64,000 bases of DNA from an uncultured Pseudomonadales bacterium (GTDB lineage: Bacteria; Pseudomonadota; Gammaproteobacteria; Pseudomonadales; UBA7434): contig CAZDEW010000003.1 of NCBI GenBank assembly GCA_964504585.1, forward strand, positions 13,960 to 77,959, given 5' to 3'. The stretch's first letter is position 1. Each line of letters starts with the position of its first letter. The translations under genes and the position numbers were made by a program. Positions 1-64,000 of this stretch are shown piece by piece. Below the pieces are notes generated by a model. It was given only the letters and a program-made list of their open reading frames with translations, searched no databases and was not told the DNA's origin.

Positions 1-1037
1 AAAGTCGCGCTGAAGGTATGTGTACTCCCGGGTTCAACGGTGTGGTCCGCGCCTATAAAGCCGATGACGTTGATGCCTTTCTGTTGGAATTGCCGTTGGC
101 GCGTGTAGATTGTTTGTGCGGTATCTTGATTCGGAATCCAGGCACTCACAAAGTAGTGCTGGATCATTGCTATCCAGCTACCGCCTTCGACGCGTTGTTC
201 GTAGTTTTCCTTGGCGATATCACGCAGTGATATCTTTTCGTATGGTGTATCAGGCGTGGTAGTCGCGACACCAAGGAATGGGCGCATGCCCATGGGTGCA
301 TCGTCAGAACCCGGGTCTTCACTATTATCTCTGACGATCTCACCGTGGTATCTACCATACCAGGGTTCCTGACCTCTATTCGCTATCGTAATTTCAGATT
401 GGATAACGTAGTCATTTGCTGGGAAACGGTATCGCTTTGTTATTTTATTTCCCTTTGCATCAATGGCAGAAAGCGTGAGAGAAGCCCCTTCTTGACCGGT
501 AAAATCGTAGCTGCTGTCAGTGCTTTTGAATAGGAGGTTTTCGGTGCGGGTTCTATCTCTATATACCAGTCCATCAATAGCCGTGTAATACCGGTTGCTA
601 GAGCTTTCCAGTAGTTTTAAAGGAACGCCGGTGTCAGCTTGTTCCGTCAGGTGGTCAAGCATCTCCACTTGCTCGATGCGCCCGCCTCTGGGGTTGATTT
701 TAATAATCAGTTTGTCGGTGGTAACAGAGATGATGGCGGCACTAATCGCTTGCTGATCCGGCGCTGTGGCTTTATCTGAGGTAGCTAAATCTAACGGAAG
801 GTCGTCACTGCCGGATGGTACAGTCGCGCTGTCGTCGCCAGTGATACCGCTTGGGATATTCGTGCCATGTTTAGCGTCGAGATCATGCAAATTAGACGAT
901 GATTGTTGGCTTTGTTCTAGCCGTTTGTCATAGGCGCTTGAGAAAGCCGTCCATTCTCTCAGCAGGAGAAATATCAAGGTCGCGATCAACGCAAAAAGCG
1001 CGTATCGCTGAACAGTGTACTTAACGTTGTGATCCAT
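1..1037 (-). CDS. yidC: membrane protein insertase YidC (N-terminal part; 3' end runs off the window)
   Basis: Absent from ORF track because it is open at the window edge. Hand translation from ATG at 1037 gives MDHNVKYTVQRYALFALIATLIFLLLREWTAFSSAYDKRLEQ..., a TM anchor followed by a long periplasmic domain. Conserved rpmH-rnpA-yidD-yidC order. Confidence 0.8.
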   Translation of the reverse strand, partial: MDHNVKYTVQRYALFALIATLIFLLLREWTAFSSAYDKRLEQSQQSSSNLHDLDAKHGTNIPSGITGDDSATVPSGSDDLPLDLATSDKATAPDQQAISAAIISVTTDKLIIKINPRGGRIEQVEMLDHLTEQADTGVPLKLLESSSNRYYTAIDGLVYRDRTRTENLLFKSTDSSYDFTGQEGASLTLSAIDAKGNKITKRYRFPANDYVIQSEITIANRGQEPWYGRYHGEIVRDNSEDPGSDDAPMGMRPFLGVATTTPDTPYEKISLRDIAKENYEQRVEGGSWIAMIQHYFVSAWIPNQDTAQTIYTRQRQFQQKGINVIGFIGADHTVEPGSTHTFSAT

Positions 1038-1065
1038 ATTTACTTTGTTTGGAGGTTAGTCAGTT

Positions 1066-1356
1066 TCAATGAGAGCTTTCGGTATTCGCACAGTCCGGTG
1101 AATCACAGGCTGGAGGGTAGTCTATACCGCCAGGGTGGCCAGGGTGGCAGCGTCCAATACGTTTGATTGCCAACCATGATCCGCGAATAACGCCGTGCTG
1201 TTTTAATGCCATGGAAGCGTAGTGGGAGCAGCTCGGGTAGAAACGGCAGCGCTGTCCCAAAAAAGGGCTTATCAGGAGCTGATAACATTTAATGATCGAC
1301 AACAGGATCCAGGCGGCCGATTTTTCAACAAAAAGCCTTATCGTTTCGATGTTCAT
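1066..1356 (-). CDS. yidD: membrane protein insertion efficiency factor YidD
   Basis: 96-aa ORF with the YidD signature ...YQLLISPFLGQRCRFYPSCSHYASMALKQHGVIRGSWLAIKRIGRCHPGHPGG. Lies between rnpA and yidC. Confidence 0.85.
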   Translation of the reverse strand: MNIETIRLFVEKSAAWILLSIIKCYQLLISPFLGQRCRFYPSCSHYASMALKQHGVIRGSWLAIKRIGRCHPGHPGGIDYPPACDSPDCANTESSH

Positions 1357-1413
1357 GCTAGGTACAAGGACAGTTCGGCAGTGCTTTCATTGCAAAATGA
1401 ATTTGAATCGAGA

Positions 1414-1797
1414 TTATTGCTTGCAGGCCTTGGCCAGAATCTTATTCCACTGTGTTTCCAGAGCGCGGAGTATATCTGCGTTTGATTGATCCCTAGACGC
1501 AGCTTTTGCCAAAACAATTACATCGATGGTTTGTTCTTGAATGCGAGCCAGCTCCTGTGATTGCTGGCAGTGACGAAACGATTCTCTTATAAGCCGTTTA
1601 ACGCGATTTCGCGAGACGGCGAGAGGAAGGTTCCTTTTAGAAGCAATAATGCCTAATCGATGATTTTTGCTGTCGTTACTTCTGGCAAGAAAGGTAAATA
1701 ACGAACCTCCTTGTTTGTAATCGACCTTATCGAAAACGCGCTGATAGTCGGCGGACGTTAACAGCCTAAGACGTTTGGGGTAGGAGTCGGCGGGCAT
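1414..1797 (-). CDS. rnpA: ribonuclease P protein component
   Basis: 127-aa basic ORF (KRLRLLTSADYQRVF...RNRVKRLIRESFR) directly downstream of rpmH. Confidence 0.85.
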   Translation of the reverse strand: MPADSYPKRLRLLTSADYQRVFDKVDYKQGGSLFTFLARSNDSKNHRLGIIASKRNLPLAVSRNRVKRLIRESFRHCQQSQELARIQEQTIDVIVLAKAASRDQSNADILRALETQWNKILAKACKQ

Positions 1798-1879
1798 TTA
1801 GAGGCGCCGCGGCGGGCAAGAAGTGGTGGTGGTGGACTCAAGCGAGGTTGGCGCAGCTTGAGTTTTTCACCTCAGGCCT

Positions 1880-2014
1880 TTAGGCGCTTAAACGCTTACG
1901 CCCCTTTGCGCGACGCCGGTTGATCAGTTGCCGACCGCTTTTCGTTGCCATTCGAGCTCTAAAGCCGTGAGTTCTTTTGCGTTTGAGGTTGCTGGGCTGG
2001 AAAGTTCTTTTCAT
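1880..2014 (-). CDS. rpmH: 50S ribosomal protein L34
   Basis: Below the ORF-track length cutoff. Hand translation gives [44 protein letters not shown] (44 aa), canonical L34. Confidence 0.92.
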
Positions 2015-2277
2015 GGTTTACACACGTAGTAAAAGCTTGTTACTCGAAACACTTTTTGCATGCCATTATTTGCACGCCCTGAACTGGCGGTTCGGTTTGA
2101 ACTAAAGCTGCCAGTAGCTCACAGTGTTCCGCGGGCGCGCGATTCTACGCCTTATAAATACAAGAAGCAACAATGGCGCACCATCTTTGAGTGGCTCTAT
2201 CCATAGTGGTTGCCAATGATGGCGGGTTCTCTCATTGAAAGTCGGTGGTGGGCGTAATACAGAACGACGGTTTAGTT

Positions 2278-2286
2278 TGTGGATAA
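2278..2286 (-). promoter_or_regulatory. DnaA box, perfect consensus (TGTGGATAA = TTATCCACA on the other strand)
   Basis: Exact 9-mer read in the sequence. Confidence 0.7.
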
Positions 2287-2396
2287 TGTCGTCTACCGGG
2301 GTTGCAACTGGAGTTTTACTCCTTTTTCTGTGTTTTGGGGTAAGTGATGACTTACTTAACGCTGGTAATTTGCTGGGTGAGATCCAGGTTAACAAG

Positions 2397-2405
2397 ATAT
2401 CCACA
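2397..2405 (+). promoter_or_regulatory. DnaA box, 8/9 match (ATATCCACA)
   Basis: Read in the sequence at the left edge of the AT-rich block. Confidence 0.55.
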
Positions 2406-2558
2406 GAAAAAACACATGTTAATAAGTATATGAATTAAATTTTAAGGGAATTGTTACGGCTCACACAAAGGATAATAAAAAAACTATAAATAACTGAAAT
2501 ATATAAATAAAAATAGTTTTTCGATAAGGCGGAAGCTTTTTTATTTTCTTCTTCAGGC

Positions 2559-2567
2559 TGTGGATAA
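2559..2567 (-). promoter_or_regulatory. DnaA box, perfect consensus (TGTGGATAA)
   Basis: Exact 9-mer at the right edge of the AT-rich block. Confidence 0.7.
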
Positions 2568-2795
2568 AACCCGCTGGTTTGGCTATGATACGCGCCCGAT
2601 GACGAAAACGCTCCCTGAGTTTTAGGCTGAGATGGTTGGGTGATTTTAGACCAGCATTCAAGCTCAAAAAGCCTAAAGTTACTCAATTGCCACCTTCAGG
2701 ATCGATAAACCCACGGTATTGTTATTGGGTGGAAGCGTGCCCCGCATCGGCGATAAAAAATTTATAAATAGACAAGCTTTTAGTAGGGATTCCTG

Positions 2796-4454
2796 GTGCA
2801 ACCGCCGATTTCGTCCACAAAAAACCCGCTTCACGCCAATACTAAGAATTGTACCGAGACAAGTGCCGAGATAATTTGGAGCCGCTGCTGCGACATTCTC
2901 GCCAGTGAATTGCCGAGCCAGCAGTTTAATACCTGGATAAAAGTGCTCCAGCCTGTGCCGAACGACGTGGGTACAGGTGACGCCGGCAGAGAAGAGCTGG
3001 TTCTGGTGGCGCCCAACCGATTTATAAAGGATTGGGTGGAGAGCAAGTACCTGCCCCAGTTGGAGCGCACTTTAAAACTCTATTGTACTGGGAGTGGGAT
3101 CTCGACGGTTCGTCTGCAATTGGATACAGAGATGGCCTCTTTTGCTGTCGAATCAACGCCGCGCGATAGCGGCCCTGTTCCGTTACTGGTGAACGATAGC
3201 GCGATGACGCGGCGCCTCGAAGAAACCCGCGAGAGCCAAAGTGGCCGGTTAGATCAACTTGGTCCTGTTACTGACATACCTGATGAGATAGCCCCACAGC
3301 TGTCGTTTGGACCAGAAGATACCTTTTCGGGGGGCGAATCAGCTCAAGCGCGCGCGACAGAGGCATTTCAGTCTGCTTCGGTAGTGCCTTCCTCGCCCAG
3401 ACGTACGCAGGATAACGAAGTCTCGCAGATTCATCAGCACAATATTCTGTCCCGGTATCGCTTTGACAACTTCGTTGAGGGTAAATCCAATCAACTGGCC
3501 AGAGCGGCCGCGATCCAGGTCGTCGAAAACCCCAGTGGCTCTTACAACCCGCTATTCCTATACGGCGGTGTGGGTTTGGGTAAAACGCACTTGATGCATG
3601 CCGTCGGTAATGAAATAAAACGACGAAACCCAGGCGCCAACGTTGTCTACCTCCACTCCGAGAGGTTCGTTGGGGATATGGTTAAGGCCTTGCAGCTCAA
3701 TGCGATTAACGATTTCAAGCGCTACTACCGCTCGGTGGATGCGCTGTTGATCGATGATATCCAGTTCTTTGCGAACAAAGAGCGGTCACAGGAAGAGTTT
3801 TTCCATACGTTTAACGCCTTGCTGGAAGGTGGTCAGCAAATGATTTTCAGTTGTGATCGCTATCCAAAATCCATCACTGGGGTGGAAGAACGATTAAAGT
3901 CTCGATTCGGCTGGGGTTTGACCGTTCATATAGAGGCGCCAGAACTGGAAACGCGAGTCGCAATCTTAAAGCGGAAAGCGGAGCAGGAGGGCATTGCCAT
4001 ACCTGATGAATCTGCGTTTTTCCTTGCTGGAAAGGTGCGCGCAAACGTTAGGGAGCTAGAAGGTGCGCTGAAACGAGTCAACGCCAATGCTGAATTCCTA
4101 AAGGCGCCAATAACAGTTGATCTGATAAAGGATTCGTTGAAGGATCTGCTTGCCCTACAAGATAAAATGGTCACGATTGACAACATCCAAAGAACGGCCG
4201 CAGAGTATTTCAAAATAAAAATCGCGGACCTGCACTCTAAGCGGCGAAATCGCTCGGTCGCGCGGCCCCGCCAAGTTGCCATGGCTCTGGCAAAGGAGTT
4301 GACACAGCACAGCTTGCCCGAGATTGGCGACGCCTTTGGGGGGAGAGACCACACCACGGTGTTACATGCCTGTAAAAAGGTTAAAGAGCTCCGAGAGACG
4401 AATGCTGATGTGAGCGAAGATTATCATAATTTGATCAGACAGCTTTCAACCTGA
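2796..4454 (+). CDS. dnaA: chromosomal replication initiator protein DnaA
   Basis: 552-aa ORF. N-terminal [18 protein letters not shown]+ Walker [14 protein letters not shown], and C-terminal DNA-binding helix region ([18 protein letters not shown]...[11 protein letters not shown]). GTG at 2796 is the only in-frame start after upstream stops, with AGGGA 8 nt upstream. Confidence 0.95.
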
Positions 4455-4659
4455 TTATCCAGTCGTCTAAGACGTCTTTTCAATACACCGAAACTTTTCG
4501 AGTGCCGCTGTTTCAGCCCTATTTTTGCAGTAGTTTGTTCGTTGGGAAATTAGTTATACTCGCTTCAGTTTTAACTGATCTCACACAGTTAGCTGGTCCA
4601 GTTTCAACAAGGCCGAACTAGCTGTTGCCCGGTCGTCAAATTTCAGGAATACATCAATA

Positions 4660-5769
4660 ATGAAGTTTACGGTTTCTCGAGAAGCCCTGTTACAACCGCT
4701 ATCTTTGGTCGCTGGCGCAGTAGAGCGCCGGCAGACAATGCCGGTGCTGTCTAACATTTTATGTAAGGTCGAAGACGGCGTGTTGCTTATTACAGGAACC
4801 GATCTCGAAGTAGAGCTCAGCGCTAGTATCGATATTAATGACGCAACGGATGGTGCGATTACCGTGCCTGCGAGGAAGCTGCTGGATATTTGCAAGAGCT
4901 TACCCGAGCAATCTAATCTGCGTTTCTCCCTGAGTAGCGGCAAGGTTGTGATCAACGCGGGCAAAAGTCGATTTAGCCTTGCCACGCTACCAGCAGAAGA
5001 ATTCCCTGCCGTTCAGCGAGACGAAAGCAGCTTGACGGTTGAGCTGTCACAGAAAGACATACTTAGCCTGATACAGCGTACATCTTTTTCAATGGCACAG
5101 CAGGATGTGCGTTACTACCTCAATGGTATGCTCTGGGAAATAGATGACTCGCTGCTGCGAACTGTTGCCACAGACGGCCATAGGCTGGCCGTAACACACG
5201 CGGAAATAAAGGCCGGTGGCGGTAGTAAGCGCCAACTTATCCTTCCCAGAAAAGGAGTGCTTGAGCTAGCGCGCCTTATCGGTGGGGGTGATGCAAGTGA
5301 AATGATATCGGTAGAGTTCGGCTCTAATCATGTTCGTGTCGAAACCGGTCAAATGCTGTTTATTTCTAAATTGGTTGATGGCAAGTTTCCCGATTACGAA
5401 CGAGTGCTTCCGAAGGGTGGCGATAAGATTGTCAAAGCGGATCGGGCGGAACTGAAAGCAGCTTTACAGAGGGCCGCAATTCTTTCAAATGAGAAGTACC
5501 GCGGAGTGCGCTTTATCGTTTCCTCTGGCTTGATCAGCATACAGGCCAATAACCCCGAGCAAGAAGAGGCTAATGAAGAGGTTGTAGTCGACTACGATGG
5601 CCCGGAGCTTGAAATGGGGTTTAATGTTAACTATCTCATTGATGTGCTCGGTGTCCTCGAGACGGAGGGCACTTGCATTACGCTTTCTGATACCAGCAGC
5701 AGTGCGTTAGTTCAGGACGGTGATATGTCCCAGGACTCGCTTTACGTTGTTATGCCAATGCGCTTGTAG
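4660..5769 (+). CDS. dnaN: DNA polymerase III beta sliding clamp
   Basis: 369 aa, MKFTVSREALLQPLSLVAGAVERRQTMPVLSNIL... ending VVMPMRL. dnaA-dnaN-recF-gyrB synteny. Confidence 0.95.
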   Translation: MKFTVSREALLQPLSLVAGAVERRQTMPVLSNILCKVEDGVLLITGTDLEVELSASIDINDATDGAITVPARKLLDICKSLPEQSNLRFSLSSGKVVINAGKSRFSLATLPAEEFPAVQRDESSLTVELSQKDILSLIQRTSFSMAQQDVRYYLNGMLWEIDDSLLRTVATDGHRLAVTHAEIKAGGGSKRQLILPRKGVLELARLIGGGDASEMISVEFGSNHVRVETGQMLFISKLVDGKFPDYERVLPKGGDKIVKADRAELKAALQRAAILSNEKYRGVRFIVSSGLISIQANNPEQEEANEEVVVDYDGPELEMGFNVNYLIDVLGVLETEGTCITLSDTSSSALVQDGDMSQDSLYVVMPMRL

Positions 5770-5976
5770 ATCGGGGCTGGCGCTAGTTCTTGCTGGAAAT
5801 GCAGTGCCCACCCGGGGCTTTACACAAATGGGCAAAGCGCTCGTCAGCTAGTTTGCCTCCTGAAAAAGGGGGGGCTTCTCTCCTCTCCTCTCCGCTCTTA
5901 TGGCTGATCTCGGACCCCATCAGAAGTCGAATCTAAGAAAACCCTCTCCTTTTGCCGCCTTCGTTTTAACTCGTAT

Positions 5977-7182
5977 TTGTTTCACGTGAAACTTCTTAAG
6001 CTAGAGATTAAAGATATCAGAAATATTCGTACCGGCCATTTGGATGGCCTGATGGATGCCAATCTGATATTCGGAGAGAACGGTGCGGGAAAGACGTCGA
6101 TTCTAGAAGCGATCTTCTTTCTCGGCATGGCCAGATCGTTTCGATCATCCAAAATAAAGCCTTTTATTAACAACTCGTCCTCATCGTGTCGAGTTTACGC
6201 TGAATTTGTCGATGAACTTGGTCAGCCTCACCGAGCGGGAATTGAGCGAGGTCTTCGTGGCGGCTTCGCGATTAAAGTTGATGGCGCGCAGGTTTCGGCG
6301 GCATCAGAATTGGCAAGAATTTTCCCCGTGCAGCTTATCAATGCACAGTCGTTTGTTTTATTGGAAGGCAGCGCCAGAGAGCGCCGTAAGTTACTCGACT
6401 GGGGCGTGTTTCACGTGGAACCAGGATTTTTGGACGCCTGGCGACGGGTTCGTCGAGCACTTACCCAGCGAAACGGGTTGCTCAAGGAGGCGAAAAGGCG
6501 CCGTTTAATCGCGCCGGGTGCTAATTATGAGGCGCTTGTTGAACAAATTAGGCCGTGGGACCTGGAAATTGCTAAAAGCTCTGTGTTTATTGGGCGATCG
6601 CGCGAGCTTTATTTTGAGCGATTCGCCCGGTCATTTGAGCTGAGATTTGCAGAGTTGAGTCAGGGTAATTGTCCCGACGTCAAAATGGCATTGCTTAGCG
6701 GTTGGCCCGAGCAGGCGGTAAATGTCAGTGAGTTAGCCGCAGATGTTGAAAGTGGGGAGCAGTCCGCTATCAACGCTTATCTCGAAGCCTTGAGCGGCAA
6801 TTTACCCACAGACATCAAGCGCGGCACAACTTCGGTTGGCCCCCATAGAGCTGATGTATCTATTAGCGTCGATGGCGCGAAGGCGGGTGATATTCTCTCT
6901 CGAGGACAGCAGAAGCTTGTGGTGATTGCACTTAAGCTGGCACAGTGTTCACTTTTTATTGAAGATACGGGCCGAAAGCCCGTGCTATTGGCTGATGATT
7001 TGCCAGCAGAGGTTGATCGCAAGCATCAGGAAATACTGCTGACATCGTTAAGCAGGTTTGGAATGCAGTGCTTTTTCACCGCTCTTGAAGGCGATTTGCT
7101 GGGCCTGAGCGAGTGGCCACAAACCGATAGATGTGTGTTCCACGTGGAACAAGGTTCTATACAGGGGCTTTCGGTTTCTTAG
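5977..7182 (+). CDS. recF: DNA replication/repair protein RecF
   Basis: Walker A GENGAGKTSILEAI, typical RecF N-terminus (LKLEIKDIRNI). Start uncertain: TTG at 5977 or GTG at 5986, neither with a clear RBS. Confidence 0.9.
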   Translation: MFHVKLLKLEIKDIRNIRTGHLDGLMDANLIFGENGAGKTSILEAIFFLGMARSFRSSKIKPFINNSSSSCRVYAEFVDELGQPHRAGIERGLRGGFAIKVDGAQVSAASELARIFPVQLINAQSFVLLEGSARERRKLLDWGVFHVEPGFLDAWRRVRRALTQRNGLLKEAKRRRLIAPGANYEALVEQIRPWDLEIAKSSVFIGRSRELYFERFARSFELRFAELSQGNCPDVKMALLSGWPEQAVNVSELAADVESGEQSAINAYLEALSGNLPTDIKRGTTSVGPHRADVSISVDGAKAGDILSRGQQKLVVIALKLAQCSLFIEDTGRKPVLLADDLPAEVDRKHQEILLTSLSRFGMQCFFTALEGDLLGLSEWPQTDRCVFHVEQGSIQGLSVS

Positions 7183-7264
7183 CAGGGCTATTCGGCATCA
7201 TTATGTCGAATCTAGCTTTTATTACCCCTTTGTGCAGCGAGAGTACAACTACCCAACTTATATG

Positions 7265-7293
7265 TTGACGCGCGCGCGCGTGTTAAAGACAAT
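7265..7293 (+). promoter_or_regulatory. possible sigma70 promoter upstream of gyrB (TTGACG, 17 nt spacer, GACAAT)
   Basis: Hexamers read by eye. The spacer is largely an alternating CG tract. No experimental support. Confidence 0.25.
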
Positions 7294-7399
7294 AAAAGCG
7301 TTGCCAAACGATTGATTTTACAGCCATTTTTGGTTCACCGATCATCGCCTAGCGGGGGCGATCAAGGCCTCCATAAGTGTCAGAGTGAACAACTATTAA

Positions 7400-9886
<2,487 letters not shown>

Positions 9887-10067
9887 GCGTTAAAGCGCTG
9901 TAACATTTTAGTGTCACAACGAGCCGCTGCGGCTAAATCAAGTATAAGATAGCCGCTACCCTGACAGAGCTTGTGTTTGGCGGCCACTTCCCCATGAATG
10001 TTCTCGCCTTCCATGCCTAGAGGGACTAGAATCTTCGCGCGTATTTTTTCGAAAAACTGGTATTTCT

Positions 10068-12212
10068 ATGAGTGATCAGGTTGAGAAGACCCATTTTCGG
10101 GCATGCCACCTTTGCGAGGCTATCTGCGGGCTGGAAATAAAAACCCAGGGCGATCGTATTGTCTCTATAAAGGGCGATAAGGATGATCCCGTCAGCAAAG
10201 GTTTCATTTGTCCAAAGGCAACCGCGCTTGAGGATTTACACTTCGATCCCGATCGATTGCGCCAACCTGTGAAAAAAGTGGCTCGTGAAGGTGGTGAGAT
10301 TGAGTGGGTCGAAATCTCCTGGGATGAGGCCATTGAGGAAACAGCCACGAAGATCGTCGAAATCCAGAAACGACACGGCGACAATGCCGTTGGTTTCTAC
10401 GCCGGTAATCCGGGCGTGCATAACTACGGCAACCTGACCCACGGGTCGTTGCTACGCAGGGCGACGCGAACCAAGAATCACTTCTCTGCGACTTCTCTGG
10501 ATCAATTACCTCATCATCTGGCCGCGTACACTATGTACGGCCATCAGTTTTTTCTGCCCGTGCCAGACGTCGACAACACCGATTTCTTCCTTTTGATCGG
10601 CGGTAACCCGGTTGCCTCTAACAGCTCAATGATGACCATGCCTGACGCGCCTGGTCGTCTCAAAGCCATTCAGAAGCGGGGAGGACGATTCATCATTATC
10701 GATCCCCGTAAAACCGAGACAGCCAAAATTGCCAGCGAGCACCATTTCATTAAGCCTGGAACGGACATTTACCTTCTCTTATCGATTATCAACGTCCTTT
10801 TTACCAGAGATTTGATCTCAGCCGAGGCCTGGGTACAGAGCCTTGAAGGTCTGAATGTCTTGCGCGAGGCAGTCTCGCCTTTCACCACAACTCTGGCATC
10901 CGAGCGTACGGGCATCTCCGCTTCTGTCATTGAGAGTTTGGCCGCAGAGCTTGCGAAAACTGATAGAGCAGTCTGCCACGGAAGGATGGGTGTGTCTGTG
11001 CAGGAGCACGGCGCCCTTTGTCAGTGGGCTATTCAGGTTATTAACATACTGATCGGTGCACTCGATGCCGAGGGAGGAGCCAGACTGACCTCGCCGGCAT
11101 TTGCTTCTGTTCGGCCTGGTGCGAAAGGGGGGGGCCATTTCAACCGCTTTCAAAGCCGCGTTTCGGGCTTACCGGAATTTGCCGGTGAGTTTCCCGTCGT
11201 TTCACTAGCTGAAGAAATACTGACGCCAGGCGATGGGCAGATCAGAGCGATGATTACCATCGCTGGAAACCCGCTCGTTTCCAGTGCTAACGCCGGCGAG
11301 CTTGAGAAGGCTTTTGACTCCCTTGAATTCTATGTGGCTTTTGACTTCTATATCAACGCCACTACCTGTAAGGCAGACATCATTTTGCCGCCGACCAGCC
11401 CGCTTGAGCATGAACACTATGACATCGCTTTTCTCCGTCTAGCCGTTCGCAACAGCGCAAGGTTTAATCCAGCGATCTTTGAGCCTTCTCCTGAATCCTT
11501 ACACGATTGGGAGATCTACAATCGGCTTTCTGCCGCGATCGCGGAGCTGCGTGAAGAAGAGTTTAAGCCTCTACCTGATCCCGCGATAATGATTGAGCTT
11601 GGAATCAATAATGACATGCTGGGTGAATCAGAAAACCCCGGCCAAGGGTTGACGCTTGAAAAAATAAAACAATATCCGCATGGTATCGATTTGGGACCGC
11701 TGGAGTCTGGGCTCCTCGACAGGGTATGTCACGATGACGGCCGAATTAATCTGGTACCAGACCTCTATCTGGACGCTATCCCCAGTCTGCTTGACCACAA
11801 ACAAAACACAGCCTTGTCCGAAGATGAATTGTTACTAATAGGACGCCGACATGTGCGCAGTAACAATAGCTGGATGCATAACTACCACCGACTGGTAAAA
11901 GGTAAGCCTAGATGGCAGCTGCAAATGCACCCCGATGATCTCGAGTCTCTGTCGCTAAGCGATGGTGACGCTGTAACCGTAAGGTCGCGCGTTGGTGAGA
12001 TTACTACGGTTGTAGAATCCACGGATGAGATGATGCCCGGTGTCGTGAGCTTGCCACATGGCTGGGGTCACGATAAAGCTGGAGTACAAATGAGCATTGC
12101 GAGCAAGCAGAAAGGCGTAAATTGCAATGCCCTCACAGATGACAAGTTCTTCGACAAACTTTCAGGTAACGCCGCGCTCAATGGCGTACCCGTCACTATC
12201 TCTGCTGTTTAG
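10068..12212 (+). CDS. molybdopterin-dependent oxidoreductase family protein (catalytic subunit, substrate unknown)
   Basis: 714 aa. N-terminal 4Fe-4S cysteine cluster CHLCEAICG...C, molybdopterin oxidoreductase-like body, C-terminal MGD-binding barrel-like region. No partner subunits adjacent. Confidence 0.75.
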   Translation: MSDQVEKTHFRACHLCEAICGLEIKTQGDRIVSIKGDKDDPVSKGFICPKATALEDLHFDPDRLRQPVKKVAREGGEIEWVEISWDEAIEETATKIVEIQKRHGDNAVGFYAGNPGVHNYGNLTHGSLLRRATRTKNHFSATSLDQLPHHLAAYTMYGHQFFLPVPDVDNTDFFLLIGGNPVASNSSMMTMPDAPGRLKAIQKRGGRFIIIDPRKTETAKIASEHHFIKPGTDIYLLLSIINVLFTRDLISAEAWVQSLEGLNVLREAVSPFTTTLASERTGISASVIESLAAELAKTDRAVCHGRMGVSVQEHGALCQWAIQVINILIGALDAEGGARLTSPAFASVRPGAKGGGHFNRFQSRVSGLPEFAGEFPVVSLAEEILTPGDGQIRAMITIAGNPLVSSANAGELEKAFDSLEFYVAFDFYINATTCKADIILPPTSPLEHEHYDIAFLRLAVRNSARFNPAIFEPSPESLHDWEIYNRLSAAIAELREEEFKPLPDPAIMIELGINNDMLGESENPGQGLTLEKIKQYPHGIDLGPLESGLLDRVCHDDGRINLVPDLYLDAIPSLLDHKQNTALSEDELLLIGRRHVRSNNSWMHNYHRLVKGKPRWQLQMHPDDLESLSLSDGDAVTVRSRVGEITTVVESTDEMMPGVVSLPHGWGHDKAGVQMSIASKQKGVNCNALTDDKFFDKLSGNAALNGVPVTISAV

Positions 12213-12300
12213 GCTGGCTCCGATTAACTACAAATCATGTGATGGGTCGGCCAGTACATAGTGCCCTTACAAAACGGGGCTGACTAATCGCTTACGGTTC

Positions 12301-13416
12301 TTGCGGTTGAAAAAGATTATCCACGTCGATATGGATGCATTCTTCGCATCGGTAGAACAAAGGGATCTCCCTCGTTTGCGTGGTAAGCCGGTCATTGTGG
12401 GTGGTCAACCGGATAGTAGGGGAGTCGTTGCTGCGTGCAGCTACGAGGCAAGAAAGTATGGTGTGCACTCGGCAATGCCAAGTGCAATGGCTTATCGGCT
12501 TTGCCCGGACGCAGTATTTGTTAGGCCACGCTTTGACGTTTATCGTGAGGTATCACAAAGCGTTCACCAGATATTCGCTGAATTTACGGACCTTATTGAG
12601 CCGCTTTCGCTGGATGAGGCCTATCTCGACGTCACTGAATCCGGAGAGGCTCCCGGCGTTCGGCAAATGTCGTTTTTTGATGGCTCGGCAACGAGTGTCG
12701 CCACGCAAATTCGCAAGCGGATTTTCAAAGAGCTTGATCTAACAGCCTCTGCGGGCGTTTCTTACAATAAGTTTCTGGCAAAAATCGCATCAGATATCAA
12801 CAAACCGAACGGCATCTTTGTCATTAGGCCGGAGGATGCGCTTAGCTTTATCGCCAGCTTACCGGTTGGGAAGATTAACGGCATTGGCAGCGTCACAGAG
12901 GCTAAACTCAACGCCATCGGCGTTTACAACGGCGCCGATCTTAGAGAGCTGTCTTTAGAACAACTTATCGCCCAGTTTGGTAAGTCCGGCGATCGATTCT
13001 ATAAGCTGGCGCGAGGTGAGGATCTGCGTGAGGTAAAACCGAATAGAGTTAGAAAATCACTCGGTATTGAAAGGACGCTGTCTGGCGATTTGGACGATAT
13101 CGCAGAGGTTCGCAATAAAGTTATTGAGCTGGTAGAAAAGCTATCTACGTCGATGCATAAAAAAAATCTGCATGCCAAAACTATCACGTTGAAAATAAAG
13201 TATGGCGACTTTGTACAAATTACAAGGTCGAAAACCTTAAATAACTTCGTCAATAGTTTTGCGGCTGAGAGCAGCTTGATCGATGAGCTGCTGGAAAAAA
13301 CCGAAGTTGGATCGAAGCCCGTGCGACTTTTGGGTCTGTCTGTGTCTGGTTTTAAAAATGACCAGACATCACGGCCGCCCAGCGCTCTAACAAAATCGCA
13401 GTTGAGCTTATTCTGA
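12301..13416 (+). CDS. dinB: DNA polymerase IV (Y-family)
   Basis: KKIIHVDMDAFFASVEQRD...LSLDEAYLDVT motifs. Start is TTG at 12301 or 12307. Confidence 0.9.
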   Translation: MRLKKIIHVDMDAFFASVEQRDLPRLRGKPVIVGGQPDSRGVVAACSYEARKYGVHSAMPSAMAYRLCPDAVFVRPRFDVYREVSQSVHQIFAEFTDLIEPLSLDEAYLDVTESGEAPGVRQMSFFDGSATSVATQIRKRIFKELDLTASAGVSYNKFLAKIASDINKPNGIFVIRPEDALSFIASLPVGKINGIGSVTEAKLNAIGVYNGADLRELSLEQLIAQFGKSGDRFYKLARGEDLREVKPNRVRKSLGIERTLSGDLDDIAEVRNKVIELVEKLSTSMHKKNLHAKTITLKIKYGDFVQITRSKTLNNFVNSFAAESSLIDELLEKTEVGSKPVRLLGLSVSGFKNDQTSRPPSALTKSQLSLF

Positions 13417-13431
13417 TTTGCTAGCTTTTAT

Positions 13432-14889
13432 TCAGTTGATATCGCTGATTATCAACTCGATGCGACGATTTTTGGCGCGACCAGCGGCAGTTTCATTATT
13501 AGCAATGGGTTGGGTTTCACCGAAACCGGCAGTGCTTATCGATCGAAACCCGAGCTTATCTTGCCTGGCCTTCAGATAGTTTCCGACGCTTGATGCCCGC
13601 TCTTTGGAGAGCTTCAGGTTGAATTCGTCGCTGCCAAAGGAGTCGGTATGCCCCTCGACGGTAATGGTGCTATTAGGAAACAAGCGAATTGTCTGCATGA
13701 TTTTCTTTAGCAAGTTCGTTTGGCTTGCCTGTAGTTCAGATCCGCCTTCCTTAAAAGTGAAACCGTAGGCCGAAATTCTTACTTTACCTTCCTGTCTAAA
13801 AACTCTGGCGGGCTCGCCCTTAAATATTGTTTCCGCTTCCTTTAGCTTGTTTCTGTAGGCATTCTGTCTGGCAAGTTCAGAAGAAGTAGAACCAAGCTTA
13901 CTCTGCAGTTGATTCACTTCAGTGCGAAGCGCCAGTATCTCTTCTTCGCTAGCGATCAGACGCAAGGAGTCTTCCTTAAGAAAATCTATCTGTTCAATTA
14001 TTTCCGAAGTCGCACGACGTGAACCCTCGTCGAGGGCTATCGATAGATCAAGGGTGTCTGCGATGTCATAGAGCGGGCTCTCGGCGGCCAAAACAAGTTC
14101 TTCGTATGAACGGTCGCCTTTTTTCACGGAGTAGGCTTCCTTTGCGATCCGGTTTGCGTGACCGGCATCGATCTTAGCCTGTCGCGCCAGTGACCTCGGT
14201 TTGTCAGTGTCGTAGCGATCGGTGTTTAACGCACGCTCTGCTTCCAATAAGGTTGCCTCGGCCCTGTCTAAAAGTGTCGGCGCATATTTTTTCGCACGAT
14301 TTTCCTGGGCTTGAGCAATGCGATCCCTTGTTGCGTTCAGGTAGTTATTCTTGATAGCGATAAGTTCTGCGTTTCTAAACGCCACCTCGGCTGCTTGCTG
14401 CTTCTCAGCGCTGATGGTTTTATTCTTGGCTATTCTGCGCGTCAATTGATCGAGCAGGGCCGTTGCAGATGACCACTCCTTCGGCGCATAGTCGATGGAT
14501 TGCGCAGCAACGGCATCCTGTCGCGCGGCGACAACTCCTTCCAGTTGTCTGGCTGCAGTTTCAGAGCTCTGGATTGCCCGTTCAAAAAAGCTTATCGCTT
14601 TTCGCAGTGATTTCTGGATAGATTTACTGCCTGGCTTTTCACGATAGGTTTCTTGCGCTTTTTCCAGTTGAGTGTTCCCATCCCGATACAATGCCGGCGC
14701 CAGAAAGCGGGCATCCTTTATTTCCGCTTCGACCTTTAATTTCTCGGCCTGTGTGAACGTGTTTGCGTAGTCCACAGTTGGATCGCTATGGGCGCTAGCC
14801 GCTATCGTCGCGAGCACAATGCACAGACCAAGCAATATTGCGCGCAACGGGGTGTTCTGACGTGGCGTAAGGCCTGGTAATTGCTGCAT
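13432..14889 (-). CDS. OmpA-family protein with long coiled-coil / DUF4398-like N-terminal region
   Basis: Signal peptide, about 350 aa of helical repeat region, and a C-terminal OmpA peptidoglycan-binding domain (TVEGHTDSFGSDEFNLKLSKERA...NRRIELII). Confidence 0.7.
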   Translation of the reverse strand: MQQLPGLTPRQNTPLRAILLGLCIVLATIAASAHSDPTVDYANTFTQAEKLKVEAEIKDARFLAPALYRDGNTQLEKAQETYREKPGSKSIQKSLRKAISFFERAIQSSETAARQLEGVVAARQDAVAAQSIDYAPKEWSSATALLDQLTRRIAKNKTISAEKQQAAEVAFRNAELIAIKNNYLNATRDRIAQAQENRAKKYAPTLLDRAEATLLEAERALNTDRYDTDKPRSLARQAKIDAGHANRIAKEAYSVKKGDRSYEELVLAAESPLYDIADTLDLSIALDEGSRRATSEIIEQIDFLKEDSLRLIASEEEILALRTEVNQLQSKLGSTSSELARQNAYRNKLKEAETIFKGEPARVFRQEGKVRISAYGFTFKEGGSELQASQTNLLKKIMQTIRLFPNSTITVEGHTDSFGSDEFNLKLSKERASSVGNYLKARQDKLGFRSISTAGFGETQPIANNETAAGRAKNRRIELIISDIN

Positions 14890-14980
14890 CGTTTTCTCTC
14901 AAGCGGTAAATAGCGGAGGGTGGGCGGCTGTGCTTAATGATACAATTGCCCACGGTCAGCACAAGCGGGAGATCCTGATT

Positions 14981-15523
14981 ATGAGCATCTCGAGAACAGC
15001 TTTTGTAAAACTTTTTCTTAAGACGAATGCCCTATTTCTCGCCTTGAGTTTATGGTCGCACTCGCTGGTCGCCCAAACCGGCCCTTCCCGTGATACGCCG
15101 GTCGACAGAGAGGGGTGGAGGCAGCTTGGAGAGGAGTTTCTTAGAGCCAAACCCAAGCGTTTAGATCCGACCTTCAAGCGTGGTCAGGAGATATATGAGG
15201 GGCGAGGTTCCTACGCCAAACTGAATTACTGTGTGATCGACCGAAGTTCGGCTCAGGTTCAAGGCACGAGTTCGGGTTTCACTCAAGAACAGTTAGGTGC
15301 GTTACTCGTCCCCGTCTCGAGGGACTCGCTGCGACCGCTGCGTGGCTCAAGCGTCGCTGAGTTCGCCAATGAGCTCTACGATTGTGATGACATTGGGTCG
15401 AAGGTGCTCAATAAACTCGAGAAAGAAGACGCCGGACTTGTTATCTACTACTTGAATAGTGAGTACAAGCTAAAACTTAAGCAGGAAAGAGGCGGCGGAA
15501 AAAAGGCCAAGCGCATAAACTAG
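14981..15523 (+). CDS. hypothetical secreted protein
   Basis: ORF 14930..15523. The internal ATG at 14981 gives a signal-peptide-like N-terminus (MSISRTAFVKLFLKTNALFLALSLWSHSLVAQ). No family recognised. Confidence 0.4.
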   Translation: MSISRTAFVKLFLKTNALFLALSLWSHSLVAQTGPSRDTPVDREGWRQLGEEFLRAKPKRLDPTFKRGQEIYEGRGSYAKLNYCVIDRSSAQVQGTSSGFTQEQLGALLVPVSRDSLRPLRGSSVAEFANELYDCDDIGSKVLNKLEKEDAGLVIYYLNSEYKLKLKQERGGGKKAKRIN

Positions 15524-15665
15524 GCGGCCACTATTTGGTGACTCCTATTGTCTTACATTAAACCTCTCGCTCCTTTTATCGCCATCTGGGTGCTATTGCT
15601 TAACAGCAACAGCTTTTCGCTAATAAGTCTGGTCAACGCCGCGGCGCAGATGCTTCTCTTTTTTT

Positions 15666-16463
15666 ATGGTTGTTTGTATTCCGGCCTGGCGGACTGGCCG
15701 CATGTCGTATGTAGATATTGGTTGGCCGCTAGGATTAGCGATAATCGGCGCGCTGGTTCTTGTAGACGGCAATTTTACAGGCGCTAGTATAGCGGCCGGA
15801 CTGATGTATCTATTTATGGGCCTGCGCATGGGGCTGGGGGCGATTAGTTTGTGGCGGCAGGGCCACCTCGAAAGAGAGCTGCCAAGGTACGAATATCAGC
15901 GCATTCGATGGCAGAGGCGAGGCATCACCAATACGCGACTCATCACGCAATCTGAAGTATTGGCACAGGGAGTGGCTAATATGTCCGTCCTGGCTTTGCC
16001 GGCTTTCCTGCTTGCCGCCGGTGACATCTGGGGCCCGCTTCAATTGCTCGGCTTAACGATCTGGTTACTTGCCTTCCTGATGGAGGCTGTTGCTGATATC
16101 CAGAAAAGTAACTTTCTATCGCAGGCGCGAGCGCGTGGACTTAAAAAACCGGTGTGCAATGTGGGTTTATGGCGCTACAGCCGACATCCCAACTACTTTG
16201 CGGAATGGATGGTATGGAACGGACTCGTTATCGCTGCGCTGCCCTCCTGGTTTGCGCTTCGTGAAGCAGAACCCCTGTTGATCTGGCTTTTACTAGGGCT
16301 ATGTCTGCTTATGGTCTCGAGAACAATGTACGTAACCCTTGTGCATTACACAGGAGCGAAACCAGCAGAGCATTTTTCTCTACAGAAAAGACCCGAATAT
16401 CACGCTTACCAGCAGCAAACAAATCGATTTTTCCCAGGCCCTGTGCACACTGACGATTCTTGA
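15666..16463 (+). CDS. DUF1295 / steroid 5-alpha-reductase-like membrane protein (probably N-terminally truncated by a frameshift, see findings)
   Basis: C-terminal signature GLWRYSRHPNYFAEWMVW. Paralogue at 53689..54552. The upstream ORF 15548..15787 in another frame encodes the missing first TM helix. Confidence 0.65.
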   Translation: MVVCIPAWRTGRMSYVDIGWPLGLAIIGALVLVDGNFTGASIAAGLMYLFMGLRMGLGAISLWRQGHLERELPRYEYQRIRWQRRGITNTRLITQSEVLAQGVANMSVLALPAFLLAAGDIWGPLQLLGLTIWLLAFLMEAVADIQKSNFLSQARARGLKKPVCNVGLWRYSRHPNYFAEWMVWNGLVIAALPSWFALREAEPLLIWLLLGLCLLMVSRTMYVTLVHYTGAKPAEHFSLQKRPEYHAYQQQTNRFFPGPVHTDDS

Positions 16464-16476
16464 GTCATTAATTGAG

Positions 16477-17181
16477 ATGCCCCCTAAATTACCGCTAATA
16501 GTTTTTTTCGATCTTGACGAAACGCTGGTACAAAATACCTCCGATTTTGTGGCTATTCTTGACAGTGTGCTAACGGAGCGTTTTCCGGAGATTGGCTCGG
16601 CCGAACGCCGTGGGTTCATGGCTGCTCTACGTCGAAGCGCGGAATCAAATTGGCAGAATATGTTTAGCGCAGATTCAAAGCGCCCCGTTGGGAACGCCTG
16701 GTTTGGAGCGGCTTTCGAAACTATCGGACAGCCGTATCACCATGGTGAGCAGTTTGCGACATGCTTTGTCGAGAAAGCTTCAGCAGCCACTCGAATTATT
16801 GACCAAGCGCTTGAAACCCTCGATTTTATTCGGGATAGAGGCATCAAAACAGGCGTTATTACTAATGGATTTACCCAGCTACAGTTCGCAAAACTGAAAA
16901 CGCATAAGCTGATGGAACATCTAGATTTCCCCGTAGCAAGCCAGCAGGCAGGCGCGCATAAGCCAGATCCGCGCGTATTTAATTACGCCTTGGATTTAGC
17001 TAAGTTGCCTGCTGATTGCGCATGGCACGTTGGAGATCATCTTAAAAACGATGTGTCCGGCGCAAAAAGTGTTGGGATGACAGCCGTCCATTTTGATCCA
17101 GATCTGCAAGAAGCGGTAGCTTCCGAGGCCGATTACAGAATCTCACAGCTATCTGAACTGCAAAGTTTGCTAAACCGCTGA
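16477..17181 (+). CDS. HAD-superfamily hydrolase
   Basis: Motif I FFDLDETLV directly after ATG at 16477 (an internal start of ORF 16339..17181, which would otherwise overlap the preceding gene). Motif III/IV ...KPDPRVF...GDHLKNDVSGA. Confidence 0.7.
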   Translation: MPPKLPLIVFFDLDETLVQNTSDFVAILDSVLTERFPEIGSAERRGFMAALRRSAESNWQNMFSADSKRPVGNAWFGAAFETIGQPYHHGEQFATCFVEKASAATRIIDQALETLDFIRDRGIKTGVITNGFTQLQFAKLKTHKLMEHLDFPVASQQAGAHKPDPRVFNYALDLAKLPADCAWHVGDHLKNDVSGAKSVGMTAVHFDPDLQEAVASEADYRISQLSELQSLLNR

Positions 17182-17221
17182 ATAGTCCCTGTCCTATATC
17201 AACCATTGTAATGGAGCGACA

Positions 17222-17728
17222 ATGTCTCCTGACTACACAGAAACATTGCTTACCTTGGCCGAGGTATCTGTAGCATTCGCCGGCTTCGCAAGCCTTGCGT
17301 CGCTTTTTGGGCGAAGCCGCCGAGTTGATAGGACAGCTGTGGATGCTATGCGGATGATGAATATGCTAACGGCTAGTCTGTCGGCAACCTTGTTCTCTTT
17401 AATCCCGATTGTGTTTGTGTCGCTAGCCGTTGATGAACAACTGATTTGGCGCTACTCGGGTCTCGTTGCGTTTTTGCTCTGGGGGCTGGCTACATACTTT
17501 GTGCGTGATCGCGCAAAACGCACGAAAGACACGGAGGGTTTTAGTCGAATAGCGAGTATTTTAAATACGCTTTTTTCTATGTTGGCTTCTATTCTTTTTC
17601 TAATCTGCATAACAGGCTTTTTTCAAAACCTGTTTGCGGCATATTTTTCAGCGCTGCTCGCTATTCTAACCATGAGCGGTATTCTATTTTTCAGGTTGAT
17701 AGAGTCTCTGTTTGTTGATCCATCATAG
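17222..17728 (+). CDS. hypothetical integral membrane protein (about 4 TM)
   Basis: 168-aa hydrophobic ORF. No family recognised. Confidence 0.4.
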   Translation: MSPDYTETLLTLAEVSVAFAGFASLASLFGRSRRVDRTAVDAMRMMNMLTASLSATLFSLIPIVFVSLAVDEQLIWRYSGLVAFLLWGLATYFVRDRAKRTKDTEGFSRIASILNTLFSMLASILFLICITGFFQNLFAAYFSALLAILTMSGILFFRLIESLFVDPS

Positions 17729-17745
17729 CCAGCGTCGGGCCTGTG

Positions 17746-18318
17746 TTAACTCGACATTGCATCTTTGTACAGGCTTCGCTTTGGTTCAGCCAGTATCTTT
17801 CTAACCAGCGGCTCAAAGGTCTCAAGCGATAACTTGGGTTTACTGCTGTCAAAAGCAGGGTTATCGTATTTCGCGATAAAACGTGCGGTCCTTTCGTAGT
17901 ATTCCGATTCCTTGAAGTTGTCACGCATATTCCTATCAAGACCAATGTGATGGAAAAAATTATAGCCTTGAAAAATTGCGTGGTGCTTGATCATCCAGTG
18001 ATTCGCCTCGGACACAAAAGGATGCAAGATCGCAGCAGCCACATCGGGATGGTTATAACTCCCCAGCGTGTCACCGATATCGTGTAACAGCGCGCAAACA
18101 ACATACTCATCGTCTTCGCCTGCTTCTGCCGCGAGTTCAGCAGATTGCAAACAATGCTGCAACCTGTCTATTGGAAAACCGCCGTAATCATTGTCGAGCA
18201 GTGCCATGTGCTGTAGCACTCTGTCAGGTAAGCCAGCGGCAAACTGAATTTGCTCGCCAACGATGATTTCCCAGTCTTCCTTTGTGCTCTCGGTAAAAGA
18301 TTTGAATGAAGTTTTCAT
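17746..18318 (-). CDS. HD-domain protein, PhnZ/MIOX-like (putative mixed-valent diiron oxygenase fold)
   Basis: 190 aa. IDRLQHCLQSAELAAEAG...ALLHDIGD...NHPDVAAAILHPF...HH...KYDNP reproduces the H/HD/H/H/D ligand spacing of PhnZ-type HD proteins as I recall them. Confidence 0.55.
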   Translation of the reverse strand: MKTSFKSFTESTKEDWEIIVGEQIQFAAGLPDRVLQHMALLDNDYGGFPIDRLQHCLQSAELAAEAGEDDEYVVCALLHDIGDTLGSYNHPDVAAAILHPFVSEANHWMIKHHAIFQGYNFFHHIGLDRNMRDNFKESEYYERTARFIAKYDNPAFDSSKPKLSLETFEPLVRKILAEPKRSLYKDAMSS

Positions 18319-18431
18319 AAGTCTTATTCTCCAGGTCGAAACAGGTGTCGACCACTAATGTTCAGTCTCTAATCTTCAACACCTAATATAGACGAAACTC
18401 CTCAATGGAGGCAACAGCTATTGCACTGAGC

Positions 18432-20522
18432 TTACTTACCGGGCGTTGCGAGTAAGGCGATATCAGCGGCTTGCATAAACATGTTGCGTAGAGCCAGTAG
18501 CAGCGCCAGGCGGTTGCGCTTGAGCTGTTCCGACTCGGCATTCACCATGACATTGTCAAAGAAGTCGTCGATTGCCGGCTTTAAAGTCGTTAATGCAAGT
18601 AATCCGGCCTGGTAGTTACCCGACAAGAAGCTGTTGTCGGTTTCGGCTTTCTTGGCTTGCATTGCGAGAGCTAGAGCCTTTTCTGCGTCTTCTTGTAATA
18701 GCGTCTCGTCGAAAGAGAGATTGTCCAAGTCGATGTCAGATTTACTCAGAATATTGCTTACGCGCTTGTTAGCTGCGGCAAGTGCTTCGCACTCCTTCTG
18801 CTGAATAAACGCATTAACCGCTGTGAGTCTGGCATCAAAGTCAAGTGCATCCAGTTTAGCAACGGCGCGCACGGCTAGAATGACCTCGGTTTGCACGCCT
18901 TGCTCCTGGTAGAGCGCAGTGAATCGATCGAATATATAGTTGCAAACACTGGAGGCAGTCTTGTCGACTTCTGTTATCACAATGTGCTGCGAAATTGCCT
19001 GAGCGACAAGCTCCTCGATGTTGAGCACGAGCTTGTTCTGTAAAACGATCTGAATGACGCTAATCGCCGCTCGACGCAGAGCGAAAGGATCTTTTGAGCC
19101 CGTGGGCTCCTGGCCTATACCAAAAATACCGGTTATCGTATCCAGTCTGTCGGCGATAGCAACGGCGCATGCTTCCAGCACTGTGGGGACCGCGTCGCCA
19201 GCGTACTTCGGTAAATAATGGCTACCTATTGCCTCTGAGATTTTCGAGTTGAGGCCTGCATGTTGAGCGTAGTAACTTCCAGCGATACCCTGCATCTTGT
19301 CGAACTCAAGCACCATATCTGATGCCAGATCCGCTTTGCAGAGCTCGCCGGCTCGGCGGGCGCTTTCGACATCGGCGTCAATGGCTTTCGCAATTGTTCC
19401 CGCCAGTTGAGCTATACGCTCCGTCTTATCAAAAACGGTCCCCAGATCTTTTTGAAAAACGACATTCTCAAGTCGCTGACGTAAAGCATCTAGCGATAGT
19501 TTTTTGTCTGTTTCGAAAAAGAATGCAGCGTCAGCCAGACGAGGCCGAATAACCTTTTCGTTGCCGCTGATAATTGTGCTGTAGTCTTCCGACCGAACAT
19601 TACTCACCGTTATGAAAAAAGGTAGAAGCTCTCCATTCATGTCTAACACATGGAAGTACTTCTGGTGTTCGCTCATTGAAGAAATAAGCGCCTCTCGTGG
19701 AACTGCGAGGAACTTCTCATCGAAACGCCCAGCGATTGCGGTTGGTAGCTCAACCAGTGCGGTTACTTCGTCGAGCAGGCCGTTCTCAAAAACGGCCTTG
19801 CCTCCCAGCTCCTCTGCAACCTTGTTTACTTGATCCTCGATGATTGCACGGCGCTCTTCAAAGCCCGCGATAACGCTGCCCTGCTCTCGTAGTGTTTGCT
19901 CATAACTCGCTGGATTGTTAATGACGATAGCGTCGACACTATGAAAACGATGCCCTCTGGTGGTGTTGCCTGCTCGCAGTCCGAGCACTTCGGCATCTAC
20001 AACGTTTTCTCCCAGCAACATGAGAAGCCATTGCGCAGGCCTGACAAACTCTGCACGAGAGCTGCCCCAGCGCATACGCTTGGCGATGGGAAGGCCCGCC
20101 AAAGCCTGATTGATGATATCGCCTAGCAACTCAGCTGTAGGCAGGCCTTTCTTCATATCTCGATAGCACAGGCGCTCACCTTTCTCGGTGCTGACGGTTT
20201 CGAGAGCCGAGAAATCTACGCCGTTGCTACGTGCAAAGCCAAGCGCAGCCTTTGACGGTTTGCCCTCTTTATCATAAGCGGCTGCGATCGCAGGGCCCAG
20301 CTTCTCAATGCTTTCGTCGGCTTGCTGCAGCTCCAGATCTGGAACCAGTACAGCAAGGCGCCTGGGACTTGCGAATGCTCTGATATCGTCACCGGCGGCA
20401 AGGCGAGCTCGTTTCAAGCCGTCGACCATTCCTTGCATGAACGCCGTTGACAATTTTTTAAGTGTTGTCGGTGGCAGTTCCTCAGTGCCTAGCTCTACCA
20501 GAAAGTCTGCTCGCTCTATCAT
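18432..20522 (-). CDS. glyS: glycine--tRNA ligase beta subunit
   Basis: 696 aa, [18 protein letters not shown]... Overlaps the glyQ stop by 4 nt. Confidence 0.95.
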
Positions 20523-21475
20523 GATGCGCTCGCCTCCGTGGCCTGCTGGTGAGCTGCTAACACCTCATTGCGCAATGACTCTGGAGCCAGAGGAAACCCA
20601 AGTGCTGCTCTCGAATCAAAAAACGCCACCGCAACCGCTCGCGCTAGTGATCGAACGCGGAGGATAAATCTTTGTCGTTCGGTCACCGATATCGCGTGTC
20701 GCGCGTCCAGCAGATTAAAAGCGTGTGAGGCCTTCATCACCATCTCATAGGCAGGGAGGGAAAGGCCAGCCTCAACAAGCTGCTGGCTTTGCGATTCACA
20801 CTCATCGAAATAATCGAAAAGAAACTTGGTGTTGGCATGCTCGAAATTGAAGGTAGACATCTCGACTTCATTTTGATGGAAAACATCGCCGTACAACACA
20901 TCACCATCGGGCCCATTTGCCCAAACGAGATCGTAGATACTGTCGACGCCCTGCAGGTACATGGCAATGCGCTCTAGGCCATAGGTGATCTCGCCCGAGA
21001 CGGGATAGCACTCTAGGCCGCCTACCTGTTGGAAATAAGTAAACTGCGTGACCTCCATGCCATTCAGCCATACCTCCCAGCCAAGGCCCCAGGCTCCGAG
21101 TGTGGGCGATTCCCAGTTGTCCTCAACAAAGCGCACATCATTCTCGAGCATATTAATGCCCAGCTGTGCAAGAGAGTCGAGATAGAGTTCCTGTATATTG
21201 CTCGGTGAGGGCTTCAGCAAAACCTGAAACTGATAGTAGTGCTGTAAGCGGTTTGGATTCTCCCCATAGCGCCCATCGGTCGGTCTTCTGCAGGGCTGTA
21301 CGTAGGCTGTATTCCAGGTTTCGGGGCCTATAGCGCGCAGAAAAGTGGCAGGATGAAATGTACCTGCGCCGACCTCCATATCGAGAGGCTGAAGCACAAC
21401 GCAGCCGTGTTCGGCCCAATAATTCTGGAGTTGCAGGATTAAATCCTGAAATGTTTTAGGGGTTTGTTTATTCAT
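20519..21475 (-). CDS. glyQ: glycine--tRNA ligase alpha subunit
   Basis: 318 aa, [45 protein letters not shown]. Confidence 0.96.
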
Positions 21476-21587
21476 TTTTGCTTGTCTTGCAAGATCTAAT
21501 CAAGAGGACTCAGAAAGCCGCGAGCCTGCTGATTCCGGCGCGCGATTATACCGCAAGCCGTTGTTATTGAGTGTGTGTCTGCAGGGC

Positions 21588-23072
21588 CTATTTCTTCCAG
21601 AAAGCGGGTGTGAACAACACCAGCAGCGTGAACACTTCGAGTCGCCCTATTAGCATAGCAAAACAAAGGATCCACTTTGCTGCGTCTGGAATGCTCGCGT
21701 AATTAGCGCTAACGCCACCTAGACCTGGCCCGAGGTTATTAATGGAGGCACTGACAGCAGAGAATGCGGTCAGAAAGTCCAGCCCAGTCGTTAAAACGGC
21801 CATGAAGAGCACGAAAAGGGTCATTATATAAATCGCGAAGAAGCTCCAAACGGCGGCAATTACCGAGTCCTTGACGGGCCTGTTCCCCAGCTTAATGGTT
21901 ATAATTGCGCTGGGGTGGACTAGCCTGACGATTTCGCGATAACCCTGTTTCAGGATTAGCATGACGCGGATAGCCTTCATGCCGCCTCCGGTGGAACCGG
22001 CGCAGGCGCCAACAGTGGCCAGCAGGAACATAAAGACGGTCGTGGCCAGCGGCCACGCGGTGTAGTCAGTCGAGGCAAAACCCGTTGTGCTGGCCAGAGA
22101 AACAACCTGAAAGGCTGAATCGGTCAGCACATCCCCTACGAGTGCGCGATCGTTAATGGCTTGCTGATAGGCATCGGACCCGAAGGTACTCCCCATCACG
22201 GAAAAAAATACGACAACCGCGGCGAAAAGTAGCAGTAAATAGAAGAACCTCAGCTCCGGATCACGCCAGTATCGAGCCAGCGATTGTTCTCTGAAGGCGA
22301 AGTAATGCAAACCGAAGTTTGCCCCGGCCAACAGCATAAACACAATGCCCACCCATAAAATCATATTCGATTCGAAGTGGCCCATGCTTGCGTCGTAGGT
22401 GCTAAAACCGCCTATCGCCACGGTAGAAAAGCTATGGCAAATCGCGTCGAATGTGCTCATGCCGGCAAGCCAGTAGAAAAAGGCGCAGGCCACTGTCATG
22501 ATCAGGTAGATCAAAAACAGGACCTTGGCTGTCCCCGCTATTCTGGGGGTCAGCTTTTTATCATTCATAGGCCCGGGAGTCTCAGCGCGATACAGCTGCA
22601 TACCGCCCACGCCGAGTAAAGGGAGGATAGCGATGGCGATGACAATTATTCCTATGCCGCCCAGCCACTGCAGTTGCTGTCGATAGTAGAGCAGCGATTT
22701 CGGTAACTCGTCGAGCCCGGTGATGACTGTAGCGCCGGTTGTTGTCAGCCCGGACATGGACTCAAACACCGCGTTGCTCAGAGAGAGCTGCAGGCCTGGA
22801 TCAAGATAAAAAGGTAGTGAGCCGAAAAGTCCAAGAACAGCCCAGAACAAAGCCGTTAGCAAAAACCCGTCGCGTGTGCGTAGCTCGCGGCCGTCGCTGC
22901 GACTGCCCAACCAGAGCGATGCGCCGCCTGCGCAGGTCAGCAAAAATGACGTTAAAAAAACGGTGGCGTTTTCTTCGGCGTAAATGATCGCAACGCCAGC
23001 CGGTACTAACATTGAGAGGCTGAAGAGGGTCAGCAGGAGGCCGAGCAGCGAAAAAACCAGTTTATATTGCAT
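21588..23072 (-). CDS. trkH: Trk-type potassium uptake protein TrkH
   Basis: 494-aa polytopic membrane protein with TrkH-like repeated M1-P-M2 motifs (GLTTTGATV, STTGFAS). Adjacent to trkA. Confidence 0.88.
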   Translation of the reverse strand: MQYKLVFSLLGLLLTLFSLSMLVPAGVAIIYAEENATVFLTSFLLTCAGGASLWLGSRSDGRELRTRDGFLLTALFWAVLGLFGSLPFYLDPGLQLSLSNAVFESMSGLTTTGATVITGLDELPKSLLYYRQQLQWLGGIGIIVIAIAILPLLGVGGMQLYRAETPGPMNDKKLTPRIAGTAKVLFLIYLIMTVACAFFYWLAGMSTFDAICHSFSTVAIGGFSTYDASMGHFESNMILWVGIVFMLLAGANFGLHYFAFREQSLARYWRDPELRFFYLLLLFAAVVVFFSVMGSTFGSDAYQQAINDRALVGDVLTDSAFQVVSLASTTGFASTDYTAWPLATTVFMFLLATVGACAGSTGGGMKAIRVMLILKQGYREIVRLVHPSAIITIKLGNRPVKDSVIAAVWSFFAIYIMTLFVLFMAVLTTGLDFLTAFSAVSASINNLGPGLGGVSANYASIPDAAKWILCFAMLIGRLEVFTLLVLFTPAFWKK

Positions 23073-23132
23073 CTTGAAATAGGTGTCCGATACTCGAAGA
23101 TTGCTTCTTTCGCTGAAGTCTTTAGCCGGCGG

Positions 23133-24509
23133 CTAAAAAAACCCAAGACCAACCTGAAAAAGCGCCTCAACGGCTGGAATCTGGTTTTTATCCGCCAGGA
23201 ATATGATGACGTGATCGTTGGGCTCGATCACGATATTCTTATGCGCGATGATGACTTCGCTTTCATTTCTGATAATCGCGCCGAATCTTACACCTTCCGG
23301 ACATGCTATTTCGTCCAGGCGGCGACCGACCACTTTTGAGCTTCTGCTGTCGCCATGCGCGACAATCTCCAGAGCCTCTGCTGCTCCTCTGCGGAGTGAG
23401 TGTACCGCTGCCATGTCGCCCCGCCTTACGTGCTTGAGCAAACTGCCGATAGTGATGATCTGCGGAGCAAACGCGATATCGATATTTACGCCCTGTATCA
23501 GATCGACGTACGCGGGGTTTGCAATCAGGGCAATGACTTTTCTGGCGCCTAGCTTCTTGGCGAGCAGGGAGGACATGATGTTTGCTTCATCGTCGCTAGT
23601 GAGAGCAATGAAGACATCAATCGTGTCTATGTTTTCCGCAACCAGAATATCCGAGTTTGAGGCGCTGCCGTGCAGTACCATCGATTTACTCAGGGTCTCA
23701 GAGAGATAATTTGCACGATCCTGATCCTGTTCGATGATTTTTACGCTGTATTTATTTTCTATTGCTAGCGCCAGACTCAAACCGAAACCGCCCCCTCCTG
23801 CAATCATAATTCGGTGGTAAGGCCGGCTAAGCTGCCCGAGTTCCTGCATAACGGGTCGAATGTTCTTTGCTGCCGCAATATAGAAGACCTCATCTTCAGG
23901 TTCAATTTCCGTTGTGCGCTTGGGCTCCAATGAGCGGCCGTCGCGAAAAACAGCAGCGACGCGGACATCCTGCTTAGGCGTCATCTTTTTTATGTCGTAA
24001 AGATTTTCGCCGATAAACTTGTCGCCCGCCTGTGCTCGAATCGCGACAAGCTGGGCTTTACCGTCCGCGAAATTGATTACCTGTAGCGTGCCCGGGTATT
24101 CAAGCAGTCCAGTTATAAACTGGGTAACCAGCTCCTCGGGAGAGATGATAACGTCGACGGGTATCGCGGCATCGTCAAACAGGCGCTTTTCTTCGGCGTA
24201 GTTGGTCGAGCGAATCCTGCAAATCTTGGTCGGAGTGTTGTAGAGGGTATGCGCAATCTGGCAGGCCATCATATTGATTTCATCGGAGCCCGTTACTGCT
24301 ACCAGGATGTCAGCATCTTCGATCCCAGCCTCACGCAAAGTGGATGGGTGGGCCGCGTGACCAGTGACCGTCGCAATGTCAAAACGCTCCGAGAGATCAC
24401 TGAGTCGCTTTGAATGACTATCGATAACAACCAGGTCAATCTTTTCCGATATCAGGCTCTCAACCAGGGCTGATCCGACCTGGCCCGCACCTAGAATAAC
24501 TATTTTCAT
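23133..24509 (-). CDS. trkA: Trk system NAD-binding component TrkA
   Basis: 458 aa, two RCK/Rossmann repeats (MKIVILGAGQVG..., IMIAGGGGFG...). Confidence 0.9.
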   Translation of the reverse strand: MKIVILGAGQVGSALVESLISEKIDLVVIDSHSKRLSDLSERFDIATVTGHAAHPSTLREAGIEDADILVAVTGSDEINMMACQIAHTLYNTPTKICRIRSTNYAEEKRLFDDAAIPVDVIISPEELVTQFITGLLEYPGTLQVINFADGKAQLVAIRAQAGDKFIGENLYDIKKMTPKQDVRVAAVFRDGRSLEPKRTTEIEPEDEVFYIAAAKNIRPVMQELGQLSRPYHRIMIAGGGGFGLSLALAIENKYSVKIIEQDQDRANYLSETLSKSMVLHGSASNSDILVAENIDTIDVFIALTSDDEANIMSSLLAKKLGARKVIALIANPAYVDLIQGVNIDIAFAPQIITIGSLLKHVRRGDMAAVHSLRRGAAEALEIVAHGDSRSSKVVGRRLDEIACPEGVRFGAIIRNESEVIIAHKNIVIEPNDHVIIFLADKNQIPAVEALFQVGLGFF

Positions 24510-24569
24510 GGTTCAGTCGGCATTGTCTTTAAGGGCTTCTTCCGGCTCAATTGACGCAATGTTGAGTCT

Positions 24570-25931
24570 CTAAGCAGCTGTCACTTTCTTTATTTTGGCA
24601 AAGAAAAAGCCATCGTTTTCAGCTTTGTTTGGTAGTAGTTGGCGTCCGAATTTCACCGCCCTGCCCCAGCCAGCCTCAATGTCTATCGAGATAGCATCGG
24701 CGTGTTTCTGTAGAAAGTAATCAACGACCGCGCTGTTCTCCTCAGGCAGTATGGAGCAAGTGCAATAGAGAAGTTCGCCGCCGATGGCGAGGCATGGCCA
24801 GAGTTTGCTGAGTAAGCTGGATTGTTGTGAAGCAAAGCCGGTGATGTCTCCTTGCCGCCTATGCAGTTTGATATCCGGGTGGCGGTTCATCACACCTGTG
24901 CCGGAGCAGGGTGCGTCAATGAGTATTTTGTCAAAGGGCACCCCGTCCCACCACGCTGCAACATCACAGGCGTCAGCAGCAATGACCTTAGCATGCTCAT
25001 CAGCACGCTCAAGGTTCTCTCTAACTTTGGTGAGCCGTTGCGCGCTTACGTCCAGAGCAGTCATATCGATCGTTTTGTTCGAGCTTTTGGCGCGTTGCAA
25101 AATGCCGAGTGTTTTGCCGCCGGGAGCGGAGCAGGCATCAAGTACTCTATCGCCATCGGCTGTCTCGAGTAATACAGCGGCCAGTTGTGCTCCGGCGTCT
25201 TGCACGCTCGCTTCGCCGGCAAAAAACCCCGGCAGTTTTTCAACGCTAACTCCCCGGTCTAATAGTATTGCGCGGTCAGAAATACGACTTGCAGTCGCAT
25301 CCAGTCCGGTGCTTGCCAGTTCGCTGAGATAGTTTTCGCGCTCATCGGCGGCTACTCGCAGCGCCATAACCGGAGCGGACCGGCTATGGTCGATGAGTTG
25401 CTCAAGTTCCATCGGCCAGCTTTGCTGCAGCTTGTGATAAAGCCAGGCAGGAAGGCTGCTCGCTTTTTCACTCGCAAGTTTCTTTCGCTGTATGAGCGTT
25501 TTTATCGATTGTTCACCAAGCATTTCGCCACTAGTAGTCGCAGCAAGATCTCTGGCAACGTTTCGCAGCACAGCGTTTGTAAGTCCACGCGCCCAGTCCT
25601 TGCCTAGCCTCTTGCAGCCATCGACGGTGGTCGAAATCGCAGCGTGGTCAGGGACACGCGTGTAGAGAAGCTGATAGCAACCTATCGCCAGGAGTGCTTT
25701 AACTTTCGGCTCTTTATTGGCGATTGGCTTCTTAAGGTAGCCCGAAAACAGGGCTTCCAAAAAAATAAACTCGCGCAGCGTGCCAAAGCAAAGCTCACGA
25801 TAGAGGGCGATATCCCTTGCCGTGGCATCCTCGAGTCTTGCCGGTAGTGTGGCGCCATCGAAAGGTTCTCCGCTCAATGTTCTAGCTATAACCAGCGCGC
25901 TCTCGGCTCGAATATTCAGCTGCTTACCCAT
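24570..25931 (-). CDS. rsmB: 16S rRNA (cytosine967-C5)-methyltransferase
   Basis: 453 aa, N-terminal NusB-like domain plus SAM MTase (VLDACSAPGGKT...DAPCSGTGV). def-fmt-rsmB-trkA synteny. Confidence 0.9.
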   Translation of the reverse strand: MGKQLNIRAESALVIARTLSGEPFDGATLPARLEDATARDIALYRELCFGTLREFIFLEALFSGYLKKPIANKEPKVKALLAIGCYQLLYTRVPDHAAISTTVDGCKRLGKDWARGLTNAVLRNVARDLAATTSGEMLGEQSIKTLIQRKKLASEKASSLPAWLYHKLQQSWPMELEQLIDHSRSAPVMALRVAADERENYLSELASTGLDATASRISDRAILLDRGVSVEKLPGFFAGEASVQDAGAQLAAVLLETADGDRVLDACSAPGGKTLGILQRAKSSNKTIDMTALDVSAQRLTKVRENLERADEHAKVIAADACDVAAWWDGVPFDKILIDAPCSGTGVMNRHPDIKLHRRQGDITGFASQQSSLLSKLWPCLAIGGELLYCTCSILPEENSAVVDYFLQKHADAISIDIEAGWGRAVKFGRQLLPNKAENDGFFFAKIKKVTAA

Positions 25932-25953
25932 GAAAAAACCTAATGTTTGTCAT

Positions 25954-26937
25954 TCATGAGAACAGTTCACCAACGACAAACAAGCCGCTTTTTCCGTTCA
26001 GGATGTCTGCAACTGACAGATCTTTTTTGCCGGGGAGTTGCAGTCGGGTGATGGATAGTACGGAGAGAGAGCTGCCATAACCGCAGCGAACATGGAGCGC
26101 ATTTTTTTCTATGTGAACAATCTCTCCAGCCTGCGTTCCCTCTATCTCGCCCTTATCTAGCGAGTAGCCCGATTCCGATGCCTCAGTAATTTTGATTCGC
26201 TCTGCGTTATACGTTGCAAAGCACGCCAATGCGGAGGTAAGCGCGCGGATTTTTCTGGCGGTATCCACAGCCGACTCTTCCCAGTTCAGCTGGCCCTCTA
26301 CCTTTTCGAGCTTTGCTGCGTAGCTGCTTATACGCTCATCCTGCTGCTCAGCTTCGAGTGTATTGCGATGAAGGTGTCTGATGGTCTCGATGATCAAAGG
26401 TTTGCCGAGCTGAGAGAGCTTCTCGCGCAAACTGTCCCCGGTTTCATTTGCATCGATGCGACAACTCGCTTTCAAAAGCATGTCGCCGGTATCAAGCCCC
26501 TTGTCCATTTGCATGATGGTGACGCCTGTCTCTTTATCTCCGGCCAGTATTGCCCGCTCTATTGGCGCCGCACCTCGCCAGCGAGGCAGCAGTGAGGCAT
26601 GAATATTGATACAGCCATACCGGGGTATTTCTAGAACTTCTTCAGGTAGTAGCAGGCCGTAGGCAGCCACAATCATAAGGTCTGCTTCAAGCGCTCTAAG
26701 CACTCCTTGCGCATCTTCATGGCGCAAAGACTCCGGTTGCAAGACCGGAATGTTGTTGTTCAGCGCAAGCTGTTTCACCGGTGATGGCAGCAGACGTTTG
26801 CCGCGACCGGCGCGACGGTCTGGCTGTGTATACACGGCTACTATAGAGGACTGCTCCGCCTCAGCGGGTAGAGCTTTAATAAGGTGTTGCAGGTGATCGG
26901 CGGCAAATTGAGGGGTGCCAGCAAATACGATGCGCAA
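25954..26937 (-). CDS. fmt: methionyl-tRNA formyltransferase
   Basis: MRIVFAGTPQFAA...INIHASLLPRWRGAAPI motifs. Confidence 0.93.
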   Translation of the reverse strand: MRIVFAGTPQFAADHLQHLIKALPAEAEQSSIVAVYTQPDRRAGRGKRLLPSPVKQLALNNNIPVLQPESLRHEDAQGVLRALEADLMIVAAYGLLLPEEVLEIPRYGCINIHASLLPRWRGAAPIERAILAGDKETGVTIMQMDKGLDTGDMLLKASCRIDANETGDSLREKLSQLGKPLIIETIRHLHRNTLEAEQQDERISSYAAKLEKVEGQLNWEESAVDTARKIRALTSALACFATYNAERIKITEASESGYSLDKGEIEGTQAGEIVHIEKNALHVRCGYGSSLSVLSITRLQLPGKKDLSVADILNGKSGLFVVGELFS

Positions 26938-27008
26938 GGTGCTATCCCAGAAGTATTGGTTTTGCGAGTCTATACCGGGGCTGATAAAAGGTTTTCAGGC
27001 TACAGCAC

Positions 27009-27512
27009 TCAAGCAAGCCTGCGCTCTTTTTGCAGTTTTTGCTTAATTCGATTGCGTTTGAGTGCAGACAGGTAATCGACAAAGAGCTTGCCTTTTAGAT
27101 GGTCCATTTCGTGCTGTATGCAGACGGCCAGTAAGCCCTCGGGTTCGATCTCAAATGCTTCACCGCTGGCGTCCTGAGCGCTAACTTTGACTCGCTGCGG
27201 GCGTTTAATGTCTTCGTAGTAACCGGGCACAGAAAGGCAGCCTTCGCGATACTCGTGTAGATTCTTATCGATTATCTCGAACGATGGATTAATAAAGACC
27301 AGGGGCTCGTTTCTTTCGTCGGACACATCGATCACGATGACCTGTTTATGCACATCGACCTGTGTGGCTGCCAGACCAATTCCCTCGGCTTCATACATGG
27401 TTTCGATCATGTCGGAGACGAGCTGCTCGATAGACTCATCGAAAACTGTGACGGGCTTCGCAACGGTTCTGAGTCTTGGATCCGGAAACTCGAGTATTTC
27501 GAGGGTGGCCAT
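27009..27512 (-). CDS. def: peptide deformylase
   Basis: 167 aa with [14 protein letters not shown] and QHEMDH motifs. Confidence 0.95.
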
Positions 27513-27865
27513 AGTCTGGGTTGTCCTGATTGTTCTCGATGGGCTGCATTATTACAGAGCGCCGAATGTCTGGCACGATTGTCACTGCGACGGCAACCAA
27601 CAAGGAGTCGAGACCGCGGTCACTGAAAACGCTCACAAATCCACACTTGAATCGCTAAAAAACTATCAATATCCGACATTTATGCGATTTTCCAAGCGCT
27701 GGCGCCAAACTGACTGCTATATTATACGGAAGCGTTTTTTTGGGTCTCGCTCAAATGCGTGAAAAATAACCGACTCCGCGAGGAGGTCTGCAGGGTGCTC
27801 AAGAGCGGCTTGTTGTCATCCAGCGAAGGGTTTTAGATTTGGATCTGACGAAGGATTCTCTCCTG

Positions 27866-28924
27866 ATGCGTAAACGATCAATTTCACTTACCGTGGGTCT
27901 CGCCCGCTCTCTGCGCGATTTTTTGCTCATTGGCAGTTTTTGCGCGACCGTATTCGCGCAGCCTCAGCTACGCAGCGACTACCCGAGCACGTACACGGTC
28001 AAACCCGGCGATACGCTGTGGGACATATCGGCTCTTTATCTGGAGAGCCCATGGCTTTGGCCGGAAATCTGGCAGGTTAATCCACAGATTAATAACCCGC
28101 ATCTGATCTACCCCGGTGATCGCCTCGCGCTAGTTTACGTCGATGGTAAGCCGCGACTCGTTATCAATCGTGCGGGCGAGATCAAACTTAGTCCGCAGAT
28201 GAGAGTTTCCGAGCTCGATTCTGGCATTCCAGCGATTCCATTGGAAGTCATTAGCCCCTTCCTGTCGCGTAGCAGAGTGTTTGAACGGGGCGCGCTGGAT
28301 GTGGCAGCCTACATTATTGCTGGCCCTGACAGCCGCATATTGACGTCTGCAGGCGAGAAGTTCTATGGGCGCGGGGAGCTGCAAGGCGAGGGCCGTATGT
28401 ACGGTATCTACCGCGAGGGTGATCGTTACCGCGACCCGGAAACTCGTGAAGACCTGGGCCAGCAAGCGCTCGAAATCGGCACAGCAAGAATTCTGCGTTT
28501 TCCCAATGAGGAGGGCGTGTTTACAGGCCAAATAAATACCTCGGAGGAAGAGATCCGCAAGAGCGACCGTCTACTCCCATTTGGTGACGAAGACGTTGCG
28601 GCGAGCTTTTACCCCAAAGCCCCATCGGTTGAAGTGGATGGTGTGATAATCGGTGTAGAAGGTGGCGTCTCCAGTATCGGGAGGTATGACGTCGTCACAA
28701 TAAATCGCGGAGCTAGAGAGGGTATTGAAGCCGGTGATGTGATGTCAGTTCTGAGAGCCGGCGGCAAGGTGCGTGATACGGTTGCGCGCGAAACGGTTAC
28801 CTTGCCGGACGAGCGTGCGGGTTTGATGATCGTTTTCAAGGTCTTTGAAAAAGTCTCTTATGGTCTGGTTTTAGAGGCGAATAAGCCCCTCTCCATTTAT
28901 GACAAGGTGGGCAACCCGTCATAA
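27866..28924 (+). CDS. LysM peptidoglycan-binding protein (TsaP-like, upstream of dprA as in Pseudomonas)
   Basis: Signal peptide then LysM motif YTVKPGDTLWDISALYL. ATG at 27866 has AAGGA upstream. Conserved position next to dprA. Confidence 0.7.
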   Translation: MRKRSISLTVGLARSLRDFLLIGSFCATVFAQPQLRSDYPSTYTVKPGDTLWDISALYLESPWLWPEIWQVNPQINNPHLIYPGDRLALVYVDGKPRLVINRAGEIKLSPQMRVSELDSGIPAIPLEVISPFLSRSRVFERGALDVAAYIIAGPDSRILTSAGEKFYGRGELQGEGRMYGIYREGDRYRDPETREDLGQQALEIGTARILRFPNEEGVFTGQINTSEEEIRKSDRLLPFGDEDVAASFYPKAPSVEVDGVIIGVEGGVSSIGRYDVVTINRGAREGIEAGDVMSVLRAGGKVRDTVARETVTLPDERAGLMIVFKVFEKVSYGLVLEANKPLSIYDKVGNPS

Positions 28925-28947
28925 AAGAACCCGCAGTGATTGATTGG

Positions 28948-28977
28948 AAAACCCGGCTATCAGCCGGGTTTTTTTTC
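28948..28977 (+). terminator. Rho-independent terminator after the LysM gene
   Basis: acccggc-tatca-gccgggt stem-loop followed by a T8 run. Confidence 0.75.
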
Positions 28978-29083
28978 GATGAAAAATATAGGTGCGCTAC
29001 CTTTCCAGTGCTAGGCATTGCGTTGACCCTCTCCTGTTCGACCGGTATAAGGATTGCCGGATCGCAAAAGGAGGATCGCCGTT

Positions 29084-30322
29084 ATGGAAAACAGCGAAGC
29101 GCTAGAGTCTGCTGCTCATGATAGCCACCCATCGACTTGTCAGTACGCAGTTCGTGCCTTGGATGCCGAGCAGCTGTTGCTGTTGATAGCCATACAGTTT
29201 GTGCCCGGCGTCGGCGCAAAGATACTGCAGGGACTGCTCGATGCCCCGGATTCAATTGATGCCCTGCTGCAAGGTTCTGGGCCGGTGGCGTATTGGGCAG
29301 AAAAAGCCGGAGCGAGAGCTAAATCGAACCTGCTTGGTTTTCTCAAAAATCCCCGTCAGGCACCTGAGTGGGAGGCAGCCGCACGCACTCTGGATTGGCT
29401 GAAGCGCAACCGGGGCGGCGTCACCTATCGGGGCGCAGAGGATTATCCACCTGCGCTGGACCGCATCGATGATCCGCCGCCCCTCTTATACTGGCAGGGC
29501 AATGTACTAGCACTCTCAGCGCCTTCTATCTCAATTGTAGGAACCCGTCGCCCCACGCCTCTGGGTCGCTCCGTCGCTGCGAGATTGGCTAGCGAGCTAG
29601 CCGAATCTGGTTTTAGTATTGTGAGCGGGCTTGCGATGGGCATTGATGCCAGTGCGCACCGTGCTGCGCTGGATTGCGCGGGTCAAACAGTCGCTGTCCT
29701 ACCCTCTGGGCTAGACAGGCCCGCGCCATCCATCAATCAACAGCTCGCGCGCGATATAGTATCTGGTGGCAGCGGTTGCCTTGTCAGCGAACTGCCGCTA
29801 TCGACCCCACCCAGCAAAGGCTATTATCCTCGACGGAATCGGATCGTTTCGGGTTTGAGCTCTGCAGTAATAGTTGTAGAGGCAGAAATTAAGAGCGGCA
29901 CACTAATCACCGCCAGACTGGCCCTCGAACAAAACCGTGAGGTTTTTGCCGTGCCGGGCTCCCTCGCCAACCCGCTTACGAAAGGTTGCCACAAGTTGAT
30001 AAAAGAAGGCGCTGCCCTGATTGAGAGCTCCGGTGATGTTTTAGAGGCGATTGCCGGATTCACCCAGCGACCCATAGAGCCGGAGCGCCCAAACAACATA
30101 GTCAATCCTGGTGGTAGCCTAAGTGCGGAACAGCAGCGGCTATTGGGCCTGCTTGATGATACGCCCGAAGCTTTTGAGCTCATTGCCGAGCGTAGTCATT
30201 TGAGTTTGATGGCGCTCACTGAAGCCCTGCTTGATCTCGAGCTCTTGGGCTACGTGGTCTCTGATGCAGGTTGCTATGCAAGAGCTCGCCAGTTGGATGA
30301 TCCTTCCATCGAATCGGTATAA
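29084..30322 (+). CDS. dprA: DNA-processing protein DprA (Smf)
   Basis: Rossmann-like DprA core (SIVGTRRPTPLG...IVSGLAMGIDASAHRAAL...GTLITARLALEQNREVFAVPG). ATG at 29084 is preceded by AAAGGAGG at 29067..29074. Confidence 0.87.
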   Translation: MENSEALESAAHDSHPSTCQYAVRALDAEQLLLLIAIQFVPGVGAKILQGLLDAPDSIDALLQGSGPVAYWAEKAGARAKSNLLGFLKNPRQAPEWEAAARTLDWLKRNRGGVTYRGAEDYPPALDRIDDPPPLLYWQGNVLALSAPSISIVGTRRPTPLGRSVAARLASELAESGFSIVSGLAMGIDASAHRAALDCAGQTVAVLPSGLDRPAPSINQQLARDIVSGGSGCLVSELPLSTPPSKGYYPRRNRIVSGLSSAVIVVEAEIKSGTLITARLALEQNREVFAVPGSLANPLTKGCHKLIKEGAALIESSGDVLEAIAGFTQRPIEPERPNNIVNPGGSLSAEQQRLLGLLDDTPEAFELIAERSHLSLMALTEALLDLELLGYVVSDAGCYARARQLDDPSIESV

Positions 30323-30418
30323 GATCGCCTGATGGGGAGCGATAGAGCGCTTTCCTGAATGGCCGCTGCCAAATACCGGAGGCAGTGCGGCAGCAAAGAC
30401 AGCGGAGTGATATGTGCT

Positions 30419-32007
<1,589 letters not shown>

Positions 32008-32032
32008 ATTGGTTTGGTAGCGAGTTCGAGTT

Positions 32033-32899
32033 TTGAAAATTAATGATAGCGTTGTAGATCGCGACACCTATGCGGTTGTAGGCGATCCGATCGATCACAG
32101 TCTGTCGCCAGCGATACATCAGTTATTCGCAGAACAATGCGGTGTTGCACTGCGTTATGAGCGGTGGCACCTGAGTGCGGAGAATTTCGAACAAAGCGTA
32201 GTCGCTTTTTTTGAAAATGGTGGCGGTGGCCTTAACATTACAGCGCCGCATAAATTGCGCGCGTTCCGGCTCTGTTCTACCGTTGCCAACCGCGCCAGCC
32301 TCTCTGAGGCTGCTAACACGCTTTTTTCATCTCAGGATGGTATTGCCGGTGACAACACGGATGGCAAGGGTTTGCTCTCCGATATAGATCGTCTTGGTTG
32401 GCCAGTTGCCGGTCAGCGTATTCTGCTTGTTGGTGCGGGAGGTGCTGTGCGAGGTGTGCTCTCCTCACTACTTGAGGCTGATCCTCAGCAGGTCGTGATT
32501 GTGAACAGAACCGCTGAAAAGGCGAGTCAGTTAGCTGAGATGTTTATCGCCAACAAGCAGGTGGAACATGCTGCACCAATTGTTGCTGCAGGTCTCGATT
32601 ATTCCGATGCGCCTTTCGATCTGGTCATAAACGGAACCAGTGCGGCTTACGGGAATGCAGCGCCAGATATTGATATGCGCCTGCTATCAGGCGCTAATTG
32701 CTACGACATGATGTACGGCAAGGAACTCACGCCGTTTTTATCAGCGGCAAGGGATGGCGGCGCAAAGGCGCTAGCTGACGGGTTGGGGATGTTGGTGGGT
32801 CAGGCGGCTGAATCCTTTTTTATCTGGCTAAATAAAGAGCCAGACATCGAGCCCGTTATTGCGCAGATCCGTGAACGAATTAGCCAAACTAGCGAGTAG
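32033..32899 (+). CDS. aroE: shikimate dehydrogenase
   Basis: YAVVGDPIDHSLSPAIH, NITAPHK, GDNTDG and GAGGA motifs. TTG start, N-terminus uncertain. Confidence 0.88.
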   Translation: MKINDSVVDRDTYAVVGDPIDHSLSPAIHQLFAEQCGVALRYERWHLSAENFEQSVVAFFENGGGGLNITAPHKLRAFRLCSTVANRASLSEAANTLFSSQDGIAGDNTDGKGLLSDIDRLGWPVAGQRILLVGAGGAVRGVLSSLLEADPQQVVIVNRTAEKASQLAEMFIANKQVEHAAPIVAAGLDYSDAPFDLVINGTSAAYGNAAPDIDMRLLSGANCYDMMYGKELTPFLSAARDGGAKALADGLGMLVGQAAESFFIWLNKEPDIEPVIAQIRERISQTSE

Positions 32900-32913
32900 A
32901 TGGAATCCTAGCA

Positions 32914-34017
32914 ATGAGCCATGAATTATTGTTCCGCGCCATCGATCTTCCTAATCTATCTCTGAGAAATCGCTTGGTCATGGCCCCAATGACCCGCAGC
33001 AAGGCTGCTGGCGGGGTATTGAAGCAGTCGAATATTGACTATTACAGTCGTCGTGCTGAGGGCGGCATCGGGCTGATTATCAGTGAGGGCGCGTGCATAA
33101 ATCACGACGCAGCTTCAGGGTATCCTGATGTGCCTTTCATTGGACGCGACGATACGCTTGAGGGCTGGAAACAGTTAGCCGCTACTTTGAAAACTTTCGA
33201 TACCGCGCTCATGCCACAGTTATGGCACGTGGGAGGTGTTAGAAAGCCCGGAGTGGAGCCCGGCGGAAAGCTTCCCGGCTATAGTCCCTCCGGTCTGGCA
33301 GCACCGCATAAAATGGTCGGCAAGGCGATGGATCTTGAGGATATTGAACAAACAATCCAGGCTTACGCAGACGCCGCCTTGCAGGCCAGGCAAGCGGGCT
33401 GTGCGGGTGTTGAAATACATGGTGCTCACGGATATCTAATCGACCAGTTTTTCTGGTCAGAAACGAATTTACGCAAGGATCGCTACGGTGGCGATTTGCA
33501 GTCTCGATCAACGTTTGCGATCGAGGTTATAGCGGCTATCAGGCGCGCAGTCGGGGCTGATTTTGCAATTAGCTTCAGGTTCTCGCAATGGAAGCAACAA
33601 GATTACAGCGCGAGATTGTGCCAAACGCCGGAAGAATTGGGGCGGTTTGTACGACCACTGGCCGAGGCCGGTGTCGATATATTTCACTGCTCCACACGGC
33701 GTTTCTGGGAGCCAGAGTTCGAGGGCTCTCCGCTCAACCTTGCAGGATGGGTTAAACAACTAACGGGCAAGCCCACAATTACTGTTGGCAGTGTTGGGCT
33801 GAATGCCGATTTTCTGCCACGATCTGGGGGAGAAGCATTTCGCGAAGCAGGAGCAGCCGATCTCGACGAATTGATGTCCCGATTGCACAGGGATGAGTTT
33901 GACTTAGTGGGCGTTGGTCGGGCACTCATCGCGAATCCGGATTGGGCAAACAAAGTGCGTGACGGCAGATTTTCTGAGCTTGAAGGCTTTAGCCAGACAA
34001 TGCTTGGCTCACTCTAA
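32914..34017 (+). CDS. NADH:flavin oxidoreductase, Old Yellow Enzyme family
   Basis: LRNRLVMAPMTRS..., GVEIHGAHGYLIDQF, DLVGVGRALIANPDW. Confidence 0.8.
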   Translation: MSHELLFRAIDLPNLSLRNRLVMAPMTRSKAAGGVLKQSNIDYYSRRAEGGIGLIISEGACINHDAASGYPDVPFIGRDDTLEGWKQLAATLKTFDTALMPQLWHVGGVRKPGVEPGGKLPGYSPSGLAAPHKMVGKAMDLEDIEQTIQAYADAALQARQAGCAGVEIHGAHGYLIDQFFWSETNLRKDRYGGDLQSRSTFAIEVIAAIRRAVGADFAISFRFSQWKQQDYSARLCQTPEELGRFVRPLAEAGVDIFHCSTRRFWEPEFEGSPLNLAGWVKQLTGKPTITVGSVGLNADFLPRSGGEAFREAGAADLDELMSRLHRDEFDLVGVGRALIANPDWANKVRDGRFSELEGFSQTMLGSL

Positions 34018-34029
34018 TCAGATAGGCAG

Positions 34030-34632
34030 GTGCTAACAGTGAAAGAGTGCTTTATGCGCTATATCCAGAGCCTTGGTGTCGATGCTGACATACCACCATG
34101 GAGTGGTTATATGCCCGACAAAACTTTGCGCAATGGACAGCAGTTTTTTGATCTGCCCACAGCGGTCAGGGCGCTACTAATCGCCGATGGTACGGTTACG
34201 ATGGCTTTGGAGGCGATATACAAGGAAGCGATCAAGGTTGAGCTCAGCGATCAGAGTATGATGCTTCTAGACAGTGATGTCCCGCTACTGGGCTTGAAGG
34301 CTGGGCATCAAGTGTTTTACAGAGAGGTTGGGCTACGAGGTGAACGCAGCAATCGTCGCTACGTGAGTGCGTATTCGCTTCTGAAGGAGGGTGCCTTATC
34401 GCCAGAGCTCTGGGAGCGCTTGCGAAATCGGGAAGTAGGTATGGGCGTCATCCTTCGAAATGCTTCGCAGGGGAGTTTTAGACGCGTCCTGCACATCGAT
34501 ACCGGTGACCTTATCGACCAACAGGATGCGAATAAGGTTCACCGCACTTACAGCGTCACCATCGACGATCAACCCGCTATTTTGATTACCGAAGTTTTTT
34601 CGCTAAAGGCGCTTGGCGAAATAGAACGATAG
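34030..34632 (+). CDS. chorismate pyruvate-lyase-like (DUF98/UbiC-fold) protein, tentative
   Basis: Motif LLIADGTVTMALEAI resembles the LLtsDGS.T..LE signature of the chorismate lyase/UTRA fold. Start is GTG at 34030 or ATG at 34054. Confidence 0.4.
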   Translation: MLTVKECFMRYIQSLGVDADIPPWSGYMPDKTLRNGQQFFDLPTAVRALLIADGTVTMALEAIYKEAIKVELSDQSMMLLDSDVPLLGLKAGHQVFYREVGLRGERSNRRYVSAYSLLKEGALSPELWERLRNREVGMGVILRNASQGSFRRVLHIDTGDLIDQQDANKVHRTYSVTIDDQPAILITEVFSLKALGEIER

Positions 34633-34668
34633 AATTGCTCGGCCATCATGGAGTAAATCAAAGGCTCC

Positions 34669-35058
34669 CTAGTTTGAGATGCTGCGGGTGCGCCCCTGAG
34701 AATCGAGAGCCACTAACACGAAAAGACCTTCAGTCACCTTCAGCTTCCCCTCCTCGTTTTCGATCCAGACTTCTACAAATACCTGAATAGAACTCCGCCC
34801 TACCTTTACGATTTTGGTATAGAGGCTAACGAGGTCGCCGACCTGAATTGGAATAAGGAAGCTCATATTGTCCGCAGCGACGGTGATAACGCGACCTGCC
34901 GCGACTTTGCCCGCTGCAATAGTCGCCGCTGTATCCATTTGCGATACTAGCCAGCCACAGCTGATATCCCCATAGCTGTTGGTGTCTCTGGGCAACACCG
35001 GTAGTTGCAGTGAAAGCTCGCCATCCGGCAAGGGGTTTTCATCATTCTTCGGGTTCAT
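34669..35058 (-). CDS. acyl-CoA thioesterase (hotdog fold, YciA-like)
   Basis: 129 aa. DTNSYGDISCGWLVSQMD...MSFLIPIQVGDLV is typical of 4HBT/YciA thioesterases. Confidence 0.7.
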   Translation of the reverse strand: MNPKNDENPLPDGELSLQLPVLPRDTNSYGDISCGWLVSQMDTAATIAAGKVAAGRVITVAADNMSFLIPIQVGDLVSLYTKIVKVGRSSIQVFVEVWIENEEGKLKVTEGLFVLVALDSQGRTRSISN

Positions 35059-35212
35059 GACTGCTTAGTCTCCCTTCCTTACTGTGTTATCTGTATGGCT
35101 GGCTAGTTACTACAGCCCGAACTGCTGCAAGCTTTTTTTGCCACGCTTATAGCAAGTTTGCCCCCGCCGCAACAATAGCTTACATCACCCTGCGGCTCAT
35201 TATAGACCACCT

Positions 35213-36642
35213 TCAAAGGGTATCAGGTAGCCACGTTACTATCTCTGGCCAAACTGCCATCATTACCAACAGTGCCAGTTGAATAACAATAAATGGCAAC
35301 ACCCCGCGATATATTGTTTGCGTTGCGACGCTGTCTGGCGCAACGCCGCGTAGATAAAACAGGGCGAAACCGAAAGGCGGCGTTAGAAATGACGTTTGCA
35401 GATTCACTGCAATCATAATGCCCAGCCAGATTGGATCAAAGCCCATGACGAGTAGCACGGGCGCAACAATTGGTACGACGACAAAAGTGATCTCTATGAA
35501 ATCGAGAATAAAGCCTAGAAGGAAAATCGCCAACATCACCACCAGTAAAGCGCCGTATTTGCCGCCAGGCATATCGACAAATAAGCTATGCACGAGCTCG
35601 TCTCCACCGTAGCCACGGAAAACGAGCGAAAATACCGTAGCGCCAATCAAGATAAGAAAAACCATCGAGGTTATTTTCAATGAGGAGCGCGTAATATCTT
35701 TGAGTTGACTCCAGTTTAACTGTCGCCGAAAAGCAGCCAGACACAGTGCGCTAAACGCGCCGACACCGGCAGCCTCGGTGGGTGTTGCCGCTCCCGTTAG
35801 AATGGAGCCTAACACCAGTACAATTAACAGCACAGGCGGCAACAGCCCTTTCAGTAAAGGCAGTATTTCAATCGTTGTTTGAGTACGAGTTTGCTGCATG
35901 CTCTCTTTGGAAAATACCGCTATCGATATCAAATAGATCAGATATAGCGAGACTAAAAGTATTCCGGGAACCATGGCACCAATGATACGGTCTTCGGGTT
36001 AAATATACCTTGTGAGATTAAACCCGAAGACCGTATCAGTCGGTGACCTCTTTATTGGTCACCGACTGATACGGTCTTCGGGTTAAATATACCTTGTGAG
36101 ATTTGCGCGCCCTGATAGGCGGTTGAGAGTATGTCACCAAGCAGCACGAGGGCAATCGATGGTGGAATGATCTGGCCCAGAGTGCCAGTGGCTGCGATGG
36201 TTCCGGTTGATAGCGCAGGGCTGTAATTCTGTTTGAGCATCACCGGGAGAGCCATCAGGCCCATGGTAACGACGGTGGCGCCGACGATGCCGGTAGACGC
36301 GGCGAGTAGCGTGCCAACAATAACAACAGAAAATGCAAGACCGCCTCGAATGCCACCGAACACCTTTGCCATGTTTTCCAGAAGCTCTTCGGCGATCTTC
36401 GATTTCTCGAGCGTTACTCCCATCAACACAAAAAGGGGGACTGCGATCAGAGTGACGTTCGTCATAGTCCCATAGATGCGACTCGGTAAGGCGCCGAGCA
36501 GGGCGGGATCAAAGAGGTTGAAAATAGAGCCCATGAAAGCAAACAACAACGATACGCCCGCCAGTGTGAACGCCACTGGATAGCCCGCCAATAAAACAAG
36601 GCATATTGCAGCAAACATGATAAGCGGCAAAAACTCGGCCAT
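35213..36642 (-). pseudogene. dctM: TRAP transporter large permease (DctM/FcbT3-type), interrupted as assembled
   Basis: N-terminal 196 aa (36052..36642) and C-terminal 253 aa (35213..35974) are both DctM-like and collinear. They are separated by a stop and frame change inside a palindrome/duplication at 35983..36103. Confidence 0.8.
35983..36103. repeat. self-derived composite repeat inside dctM: 37-bp direct repeat plus 28-bp-arm perfect palindrome
   Basis: 35983..36019 is identical to 36067..36103. Arms 36021..36048 and 36057..36084 are perfect reverse complements around the loop tctttatt. 35983..36000 is also the reverse complement of 36021..36038. Confidence 0.95.
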
Positions 36643-36645
36643 GTC

Positions 36646-37179
36646 TTATGCCTCGCTAGTGCCGCGCAAGATAGTTTGAACTGCTTTTAGAGCTTCCGCC
36701 AAACCTTGCAGAAAAAGCAGAGAGCAGAAAATCGGTATTAGAGTTTTTAAAATAAACACCCCTGGAATGCCGCCAGCATCAGCGGACGCCTCCATGATGG
36801 TCCAGGATTGAGTGACATAAGGGAGGCTTATCCAGAACAAAAAAATCGCGAACGGAAGAAGAAAAAAGACGCTGCCCAGAAGGTTTATCCACGACTGAAA
36901 TCGAGCGCTGGCATTACGATAGATGATATCGACTCTGACATGGCCGTCTTCGCTGAGGGTGTATGCTGCGCCTAATAGAAAGATAGTCGCGTGTAAGTAG
37001 GTGACCGACTCCTGAAGGGCAATAGACCCCTCGTTGAAACCGTAGCGCAAGACGACGATGACGGTTTCAATAAGGGCCATCAACAGCAGCAACCAGGCGG
37101 TCGATTTTCCGAGTGTGTGTGTCAAGCGCTCAATCTGCCTAATAGACGTGCTTATAATCTGCGCATACTGGAAGTTCAT
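36646..37179 (-). CDS. dctQ: TRAP transporter small permease (DctQ/FcbT2-type)
   Basis: 177-aa 4-TM protein immediately upstream of dctM (4-nt gap). Confidence 0.75.
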   Translation of the reverse strand: MNFQYAQIISTSIRQIERLTHTLGKSTAWLLLLMALIETVIVVLRYGFNEGSIALQESVTYLHATIFLLGAAYTLSEDGHVRVDIIYRNASARFQSWINLLGSVFFLLPFAIFLFWISLPYVTQSWTIMEASADAGGIPGVFILKTLIPIFCSLLFLQGLAEALKAVQTILRGTSEA

Positions 37180-37359
37180 TGTTCATCTTGTTCGGTTTTT
37201 GGCTCAGCGTGACGATTATAGCGTTCAAATCCGCCGCTTATTGGGGGAGGTGCTACACTTTTTTAATACCTTGTTGATATTACCAGCATCGCGAGGGAAG
37301 GTATTTTAGGCAGCATGTATTTGTGCTGGCAAAGAGTAAGGCTACAAAGGGAAGTGTTT

Positions 37360-37590
37360 ATGAAATCGAATCGAATCATCAGTTTAGGCAGAGCGACTAC
37401 CTTGTTGTTGTCGATTGTGCTTTTGCAGGCTTGCGGTGGTGGTATGAATATCTCGGATCAGGAGCTTGTGAAGAAAATGACCGAGTGCAACGCAGAGCCT
37501 AACAAGACGCCGGGTATGGCAGTCTCATGCGGTAACTATATCGAAGAGTGCAAGCGCCGCGGACAGGAAACCGGCAACTACATCTGCTAG
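37360..37590 (+). CDS. small putative lipoprotein, cysteine-rich
   Basis: The internal ATG at 37360 gives MKSNRIISLGRATTLLLSIVLLQAC with a lipobox (LLQAC), followed by 4 further Cys. Confidence 0.45.
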   Translation: MKSNRIISLGRATTLLLSIVLLQACGGGMNISDQELVKKMTECNAEPNKTPGMAVSCGNYIEECKRRGQETGNYIC

Positions 37591-37682
37591 CTTTAAGGGC
37601 GCACTGTCCCCTTTTTGCTTAATTCGGCTTTGACTACGGTGCGTCAAAAGGTGCGTCGAAACCGCTCATTTGCAACAAGTGA

Positions 37683-38996
37683 TTATTTGCAACGTAGCTG
37701 CAAGGCGGCCAAGCGCTGCTGTGCGGCTTGCGTGTGCTCCCCTCGAGCTTTGGCCGCTCTATCGTAATAGACTTTTGCCTGTCGGCAGTTGTTGAAACTC
37801 TCCTCCAATTCACCCAGGCTAAAATAGGCGAGCTGAGAAGGCGCGAGCTCTGCGCTAGCCAGCAGATCCTCTTTGGCACGAGTGTTCGACTGCAAACGCT
37901 TGTTGAGCAATCCGCGTCTGAGAAGCGGTGAATAATAGTTTCCGTTGAGCTGAACCGATTTATCGTAGGCTGTTAGCGCGTCCTTACTGCGGTTGAGGTT
38001 TTCTAGCGCAATACCCTTTGTCTCGTAAAACGATGCCTCCGCAGGTTCTAGCTTTATTGCGGATTCTGCTAGCGCAAGCGCGGTCTTATAATCTTTCTGG
38101 CTGAGCGCAGACCTCGCCTTGTCACCCTTTTCATAAGCTGGCTGCCGCTGTCTGAGTTTAGAGGTTTGCAGTCGATACGCCGATTCGCCCAGCACACCAC
38201 CCCCCGGGTATGACCAGGCAAGCTGTTCATTGGCTCTGACGCGCTCAATCGATGGCGGGTGAGATTGGAAATATCGCGCAAAACCCGCCTGGCGCCCACC
38301 AGATAAGGCGACAAAAGTCTGCTGCAGAGTTACCGCAGCTTGCGGGTCGTAACCGGCAGCGACCATATAGCGGATACCGTATTCATCGGCCTCCAGTTCC
38401 TTGCTTCGGCTGTAAGTCGCTTGCCCGGCTGCGCCGAGACCGCCAATGGCCAATTGGCCAACCTGTTGTCCGACGCTGCTGGGAACATTGGATTGCAGGA
38501 TAATGTCTGCGCCGACCTGCAAAAGAGAAATCCCCTGCCCCAGGCTCACTGATTGCGCCGAGTGAGCGGCGTCCGCATGGACGATTTCGTGTGCGAGTAC
38601 GGCGGCTAGCTCTGCCTCGTTTTTCAAGACGTTTAAAAGGCCGCGATTGATTGCGATCTTGCCGCCTGGAAGCGCCCACGCATTGGGGGTGGAGTCGTTA
38701 AGCACAACGAACTCATAGGGCAAGTGCGAGCGCGTGCTGTATTTCGCAAGCTTCCTACCGATTGTTGCGACATAGGCGCTTAGATCGGGATCTATTACAT
38801 ATTGCCCACCCGCCGCTTGCTGCTGGAATCCAAAGGCCTGCTCGCCCAGCTGAACTTCCTGAGCTTCGGTCATGAGGTTGAGCTCCCGCTTGCCGGTGAC
38901 GGGATTTATGGTGCAGCTTACGAGTACTATCGCAAGCAGCGCGCTGAATAGCGATCGGCGTATCTTGCCTTGTCTGAGCATAAGTCTTTGTATCAT
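37683..38996 (-). CDS. M48-family zinc metallopeptidase with C-terminal TPR repeats (BepA/YfgC-like), probable lipoprotein
   Basis: HEIVH zinc motif and TPR-like C-terminal half. ATG at 38996 gives the signal RRSLFSALLAIVLVSC. The longer ORF reaches 39107. Confidence 0.7.
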   Translation of the reverse strand: MIQRLMLRQGKIRRSLFSALLAIVLVSCTINPVTGKRELNLMTEAQEVQLGEQAFGFQQQAAGGQYVIDPDLSAYVATIGRKLAKYSTRSHLPYEFVVLNDSTPNAWALPGGKIAINRGLLNVLKNEAELAAVLAHEIVHADAAHSAQSVSLGQGISLLQVGADIILQSNVPSSVGQQVGQLAIGGLGAAGQATYSRSKELEADEYGIRYMVAAGYDPQAAVTLQQTFVALSGGRQAGFARYFQSHPPSIERVRANEQLAWSYPGGGVLGESAYRLQTSKLRQRQPAYEKGDKARSALSQKDYKTALALAESAIKLEPAEASFYETKGIALENLNRSKDALTAYDKSVQLNGNYYSPLLRRGLLNKRLQSNTRAKEDLLASAELAPSQLAYFSLGELEESFNNCRQAKVYYDRAAKARGEHTQAAQQRLAALQLRCK

Positions 38997-39185
38997 TTGG
39001 TACTGGAGGATCTCGGCAGAGGGCTTTCGGCGGCTATTCGCCACGGGGAGCTCCATCATTTCAGCCGCGTTCTGACACTGCAATTCTAATGCTTTACAGC
39101 CCGCCAATAACTACAATTTACCAATTTTTTACGGTGCACAAACTTTGTATACTTGGGCGAATCAAAGCCGAACAGTGTGTTGCCC

Positions 39186-39959
39186 ATGTTAGTTGTGATT
39201 TCCCCTGCCAAAACGCTCGACCTTGAAACTGAAGCCCCTACTTCTGTCTCGACCAAGCCAGCCTTTATCAAGGAAGCTGGCCAGCTGATGGAGCAATTGA
39301 GACAGCAGTCTCCAGATGAGCTCTCTTCCTTGATGGGCATCAGCCAAAAACTGGGCGAATTGAACTATCAGCGCAACCAGAACTGGGCGACACCTTTCAA
39401 TTTAAAAAACGCTAAACAGGCTATTTATACATTCCACGGTGACGTCTACGCGGGATTCGATGCTACCAGCCTGACCGAGAAACAGATGCAGTTCGCGCAG
39501 GAGCGCTTAAGAATATTAAGCGGCCTCTATGGCTTGCTGAGGCCGCTCGATTTGATGCAGGCCTACAGGCTGGAGATGGGCACCAAGTTTGCAAACGATA
39601 AGGGAGACAATCTCTACCAGTTTTGGGGTGACAAATTGGCCCGGGCTCTGAATCGTCAGGCTAGTGCGGTGAAAACAGATACGCTTATCAACCTCGCATC
39701 CAACGAGTATTTTGGATCTTTGCCAGAGGCCGAGTTAAAACTCAAGATCGTAACCCCCGTGTTCAAAGATATGAAAAATGGACGCTACAAGATCATCAGC
39801 TTTTTCGCCAAAAAAGCCAGAGGCAGGATGGCGGCATATATTATGAGGAAAGGACTAAAGAGGCCGGATTCGTTAAAGCGTTATCACGAAGACGGCTACC
39901 GTTTCGATGCAGAGAGCTCAACGGCTACCGAGTGGGTGTTTTTAAGGGATTCCGTTTAA
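39186..39959 (+). CDS. yaaA: peroxide stress protein YaaA (UPF0246)
   Basis: MLVVISPAKTLD... is the canonical YaaA N-terminus from ATG at 39186. Confidence 0.85.
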   Translation: MLVVISPAKTLDLETEAPTSVSTKPAFIKEAGQLMEQLRQQSPDELSSLMGISQKLGELNYQRNQNWATPFNLKNAKQAIYTFHGDVYAGFDATSLTEKQMQFAQERLRILSGLYGLLRPLDLMQAYRLEMGTKFANDKGDNLYQFWGDKLARALNRQASAVKTDTLINLASNEYFGSLPEAELKLKIVTPVFKDMKNGRYKIISFFAKKARGRMAAYIMRKGLKRPDSLKRYHEDGYRFDAESSTATEWVFLRDSV

Positions 39960-39963
39960 GGCA

Positions 39964-40554
39964 ATGAAATCTGTCGGTGTAAATGACTTTAGTTTAGGTA
40001 GCGAAGGCCTGAAGGGGCATCTGCTTATAGCGACGCCTTCTCTGGATCGGGGTATTTTCAAATCGAGCGTCACCTATATTTGCGAACACAATAGTGATGG
40101 TGCTATGGGGGTAATTATTAACCGACCCTCATCGTTAACTTTCAGTGAAATACTCGATGAATTTCAGTCTGCAGAAGAAAGTGCGCTAGGCTCGTCACCC
40201 GTTCTTCTAGGTGGGCCTGTAGGTATGCAGCGAGGCTTTGTGTTGCATCAGGGCGGAGAGAGGGAGTGGGAATCGAGTATGCCCATAGAGAGTGAGATTT
40301 ACCTGACGGGTTCCAAAGATATTTTGCGAGCGCTGGCAAGGCACGAGGGCCCGGACGACTATCTTTTAACTCTCGGTTACGCCGGCTGGAGCGGTGGACA
40401 GCTGGAACAGGAGCTGATCGATAACAGCTGGTTAACGGTACCAGCTAATGCGCAGATACTCTTCGATGTGCCCTACGAAAAACGCTTCGCTTTCGCCCTG
40501 GAGATGCTGGGTATTAGCGAGGCATCTCTATCCTCAGCGGGCGGCAGCGCCTAA
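39964..40554 (+). CDS. yqgE: YqgE/AlgH family protein (UPF0301)
   Basis: GHLLIATPSLDRGIFKSSVTYICEHNSDGAMGVIINRP. yqgE-ruvX pairing. Confidence 0.85.
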   Translation: MKSVGVNDFSLGSEGLKGHLLIATPSLDRGIFKSSVTYICEHNSDGAMGVIINRPSSLTFSEILDEFQSAEESALGSSPVLLGGPVGMQRGFVLHQGGEREWESSMPIESEIYLTGSKDILRALARHEGPDDYLLTLGYAGWSGGQLEQELIDNSWLTVPANAQILFDVPYEKRFAFALEMLGISEASLSSAGGSA

Positions 40555-40580
40555 TAAGCCCTCAGCCCGTCGATTCTTTG

Positions 40581-41027
40581 ATGAGTGAAAAATCAGGCGT
40601 CATCCTGGGGTTTGACTTTGGTCTGAGTCAGATTGGTGTTGCAACTGCGCAAACCATTACTGGCACAGCGAGTGCGTTGAAAATCCTGAAGGCCAAAACG
40701 GGTGCTCCTGACTGGAGCGAGATCGAGGTTCTGCTTGCTGAGTGGAGGCCTTCGTTACTGGTGGTCGGGCTGCCATTGAATATGGATGGCAGTGAGAGTG
40801 ATATGTCCAGGCGCGCAAGAAAGTTTGCGGGCAGGCTTCATGGCCGGTTTGGATTGAAAGTAGAGTTAATGGATGAGCGCTTGAGTTCCTTCGACGTTAA
40901 GCAATCAATAATAGAGTCGAAAATTTCTGGCACATCTGGCGCTAAAAAAATGCCTCTCGACAAAGTTGATTCAGAGGTGGCGGCATTAATTCTACAAAGC
41001 TGGCTGGAGAATCAAGCCAGAACATAG
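40581..41027 (+). CDS. ruvX: Holliday junction resolvase-like / pre-16S rRNA nuclease RuvX (YqgF)
   Basis: ILGFDFGLSQIGVA...LLVVGLPLNMDGSE. Confidence 0.88.
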   Translation: MSEKSGVILGFDFGLSQIGVATAQTITGTASALKILKAKTGAPDWSEIEVLLAEWRPSLLVVGLPLNMDGSESDMSRRARKFAGRLHGRFGLKVELMDERLSSFDVKQSIIESKISGTSGAKKMPLDKVDSEVAALILQSWLENQART

Positions 41028-41036
41028 TCTGCGCTT

Positions 41037-42182
41037 TTAACGAAACATGTTGTGACGCTGTTGGTCCGGATCTTCCTGAAGTCTCAGGCCTGGAGGTGGT
41101 TCCTGCATGGCCGTTCCGTCGTCTTTGGCGAGTTTTATTAAGAGCCTTAAATCGTTGGCCGAATCGGCATGTGCAAGCGCGTCTTCGTAGGTAATCTCTC
41201 CGCGCGAGTACAAGTCGAAAAGAGCCTGATCAAAGGTTTGCATGCCATGTTCCTTGGAGCGTTTCATGAGCTCTTTAAGCTTTTGCACTTCGCCTTTGCG
41301 GATCAGATCGGAAGCGAGAGGTGTATTGAGAAGCACCTCGATTACGGCTCGCCGGCCGGAGCCGTCGGGCGTTGGAACAAGCTGTTGTGCAACCATGGCT
41401 TTTAGGTTGAGCGACAGATCCATCCACAGTTGACCGTGGCTCTCTGGCGGAAAGAAGTGCAATACCCGATCGAGCGCCTGGTTAGCGTTGTTAGCGTGCA
41501 ATGTGCAGAGGCAAAGGTGACCGGTTTCCGCAAATGATATGGCGTGTTCCATAGTCTCTCGCGTCCTCACCTCGCCAATCATTATGACATCCGGTGCCTG
41601 CCGCAAGGTATTTTTCAATGCGACTTCAAAGCTTTCGGTATCGATACCGACTTCGCGCTGAGTTATTAGACAGCCCTTGTGCTGGTGGATGAATTCAATC
41701 GGATCCTCGATACTAATGATGTGTCCGCGACTGTTCTCATTGCGGTGACCAATCATCGAGGCCAGTGAAGTTGATTTACCGGTACCGGTTGCGCCCACAA
41801 AAATAATCAGGCCTCGCTTGGTCATTGCCAGATCTTTGATGACGTCGGGCAGACCCAGACTATCGACGGATGGGATCCGCGTCTCTATACGCCTTAAAAC
41901 CATACCGGCCAAATTGCGCTGATAGAAAGCACTGGCTCGAAAGCGCCCAACTCCCCTCGCGCTCACCGCGAAATTGAGTTCTTTCTGTTGTGCAAACTCG
42001 TTGCGCTGATCCTGATTCATGGTACTAAGAACCAGTTCACGCGTTGCTTCCGGGGACAGGGGCTGGTTGGCAACCGGAGTCATCTTGCCGTGCAGCTTCA
42101 TGCTTGGTGGCACGCCAGCGGTGATGAATAAGTCAGAGGCCCCCTTTTCGACCATGGTCTTAAGTAGGCTATGCATTTCCAC
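41037..42182 (-). CDS. pilU: type IV pilus retraction ATPase PilU
   Basis: 381 aa, PilT-family ATPase (GATGTGKSTS), second gene after pilT. Confidence 0.85.
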   Translation of the reverse strand: MEMHSLLKTMVEKGASDLFITAGVPPSMKLHGKMTPVANQPLSPEATRELVLSTMNQDQRNEFAQQKELNFAVSARGVGRFRASAFYQRNLAGMVLRRIETRIPSVDSLGLPDVIKDLAMTKRGLIIFVGATGTGKSTSLASMIGHRNENSRGHIISIEDPIEFIHQHKGCLITQREVGIDTESFEVALKNTLRQAPDVIMIGEVRTRETMEHAISFAETGHLCLCTLHANNANQALDRVLHFFPPESHGQLWMDLSLNLKAMVAQQLVPTPDGSGRRAVIEVLLNTPLASDLIRKGEVQKLKELMKRSKEHGMQTFDQALFDLYSRGEITYEDALAHADSANDLRLLIKLAKDDGTAMQEPPPGLRLQEDPDQQRHNMFR

Positions 42183-42236
42183 GACGTGTTTACTCCGGAG
42201 GGTTCAGTATAGGGTTAGTGAATCAAGCGTGATCAG

Positions 42237-43271
42237 CTAGAAGTTCTCAGGCATTTTGGCTTTTTCTTTCGCCGCATTACGTGAGATCTGTCGCGAGGAG
42301 ACGAGTCGCTCCAGGCATTGATCCATGGTTTGCATTCCCTGCCCTGCACCTGTTTGTATCGCTGAGTACATCTGTGCAACCTTGTCTTCGCGAATCAGAT
42401 TTCTGATTGCCGACGTTCCAATCATGATTTCGTGCGCGGCGACGCGACCGCCGTTCTGCTTTTTAATTAGCGTTTGCGAGATAACTGCCTGTAAACTTTC
42501 AGAGAGCATCGATCTGACCATAGCTTTCTCTGCGGCAGGAAACACGTCTACTACCCGGTCTATGGTTTTTGCAGCGGATGTGGTGTGAAGCGTGCCGAAA
42601 ACCAGGTGACCCGTTTCTGCAGCAGTCAGCGCAAGCCGGATAGTTTCCAGATCTCGCATCTCGCCGACCAGAATAATATCCGGGTCTTCACGTAGCGCAG
42701 ACCGCAAAGCGTTGTTGAAGCTGAGTGTGTCTCGGCTGACCTCCCGTTGGTTGACCAAACACTTCTTGCTCTCATGCACAAATTCGATCGGGTCTTCGAT
42801 CGTGAGTATGTGGTCATAGCGGTTCTCGTTAATGTAATCGATCATCGCCGCGAGAGTTGTCGACTTACCCGAGCCTGTAGGCCCGGTCACCAGTACCAGC
42901 CCGCGTGGCACGGAAGAGATATCTCTAAACGTTTGCCCCATGCCCAGATCTTCCATCGTAAGAACTTTCGATGGGATGGTCCGGAATACAGCGCCCGGTC
43001 CTCGGTTCTGGATGAATACGTTGACACGGAAGCGCGCGACACCAGGTACCTCAAATGAAAAGTCAGCTTCGAGATTCTCTTCAAAATCCCTGCGCTGAAA
43101 GTCGTTCATAATTTCGTAAACCAGCGCGTGCACTTCTTTACTTTCGAGCGCAGGTAGGTTGATTCGGCGAACTTCGCCATCTACTCGAATCATCGGCGGC
43201 AGGCCTGCTGACAGGTGCAAATCCGATGCGTTCTGTTTGGCGCTAAATGCGAGGAGCTCGGTAATATCCAT
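42237..43271 (-). CDS. pilT: type IV pilus twitching motility ATPase PilT
   Basis: 344 aa. MDITELLAFSAKQNASDLHLSAGLPPMIRVDGE, GPTGSGKSTT, and a C-terminal AIRNLIRE motif. Confidence 0.92.
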   Translation of the reverse strand: MDITELLAFSAKQNASDLHLSAGLPPMIRVDGEVRRINLPALESKEVHALVYEIMNDFQRRDFEENLEADFSFEVPGVARFRVNVFIQNRGPGAVFRTIPSKVLTMEDLGMGQTFRDISSVPRGLVLVTGPTGSGKSTTLAAMIDYINENRYDHILTIEDPIEFVHESKKCLVNQREVSRDTLSFNNALRSALREDPDIILVGEMRDLETIRLALTAAETGHLVFGTLHTTSAAKTIDRVVDVFPAAEKAMVRSMLSESLQAVISQTLIKKQNGGRVAAHEIMIGTSAIRNLIREDKVAQMYSAIQTGAGQGMQTMDQCLERLVSSRQISRNAAKEKAKMPENF

Positions 43272-43433
43272 AGTGATAAACTTTAGTTCGTGAGGTAGCG
43301 AAAGCGATTATTGCCCGACAGGCGCACTAAGCCTAATACCAGCGGCTACCTGCTGCAATCACTGCCTGATCAGCGAGGCGACCACCTGATACTGCTTTGC
43401 CTCGTTTAGTTCTTTGTTTAAGGTACTTATTTA

Positions 43434-44141
43434 ATGATAGACATTGGCGATCGCATTGCCGAAATTGGGAATAAAATTAGGCATGTAGCGTCCCAAAATG
43501 AGACGCAGTATGCGCTCCCGAGGCTGGTTGCGGTGAGCAAAAAACAATCGATCGAAAGTGTGCTAGCAGCGGTTTCTGCGGGGCAGCTCGCATTTGGAGA
43601 GAACTACCTGCAGGATGCCTTGCCCAAAATAGCGTCTGTGTCAGACCCAACTATCGAATGGCATTTCATCGGCCCTGTGCAGAGCAACAAGTGCCGCGAT
43701 CTGGTCAAGTATTTTGACTGGGTGCATAGCGTTGATCGGCTCAAGATTGCTGCGCGCCTGGATCAGCTCAGCCAGTCGTCTCGCGACCCTAGCAAACCGC
43801 CTCTTAAAGTACTGTTGCAGGTCAATATTGACGGGGATGACGCCAAATCCGGCGTTTCGCCGGAGGAGTTAGAGGCGCTGGTTAGCGCGGTGGACGAATT
43901 GCCAAATCTACAGCTTAGAGGTTTGATGACTATTCTGCGCGCTGGTACAGATGCCGAACAGCGTCGTAGTAGCTTCCGACTTCTTCGAGAACTACGCGAT
44001 AAGATCAGGCAGCGCCTGAGATCTCCAGAGCAGTTTAATGAGCTCTCAATGGGTATGTCGGGAGACTGGCAGCAGGCGGTTGCCGAGGGGGCGACAATGT
44101 TAAGAGTTGGCACTGCAATTTTTGGCGAGCGCAAGGGATAA
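43434..44141 (+). CDS. yggS: YggS-family pyridoxal-phosphate homeostasis protein
   Basis: LVAVSKKQ...FGENYLQ...WHFIGPVQSNK...ELSMGMSGD. Confidence 0.88.
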   Translation: MIDIGDRIAEIGNKIRHVASQNETQYALPRLVAVSKKQSIESVLAAVSAGQLAFGENYLQDALPKIASVSDPTIEWHFIGPVQSNKCRDLVKYFDWVHSVDRLKIAARLDQLSQSSRDPSKPPLKVLLQVNIDGDDAKSGVSPEELEALVSAVDELPNLQLRGLMTILRAGTDAEQRRSSFRLLRELRDKIRQRLRSPEQFNELSMGMSGDWQQAVAEGATMLRVGTAIFGERKG

Positions 44142-44174
44142 TATCGATCTTTACTTCTAACAAGGGGCAAGTTT

Positions 44175-45017
44175 TTGTCTACAAAATACACTGAGCTGAA
44201 TGATCTAACGATAGGCTTTGTTGGTGCGGGTAATATGGCCCAGGCTTTGATTAGTGGGATTCTGGCAAAGGGACTCAGCCCGGACAGAATCCTCGCGAGC
44301 GATCCTAGCCAGAGCTGTCGTGACACGCTGGCTGCTATGGGTGTTCGCGTTACCGAGGTCAACCGCGAGGTCGTCAGCCAGAGTGATATTGTCATACTCG
44401 CCGTAAAGCCCCAGCTAATGCGCCAAATCGCGGAGCCTCTCGCCGGATCGCTGAATGACCAGCACCAACCTCTGATCGTTTCAATTGCGGCGGGCATCAG
44501 CAGCGCGATGCTGGCAAGCTGGCTCGAAGGCGACTATCCAATAGTACGCTGCATGCCTAATACACCCGCCCTACTTCAGGCTGGCGCAGCCGGCCTCTAC
44601 GCTACAGAGGCGGTTAGTGATGAACAGAGGGCGGTTAGCGGCAGGCTTTTGTCTGCGGTTGGTGAAGTTGTCTGGCTCGAAAGCGAAGCCGAAATAGACG
44701 CGGTGACGGCCCTGTCTGGCAGTGGCCCCGCATACTTCTTTTTTATGCTCGAGGCGATGATTAGCAAGGCGGTGGAATTGGGTCTGCGCGAAGACAAAGC
44801 TCGCTTACTTGCTCAGCAGACTGCGTTGGGAGCAGCTAAAATGACAATAGAGAGTGATGATGCCATCGAAAGCCTCAGAGCAAGAGTCACCTCACCGAAC
44901 GGTACTACCCATGCCGCGATTAGCAGCTTTGAACACAATCGCTTTGCCGCAGTTATCGCTGAAGCGATGCAAGCTGCCTATGATCGATCCATCGAGATGG
45001 AAAATGAGTTGGCATAA
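44175..45017 (+). CDS. proC: pyrroline-5-carboxylate reductase
   Basis: IGFVGAGNMAQALISG...RCMPNTPA...SGSGPAYFF...VTSPNGTT. Confidence 0.92.
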   Translation: MSTKYTELNDLTIGFVGAGNMAQALISGILAKGLSPDRILASDPSQSCRDTLAAMGVRVTEVNREVVSQSDIVILAVKPQLMRQIAEPLAGSLNDQHQPLIVSIAAGISSAMLASWLEGDYPIVRCMPNTPALLQAGAAGLYATEAVSDEQRAVSGRLLSAVGEVVWLESEAEIDAVTALSGSGPAYFFFMLEAMISKAVELGLREDKARLLAQQTALGAAKMTIESDDAIESLRARVTSPNGTTHAAISSFEHNRFAAVIAEAMQAAYDRSIEMENELA

Positions 45018-45077
45018 GGCCATGTTGCGGGCCAGCGCTTTGATTGGCTAACTTAAACCAGATACCACTGAAGCTAA

Positions 45078-45650
45078 ATGATTAACGACATCGCACTAAC
45101 TATTTTAGGTTTCGCTATTCACATTTATACCTTGCTGGTATTGCTTCGATTTTTGTTGCAAGCTGCCAAGGCAGATTTCTATAACCCTATCTCACAGTTC
45201 ATCGTCAAAGCGACTAACCCCGTCTTGATGCCGCTCAGGAAAGTTGTGCCGGGATTGTTTGGCGTTGATTTTGCTGCGATTGTGCTTGCTGTATTGGTAC
45301 AGATCGTTGGCATAGTGCTTACCCACATGCTTGCACTGGGTTCGGTAGCGCCGAATCCACTGCTTTATCTTGTGCTGGGAATACTAGGGACGCTCTCGGT
45401 TTTACTCGATTTTTATTTCTTCGCGATTATTATTCTGGTTATTGTCAGCTGGATTTCGCCAGGTAATCGGCATGATGGCACGCAGCTGTTGTATCAGGTG
45501 ACCGAGCCTGTCATGCGCCCTATTCGAAACATTATGCCTAGCGCCGGCGGACTGGATTTTTCGCCGATGATAGCCATGCTCATTCTCATCATACTGCGCT
45601 CTAACGTAATGCCTGGTGTGGAAGCGGCACTGATACAGCTTGCGCGCTAG
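45078..45650 (+). CDS. yggT: YggT-family membrane protein
   Basis: 190 aa, two YGGT repeats (NPISQFIVKATNPVLMPLRKVVP... / LLYQVTEPVMRPIRNIMP). yggS-proC-yggT synteny. Confidence 0.8.
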   Translation: MINDIALTILGFAIHIYTLLVLLRFLLQAAKADFYNPISQFIVKATNPVLMPLRKVVPGLFGVDFAAIVLAVLVQIVGIVLTHMLALGSVAPNPLLYLVLGILGTLSVLLDFYFFAIIILVIVSWISPGNRHDGTQLLYQVTEPVMRPIRNIMPSAGGLDFSPMIAMLILIILRSNVMPGVEAALIQLAR

Positions 45651-45678
45651 TATCTCCACAAGCTAATAGTTCCCAGCT

Positions 45679-46533
45679 TTATTCTACCGTTAATGCTGCT
45701 TTGACGGATTTTAGTCGCTGCCTGCTTACGGGTAGCGATTCCCCCGACTTAAGAATAACTCGCCCCTGCCTGCCCTCTGTTGTTAAGCGATCAATTTGCC
45801 CAATGGCGACCCAAAAGCTCCGATGGACCTGGATGCCAGACTCCGCTGAAAGCTCAGCGATCGCATCTTTTAGATTGTATAGAATCAGACTTCGACCTTT
45901 ACTCGTTACCACGCTTAGGTAATGTAGCTCCGCCTCCAGATAGATTAGGGAGCCGACTTTATCCGCGGGTAATAGCGACAGAAAGTTTGCCGAGCCGTCT
46001 TCATCTGATTGGATCCCAGCCTGCTCTTCAGCCTCTTTTATCGGCGGCACAGAACGTGACTCAGGCGCCTCATTGGCTCTACTAATTCGATAGCCCAGGA
46101 TCCAGGGGGCGTTTATACCCAGCCACACAAGTGTCACTGGAGGAGCCGTAGCGGCAAATTCGCTCAGCGCGGCGGTCGCACCCAGACTAATTGCTTGCTG
46201 GCCCAGTAGCTGTTCGACCGCCAGTGCGACGGGGGTAAAGAGTATGCATGCGATTAGCGCCGACGCTGACAGAGTGAGCCAGGGATTGAGCTGCCTTGGT
46301 CGAAAAGTGTGCTGCAATCCGGTGTGCGTCAAAACCAGAAAAAGCATGGGTAGAACGGTTTGAAGTTGCCACTGTAAGCCGTGTTTAAGCAGGCCGTAAA
46401 ATCCACTGGCCGGTTCCGTTATCGCCGCAAACACCAGCCCGCAGACCACCGCGATACCAAAAAAGTAAGCGGATGGTGAGATATCGCCTAGCTCTAAACG
46501 CCCATTCATACAAAACGACGTCCACTCATACAA
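45679..46533 (-). CDS. membrane-anchored LytTR-domain DNA-binding protein (no receiver domain)
   Basis: About 4 N-terminal TM helices, then a C-terminal LytTR-like domain (IYLEAELHYLSVVTSKGRSLILYNLKDAIAEL...VHRSFWVAIGQI). Confidence 0.65.
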   Translation of the reverse strand: MYEWTSFCMNGRLELGDISPSAYFFGIAVVCGLVFAAITEPASGFYGLLKHGLQWQLQTVLPMLFLVLTHTGLQHTFRPRQLNPWLTLSASALIACILFTPVALAVEQLLGQQAISLGATAALSEFAATAPPVTLVWLGINAPWILGYRISRANEAPESRSVPPIKEAEEQAGIQSDEDGSANFLSLLPADKVGSLIYLEAELHYLSVVTSKGRSLILYNLKDAIAELSAESGIQVHRSFWVAIGQIDRLTTEGRQGRVILKSGESLPVSRQRLKSVKAALTVE

Positions 46534-46605
46534 AACCGCATCGTTTGACGGCCTGCGTCTTCCTTTGGAGCGTAACTTGAATACATTCGCATATCTGAGG
46601 AAAAG

Positions 46606-47268
46606 ATGATGAAAATCAAACGATTATTTTGCTACAACGCTTTAATTCTGGCTAGCGTATCGAGTCTCAATGGTCACGCGTCAGAGTCGGGCTGGTATGG
46701 GCGTGCTGCAATTGGTTACAGTGCATTGGACGATACCAGCGGGCGCTCTACCGGCATAGGTAGTGCTAGCGGCGGCGCCAGAATTGAGGTCGACGCAGGG
46801 TTTTTTGCGGGTGCAGCGCTAGGCTACGATTATGCTGGTCCCTGGGCGGCTGAAATAGCCTGGGAATATCGGTCGAATGACTCGGAGACAACACTTCCCG
46901 ACGGCAGTCGATTTGATGACGGGAACTATGCTTCGAACACATTTTTTATTAATGGACTTTACCAGTTACCGGGATTCTACGTGAACAAGCCTTATCTGGG
47001 CGCAGGCCTTGGCTGGATTCAAGAGATTGATGTAGATCTGGAAAGTACTGGAGAAGAACTGTCTTATTCAGGTGACGGCGATATAGGCTGGCAGATTTTC
47101 GTGGGTTTTGATCGTGAAATCACACCGCAAATCGAAGGCAACATTGAGCTGCGGTATACTGCCTTTGATGACATTAGCCTTGATGGTGAGGAGGGCGCCG
47201 CCGGCAAATTTGAATCGCTCGATTATCAACACCTATCACTGCAACTTGGACTAAATTTTAATCTTTAA
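46606..47268 (+). CDS. outer-membrane beta-barrel protein (OmpA-like/OmpW-like 8-strand porin family)
   Basis: Signal peptide, alternating aromatic/glycine beta-strand pattern, C-terminal ...LGLNFNL. Confidence 0.6.
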   Translation: MMKIKRLFCYNALILASVSSLNGHASESGWYGRAAIGYSALDDTSGRSTGIGSASGGARIEVDAGFFAGAALGYDYAGPWAAEIAWEYRSNDSETTLPDGSRFDDGNYASNTFFINGLYQLPGFYVNKPYLGAGLGWIQEIDVDLESTGEELSYSGDGDIGWQIFVGFDREITPQIEGNIELRYTAFDDISLDGEEGAAGKFESLDYQHLSLQLGLNFNL

Positions 47269-47333
47269 CAGCGCAGCGGCACGTTGCAACCCGAAAAGTA
47301 TGTGGCGTGCCAACGCGGCTTGAATGTTTGTAT

Positions 47334-48236
47334 TCAGGAAAGCGTAGCTTGAAAAACCTTGATTAGCGCCTGTATTCCGCTCACGCCGCTGTAGTTGAGC
47401 CTGGTCATAAAAGCCAGCGATCGGTGCGGGCCTTTGTCTTTCAGCGGTATAAATCTTAAATCCTTGCTCTCTTTGGACATCTGTTTTACCGCCATTTCAG
47501 GCACCAGTGTCACTCCCAGATTGCCAGCAACCATTTGTACGAGCGTATAAAGGCTTGTGCCTGCCAGAGATGCATTGCTCTCGACACTCTTGATTTTGCA
47601 CGCATCAATGATTTGATCCTTGAGGCAGTGGCCTTCCTGTAGCAGCAGAAGGTCACGGGCGTCTATTTCGCTACTGGCGATAGCAGTACCCTCTGCATAG
47701 GTTTTCGCGTAATCGCTATTTTTGTGGGCGACCAAACAAAAATCCTCTTCCCAAAAGGAGAAGGCATGCAGGCCGCCGTAGCTGTATGGTAGTGCCAGAA
47801 TAGCGGTATCGATAGCGCCAATGCGAACCTGTTCTACGAGCTCGTTCGAGGTCGCTTCCACAACCTTTAGCGATAGGCGTGGAAACGCCTTCTTGACGCT
47901 GGGAAGAACCTTCGGAAGTAGGAAGGGCCCAATCGTTGGGATCACGCCGATGGTAATCGGGTAGCTTAGCGGCTCCTGTTTGCCGGCAGAAAGATTATGC
48001 AGGTCTTCGACCTGAAGTTTAATCTCTCTTGCTTTCGCCAGGATTTGCTCGCCGATGGGAGTCACCAGTACCTTCTTATTGTCACGCTCAAAAATCATGA
48101 CGCCCAGCTGATTCTCCATTTCGCTCACGGCTGTGCTCAATGCGCTCTGGGAAACATTGCAGGCGTCTGCTGCGCGCTTGAAATGCCGCTCCTGCTCAAC
48201 TGCCAGCGCGTAATTTATCTGTTTGAAGGAAATCAT
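47334..48236 (-). CDS. oxyR: LysR-family hydrogen-peroxide-sensing regulator OxyR
   Basis: N-terminal HTH (FKRAADACNVSQSALS) and the redox-cysteine motif LLLQEGHCLKDQIIDAC. Confidence 0.8.
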   Translation of the reverse strand: MISFKQINYALAVEQERHFKRAADACNVSQSALSTAVSEMENQLGVMIFERDNKKVLVTPIGEQILAKAREIKLQVEDLHNLSAGKQEPLSYPITIGVIPTIGPFLLPKVLPSVKKAFPRLSLKVVEATSNELVEQVRIGAIDTAILALPYSYGGLHAFSFWEEDFCLVAHKNSDYAKTYAEGTAIASSEIDARDLLLLQEGHCLKDQIIDACKIKSVESNASLAGTSLYTLVQMVAGNLGVTLVPEMAVKQMSKESKDLRFIPLKDKGPHRSLAFMTRLNYSGVSGIQALIKVFQATLS

Positions 48237-48278
48237 TAACGAGCAACCCCTACAGTGATCTCATGACTAATTGAGTTT

Positions 48279-48758
48279 TCAGGCGCCTGCAATTACTTTA
48301 AAAGCGTCAATAACAGATTGCGGTGCCTGTACTAGTTCTATTAGAACGCCGTGCCCGCTCAGGGGCTTATCTTCGCTGCCTTTAGGGTGAATAAAAATTA
48401 TGTTGTGTCCAGATGCACCCTTTCGTATACCACCAGGGGTAAAGCGAACCCCCTGTTGATCAAGCCAAGCAACCGCTGCTTCCAGATTATCTATCCAGAG
48501 CCCTACATGATTAAGCGCGGGCTCGTCTACTCTAGGCTTGCGCTCGGGATCTAGCGGTTGCATCAAATCCACTTCAACCGCTAGATCGCCGCTGCCTATC
48601 TCGCAAATATCTTCATCAACGTTTTCTTTTTCACTTTGAAAAGTATGTGAAAAATTGAGACCCATGATGTCGACCCAGAATTCCCTGAGTGTACTTTTGT
48701 TGCGATGACCTAGCGCTATCTGTTGAATGCCTAGTACTTTGAAGGGGCGTGTTGCCAA
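48279..48758 (-). CDS. VOC-family (glyoxalase / methylmalonyl-CoA epimerase-like) protein
   Basis: 159 aa. GIQQIALGH...[11 protein letters not shown]...IFIHPKG. TTG start with AGGAGA RBS. Confidence 0.7.
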
Positions 48759-48920
48759 AGCGTTCTCCTGATAACGGTTGTTTTAGCTGAAGATTCAGAT
48801 ATCAATAACTGCGCGGCGGTTTATTAGAATTCAAGACAGTAACCGCTGTTTAGTCGCGATGTTGCACTCCGGCCTATGTGGCTGGTTCGGAACTCTCGCT
48901 GCGAGCAGCTTTCTGTTGGG

Positions 48921-48982
48921 TCTATAGCGCCTATAGCGTCTATGAGGTCTATAGGGCTTCTCTATAAGACTTCTCTATAAGG
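48921..48982. repeat. cluster of six short tandem CTATA(G/A)-core repeats (8-13 bp units)
   Basis: tctatagcgc / ctatagcg / tctatgagg / tctataggg / cttctctataaga / cttctctataagg read directly. Overlaps the stop codon of the 48962..50158 gene. Confidence 0.85.
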
Positions 48983-50158
48983 TAATGCCTCACTGACCGC
49001 TTCGACGTACTGGCGATTATAGTCTTTTTCACGCGTAATAAAATTATCAATCGCAGCGGCAAACTGTTCGTTCAGAATGTAGTGAGCGGATCTGGTCGCG
49101 ACGGGTATAAAGCCCCGCTGTATCTTGTGCTCGCCCTGTGCTCCCGCATCAAACTTACGCATCTTCTTTTCTATACAAAATTCTATGCCCTGATAGTAGC
49201 AAAGTTCAAAGTGCAAAAATTCTGTCTCCTCAGTGCAGCCCCAATAGCGTCCGTACAGCGTTTCGGCAGAGAAAAAATTTAACGCTGCAGCGACCATTCT
49301 GTTTTCACCATCTGACCGTTTAAAAGCCGCCGCCAGCATAATTTGTTGGTTTAGTTGGCTCCCAACATTCCTGAAAAAATGTTCTGGCAGGTACCCGCCG
49401 TGGCCCGAGCGCTTGGCATAAGTCCTTTGGTAGAAAAGGAAAAAGGATTTCCACACTTCGTCAGTGAGCTGTGTTCCCGTCAGACGCTCAATGACCAGAT
49501 CCTGTTGCATGACTTGCTGACGCTCCTTGCGAATCGCCTTTCTTTTGCGTGCTTTCAAAGCGCCAAGAAAGCCCTCGAAATCTTGATAGGGCTCTTGATT
49601 GGCATCGATATTGAACCAGTGAAACTGTACCGCTTCCCTTATTAACAGTGACTGGCTCGTGAAATCGGCGGCCTCTGCTTTGCTTGCAAACAGTATATGC
49701 GCGCTCTGTATGTGTTCCTTGAAACAATGTTCTTTCAACGCATCCACAGCGAACTTGCGGATAGCTAAGCCACGCTGCGTATCAACTATCCGCTTGTTCA
49801 ATAGCAATCGGGGTCCAGTGGCAGGCGTAAAGGGTATGGCGCAAAGTAGTTTTGGGTAATAGTCGATATTGTTGCGATGGTAAGCGTCAGCCCATGCAAA
49901 ATCGAAAACATACTCTCCGTAAGAATGTGCCTTGATATAAAGTGGTGCTACTGCGAGTAAATTGTGATTTTCGTCCTCTATCGCCAGATGATGGGGCTGC
50001 CACCCGCTGGCACTGCAGCACGCAGCGTCTACCTCATGGGTATTTTGCTCCATCGCATAGAGATACTCGTAGCGCGTAAACGGATAATCGGTGCCAGCGA
50101 TTTCATTCCACGCTTCGGCTCCAATTTTATCAATCGATTCTAAAAATAATGCGCGCAC
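48962..50158 (-). CDS. DUF482 / FemAB-like GNAT-fold acyltransferase family protein
   Basis: 398 aa. The N-terminus ...WNEIAGTDYPFTRYEYLYAMEQ and overall length resemble the COG3146 family. GTG start. Confidence 0.6.
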   Translation of the reverse strand: MRALFLESIDKIGAEAWNEIAGTDYPFTRYEYLYAMEQNTHEVDAACCSASGWQPHHLAIEDENHNLLAVAPLYIKAHSYGEYVFDFAWADAYHRNNIDYYPKLLCAIPFTPATGPRLLLNKRIVDTQRGLAIRKFAVDALKEHCFKEHIQSAHILFASKAEAADFTSQSLLIREAVQFHWFNIDANQEPYQDFEGFLGALKARKRKAIRKERQQVMQQDLVIERLTGTQLTDEVWKSFFLFYQRTYAKRSGHGGYLPEHFFRNVGSQLNQQIMLAAAFKRSDGENRMVAAALNFFSAETLYGRYWGCTEETEFLHFELCYYQGIEFCIEKKMRKFDAGAQGEHKIQRGFIPVATRSAHYILNEQFAAAIDNFITREKDYNRQYVEAVSEALPYREVL

Positions 50159-50182
50159 AGTCTTCTGGCACCTATGGGATGA

Positions 50183-51052
50183 TTAGCTTGCGCCGGCCTG
50201 TACCAGCAGGCCCAAAAAAATACTCCAACCGACATAGTTGTTGTTGAGAAAGGCTCTGAAGCAGCGATCAGCTTCTCTGTCTTTAATCAGATACTGTTGA
50301 TAGCCAAACAGTCCCAGCGCGATTGCCAGGCTTAGGTAATAGTAAACGCCATGTGAGTTTATCTGCCCCGCAACAATCATCAGCATGATAAATAGCAGCT
50401 GCAGGGCTGCCGTTACGCTGCGATCAAAATGCCCAAAAAAAATCGCCGTGGATTTTATGCCCGTCTTTAAATCATCCCTGCGATCAACCATGGCATAAAA
50501 TGTGTCGTACACCACAACCCAGACCAGTACCGCAATATACAGCACCCACGAAGCGACGTTGGTCCCGCCTGTATACTCGACATAAGCCATTGGGATGGCC
50601 CACGCAAAGGCTGCGCCCAGCACAAGCTGAGGGAAGTGTGAGAACCGCTTGGTAAACGGGTAGGCAGTAGCCAAAAATAGCGCGCCGATCGACCAGATTC
50701 GCGTCTCCGCATGTAAAAAGATCAGCAGCGCTGCAGCGCAGAAGCAAAGCAACACAAAAAGTACAAGAGCTTCTCTTTCAGATACAGCCTTTGTAACCAG
50801 AGGTCTTTCTCGAGTGCGAGTTACATTTCCATCCCAGTGTCGATCTGCGTAATCATTAATGACGCAGCCAGCGGAGCGCATCAAAAAGGCGCCAATTGTA
50901 AAGATCACAAGAAGTTTTACAGGAGGGAGATCACCCTCGCCGGCAAAAAAAAGTGCCCAAAGAGCCGGCCATAATACGAGATAAAATCCAATGGGCCGGT
51001 CAGCGCGCATGAGGCTGAGGTAAATTTTAAGTTTGGAGGGCTGTAGTAACAT
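50183..51052 (-). CDS. ubiA: 4-hydroxybenzoate octaprenyltransferase
   Basis: 289-aa polytopic protein. NDYADRHWD and YDTFYAMVDRRDD aspartate-rich motifs. Confidence 0.9.
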   Translation of the reverse strand: MLLQPSKLKIYLSLMRADRPIGFYLVLWPALWALFFAGEGDLPPVKLLVIFTIGAFLMRSAGCVINDYADRHWDGNVTRTRERPLVTKAVSEREALVLFVLLCFCAAALLIFLHAETRIWSIGALFLATAYPFTKRFSHFPQLVLGAAFAWAIPMAYVEYTGGTNVASWVLYIAVLVWVVVYDTFYAMVDRRDDLKTGIKSTAIFFGHFDRSVTAALQLLFIMLMIVAGQINSHGVYYYLSLAIALGLFGYQQYLIKDREADRCFRAFLNNNYVGWSIFLGLLVQAGAS

Positions 51053-51294
51053 GAAGATTCTGGAAACTGCGGAATTCGCCCTGACAAGCTTTTCTAGATC
51101 GCGTTAAAACGCCAGTTTACACCTGCAAAACTTTCGCTACAAATGCTCCATATTGCGTTTTTGACGATGGCTTTTACCGCGATCATGGGTTTAAATGCTC
51201 TACCGCTTGCTGTTGTCATTAAGGCGCGAGAAACTGATGTTGCGCATTTGCATCGACCCTTCGCGGGCTCACGCGGAGCGGAGCGTTTAAGCGC

Positions 51295-51321
51295 GTAGTT
51301 AGAGTAGTTAGATTAGTTAGT
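51295..51321. repeat. three tandem 9-bp repeats (gtagttaga gtagttaga ttagttagt) upstream of the HU gene
   Basis: Read directly, 55-80 nt upstream of the ATG at 51376. Confidence 0.85.
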
Positions 51322-51375
51322 GAAAAAGCAGAGCCGCTCTAGATCGGCCGCTAGAAATCGAAACCGGAAAAAACC

Positions 51376-51651
51376 ATGAACAAAAATGATTTGGCAGCGG
51401 TCGTTGCCGATAAAGCCGATATATCAAAAGAAAAGGCAAACGAGGTTATCAACGCGATTACCGATGAGATCACTGCAGCGTTAGTGAGAGAGGATAGCGT
51501 AAGTCTCATTGGATTTGGAAGCTTCAGCTGCCGCAGCCGTGCCGCCAGAAAGGGAAAGAACCCTCAGACAGGTGCAGAGATCGATATTCCTGCCAGTCAA
51601 ACCGTTGGCTTTAAAGCCGGTAAAGCACTGAAATCTTTCGTCAATGAGTAA
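51376..51651 (+). CDS. hupB: HU-family nucleoid-associated DNA-binding protein
   Basis: 91 aa. MNKNDLAAVVADKADISKEKANEVINAITDEI...GFGSF...RKGKNPQTGAEI. Confidence 0.9.
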   Translation: MNKNDLAAVVADKADISKEKANEVINAITDEITAALVREDSVSLIGFGSFSCRSRAARKGKNPQTGAEIDIPASQTVGFKAGKALKSFVNE

Positions 51652-51674
51652 AGCCCCGGCTCGTTAGTCATTTA

Positions 51675-51974
51675 ATGAGTAACAAGATCGCGCTATTTGC
51701 ACAGCGCCAAAAGCGCTTTTATCTTGCCAATGCGGTTTTTCTTCCTGCTCTCGCTGCCGGCTTTTATCTGGCCTCTCAGGCGGGCTATTACCGCGCGGGC
51801 TTTTTTGGCGCAACATTCTTTTTCTTGTTCTGGATTTTCAACGTTGACCAGCTAAGGCGGTGCCCTTTTTGTCATCAGCGCGCACGCAGTAAGGAAGCAT
51901 TGCTCGCCAGGCTTCAACGCTGTGGGAACTGTGGCAGTGCTCTGACACAAGATGATGCCCACCCAGATCAATAA
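51675..51974 (+). CDS. hypothetical membrane protein with C-terminal CxxC...CxxC zinc-ribbon
   Basis: 99 aa, two TM segments then CPFCHQ...CGNCG. Overlaps the next gene by 23 nt. Confidence 0.35.
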   Translation: MSNKIALFAQRQKRFYLANAVFLPALAAGFYLASQAGYYRAGFFGATFFFLFWIFNVDQLRRCPFCHQRARSKEALLARLQRCGNCGSALTQDDAHPDQ

Positions 51975-52752
51975 AACAGATGCTGGCCAGGATCGCAATT
52001 TTGATGATATTGCTGATCGCTTTGAAAAGCGTATCTACGGTGGTCTGAAGGGAAGGGTCCGCCTCGCAGTTATCGATGCAGAGATAGAGCATGCTCTGCA
52101 ACTTCTAGGGCGCGCGCAATTGGATGTGCTTGATATTGGCTGTGGTCTTGGTCAACATGCCATTCGACTCGCGGAGCAAGGCCACAAGGTGGTGGCAAAT
52201 GAGCTCTCGCAAAAGATGCTGGACGTTGCAAAACAGAACGCTTCTCTAGCTCGGATAGCCCACCCCATTGACTTCGTAAACGGCCCTTATCAGGACCTCT
52301 CCATCGAGCCCTCGAGTCTGGACCTTATACTTTGCCACGCTGTTATCGAATGGCTAGCACAGCCTGATCGATTGTTCCCTGCAATTTCCACGTGGTTAAA
52401 ACCCAATGGTTTGATGTCACTGAGTTTCTACAATCCCGCAGCCAAAGAATATCGTAATTTAATACGAGGTAATTTTGACTGGCTAGAGCAGCAGCGCACG
52501 TATGAATCGGACGATGGAAGTCTCACACCCAATCAGCCTTGCAGCCTTGAGCAAGTCGAAAGCTGGGCCAATGCAGCGGGCCTTAGTGTCATAAGAAGCA
52601 AGGGTATCCGGGTTTTCAGTGACTATATCGTCGAGCGCCGAGGCGGCCTCGCTGACGAAGATAGTGTACTGGAGATGGAGTGCCGCTACGCCGGCAAAGA
52701 GCCATTTAAATGGCTGGGGCGATATATTCATCTGTTACTGCAGCGTCATTAG
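51952..52752 (+). CDS. cmoM: SAM-dependent methyltransferase, CmoM/SmtA-like (tRNA cmo5U methyl ester formation)
   Basis: QDRNFDDIADRFEKRIYGGLKGRVRLAV matches the CmoM N-terminus as I recall it. VLDIGCGLG is SAM motif I. Confidence 0.7.
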   Translation: MMPTQINKTDAGQDRNFDDIADRFEKRIYGGLKGRVRLAVIDAEIEHALQLLGRAQLDVLDIGCGLGQHAIRLAEQGHKVVANELSQKMLDVAKQNASLARIAHPIDFVNGPYQDLSIEPSSLDLILCHAVIEWLAQPDRLFPAISTWLKPNGLMSLSFYNPAAKEYRNLIRGNFDWLEQQRTYESDDGSLTPNQPCSLEQVESWANAAGLSVIRSKGIRVFSDYIVERRGGLADEDSVLEMECRYAGKEPFKWLGRYIHLLLQRH

Positions 52753-52796
52753 TCACTTTGTTTGACACTCTGGTTTATGCGAAGGAGAAAAAATCT

Positions 52797-53144
52797 GTGG
52801 AAGTTGATAAGCATTATGAAATGGGAAGTCTTGAAGCCATAACGGCCTACTCCAGATCGTTCGCGCTCGAGCGAGGCTGGGAGAATTTTCAAAATCCAAA
52901 AAATATCGTTATGGCTTTGAGCGTTGAGTGTGCGGAGCTGCTTGAACATTTTCAATGGCTCGACGCCGATGCCTCAGCTGCCATTGACGCTGATAAAAAG
53001 CTCGAGGTGGGAGACGAGATAGCCGACGTCCTTTTTTATCTTGTGCGACTTGCGGACATACTAGCAATTGATATTCCACTTGCGGCCGCACGAAAGGCAC
53101 AAATGAATGCTATTAAATACCCGTTAACCGAAGTCTCGGATTAG
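52797..53144 (+). CDS. MazG-like nucleotide pyrophosphohydrolase
   Basis: ALSVECAELLEHFQW...EVGDEIADVLFYLVRLA (EExxE/ExxD motifs). GTG at 52797 is preceded by AAGGAGA. Confidence 0.7.
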   Translation: MEVDKHYEMGSLEAITAYSRSFALERGWENFQNPKNIVMALSVECAELLEHFQWLDADASAAIDADKKLEVGDEIADVLFYLVRLADILAIDIPLAAARKAQMNAIKYPLTEVSD

Positions 53145-53145
53145 G

Positions 53146-53649
53146 ATGGTTTTTATGTTATCGATGATCTACGCCCGCTCTCTAAATCACTGTATCGGCA
53201 AGAGCGGCCAGATACCCTGGCATCTGCCCGACGAATTTGCGCATTTCAAGCAAACTACGCTGGGTTGTCCCATCATCATGGGTAGAAAAACCTATGAAGA
53301 TCATGAGTCGGCTTTACCCGGCCGTTTAAATATCGTTGTGACCAGGCAGCCCAATTATTCAGTGGTCAATGGCATTGTTCTCGCAAGTGACCTGAATCAG
53401 GCGATCGATCTGGCTTCCAGCAATCACAGCAAGATATTTATTATCGGTGGCGTTGAGTTTTTTTCGAAAGGTTATGAAGTTTGCGACACCGTGTATGAAA
53501 CTGTGGTAGATGCAGACATTAATGGAGACGCATTTCTACCGGCGTTTGATTACAGCGCTTGGGATACTGAGCTTATGTCAACACATGATATTGATGAGAG
53601 ACATCGCTTCGCCTTTAGAATTTATCGGCACTCTCGCAGAAAGGCCTAG
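53146..53649 (+). CDS. folA: dihydrofolate reductase
   Basis: SMIYARSLNHCIGKSGQIPWHLPDEFAHFKQTTLGCPIIMGRKTYE...IFIIGG. The true start may be ATG at 53155 or 53164. Confidence 0.87.
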   Translation: MVFMLSMIYARSLNHCIGKSGQIPWHLPDEFAHFKQTTLGCPIIMGRKTYEDHESALPGRLNIVVTRQPNYSVVNGIVLASDLNQAIDLASSNHSKIFIIGGVEFFSKGYEVCDTVYETVVDADINGDAFLPAFDYSAWDTELMSTHDIDERHRFAFRIYRHSRRKA

Positions 53650-53688
53650 CTTTGCATAACGCCTAGCTCTATATCTAGAAGCGCGGGC

Positions 53689-54552
53689 TTATCCCGATTT
53701 TTTTTTGGGCATAGGCACTAACCTGGAGGTCTCTCGCAAGTAGGCCATATAGTTTTCATTTTCTCCCCATTTACTCTGCGCTTTTGCTTCAAGTAGAGGA
53801 ATGCCGCTTAATCGGGTCAGCAAGAAAAATACAAATAGCGGCGATACTAGACTGATTAGCTGCCAGCCTGCCAATACTGGAGCCGCTAATAAAGCGATAC
53901 CACTCCAAAGAAGTATCTCGCCGAAATAGTTCGGGTGTCTGGAGTATCGCCACAGGCCGCTATCAATAAACGCGCTTTCACCGTGGCGTCTGCGAAACTG
54001 ACGCTTTTGATAGTCGGCAATGGTTTCGATAAGCAGCCCCGCACCCCAGATGATAAGCGCGAGATAATCGATTGTGCCTAGCGGCTTGCTAGAGCTCGAG
54101 GATATGGCGGCTACTGCGGCGGCGGCTGTTACTACAACCCAAAGCCCTTGAATGGTCCAGGTCAGAAAAAATCGTGGGGCACTCTGTTTTATTTTGTCGA
54201 ATCGACTATCTCCATCATCGATCAGTATGCGTGAGAAAAGAAACAGACCAAGACGTGCAGCCCATAGCGCTACCATCATGGTGAGCAAAACCGCGCGAAG
54301 CGATTTTTCTTCACTGAGCGCCAGCGCTAAAAAAACGACTGCAATATACGTTGCACTCCCTGTCAGGTCATAGAACTTCTCTGTTTTCAGTAGCCATGCT
54401 GGTATAAAAGCAAGCCACTGAACAAAAAAGGCAAGTGACCCACAGATCACCGGCAGCGGAATCGTTTCGAACTGAGCAGCGCGATAAGATTGAGCCAGTA
54501 CTACCAAGGTCGCAAAGGCAAGAATTGCGGCAACTTTCGGAAGAGAAGACAT
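53689..54552 (-). CDS. DUF1295 / steroid 5-alpha-reductase-like membrane protein
   Basis: 287 aa. GLWRYSRHPNYFGEILLW. Full-length paralogue of 15666..16463. Confidence 0.7.
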   Translation of the reverse strand: MSSLPKVAAILAFATLVVLAQSYRAAQFETIPLPVICGSLAFFVQWLAFIPAWLLKTEKFYDLTGSATYIAVVFLALALSEEKSLRAVLLTMMVALWAARLGLFLFSRILIDDGDSRFDKIKQSAPRFFLTWTIQGLWVVVTAAAAVAAISSSSSKPLGTIDYLALIIWGAGLLIETIADYQKRQFRRRHGESAFIDSGLWRYSRHPNYFGEILLWSGIALLAAPVLAGWQLISLVSPLFVFFLLTRLSGIPLLEAKAQSKWGENENYMAYLRETSRLVPMPKKKSG

Positions 54553-54607
54553 TGATGCGTTTTACCGATGAGGGCGGTAGCGTAATAAGACACCAGGCGC
54601 CTATTGC

Positions 54608-55978
54608 TTAGTCCGCAAAGAGCTCTTCATTGCGAGGTATTGAATCTTTATCCCGCAAACCCACTTCCAGTATTTTCGTTACCTCGCTACGAGGTAGCGC
54701 TTCGCTCAAATAGAACCCCTGTATGGAGTCACAACCCAGCTCCTCTAACAGTTCGAGATGCTCCCGGCGCTCTACGCCTTCAGCGATTACCCGCATCTTG
54801 AGTGTGTGCGCAACTTCGATGATTGCTTTCGTGATAGCTCGATCAGCTTCGCTTTCCGTGAGGTTTTGAATGAACATCTGGTCTATTTTCAAAATGTCTA
54901 CTGGAATCTGCTTGAGTAGTTTAAATGTTGAATAGCCTGTGCCGAAGTCGTCGATAGCGATTTCGACGCCCATTGCGCGAAGGTCTTTTAGCAGTGCTGG
55001 TGTTTTGCTGAAACTATCAAAAATAAGAGATTCTGTGAGCTCTATGACTAGTTGCCCGGGTGGAAAGCCGGTTTTCTTCAGCAGTCGACGAATTAAGGAC
55101 AGCATGTCGTGTCGAATCAATTGCTTCGCTGAAAGGTTAACGGCGATCTTAATATCTTTAACGCCTGCCTCTATCCAGCCCATGCCGTGTCGGCATGAGG
55201 TCTCCAGAACCATTTCACCAATTTGTGAGATCAGCCCCGCGCTTTCTGCGATCGGAATAAACTCGGCGGGTTTGATCCACCCCATCTCATCGTGTTTCCA
55301 GCGAACTAGCGCTTCCAGTGCCGTGATCTTACCAGACGCCAGATCCATTTTCGGTTGATAGTGGACCGACAAATCATTTCGAGCGAGCGCGTTGCGAAGC
55401 TCGACCTCGAGGTTGAGCCGTCTAAGGGAAGCCGAGGTGGAGCTACTCTTACCGAAAAACTTGATACTGTCGCCGCCAGTAAGCTTTGCTTGTTTTGCTG
55501 CGCTCATCGCCTGTTCGATGAGTTCCTGGGCGGTGCAGGCTTTTTGTGGATAGCAGCTAATGCCTATGCTGGCGGTTGCCACGAGTTGCTGATCCTCAAC
55601 GAAGAGAGGCTTTTTGATCGCGTGCAGAAGTCGATTGCCCATTTGCCGCAATTCCGCGACGTTGTAAATGGCGTCAAACAGCACGATAAATTTGTCTGCG
55701 GCGAGATGGAAATACATATAGCGCCCATCAAGAGCCGTGTTGATAGCTGACGCCAGACGATTATGCACCGTTTTGATCAGGGCATTCCCAACGGTATTGC
55801 CCAGAGTCGATGTGACCGTGTTGTAGCGGTCGAGATCGATGTAAAGCAAGGATAGTGAGCGGCGCTGCGATTTGGCCTTAGCCATCGCCAGCTTAATTCG
55901 CTGAGAGATATCAGCTTGCGCTGCGAGCAATGGAGCGCTTTCAAGAATGGACGATGTGGACTCGAAGTGTATGCTCAC
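54608..55978 (-). CDS. degenerate GGDEF plus EAL domain protein (probable c-di-GMP phosphodiesterase)
   Basis: The GGDEF position reads AADKF. The EAL domain is intact (ALEALVRW, DDFGTGYS, KIDQMF, EGVE). No sensor or TM domain. GTG start. Confidence 0.8.
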   Translation of the reverse strand: MSIHFESTSSILESAPLLAAQADISQRIKLAMAKAKSQRRSLSLLYIDLDRYNTVTSTLGNTVGNALIKTVHNRLASAINTALDGRYMYFHLAADKFIVLFDAIYNVAELRQMGNRLLHAIKKPLFVEDQQLVATASIGISCYPQKACTAQELIEQAMSAAKQAKLTGGDSIKFFGKSSSTSASLRRLNLEVELRNALARNDLSVHYQPKMDLASGKITALEALVRWKHDEMGWIKPAEFIPIAESAGLISQIGEMVLETSCRHGMGWIEAGVKDIKIAVNLSAKQLIRHDMLSLIRRLLKKTGFPPGQLVIELTESLIFDSFSKTPALLKDLRAMGVEIAIDDFGTGYSTFKLLKQIPVDILKIDQMFIQNLTESEADRAITKAIIEVAHTLKMRVIAEGVERREHLELLEELGCDSIQGFYLSEALPRSEVTKILEVGLRDKDSIPRNEELFAD

Positions 55979-56308
55979 TTTCGCTCCAGTTGAGTTACTG
56001 AGCCATCGCTCGGCGATTGTTCTTCTTTCTTTTAAAACGCCCCCGAGGTTTGCTGGGTGCGCGCGATGATTTCATGGCCACAATTAAACGCCTTGCTCGA
56101 ATAGGAGGCAAGCTGCGCAACCGTAAAACAGTAATAATAACGAACACTTAGCATATGTTTTGAAGTTAATGTCTCATCTTTTGTGCCGAGAAACCAAAAG
56201 CGCGAAGCTCTACTGGTCATTGCGGGTAGACGCTACGAAATAGCCCGCTTTTCGCGTAACATTCTCGCTTTGAATCGCTTGTTCACGGTTTTGCCATAGT
56301 TGCTTTTG

Positions 56309-58477
56309 ATGGACGTTTCTAGACTCTTAGAAAATTTAAATGATGCCCAGCGTAATGCAGTCACCAGTGATAGTAAGCACTTACTAATACTGGCAGGCGC
56401 GGGCAGCGGTAAGACCAAGGCGCTGGTGCATCGTATTGCGTGGTTGATCCAGGTTGCCAATTGCTCCTCCTCCAGCCTGCTTGCGGTAACTTTTACCAAC
56501 AAGGCTGCAAAGGAAATGCGCTATAGAATAGGTGATTTAATGAAAGTGAGTACTCACGGCATGTGGGTCGGAACGTTTCATGGTATCGCCCATCGTCTGT
56601 TGAAAGCGCATTGGCACGATGCGGGCCTGCCTCAGAACTTCCAGATCATCGACAGCGAAGATCAGCTCCGTATGGTCAAGCGTATCGTGCGGGAGATGGA
56701 GCTCGATGAACAGCGCTTTTCACCAAAATCCCTGCAGTGGTATATCAATGGCTGTAAGGATGAGGGCAAGCGCGCCAGACATATCGAGGCCTATGACTAC
56801 TTTGAAAAAACCCAGCTCATGGTTTATGCAGAGTACGAGAAGGCCTGCTCGCGCGGCGGACAGGTCGATTTTGGCGAGCTACTGCTGCGATCACATGAAC
56901 TCTGGCTAGAGAAGCCCGAGTTGCTGAATCACTATCAGCAGCGATTTCGCCACATACTTGTGGACGAGTTCCAGGACACGAATACGATTCAATATGCCTG
57001 GCTCAGGGTACTCGCGGGAGCTCACACTGACGTGACCGTGGTTGGCGATGACGACCAATCAATCTACGGTTGGCGAGGCGCCAAAATTGCGAATATCCAG
57101 CAATTTTCCGATGACTTTCCAGACACGGAGCTCGTCAAGCTGGAGCAGAACTACCGTTCAACATCAACCATCCTCGATGCTGCGAACGCGGTTATTGCCA
57201 ACAATAATGGGCGCCTGGGTAAGGACCTGTGGACAGACCACGTGCATGGCGAGCCGATTCAGATTTACGCCGGATTTAATGAGCAGGACGAAGCGCGTTA
57301 CGTGGTTGATCGCATATCAAGTCTTTGCACTGAGGGCGCCAATTATCAGGATCATGCAATTCTCTACCGCTCAAACGCTCAGTCCAGGGTGTTTGAAGAG
57401 GCACTCATCAAGCTTGGTATGCCGTATCGAATCTATGGCGGGCAACGTTTCTACGACCGTATGGAGATTAAAAACGCGGTGGCGTACCTGCGCCTGGCTT
57501 ATCAGCATGACGATGACACCGCCTTCGAGAGAATCATTAATACGCCCACGCGCGGAATCGGAAGTAAGACGGTCGATACCATTCGATTCTATGCTAGAGA
57601 AAACGGATTGACGCTTTGGCGCGCTAGCAAGGCTTCGCTCGAAGCAACGGTTTTTTCTCCCCGTGCTGCAAAGGCTATTAAGGCCTTTCTGCAAATGATT
57701 GAAGAGCTTGGTGACTATATCACCGCCAACTCGCTGGAGCAGTCAATGGAAAGAGCGCTCGAGGTGAGCGATTTAATCGCGTTCCACGGCCGTGAGCCTG
57801 GCGAGAAGGGCCGCACAAGGGTTGAGAACTTGCAAGAGCTTCTTAGCGCTGCAAAGTTGTTCCAACCCGAAGAGGAATCTTTGGCAATACGTGAATTTCT
57901 CGATACCGCCGCTCTCGATGCGGGTGAACAACAAGCGGATGAACATACGGATGCTGTGCAGCTTATGACACTCCATTCCGCTAAAGGCCTCGAATTTCCA
58001 ACTGTCTTTCTACCGGGTTTGGAGGAAGGGCTGTTTCCGCATCGAAACTCTTCGGAAGACCCAGATCAGCTCGAGGAGGAGCGACGACTCTGCTATGTGG
58101 GTATTACCAGAGCAAGAAAAAATTTGACCATCTGTTATGCTGAGTCTCGGCGCTGGTACGGTCAGGAGCAATTCAATGCCGTCTCTCGTTTTGTTCGCGA
58201 AATTCCCGATCGGTGCGTCGAGGAAGTACGCCTTGATACCGCTGTTCGACGACCTGTTTTCAGCGCAGCGTCAAGAAGCGCTGCCGCAGCTGTCAGTGCC
58301 GGTGAAGACTTGGAAGCCGGTTTGATACTCGGGCAAAGAGTGAACCACAAGATTTTTGGCGATGGAGTTGTCTTGAATTTGGAGGGCAGCGGCCCTAACT
58401 CGCGCGTTCAAGTCAATTTTGACGGCGAGGGCAGCAAGTGGTTGGTCGCAGCTTTTGCGAATTTGGAACCGGTTTAA
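56309..58477 (+). CDS. uvrD: DNA helicase II UvrD
   Basis: MDVSRLLENLNDAQRNAV...ILAGAGSGKT..., DEFQDTN, VGDDDQSIYGWRGA, TLHSAKGLEF, YVGITRA. Confidence 0.94.
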   Translation: MDVSRLLENLNDAQRNAVTSDSKHLLILAGAGSGKTKALVHRIAWLIQVANCSSSSLLAVTFTNKAAKEMRYRIGDLMKVSTHGMWVGTFHGIAHRLLKAHWHDAGLPQNFQIIDSEDQLRMVKRIVREMELDEQRFSPKSLQWYINGCKDEGKRARHIEAYDYFEKTQLMVYAEYEKACSRGGQVDFGELLLRSHELWLEKPELLNHYQQRFRHILVDEFQDTNTIQYAWLRVLAGAHTDVTVVGDDDQSIYGWRGAKIANIQQFSDDFPDTELVKLEQNYRSTSTILDAANAVIANNNGRLGKDLWTDHVHGEPIQIYAGFNEQDEARYVVDRISSLCTEGANYQDHAILYRSNAQSRVFEEALIKLGMPYRIYGGQRFYDRMEIKNAVAYLRLAYQHDDDTAFERIINTPTRGIGSKTVDTIRFYARENGLTLWRASKASLEATVFSPRAAKAIKAFLQMIEELGDYITANSLEQSMERALEVSDLIAFHGREPGEKGRTRVENLQELLSAAKLFQPEEESLAIREFLDTAALDAGEQQADEHTDAVQLMTLHSAKGLEFPTVFLPGLEEGLFPHRNSSEDPDQLEEERRLCYVGITRARKNLTICYAESRRWYGQEQFNAVSRFVREIPDRCVEEVRLDTAVRRPVFSAASRSAAAAVSAGEDLEAGLILGQRVNHKIFGDGVVLNLEGSGPNSRVQVNFDGEGSKWLVAAFANLEPV

Positions 58478-58516
58478 ACCATTTTTACTATTGAGAAATT
58501 TTTCAGAGCGAAATTT

Positions 58517-59665
58517 ATGAGAAGTACGCCCAGAGCTTTGCTAGCCATTAAACGACTACAGGGTCATCGTGTTCTAACCACGTTGATAGCTTGTCTGCTA
58601 CTGATTTTCTTGAGTGCCTGTGGTGGTTCTGAGCCCACTTCCACAGGAGAAAACTCAGTTGCCGACAAAAAGTTTAAATGGAAGCTTGTAACCACATGGC
58701 AAAAGAACTTCCCGGGGCTGGGCACTGCACCTGAAAACTTCGCCCGACTCGTCAATGAAATGAGTGACGGCCGACTGCAGATTAAAGTATTCGCCGCCGG
58801 TGAGATTGTTCCCGCACTGGAGGTTTTTAGTGCCGTTTCAGGCGGCACTGCAGAGATGGGACACGGCGCCGCTTACTACTGGAAAGGGAAAATACCTTCT
58901 TCCGTGTTTTTTACATCGGTACCCTTTGGTATGAACGCTCAGGAGATGAACGGCTGGCTGCACTACGGAGGTGGCCTCGAGCTTTGGCGTGAGGCTTATG
59001 CGCCGTTCAATTTGATACCCTTTGCTGGTGGAAGCACGGGCGTGCAAATGGGTGGGTGGTTTAACCGGGAGGTTAATTCCCTGAATGACTTTGACGGCTT
59101 GAAGATGCGAATCCCCGGAATTGGCGGAGAGGTCTTCTCTAGAGCGGGCGGCACTGCCGTCAGCATGGCCGGTGGAGAAATCTACACCTCGATGCAAACA
59201 GGTGTAATCGATGCCACCGAATGGGTTGGCCCCTACAACGATCTTGCTTACGGCTTTGCGGATGTCGCTGAGTATTATTATGTACCAGGCTGGCACGAGC
59301 CAGGTGCGGTTCTAGAGTTCATAGTCAATGAAAGCGCTTACGCGGAGTTGCCCGCCGATCTACAGGCCATCGTTAAGGTTGCTGCCCGAGCAATCAATCA
59401 GGATATGCTAGACGAATATACTGCAAGAAATAATCAGGCGCTCAAACAACTACTTGATAAAGGTGTAGAGATTCGTGAATTTCCGCAGGATGTTGTTGCG
59501 GCGCTCTCTGAAATATCACAAGAGGTCTACGCTGAGAATGCGGAAAAAGATGCGTTATTCAAAAAAGTGTATGAGTCTTATTCCGTCTTTCAAAAAGATG
59601 TTAGTCAATACCACAGAATTAGCGAAGAAGCGTACTATGAGCTTCGTAACTCGATAGCACGATAA
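58517..59665 (+). CDS. TRAP transporter substrate-binding protein (DctP/FcbT1-type), orphan
   Basis: Signal/lipobox (FLSACGG), then KWKLVTTWQKNFPGLGTAPENFARLVNEMSDGRLQIKVF... No permease genes adjacent. Confidence 0.8.
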   Translation: MRSTPRALLAIKRLQGHRVLTTLIACLLLIFLSACGGSEPTSTGENSVADKKFKWKLVTTWQKNFPGLGTAPENFARLVNEMSDGRLQIKVFAAGEIVPALEVFSAVSGGTAEMGHGAAYYWKGKIPSSVFFTSVPFGMNAQEMNGWLHYGGGLELWREAYAPFNLIPFAGGSTGVQMGGWFNREVNSLNDFDGLKMRIPGIGGEVFSRAGGTAVSMAGGEIYTSMQTGVIDATEWVGPYNDLAYGFADVAEYYYVPGWHEPGAVLEFIVNESAYAELPADLQAIVKVAARAINQDMLDEYTARNNQALKQLLDKGVEIREFPQDVVAALSEISQEVYAENAEKDALFKKVYESYSVFQKDVSQYHRISEEAYYELRNSIAR

Positions 59666-59704
59666 ACGCTTCATCAATTTGGAAACAATTTTTGGAATAT
59701 AACT

Positions 59705-60523
59705 ATGAAACGTACAGTCTGGATTACCGGAGCCTCATCGGGTATTGGCGAGGCGATTGCCAGAGTTATGGCAAGGCAGAATACCAATTTGATTTTATCC
59801 AGCCGCAGAGAGGAAGAGCTAGAGCGAGTCAAAAGTCTGTGCGTAACAAGTGGTGCGAGCGAAGATTCTGTACTGGTTTTACCGATGGACGTTACCGATG
59901 AAAGTGCTATGCCTCAGATTGTGAAACAAGCGGAGAGTGCGTTTGGCGGTATAGACCTGCTGATTAACAATGCGGGCATCTCTCAGCGTTCACTTTGCCA
60001 GAACACGGAAATGGCAGTCTATCGCACCCTATTTGACATAGATGTTTTCGGGCAAATTGCGGTTACCAAGTTGGTGTTGCCTGCAATGCTTGAGCGCGGA
60101 ACAGGCCATATCGCTGTTACGTCTTCGGTCGCCGGCAAAATTGGCGTTGCGCAACGCACCGGATACTGTGCGGCCAAGCACGCGATGATGGGATTCTTTG
60201 ATGCCTTGCGTGCCGAGGTGGAACATCAGGGCGTAGATGTCAGTACCATCACACCTGGCTGGATTAAAACGGCCGTATCTGAAAATGCCATCAGTGGTGA
60301 TGGCAGCAGCTACGGGAAAATGGATAAGGACATCGCAAATGGTATGGATGTTAACGAGGCGGCAGAAGTCATCGTCTCTGGTCTCAATAAAAAGAAAAAG
60401 GAGATCGCCGTGGGTGGTCGCCTTGAGATGGTGGCGCTTAGACTGAAGCGATTTTTCCCCGGCGTTGTTTTTAACATGATGAGCAAGCGAGGCGCTGAGG
60501 CGTTGCGCAACGAACAATCTTGA
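59705..60523 (+). CDS. short-chain dehydrogenase/reductase (SDR)
   Basis: TGASSGIG, NNAG, and the S...YxxxK catalytic motif (YCAAK). Confidence 0.82.
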   Translation: MKRTVWITGASSGIGEAIARVMARQNTNLILSSRREEELERVKSLCVTSGASEDSVLVLPMDVTDESAMPQIVKQAESAFGGIDLLINNAGISQRSLCQNTEMAVYRTLFDIDVFGQIAVTKLVLPAMLERGTGHIAVTSSVAGKIGVAQRTGYCAAKHAMMGFFDALRAEVEHQGVDVSTITPGWIKTAVSENAISGDGSSYGKMDKDIANGMDVNEAAEVIVSGLNKKKKEIAVGGRLEMVALRLKRFFPGVVFNMMSKRGAEALRNEQS

Positions 60524-60548
60524 ATGTCTGACTAACTAACAAACCTCG

Positions 60549-60758
60549 CTAGTAGTGTGGGGGCTTCTCAATCTCGGCGTGAATCTCATCGCTTGTGATC
60601 GCGCCGAGCTTTTCCAACAGAAGTTTGTTGCTTTTAGCAAGCGTTGAGTAGTCTTTTTGTAGCTCTGCTACCACGTCAGAAAGTTGCTGGTGGCTCTGTT
60701 CGAGAAACGCAATTTTCATTTGTAGCTGAATAATATCGTTGTCTTGTTCTGCCATCAC
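60549..60758 (-). CDS. slyX: SlyX-family protein
   Basis: 69-aa coiled-coil (LQMKIAFLEQSHQQLSDVV) ending in PPHY. Confidence 0.8.
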   Translation of the reverse strand: MMAEQDNDIIQLQMKIAFLEQSHQQLSDVVAELQKDYSTLAKSNKLLLEKLGAITSDEIHAEIEKPPHY

Positions 60759-60780
60759 TTGCTTGCTTTATCGTAAAATT

Positions 60781-60814
60781 AAACAAAGCCCGCGTTGTTG
60801 CGGGCTTTGTTTTT
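60781..60814 (-). terminator. strong (bidirectional-looking) Rho-independent terminator downstream of hsp20
   Basis: aaacaaagcccgc-gttgtt-gcgggctttgttt, a 13-bp perfect stem with T/A-rich flanks on both strands. Confidence 0.8.
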
Positions 60815-60863
60815 AAGGGCTTTGTTGTTAAGGACTCTGTTGTTGCAGGCTCTGTTATTACGA
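60802..60863 (-). repeat. four tandem degenerate 15-16 nt repeats (minus-strand reading ..AAYAACARAG..)
   Basis: Plus strand: GGGCTTTGTTTTTAA / GGGCTTTGTTGTTAA / GGACTCTGTTGTTGCA / GGCTCTGTTATTACGA. The first unit is the right arm of the terminator. Confidence 0.85.
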
Positions 60864-60909
60864 GCGCTGAGCCTACTATAATCAGGCCGGAATTGTCATT
60901 GCCACAACG

Positions 60910-61401
60910 TCAGTTAATACGTACCTCTCTTGCGCCCGGATCGACTGGAGCCGTTTTGGGCAGGGTGATTGTCAATACTCCATCGACCATCTCGGCCGAA
61001 ACCGCGTCAATATCGACGCTTTCGTCTAGCAAGAATTTACGCGCGTAATTTAATTGAGTTCTCTCCCGGCGTAACAGCAACTTTTCCGCCGCGTTGCGTT
61101 CTGCCCCGTTTTCGGCGCTGGCATCTACAGCTTCTTGATTTGAATGGTCGATTTTTGTCTGTAGCGATAGCTCTCCATCTTTTATGTCAAGGGAGACTTG
61201 CTCTTTCTTGATGCCGGGCAGGTCAATGAATAATTGATACTGTTGCTTTGTTTCGTAGATGTCGGCAGCTGGTCGAGCACTACGCTCCTTTTCTTGCTTT
61301 CTTACCGCTAAATAAGGCTGGGAGTAAAAACCATCGAAAATCGAATCAATAGCTGGATGCCTTACTGATCTGAATGGTCGAGTAGAAATTGCGTAGCTCA
61401 T
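60910..61401 (-). CDS. Hsp20/alpha-crystallin small heat-shock protein
   Basis: 163 aa. PAADIYETKQQYQLFIDLPGIKKEQVSLDIKDGELSL...GVLTITLPK. Confidence 0.87.
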   Translation of the reverse strand: MSYAISTRPFRSVRHPAIDSIFDGFYSQPYLAVRKQEKERSARPAADIYETKQQYQLFIDLPGIKKEQVSLDIKDGELSLQTKIDHSNQEAVDASAENGAERNAAEKLLLRRERTQLNYARKFLLDESVDIDAVSAEMVDGVLTITLPKTAPVDPGAREVRIN

Positions 61402-61519
61402 ATCAATATCCTCATATTACATTTGATGGGCACTCATCCCTTTGCGAGAATTCCCGTCTAACGATGGGGCTGTTGTGAGCGCCGTTTCTATCGCTGGGGG
61501 CTATCGCCCCTCACGTTGA

Positions 61520-61549
61520 AGATATTGCGGTTGAATGTGATTTTTCAAG
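61520..61549 (-). promoter_or_regulatory. possible sigma32-type promoter for hsp20 (CTTGAAA, about 13 nt spacer, CCGCAATAT)
   Basis: By-eye match to CTTGAA/CCCCATnT. The -10 element is imperfect. Confidence 0.25.
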
Positions 61550-61651
61550 GAAAAAGCTGAAGTTTTTGCTAATCAGCGACCGTTCGAAAAAACAATAGAA
61601 TTCGCTTGAAAAGCGAGAAATCGCCCCAAGCGCAGGTGTATCGTATTCTGG

Positions 61652-62704
61652 CTAGCAGCAAGCGCCGGAATCCAGATTTTGGCTATTGCTTTCTTTAAAG
61701 GGCATGTTTGTACCACAGCCTTCGAAGATCCCGAAGTGAGTGTTTCTATTGCCGTAGAAATCGAAGTGCCTAGCGAATCGCGTCGACTTGAGCATGTCGT
61801 AACTGTTTCCACAAACAGGCATGATCTTACCTGCCGGAAAAGTATGCCCGTTGTCTAACACCATATCTTTGGGGCTCTCTGCGATTGAGCCTCGGTAGGC
61901 AACTGCTTCACCATAATCTTCGCAGGCGGGTTCCAGTGATGATATTTTGAAAAGTCTGTAGGTTGCGGAGAAAAACTGAATAGGGTCAAGCAATTCTTTA
62001 ATTTCGTCGTTTTCGATAGTGAGTGGCCGGTCTTCCACAAGCCTGGGGTCGGCGAAACCCTGGCGCTTGGCTATAGACATGAAGTCGTTCCAGTAAAGCG
62101 CGCCGCTTAAGCATTCGCCGTACAGCAGCTCGTTGTCGACCAATGCCTGGGGAACACGCCTGTCAGCGTAGACATCTGAAAAGTACATCTCCCCGCCCTC
62201 TGCCAACAGACGATGAGCCTGTTTAAGCACGGCATCTTTATCGGGCGATAAATTAATAACGCAGTTAGAAATAATCAGATCAAAACTCCCGTCTTCAAAG
62301 GGCAGTTCATCGAGCCTTTCGATATAGCCTTTGTAGAAGGAGACGTTAGACTCAGCGTAGCCAAAAGCGTCACGGTGATAATCAATGTGTCGCCGCGCCA
62401 CGTCGAGTTGCTCGTCAGTCATATCGACGCCGACAACGGACCCTGATTCGCCAACTAGCGCAGAAAGCATATAGGCATCCCGGCCGGAGCCTGAGCCTAG
62501 ATCAAGAATTCGCAGCCCCTCGAGCTCGACCGGAACGACGAGGCCGCAGCCGTAGTACTTGCTGGCAACCTCATCATGAATCTTGCCCAATATCGATTTG
62601 ATATGTTCGGGCGGCGCCTCTAGCGTACAACAGGCATCTGTCTGCAAATCGTCTGAGTTTTGCAGGGTTTTACCGTAGTAGTCTTTAACGTGATCAAGCA
62701 TCAT
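61652..62704 (-). CDS. arsM: arsenite S-adenosylmethionine methyltransferase, AS3MT/ArsM-type
   Basis: 350 aa. VKDYYGKTLQNSDDLQTDACC...IHDEVASKYYGCGLVVP...ILDLGSGSGRD...ISNCVINL...YGECLSGALYW is collinear with animal AS3MT as I recall it, including the conserved Cys positions and a C-terminal CC. Confidence 0.78.
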   Translation of the reverse strand: MMLDHVKDYYGKTLQNSDDLQTDACCTLEAPPEHIKSILGKIHDEVASKYYGCGLVVPVELEGLRILDLGSGSGRDAYMLSALVGESGSVVGVDMTDEQLDVARRHIDYHRDAFGYAESNVSFYKGYIERLDELPFEDGSFDLIISNCVINLSPDKDAVLKQAHRLLAEGGEMYFSDVYADRRVPQALVDNELLYGECLSGALYWNDFMSIAKRQGFADPRLVEDRPLTIENDEIKELLDPIQFFSATYRLFKISSLEPACEDYGEAVAYRGSIAESPKDMVLDNGHTFPAGKIMPVCGNSYDMLKSTRFARHFDFYGNRNTHFGIFEGCGTNMPFKESNSQNLDSGACC

Positions 62705-62855
62705 AATCTTCCAATCTGGCGAGATCGCATCATCGCGATCAATGTATCGGTTCTAACTGTACCGATACCAACTGTTCTAACAACAAAAGCACCTCGATAC
62801 GACTTTGCAACAGAATAAAGTTTTGCTCTGATGGCCCCCGTTAACTGGAGCTATA

Positions 62856-62920
62856 CTGCAGTAAAGGACTGCAACTTAGGTCTGCAACTTAGGTCTGCAA
62901 CAAAAGGCCTGCATTGGCAT
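62856..62920. repeat. four to five tandem 13-bp repeats (CTGCAnnnnAGGn)
   Basis: ctgcagtaaagga / ctgcaacttaggt / ctgcaacttaggt / ctgcaacaaaagg / cctgcattggcat, in the divergent arsM-DUF4124 intergenic region. Confidence 0.85.
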
Positions 62921-62986
62921 TCGTAGCTACAACGTCAGCGCCCAGCGATCATAGTAAATGATCCGGGCTCAACGGGATACTTAGAC

Positions 62987-63517
62987 ATGATTAAAAAGCT
63001 ATTGTTCAAAGTTTGTTTCATGATGGCTGCACTGTTTGCGGTGTTGATGGTGATGCCTGGCCCTGGTGGCGAGCCCGTGATGTCGGTTGAGGACTTGCCT
63101 GGTTATGGTTTGGTTAAGGCGGCGTCAAATGCTGCAGATTATGCAGAGCAGGCGCTAGAGGCTCAAACGCCCGAGCAGCAAATCTATACCTGGGTTGATG
63201 AGAACGGGGCAGTTCACTACAGCCATCAGGCGGCCCCGGGCGCTACCGCTCATGAGATAAGCCAGTCCAACCCGCCGATACCTTCTGAGAAGTTTGTGGG
63301 CGAAATTGATTTCAAGAAGCGGAGTCAGGCGTCCTCCTCGGGGGGCGGCGTGTTCAAAACCGGCTCTTCTCGCGGTGTCGATCAGGGGCTGAGCGCTGAC
63401 GATTTTCAGGCACTGGCCGAGGGCGATCTCAGCAATGCCAGCAAGGTGCTCAAGGAGTTGCCGGCTTACTTGCAGGAGGCACATCAAAAGAGGGAGCAGG
63501 CTCTCAAGGACCTCTGA
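62987..63517 (+). CDS. DUF4124-domain secreted protein
   Basis: Signal peptide and an IYTWVDENGAVHYSHQ motif. Confidence 0.6.
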   Translation: MIKKLLFKVCFMMAALFAVLMVMPGPGGEPVMSVEDLPGYGLVKAASNAADYAEQALEAQTPEQQIYTWVDENGAVHYSHQAAPGATAHEISQSNPPIPSEKFVGEIDFKKRSQASSSGGGVFKTGSSRGVDQGLSADDFQALAEGDLSNASKVLKELPAYLQEAHQKREQALKDL

Positions 63518-63687
63518 ATCCAGAGGCGGCGAGGTGCGTTTGCGCTTCGTCTTGGCTCCGTAAGCCCCCCCAGCGGGGAAAAATGCCTAGTTTGAATTCT
63601 CGACAAATCCCGAGGCAGGTTATAGTCTGCCTGCCTTTGCCGCCCAATGCGGCGTCTCAATCAAGTTTTTCAGGTGGTTCTCAGGTG

Positions 63688-64000
63688 ATGGCACATACTA
63701 AGTCAAACAAAATGCTCGCAGCGATACTCGTTGGAGGTGCCATTCTTGCTGGTTGCCAGCAAGAAGCCGGGGTAGAGCGTGCATCTGAGGTGCCTCAGAC
63801 AGAGCTACAGAAAGAAAGTTACGCGGTTGGTAGAAACTTTGGTTTAAATATTAAGCAAGTGCAGGCTGAGATTGAGCTGGACAGTGCTTATTTCAATGCA
63901 GGCATGTTCGATGCGATTGAAGACGAGCAGCGTATGACCGATGAAGAGGTCGCTCAGACCTTACAGGCCTTGCAACAGAAAGCCATAGCGCAACAGCAGG
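63688..64000 (+). CDS. FKBP-type peptidyl-prolyl isomerase, FkpA/Mip-like (N-terminal part; runs off the window)
   Basis: Not in ORF track (open at edge). Hand translation gives MAHTKSNKMLAAILVGGAILAGCQQ... (lipobox), then ESYAVGRNFGLNIK...DSAYFNAGMFDAIED..., typical of the FKBP N-terminal dimerisation domain. Confidence 0.7.
   Translation, partial: MAHTKSNKMLAAILVGGAILAGCQQEAGVERASEVPQTELQKESYAVGRNFGLNIKQVQAEIELDSAYFNAGMFDAIEDEQRMTDEEVAQTLQALQQKAIAQQQ

What the first reader, a model, noticed from the sequence alone, without database searches (positions are those of the whole stretch)
35975..36110. TRAP large-permease gene (dctM) broken by a palindrome plus direct duplication built from its own sequence
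DctM is present as two collinear minus-strand ORFs: an N-fragment at 36052..36642 and a C-fragment at 35213..35974. The DNA at the break contains no foreign sequence. It consists of three parts. (a) A perfect 37-bp direct repeat, 35983..36019 = 36067..36103 (tgatacggtcttcgggttaaatataccttgtgagatt). (b) A perfect inverted repeat with 28-bp arms (36021..36048 and 36057..36084) around the 8-nt loop tctttatt. (c) A further 18-bp inverted pair, 35983..36000 and 36021..36038. The plus strand at 36021..36059 reads AAC CCG AAG ACC GTA TCA GTC GGT GAC CTC TTT ATT GGT, which is NPKTVSVGDLFIG. That is exactly the peptide needed to join the N-fragment (...GIFNPKTVSVGD, then Q-stop) to the in-frame lead of the C-fragment (..IGAMVPGILLV..), but it lies on the non-coding strand. 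Replacing the 74-nt block 35983..36056 with TAAAGA would regenerate an uninterrupted permease of about 450 aa with the junction SVGDLFIGAMVPG, which I recall as typical of this family. The net change is +68 nt, not a multiple of 3, so the gene is inactivated as assembled. An inverted copy plus a direct copy of adjacent sequence, joined at 1-2 nt microhomologies, is the footprint expected from strand-switch (fold-back) template switching during replication. It could also be a fold-back or chimeric assembly artefact. No single inversion between the repeats restores the frame, so a simple invertible switch looks unlikely.
Basis: partly seen in the sequence, partly recalled or inferred. Interest (0 to 1): 0.7.

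Follow-up and report, generated by a model that had tools for sequence, protein, structure and literature searches.

The report
Transporter gene broken by template-switch mutation
A marine biofilm bacterium's nutrient-uptake gene (dctM) was knocked out when DNA copying jumped between strands and pasted in an inverted and a direct copy of the gene's own sequence; the same strain with the intact gene is found in a neighbouring sample, so this is a clear natural example of a known mutation type, not a new system.

Summary
There is a perfect 37-nt direct repeat, a perfect 28-bp-arm palindrome with loop TCTTTATT, and an 18-bp inverted pair, and nothing else like it in the 64-kb window. An intact 453-aa DctM identical to it at every residue sits on metagenome contigs (L011, L051) that have no mismatch to the window over the 11.7 kb compared, apart from this block. 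Every other relative, down to 62% identity, is unsplit.

Two other assemblers reproduce the rearranged junctions in another biofilm metagenome of the same study (L001, L002). In a third sample, both assemblers break exactly at the block. Every base of the block is templated by the ancestral allele on one strand or the other, except one base at 36020. Junction microhomologies are 3, about 3 and 1 nt.

Best reading: a recent, real, population-polymorphic complex template-switch mutation with three junctions. It inactivates dctM irreversibly, because no inversion or repeat deletion restores the frame. A library or assembly artefact is less likely but cannot be excluded without reads. The mutation class is known and the gene is ordinary, so interest is modest.

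The parts
36052..36642 (-). dctM N-terminal fragment (196 aa, ends ...SVGDQ*). The stop TAA lies inside the inverted loop octamer.
   Evidence: ORF. PF06808 DctM, 105 bits. The exact same product is encoded on L001 and L002.
35213..35982 (-). dctM C-terminal part. The ORF from ATG is 35213-35974 (253 aa), preceded by the in-frame ancestral lead ..IGA. No convincing ribosome-binding site precedes the ATG.
   Evidence: Upstream sequence shown. The reconstruction matches TIGR00786 dctM full length, 335 bits against a 268 cut-off.
36057..36103 (.). Ancestral segment B*-C*-D* in its original place. Its last 37 nt (36067-36103) form the right copy of the direct repeat, and 36057-36084 is the right arm of the palindrome.
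   Evidence: Collinear with the intact allele L011.
36049..36056 (.). Loop octamer TCTTTATT. This is the ancestral coding-strand sequence, now on the opposite strand (inverted relative to the intact allele). Junction J1 is at 36056|36057, with GGT/ACC microhomology at 36057-36059.
36021..36048 (.). Inverted (reverse-complement) copy of the ancestral AACCCGAAGACCGTATCAGTCGGTGACC. This is the left arm of the 28-bp palindrome.
36020..36020 (.). The single base (A on the + strand) that neither ancestral strand templates at junction J2. It is either a 1-nt filler or a misincorporation next to a 3-nt ATT/AAT microhomology.
   Evidence: The two greedy decompositions. The 32-nt arms at 97%.
35983..36019 (.). 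Duplicated direct copy (C*-D*, 37 nt). Junction J3 is at 35982|35983, where 16 ancestral nt (TAAAGAGGTCACCGAC on the + strand) are skipped with 1-nt microhomology.
36646..37179 (-). dctQ (TRAP small permease), intact, immediately upstream in the same operon.
   Evidence: PF04290 DctQ is assigned to the identical product on L001 and L002. Weak YiaM match.

Best explanation
This is a recent, real loss-of-function allele of the TRAP large-permease gene dctM in an uncultured marine-biofilm gammaproteobacterium, made by a complex replication template-switch mutation.

Relative to the ancestral allele U-D-C-B-A-W (coding sense), the derived allele is U-D-C-B-A*-B*-C*-(1 nt)-D-C-TT-W. An inverted copy of C-B-A was written in, D-C was copied a second time, and 16 nt (B plus six bases of A) were skipped. 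The net change is +68 nt. It gives a stop codon after residue 196 and a frameshift.

The most economical path is a single unstable synthesis episode on the leading strand, which moves in the + direction away from the nearby origin:
1. The strand slips 16 nt forward (J3).
2. It copies 37 nt.
3. It crosses to the lagging-strand template at an ATT/AAT microhomology, with one odd base (J2).
4. It copies 36 nt backwards.
5. It returns to its own template at a GGT microhomology (J1).

Shown: the anatomy, the ancestral allele, the same-strain background, the loss of frame, and the irreversibility by simple recombination. Inferred: the in-vivo origin, the order of switches, the strand involved, and whether this was one event or two. 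The confidence of 0.65 is for the single-episode in-vivo reading. Adding the two-step in-vivo rival brings 'real mutation' to about 0.8.
For: The ancestral allele exists in the same strain. L011 has no mismatch to the window over 10,586 nt upstream and 1,150 nt downstream of the block, yet carries an intact dctM. L051, from another sample (S085), also reads straight through the junction. P0121 equals the reconstruction at 453/453.

Different software reproduces the derived allele. metaSPAdes scaffold L001 (S088) and MEGAHIT contig L002 carry J1 and J2 identically, and L001 reaches J3. The junction k-mers share only 1-3 nt with native sequence, so a de Bruijn graph cannot create them without reads that contain them (sequence logic).

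In a third sample (S087), two assemblers both break at the block, while the sample carrying the intact allele assembles through it.

The libraries were ordinary 350-bp Illumina libraries, and the text search of the paper found no occurrence of 'amplification'.

Every base but one is templated locally, with 3, about 3 and 1 nt of microhomology, which is the signature described for template-switch mutations (PMC8794818; PMC7202029 and PMC10766183).

The inverted copy contains the 16 nt that are missing from the adjacent direct copy. A snap-back on that nascent strand therefore cannot have templated it, which points to the opposite parental strand.

dnaN and recF lie at 4.6-7.2 kb on the + strand and GC skew is positive on that strand. 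This puts the + sense as the leading strand and dctM head-on to replication.
Against: Only the window's contig spans all three junctions and continues into the C-terminal half. L001 stops 4 nt past J3 with one mismatch (..ATCATTCG), so J3 has a single clean witness.

L001 and L002 are short contigs that end inside the block, and S088 has coverage gaps. In that sample the allele may therefore rest on very few reads.

I could not show that the window's record comes from a different library than S088. If all three assemblies share one read set, the replication across assemblers does not exclude a chimeric library molecule.

A three-junction event is more complex than the standard two-junction template-switch model.

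S087's N-side contigs end 17 nt before the expected allele divergence point, which my model does not explain.
Confidence: 0.65

Rival explanations
1. This is an in-vitro or assembly artefact. A chimeric library fragment (fold-back or strand-switch during end repair or PCR) was incorporated at a low-coverage locus, and every assembly built from that read set inherited it. The organism's real sequence is the intact allele.
For: Library preparation is known to produce chimeric reads that carry inverted copies of nearby sequence (PMC10908179). L001 and L002 terminate inside the block and come from a sample with coverage gaps. The intact allele is found in an otherwise identical background. Independence of the window's read set from S088 is not established.
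Against: Such artefacts are reported at low variant allele frequency, and a simple fold-back does not return to the forward strand. Here there are two strand switches plus a 16-nt skip, after which the sequence continues correctly for 35 kb. The window's contig is reported as about 79 kb, so coverage there was good. A minority chimera should then have been pruned, or should have broken the contig. No contig from S088 carrying the intact allele was found by exact-protein look-up. A third sample (S087) fails to assemble at exactly this block with two assemblers. No whole-genome amplification is described.
Confidence: 0.18
2. The allele arose in two separate in-vivo events. First came a classical two-junction template switch giving an in-frame 84-nt insertion (U-D-C-B-A*-B*-C*-x-D-C-B-A-W) that is already null because of the TAA in the loop. 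Later, a 16-nt deletion removed part of the second palindrome arm, for example after hairpin processing.
For: The start-to-start spacing of the direct repeat is exactly 84 nt, or 28 codons. The 84-nt intermediate is what an ordinary four-switch-point event, or a nascent-strand snap-back, would give. The intermediate would hold three copies of the 28-nt C-B unit and two overlapping palindromes, which are expected to be unstable (established knowledge on palindrome instability; review PMC7999016 listed). L001's last bases (..ATCATTCG) are one mismatch away from the intermediate's ..ATCAGTCG, the same distance as from the window's ..ATCATTGG.
Against: No contig carrying the 84-nt intermediate was recovered. 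The flanks are identical to the intact allele over the 11.7 kb compared, which leaves very little time for two successive events. J3's 1-nt microhomology fits an extra slip within the same low-processivity episode equally well.
Confidence: 0.15
3. This is a programmed or reversible switch: an invertible element, or phase variation of the transporter, acting through the inverted and direct repeats.
For: Both 'on' and 'off' alleles coexist in one strain background across samples of one study. Perfect repeats flank the block.
Against: Flipping the loop, either palindrome or the outer arms leaves the length at 1430 nt (mod 3 = 2) with early stops. Deleting between the 37-nt repeats gives 1346 nt, also out of frame. 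None of 120 homologues, nor the 27 genome loci, shows a split or a pre-existing long inverted repeat here. The repeats are made of the gene's own coding sequence, and the flanking genes are not recombinases: dctQ on one side and a YciA-type thioesterase on the other.
Confidence: 0.02

Closest known systems
Template-switch mutations (the four-switch-point model of Loytynoja and Goldman; Monttinen and Loytynoja 2022, PMC8794818) and quasipalindrome-associated template-switch mutations in E. coli (Ripley; Lovett lab, e.g. PMC7202029)
   Same: The derived allele carries a reverse-complement copy of adjacent ancestral sequence. This creates a perfect hairpin de novo, with short microhomologies at the switch points. 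The inverted loop fits a switch to the complementary parental strand rather than a nascent-strand snap-back.
   Different: The classical events have two junctions and usually perfect a pre-existing imperfect palindrome over a few bases. Here the ancestral sequence offers only a 3-bp ACC/GGT stem. The inverted tract is 36 nt, a 37-nt direct duplication accompanies it, and a third junction skips 16 nt.
Microhomology-mediated, multi-switch replicative rearrangements (FoSTeS/MMBIR; cross-fork leading-to-lagging template switching as in the ODIRA model, PMC10766183)
   Same: There are several serial template switches in one locus. Templated insertions occur in both direct and inverted orientation, with 1-3 nt of microhomology and one apparent misincorporation at a junction. 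The switch runs between the leading and lagging templates at a fork.
   Different: Those models were developed for kilobase-to-megabase copy-number changes, mostly in eukaryotes. This event spans about 90 nt inside one bacterial gene and leaves no amplification.
TRAP transporter large permease DctM (TIGR00786 / PF06808)
   Same: The reconstructed protein matches the family model end to end. It sits downstream of dctQ, as in all relatives found.
   Different: In the window the gene is split into 196-aa and 253-aa ORFs and is presumably non-functional. No dctP is adjacent, here or in the relatives.
Inverted-repeat chimeric reads from NGS library preparation (PMC10908179) and palindromic chimeras from whole-genome amplification (PMC6218980)
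   Same: These also place an inverted copy of neighbouring sequence next to its source, joined at short homologies.
   Different: Such artefacts are low-frequency, typically have a single junction, and do not resume the forward sequence. Here three junctions are embedded in a long, otherwise error-free contig and are reproduced by other assemblers.

Membership tests
TRAP transporter large permease DctM (TIGR00786 / PF06808) | Full-length match to the family model above the curated cut-off | tested here: met
   The reconstructed 453-aa protein scores 335.1 bits against TIGR00786 (cut-off 268.45), covering profile positions 1-405 of 405. The N-fragment alone matches PF06808 at 105 bits.
TRAP transporter large permease DctM (TIGR00786 / PF06808) | Uninterrupted reading frame (a functional gene) | tested here: not met
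   The window has a stop after codon 196 and a net +68 nt. It is a pseudogene of this family. The intact form is on L011 and L051.
TRAP transporter large permease DctM (TIGR00786 / PF06808) | Partner subunits DctQ and DctP | tested here: inconclusive
   DctQ is adjacent (36646-37179). The only DctP found in the window lies 22 kb away (58517-59665, PF03480, 208 bits). Relatives also lack an adjacent DctP.
Template-switch mutation (replicative strand switch) | The derived sequence is explained by a reverse-complement copy of nearby ancestral sequence, with a known ancestral allele | tested here: met
   Exact decomposition against the same-strain intact allele L011 shows 36 nt copied in reverse complement and all other bases collinear, except one.
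Template-switch mutation (replicative strand switch) | Short microhomology at the switch points | tested here: met
   J1 has 3 nt. J2 has 3 nt with an adjacent mismatch, or else a 1-nt filler. J3 has 1 nt (overlap of the left-to-right and right-to-left decompositions).
Template-switch mutation (replicative strand switch) | One switch-and-return (two junctions) suffices | tested here: not met
   Three junctions are needed: a 16-nt skip accompanies the switch and return. It therefore works like a template switch but is a complex, multi-switch variant, or else two events.
Quasipalindrome-correction hotspot (E. coli type) | A pre-existing imperfect inverted repeat that the mutation perfects | tested here: not met
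   The ancestral allele has only ACC...GGT (3 bp) around TCTTTATT. The 28-bp stem is created de novo.
Mobile-element insertion (IS, MITE or REP) with target-site duplication | Foreign DNA between the duplicated target sites | tested here: not met
   The 47 nt between the direct repeats are entirely the gene's own sequence in reverse complement, plus 10 nt of forward sequence. The repeat occurs nowhere else in the window.
Site-specific invertible or excisable switch | Recombination between the repeats restores a functional gene | tested here: not met
   All five inversions tested, and the deletion between the direct repeats, stay out of frame.
Sequencing or assembly artefact | The junctions are specific to one assembler | tested here: not met
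   The same junctions appear in a metaSPAdes scaffold (L001) and a MEGAHIT contig (L002).
Sequencing or assembly artefact | The junctions are confined to one library or a few duplicate fragments | not testable with these tools
   No read-level data are available. There is indirect evidence for a further library: S087 breaks at the block in two assemblers. The mapping of S0xx names to SRR runs is inferred only.

The most novel reading that the evidence does not exclude
The dctM locus may be a recurrent structural-mutation hotspot, or a target of adaptive gene loss, in natural biofilm populations of this strain. The gene is head-on to replication about 36 kb from the origin. Besides the allele in the window, sample S087 breaks 17 nt before the expected divergence point in two assemblers, which could indicate a further variant. 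Sample S079 yields a scaffold (L016) that joins unrelated sequence to dctM at window 35407. Several independent disruptions of one transporter gene in sister biofilms would make this a field example of head-on-conflict mutagenesis or of selection against the transporter.
Probability: 0.1. Interest if true: 0.55.

Novelty: new member of a known kind. Interest (0 to 1): 0.27.

Why it matters
This is a clean natural case of a complex template-switch mutation in an uncultured bacterium. The ancestral and derived alleles are both captured in the same strain background, with no flanking differences over the 11.7 kb compared, so every junction can be read without inference about ancestry. Such cases help calibrate models of how perfect hairpins and small inverted duplications arise in bacterial genomes.

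It also has practical uses. It flags a pseudogene that annotation would report as two DctM fragments. It also marks a spot where short-read assemblers break.

It reveals no new biological system, and the affected gene is an ordinary transporter subunit.

Tried and rejected
- Mobile element or foreign insert: rejected, because everything is locally templated.
- Invertible or excisable switch: rejected by explicit tests of five inversions and the repeat deletion.
- Assembler-specific artefact: rejected, because the junctions recur in metaSPAdes and MEGAHIT contigs.
- Similar structures elsewhere in the window, as a sign of a systematic artefact or process: none found.
- Exact-protein look-up of the 253-aa C-fragment: nothing on record, so no other contig in the collection spans the whole rearranged allele.
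- JGI metagenome scan with a 25-mer shared by both alleles: 0 hits.
- GTDB species-representative genomes: no genome of the same species. The best hit was 74% identical, and all 27 loci were unsplit.
- Split, still-functional permease: considered unlikely, because the C-fragment ATG has no credible ribosome-binding site. Not testable here.
- Nascent-strand snap-back as a single event: rejected on sequence logic, because the inverted copy contains 16 nt that the adjacent nascent copy lacks.
- Mapping ERZ and S0xx names to SRR runs from the papers: only partly possible.

Full report
**1. Observation**

- 35983-36019 and 36067-36103 are identical (37/37).
- 36021-36048 and 36057-36084 are perfectly complementary (28/28) around the loop TCTTTATT.
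- 35983-36000 and 36021-36038 are perfectly complementary (18/18).
- The + strand at 36021-36059 translates to NPKTVSVGDLFIG.
- The two minus-strand ORFs are 36052-36642 (196 aa...SVGDQ*) and 35213-35974 (253 aa).

Whole-window scans found no other close direct repeat of 18 nt or more, and no comparable inverted repeat. As single-stranded DNA the region folds at -39.9 kcal/mol, z = -9.4 against shuffles. This is not a chance feature.

**2. The gene**

Replacing 35983-36056 with TAAAGA gives a 453-aa open frame. It matches TIGR00786 (the DctM subfamily) over the whole profile, at 335 bits against a cut-off of 268. dctQ lies immediately upstream at 36646-37179. A YciA-type thioesterase lies downstream.

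**3. The ancestral allele exists, in the same strain**

A protein search with the reconstruction returned P0001, which is 453 aa and 99% identical. Its cluster-mate P0121 is identical to the reconstruction at all 453 residues.

P0121 is encoded on L011/L050 (ENA ERZ27264718, a 24-kb MEGAHIT contig). That contig has no mismatch to the window over 10,586 nt upstream of the block and 1,150 nt downstream. The block is the only difference in 11.7 kb.

L051, a metaSPAdes scaffold from sample S085, also reads straight through ...GTCGGTGACCTCTTTATTGGTGCCATGG.... So do L003 and L004, from a 99.4% relative in a laboratory-cultured biofilm.

All other relatives are unsplit. These are the 86% homologue on six Logan contigs with the same synteny, 120 proteins down to 68% identity, and 27 genome loci. 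The motif GDLF[IVM]GA..PG is present in 119 of 122 homologues.

**4. The rearranged allele is not private to one assembler**

The exact 196-aa N-fragment is encoded on two contigs: L001 (ERZ23498988, sample S088, metaSPAdes) and L002 (ERZ27264738, MEGAHIT). Both carry J1 and J2 exactly as in the window. L001 reaches 4 nt past J3 and then ends with one mismatch. L002 ends inside the second direct-repeat copy.

In sample S087, both a metaSPAdes scaffold (L019) and a MEGAHIT contig from ERZ27264745 (L052) stop at the same base, window 36074. The C-side contigs start at 35983 (L012) and 35979 (L013). L012's first base is exactly the first base shared by the two alleles.

**5. The samples**

The samples belong to PRJNA438384 (Zhang et al. 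2019, PMC6355793).
- BioSample SAMN08714533 pools 101 separate biofilm metagenomes.
- Libraries had 350-bp inserts and were sequenced as 150-bp paired ends on HiSeq.
- A text search of the paper found no occurrence of 'amplification'.
- SRR6869051-55 are Red Sea biofilms (PMC10689801).
- L014 (S088) and L015 (SRR6869055) start at the same base, so S088 is probably SRR6869055. This is an inference.

**6. Anatomy**

Naming the parts in coding sense:
- D = AATCTCACAAGGTATATTT
- C = AACCCGAAGACCGTATCA
- B = GTCGGTGACC
- A = TCTTTATT
- W = GGTGCC...
- An asterisk marks the reverse complement.

The ancestral allele is U-D-C-B-A-W. The window reads U-D-C-B-A*-B*-C*-T-D-C-TT-W.

Greedy exact decomposition from both ends shows that every base is templated by the ancestral allele on one strand or the other, apart from the single T (A on the + strand, 36020).

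The three junctions are:
- **J1** (36056|36057): 3 nt of microhomology, ACC/GGT.
- **J2** (36019-36021): either a 1-nt filler, or 3 nt (AAT/ATT) next to one misincorporated base.
- **J3** (35982|35983): 1 nt of microhomology.

There is no foreign DNA, so a mobile-element insertion is excluded.

**7. Consequences**

The gene is 1430 nt long (mod 3 = 2), with a stop at codon 197. Inverting the loop, either palindrome or the outer arms does not restore the frame. Deleting between the 37-nt repeats also fails, because it yields the ancestral sequence minus 16 nt. The allele is therefore a dead end, not a switch.

**8. Mechanism (inferred)**

The window begins in the origin region. dnaN is at 4660-5769 and recF at 5977-7182, both on the + strand. 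GC skew is positive on the + strand in seven of the eight 8-kb bins. Forks therefore pass this locus in the + direction, the + sense nascent strand is the leading strand, and dctM is head-on to replication.

The inverted copy (C-B-A on the + strand) contains the 16 nt that the neighbouring left direct copy lacks. It also carries the loop octamer in ancestral coding orientation. It must therefore have been copied from the opposite parental strand, not from the nascent strand folding on itself, unless two separate events occurred.

The simplest single-episode path on the leading strand is:
1. Slip 16 nt forward (J3).
2. Copy C*-D*.
3. Anneal by ATT/AAT to the lagging-strand template (J2, with one misincorporated base).
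4. Copy C-B-A back towards the origin.
5. Return by GGT to the proper template (J1) and carry on.

This is the logic of template-switch mutations (PMC8794818; E. coli quasipalindrome work, PMC7202029). It also matches cross-fork leading-to-lagging switching (PMC10766183), with one extra slip of the kind seen in multi-switch FoSTeS/MMBIR events (established knowledge).

A two-step history is the main mechanistic rival. An in-frame 84-nt switch-and-return insertion would have come first, and a 16-nt deletion later. The 84-nt repeat spacing and the ambiguous last bases of L001 are compatible with it.

**9. Real or artefact?**

Evidence for a real allele:
- The junction k-mers cannot arise in a de Bruijn graph without reads that contain them.
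- Two further assemblers reproduce them.
- The window's contig is long, about 79 kb, and otherwise agrees base for base with independent assemblies.
- No intact-allele contig was found from S088.
- S087 fails at the block, whereas S085, with the intact allele, assembles through.
- Known library chimeras are low-frequency and do not resume the forward sequence.

Evidence against:
- Only the window spans J3 cleanly.
- S088 is thinly covered.
- I could not prove that the window's reads are independent of S088.

My estimates:
- Real in-vivo mutation: about 0.8 in total, split roughly 0.65 for one episode and 0.15 for two steps.
- Artefact: about 0.18.
- Programmed switch: about 0.02.

**10. Comparison and novelty**

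The event works like a template-switch mutation. It fails two features of the classical quasipalindrome type: there is no pre-existing quasipalindrome, and it has three junctions rather than two. It is best filed as a complex, multi-switch instance of a known mutational class that disrupts an ordinary DctM gene.

It is a tidy, fully resolved natural example, but it is neither surprising to a specialist nor a new system.

**11. Unexplained**

In S087 the N-side contigs end at the same base in two assemblers, 17 nt before the alleles diverge.

Scaffold L016 (S079) joins 117 nt of unrelated sequence to dctM at window 35407.

Either could hint at further variants at this locus. Both need reads.

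Noticed in passing
L016 nt 1-117, joined to window 35407: An 871-nt scaffold from another biofilm sample (S079) matches window 35407..34654 at 100%. Its first 117 nt match nothing in the window or in any fetched locus. It is either a chimeric scaffold or a second, independent disruption of dctM.
   Followed up: partly
window 36074 (ends of L019 and L052); window 35983 and 35979 (starts of L012 and L013): In sample S087, metaSPAdes and MEGAHIT both end the N-side contig at the same base, 17 nt before the intact and rearranged alleles diverge. The metaSPAdes C-side contig starts exactly at the first base the two alleles share. A simple two-allele bubble does not explain this.
   Followed up: partly
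window 2796-9886: The window starts in the replication-origin region. dnaN (4660-5769) and recF (5977-7182) were confirmed by Pfam. The ORFs at 2796-4454 and 7430-9886 are in the positions expected for dnaA and gyrB, but were not scanned. GC skew is positive on the + strand.
   Followed up: partly
window 12301-13416 (+): A Y-family (DinB / Pol IV-like, IMS family) translesion polymerase gene. No link to the rearrangement was shown.
   Followed up: no
window 56300-59665 (+): A DctP-family solute-binding protein (58517-59665, PF03480) follows a 725-aa ORF (56300-58477) that was not scanned. This may be a second TRAP system. The dctQM pair at 35-37 kb has no adjacent dctP, here or in the 86% relatives (L005-L010).
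   Followed up: partly
window 32914-34017 (+): An Old-Yellow-Enzyme-family flavin oxidoreductase sits between the Rv2949c-like (chorismate-lyase-like) gene and the shikimate dehydrogenase gene in this strain (also seen on L012). It is absent from that position in the 86%-identical relatives L005-L010, so gene content differs there.
   Followed up: no
window 37315-37590 (+): A small ORF with a lipoprotein-like N-terminus and no Pfam match. Other assemblies call a 76-77-aa gene at this position next to dctQ, including the 86% relatives.
   Followed up: no
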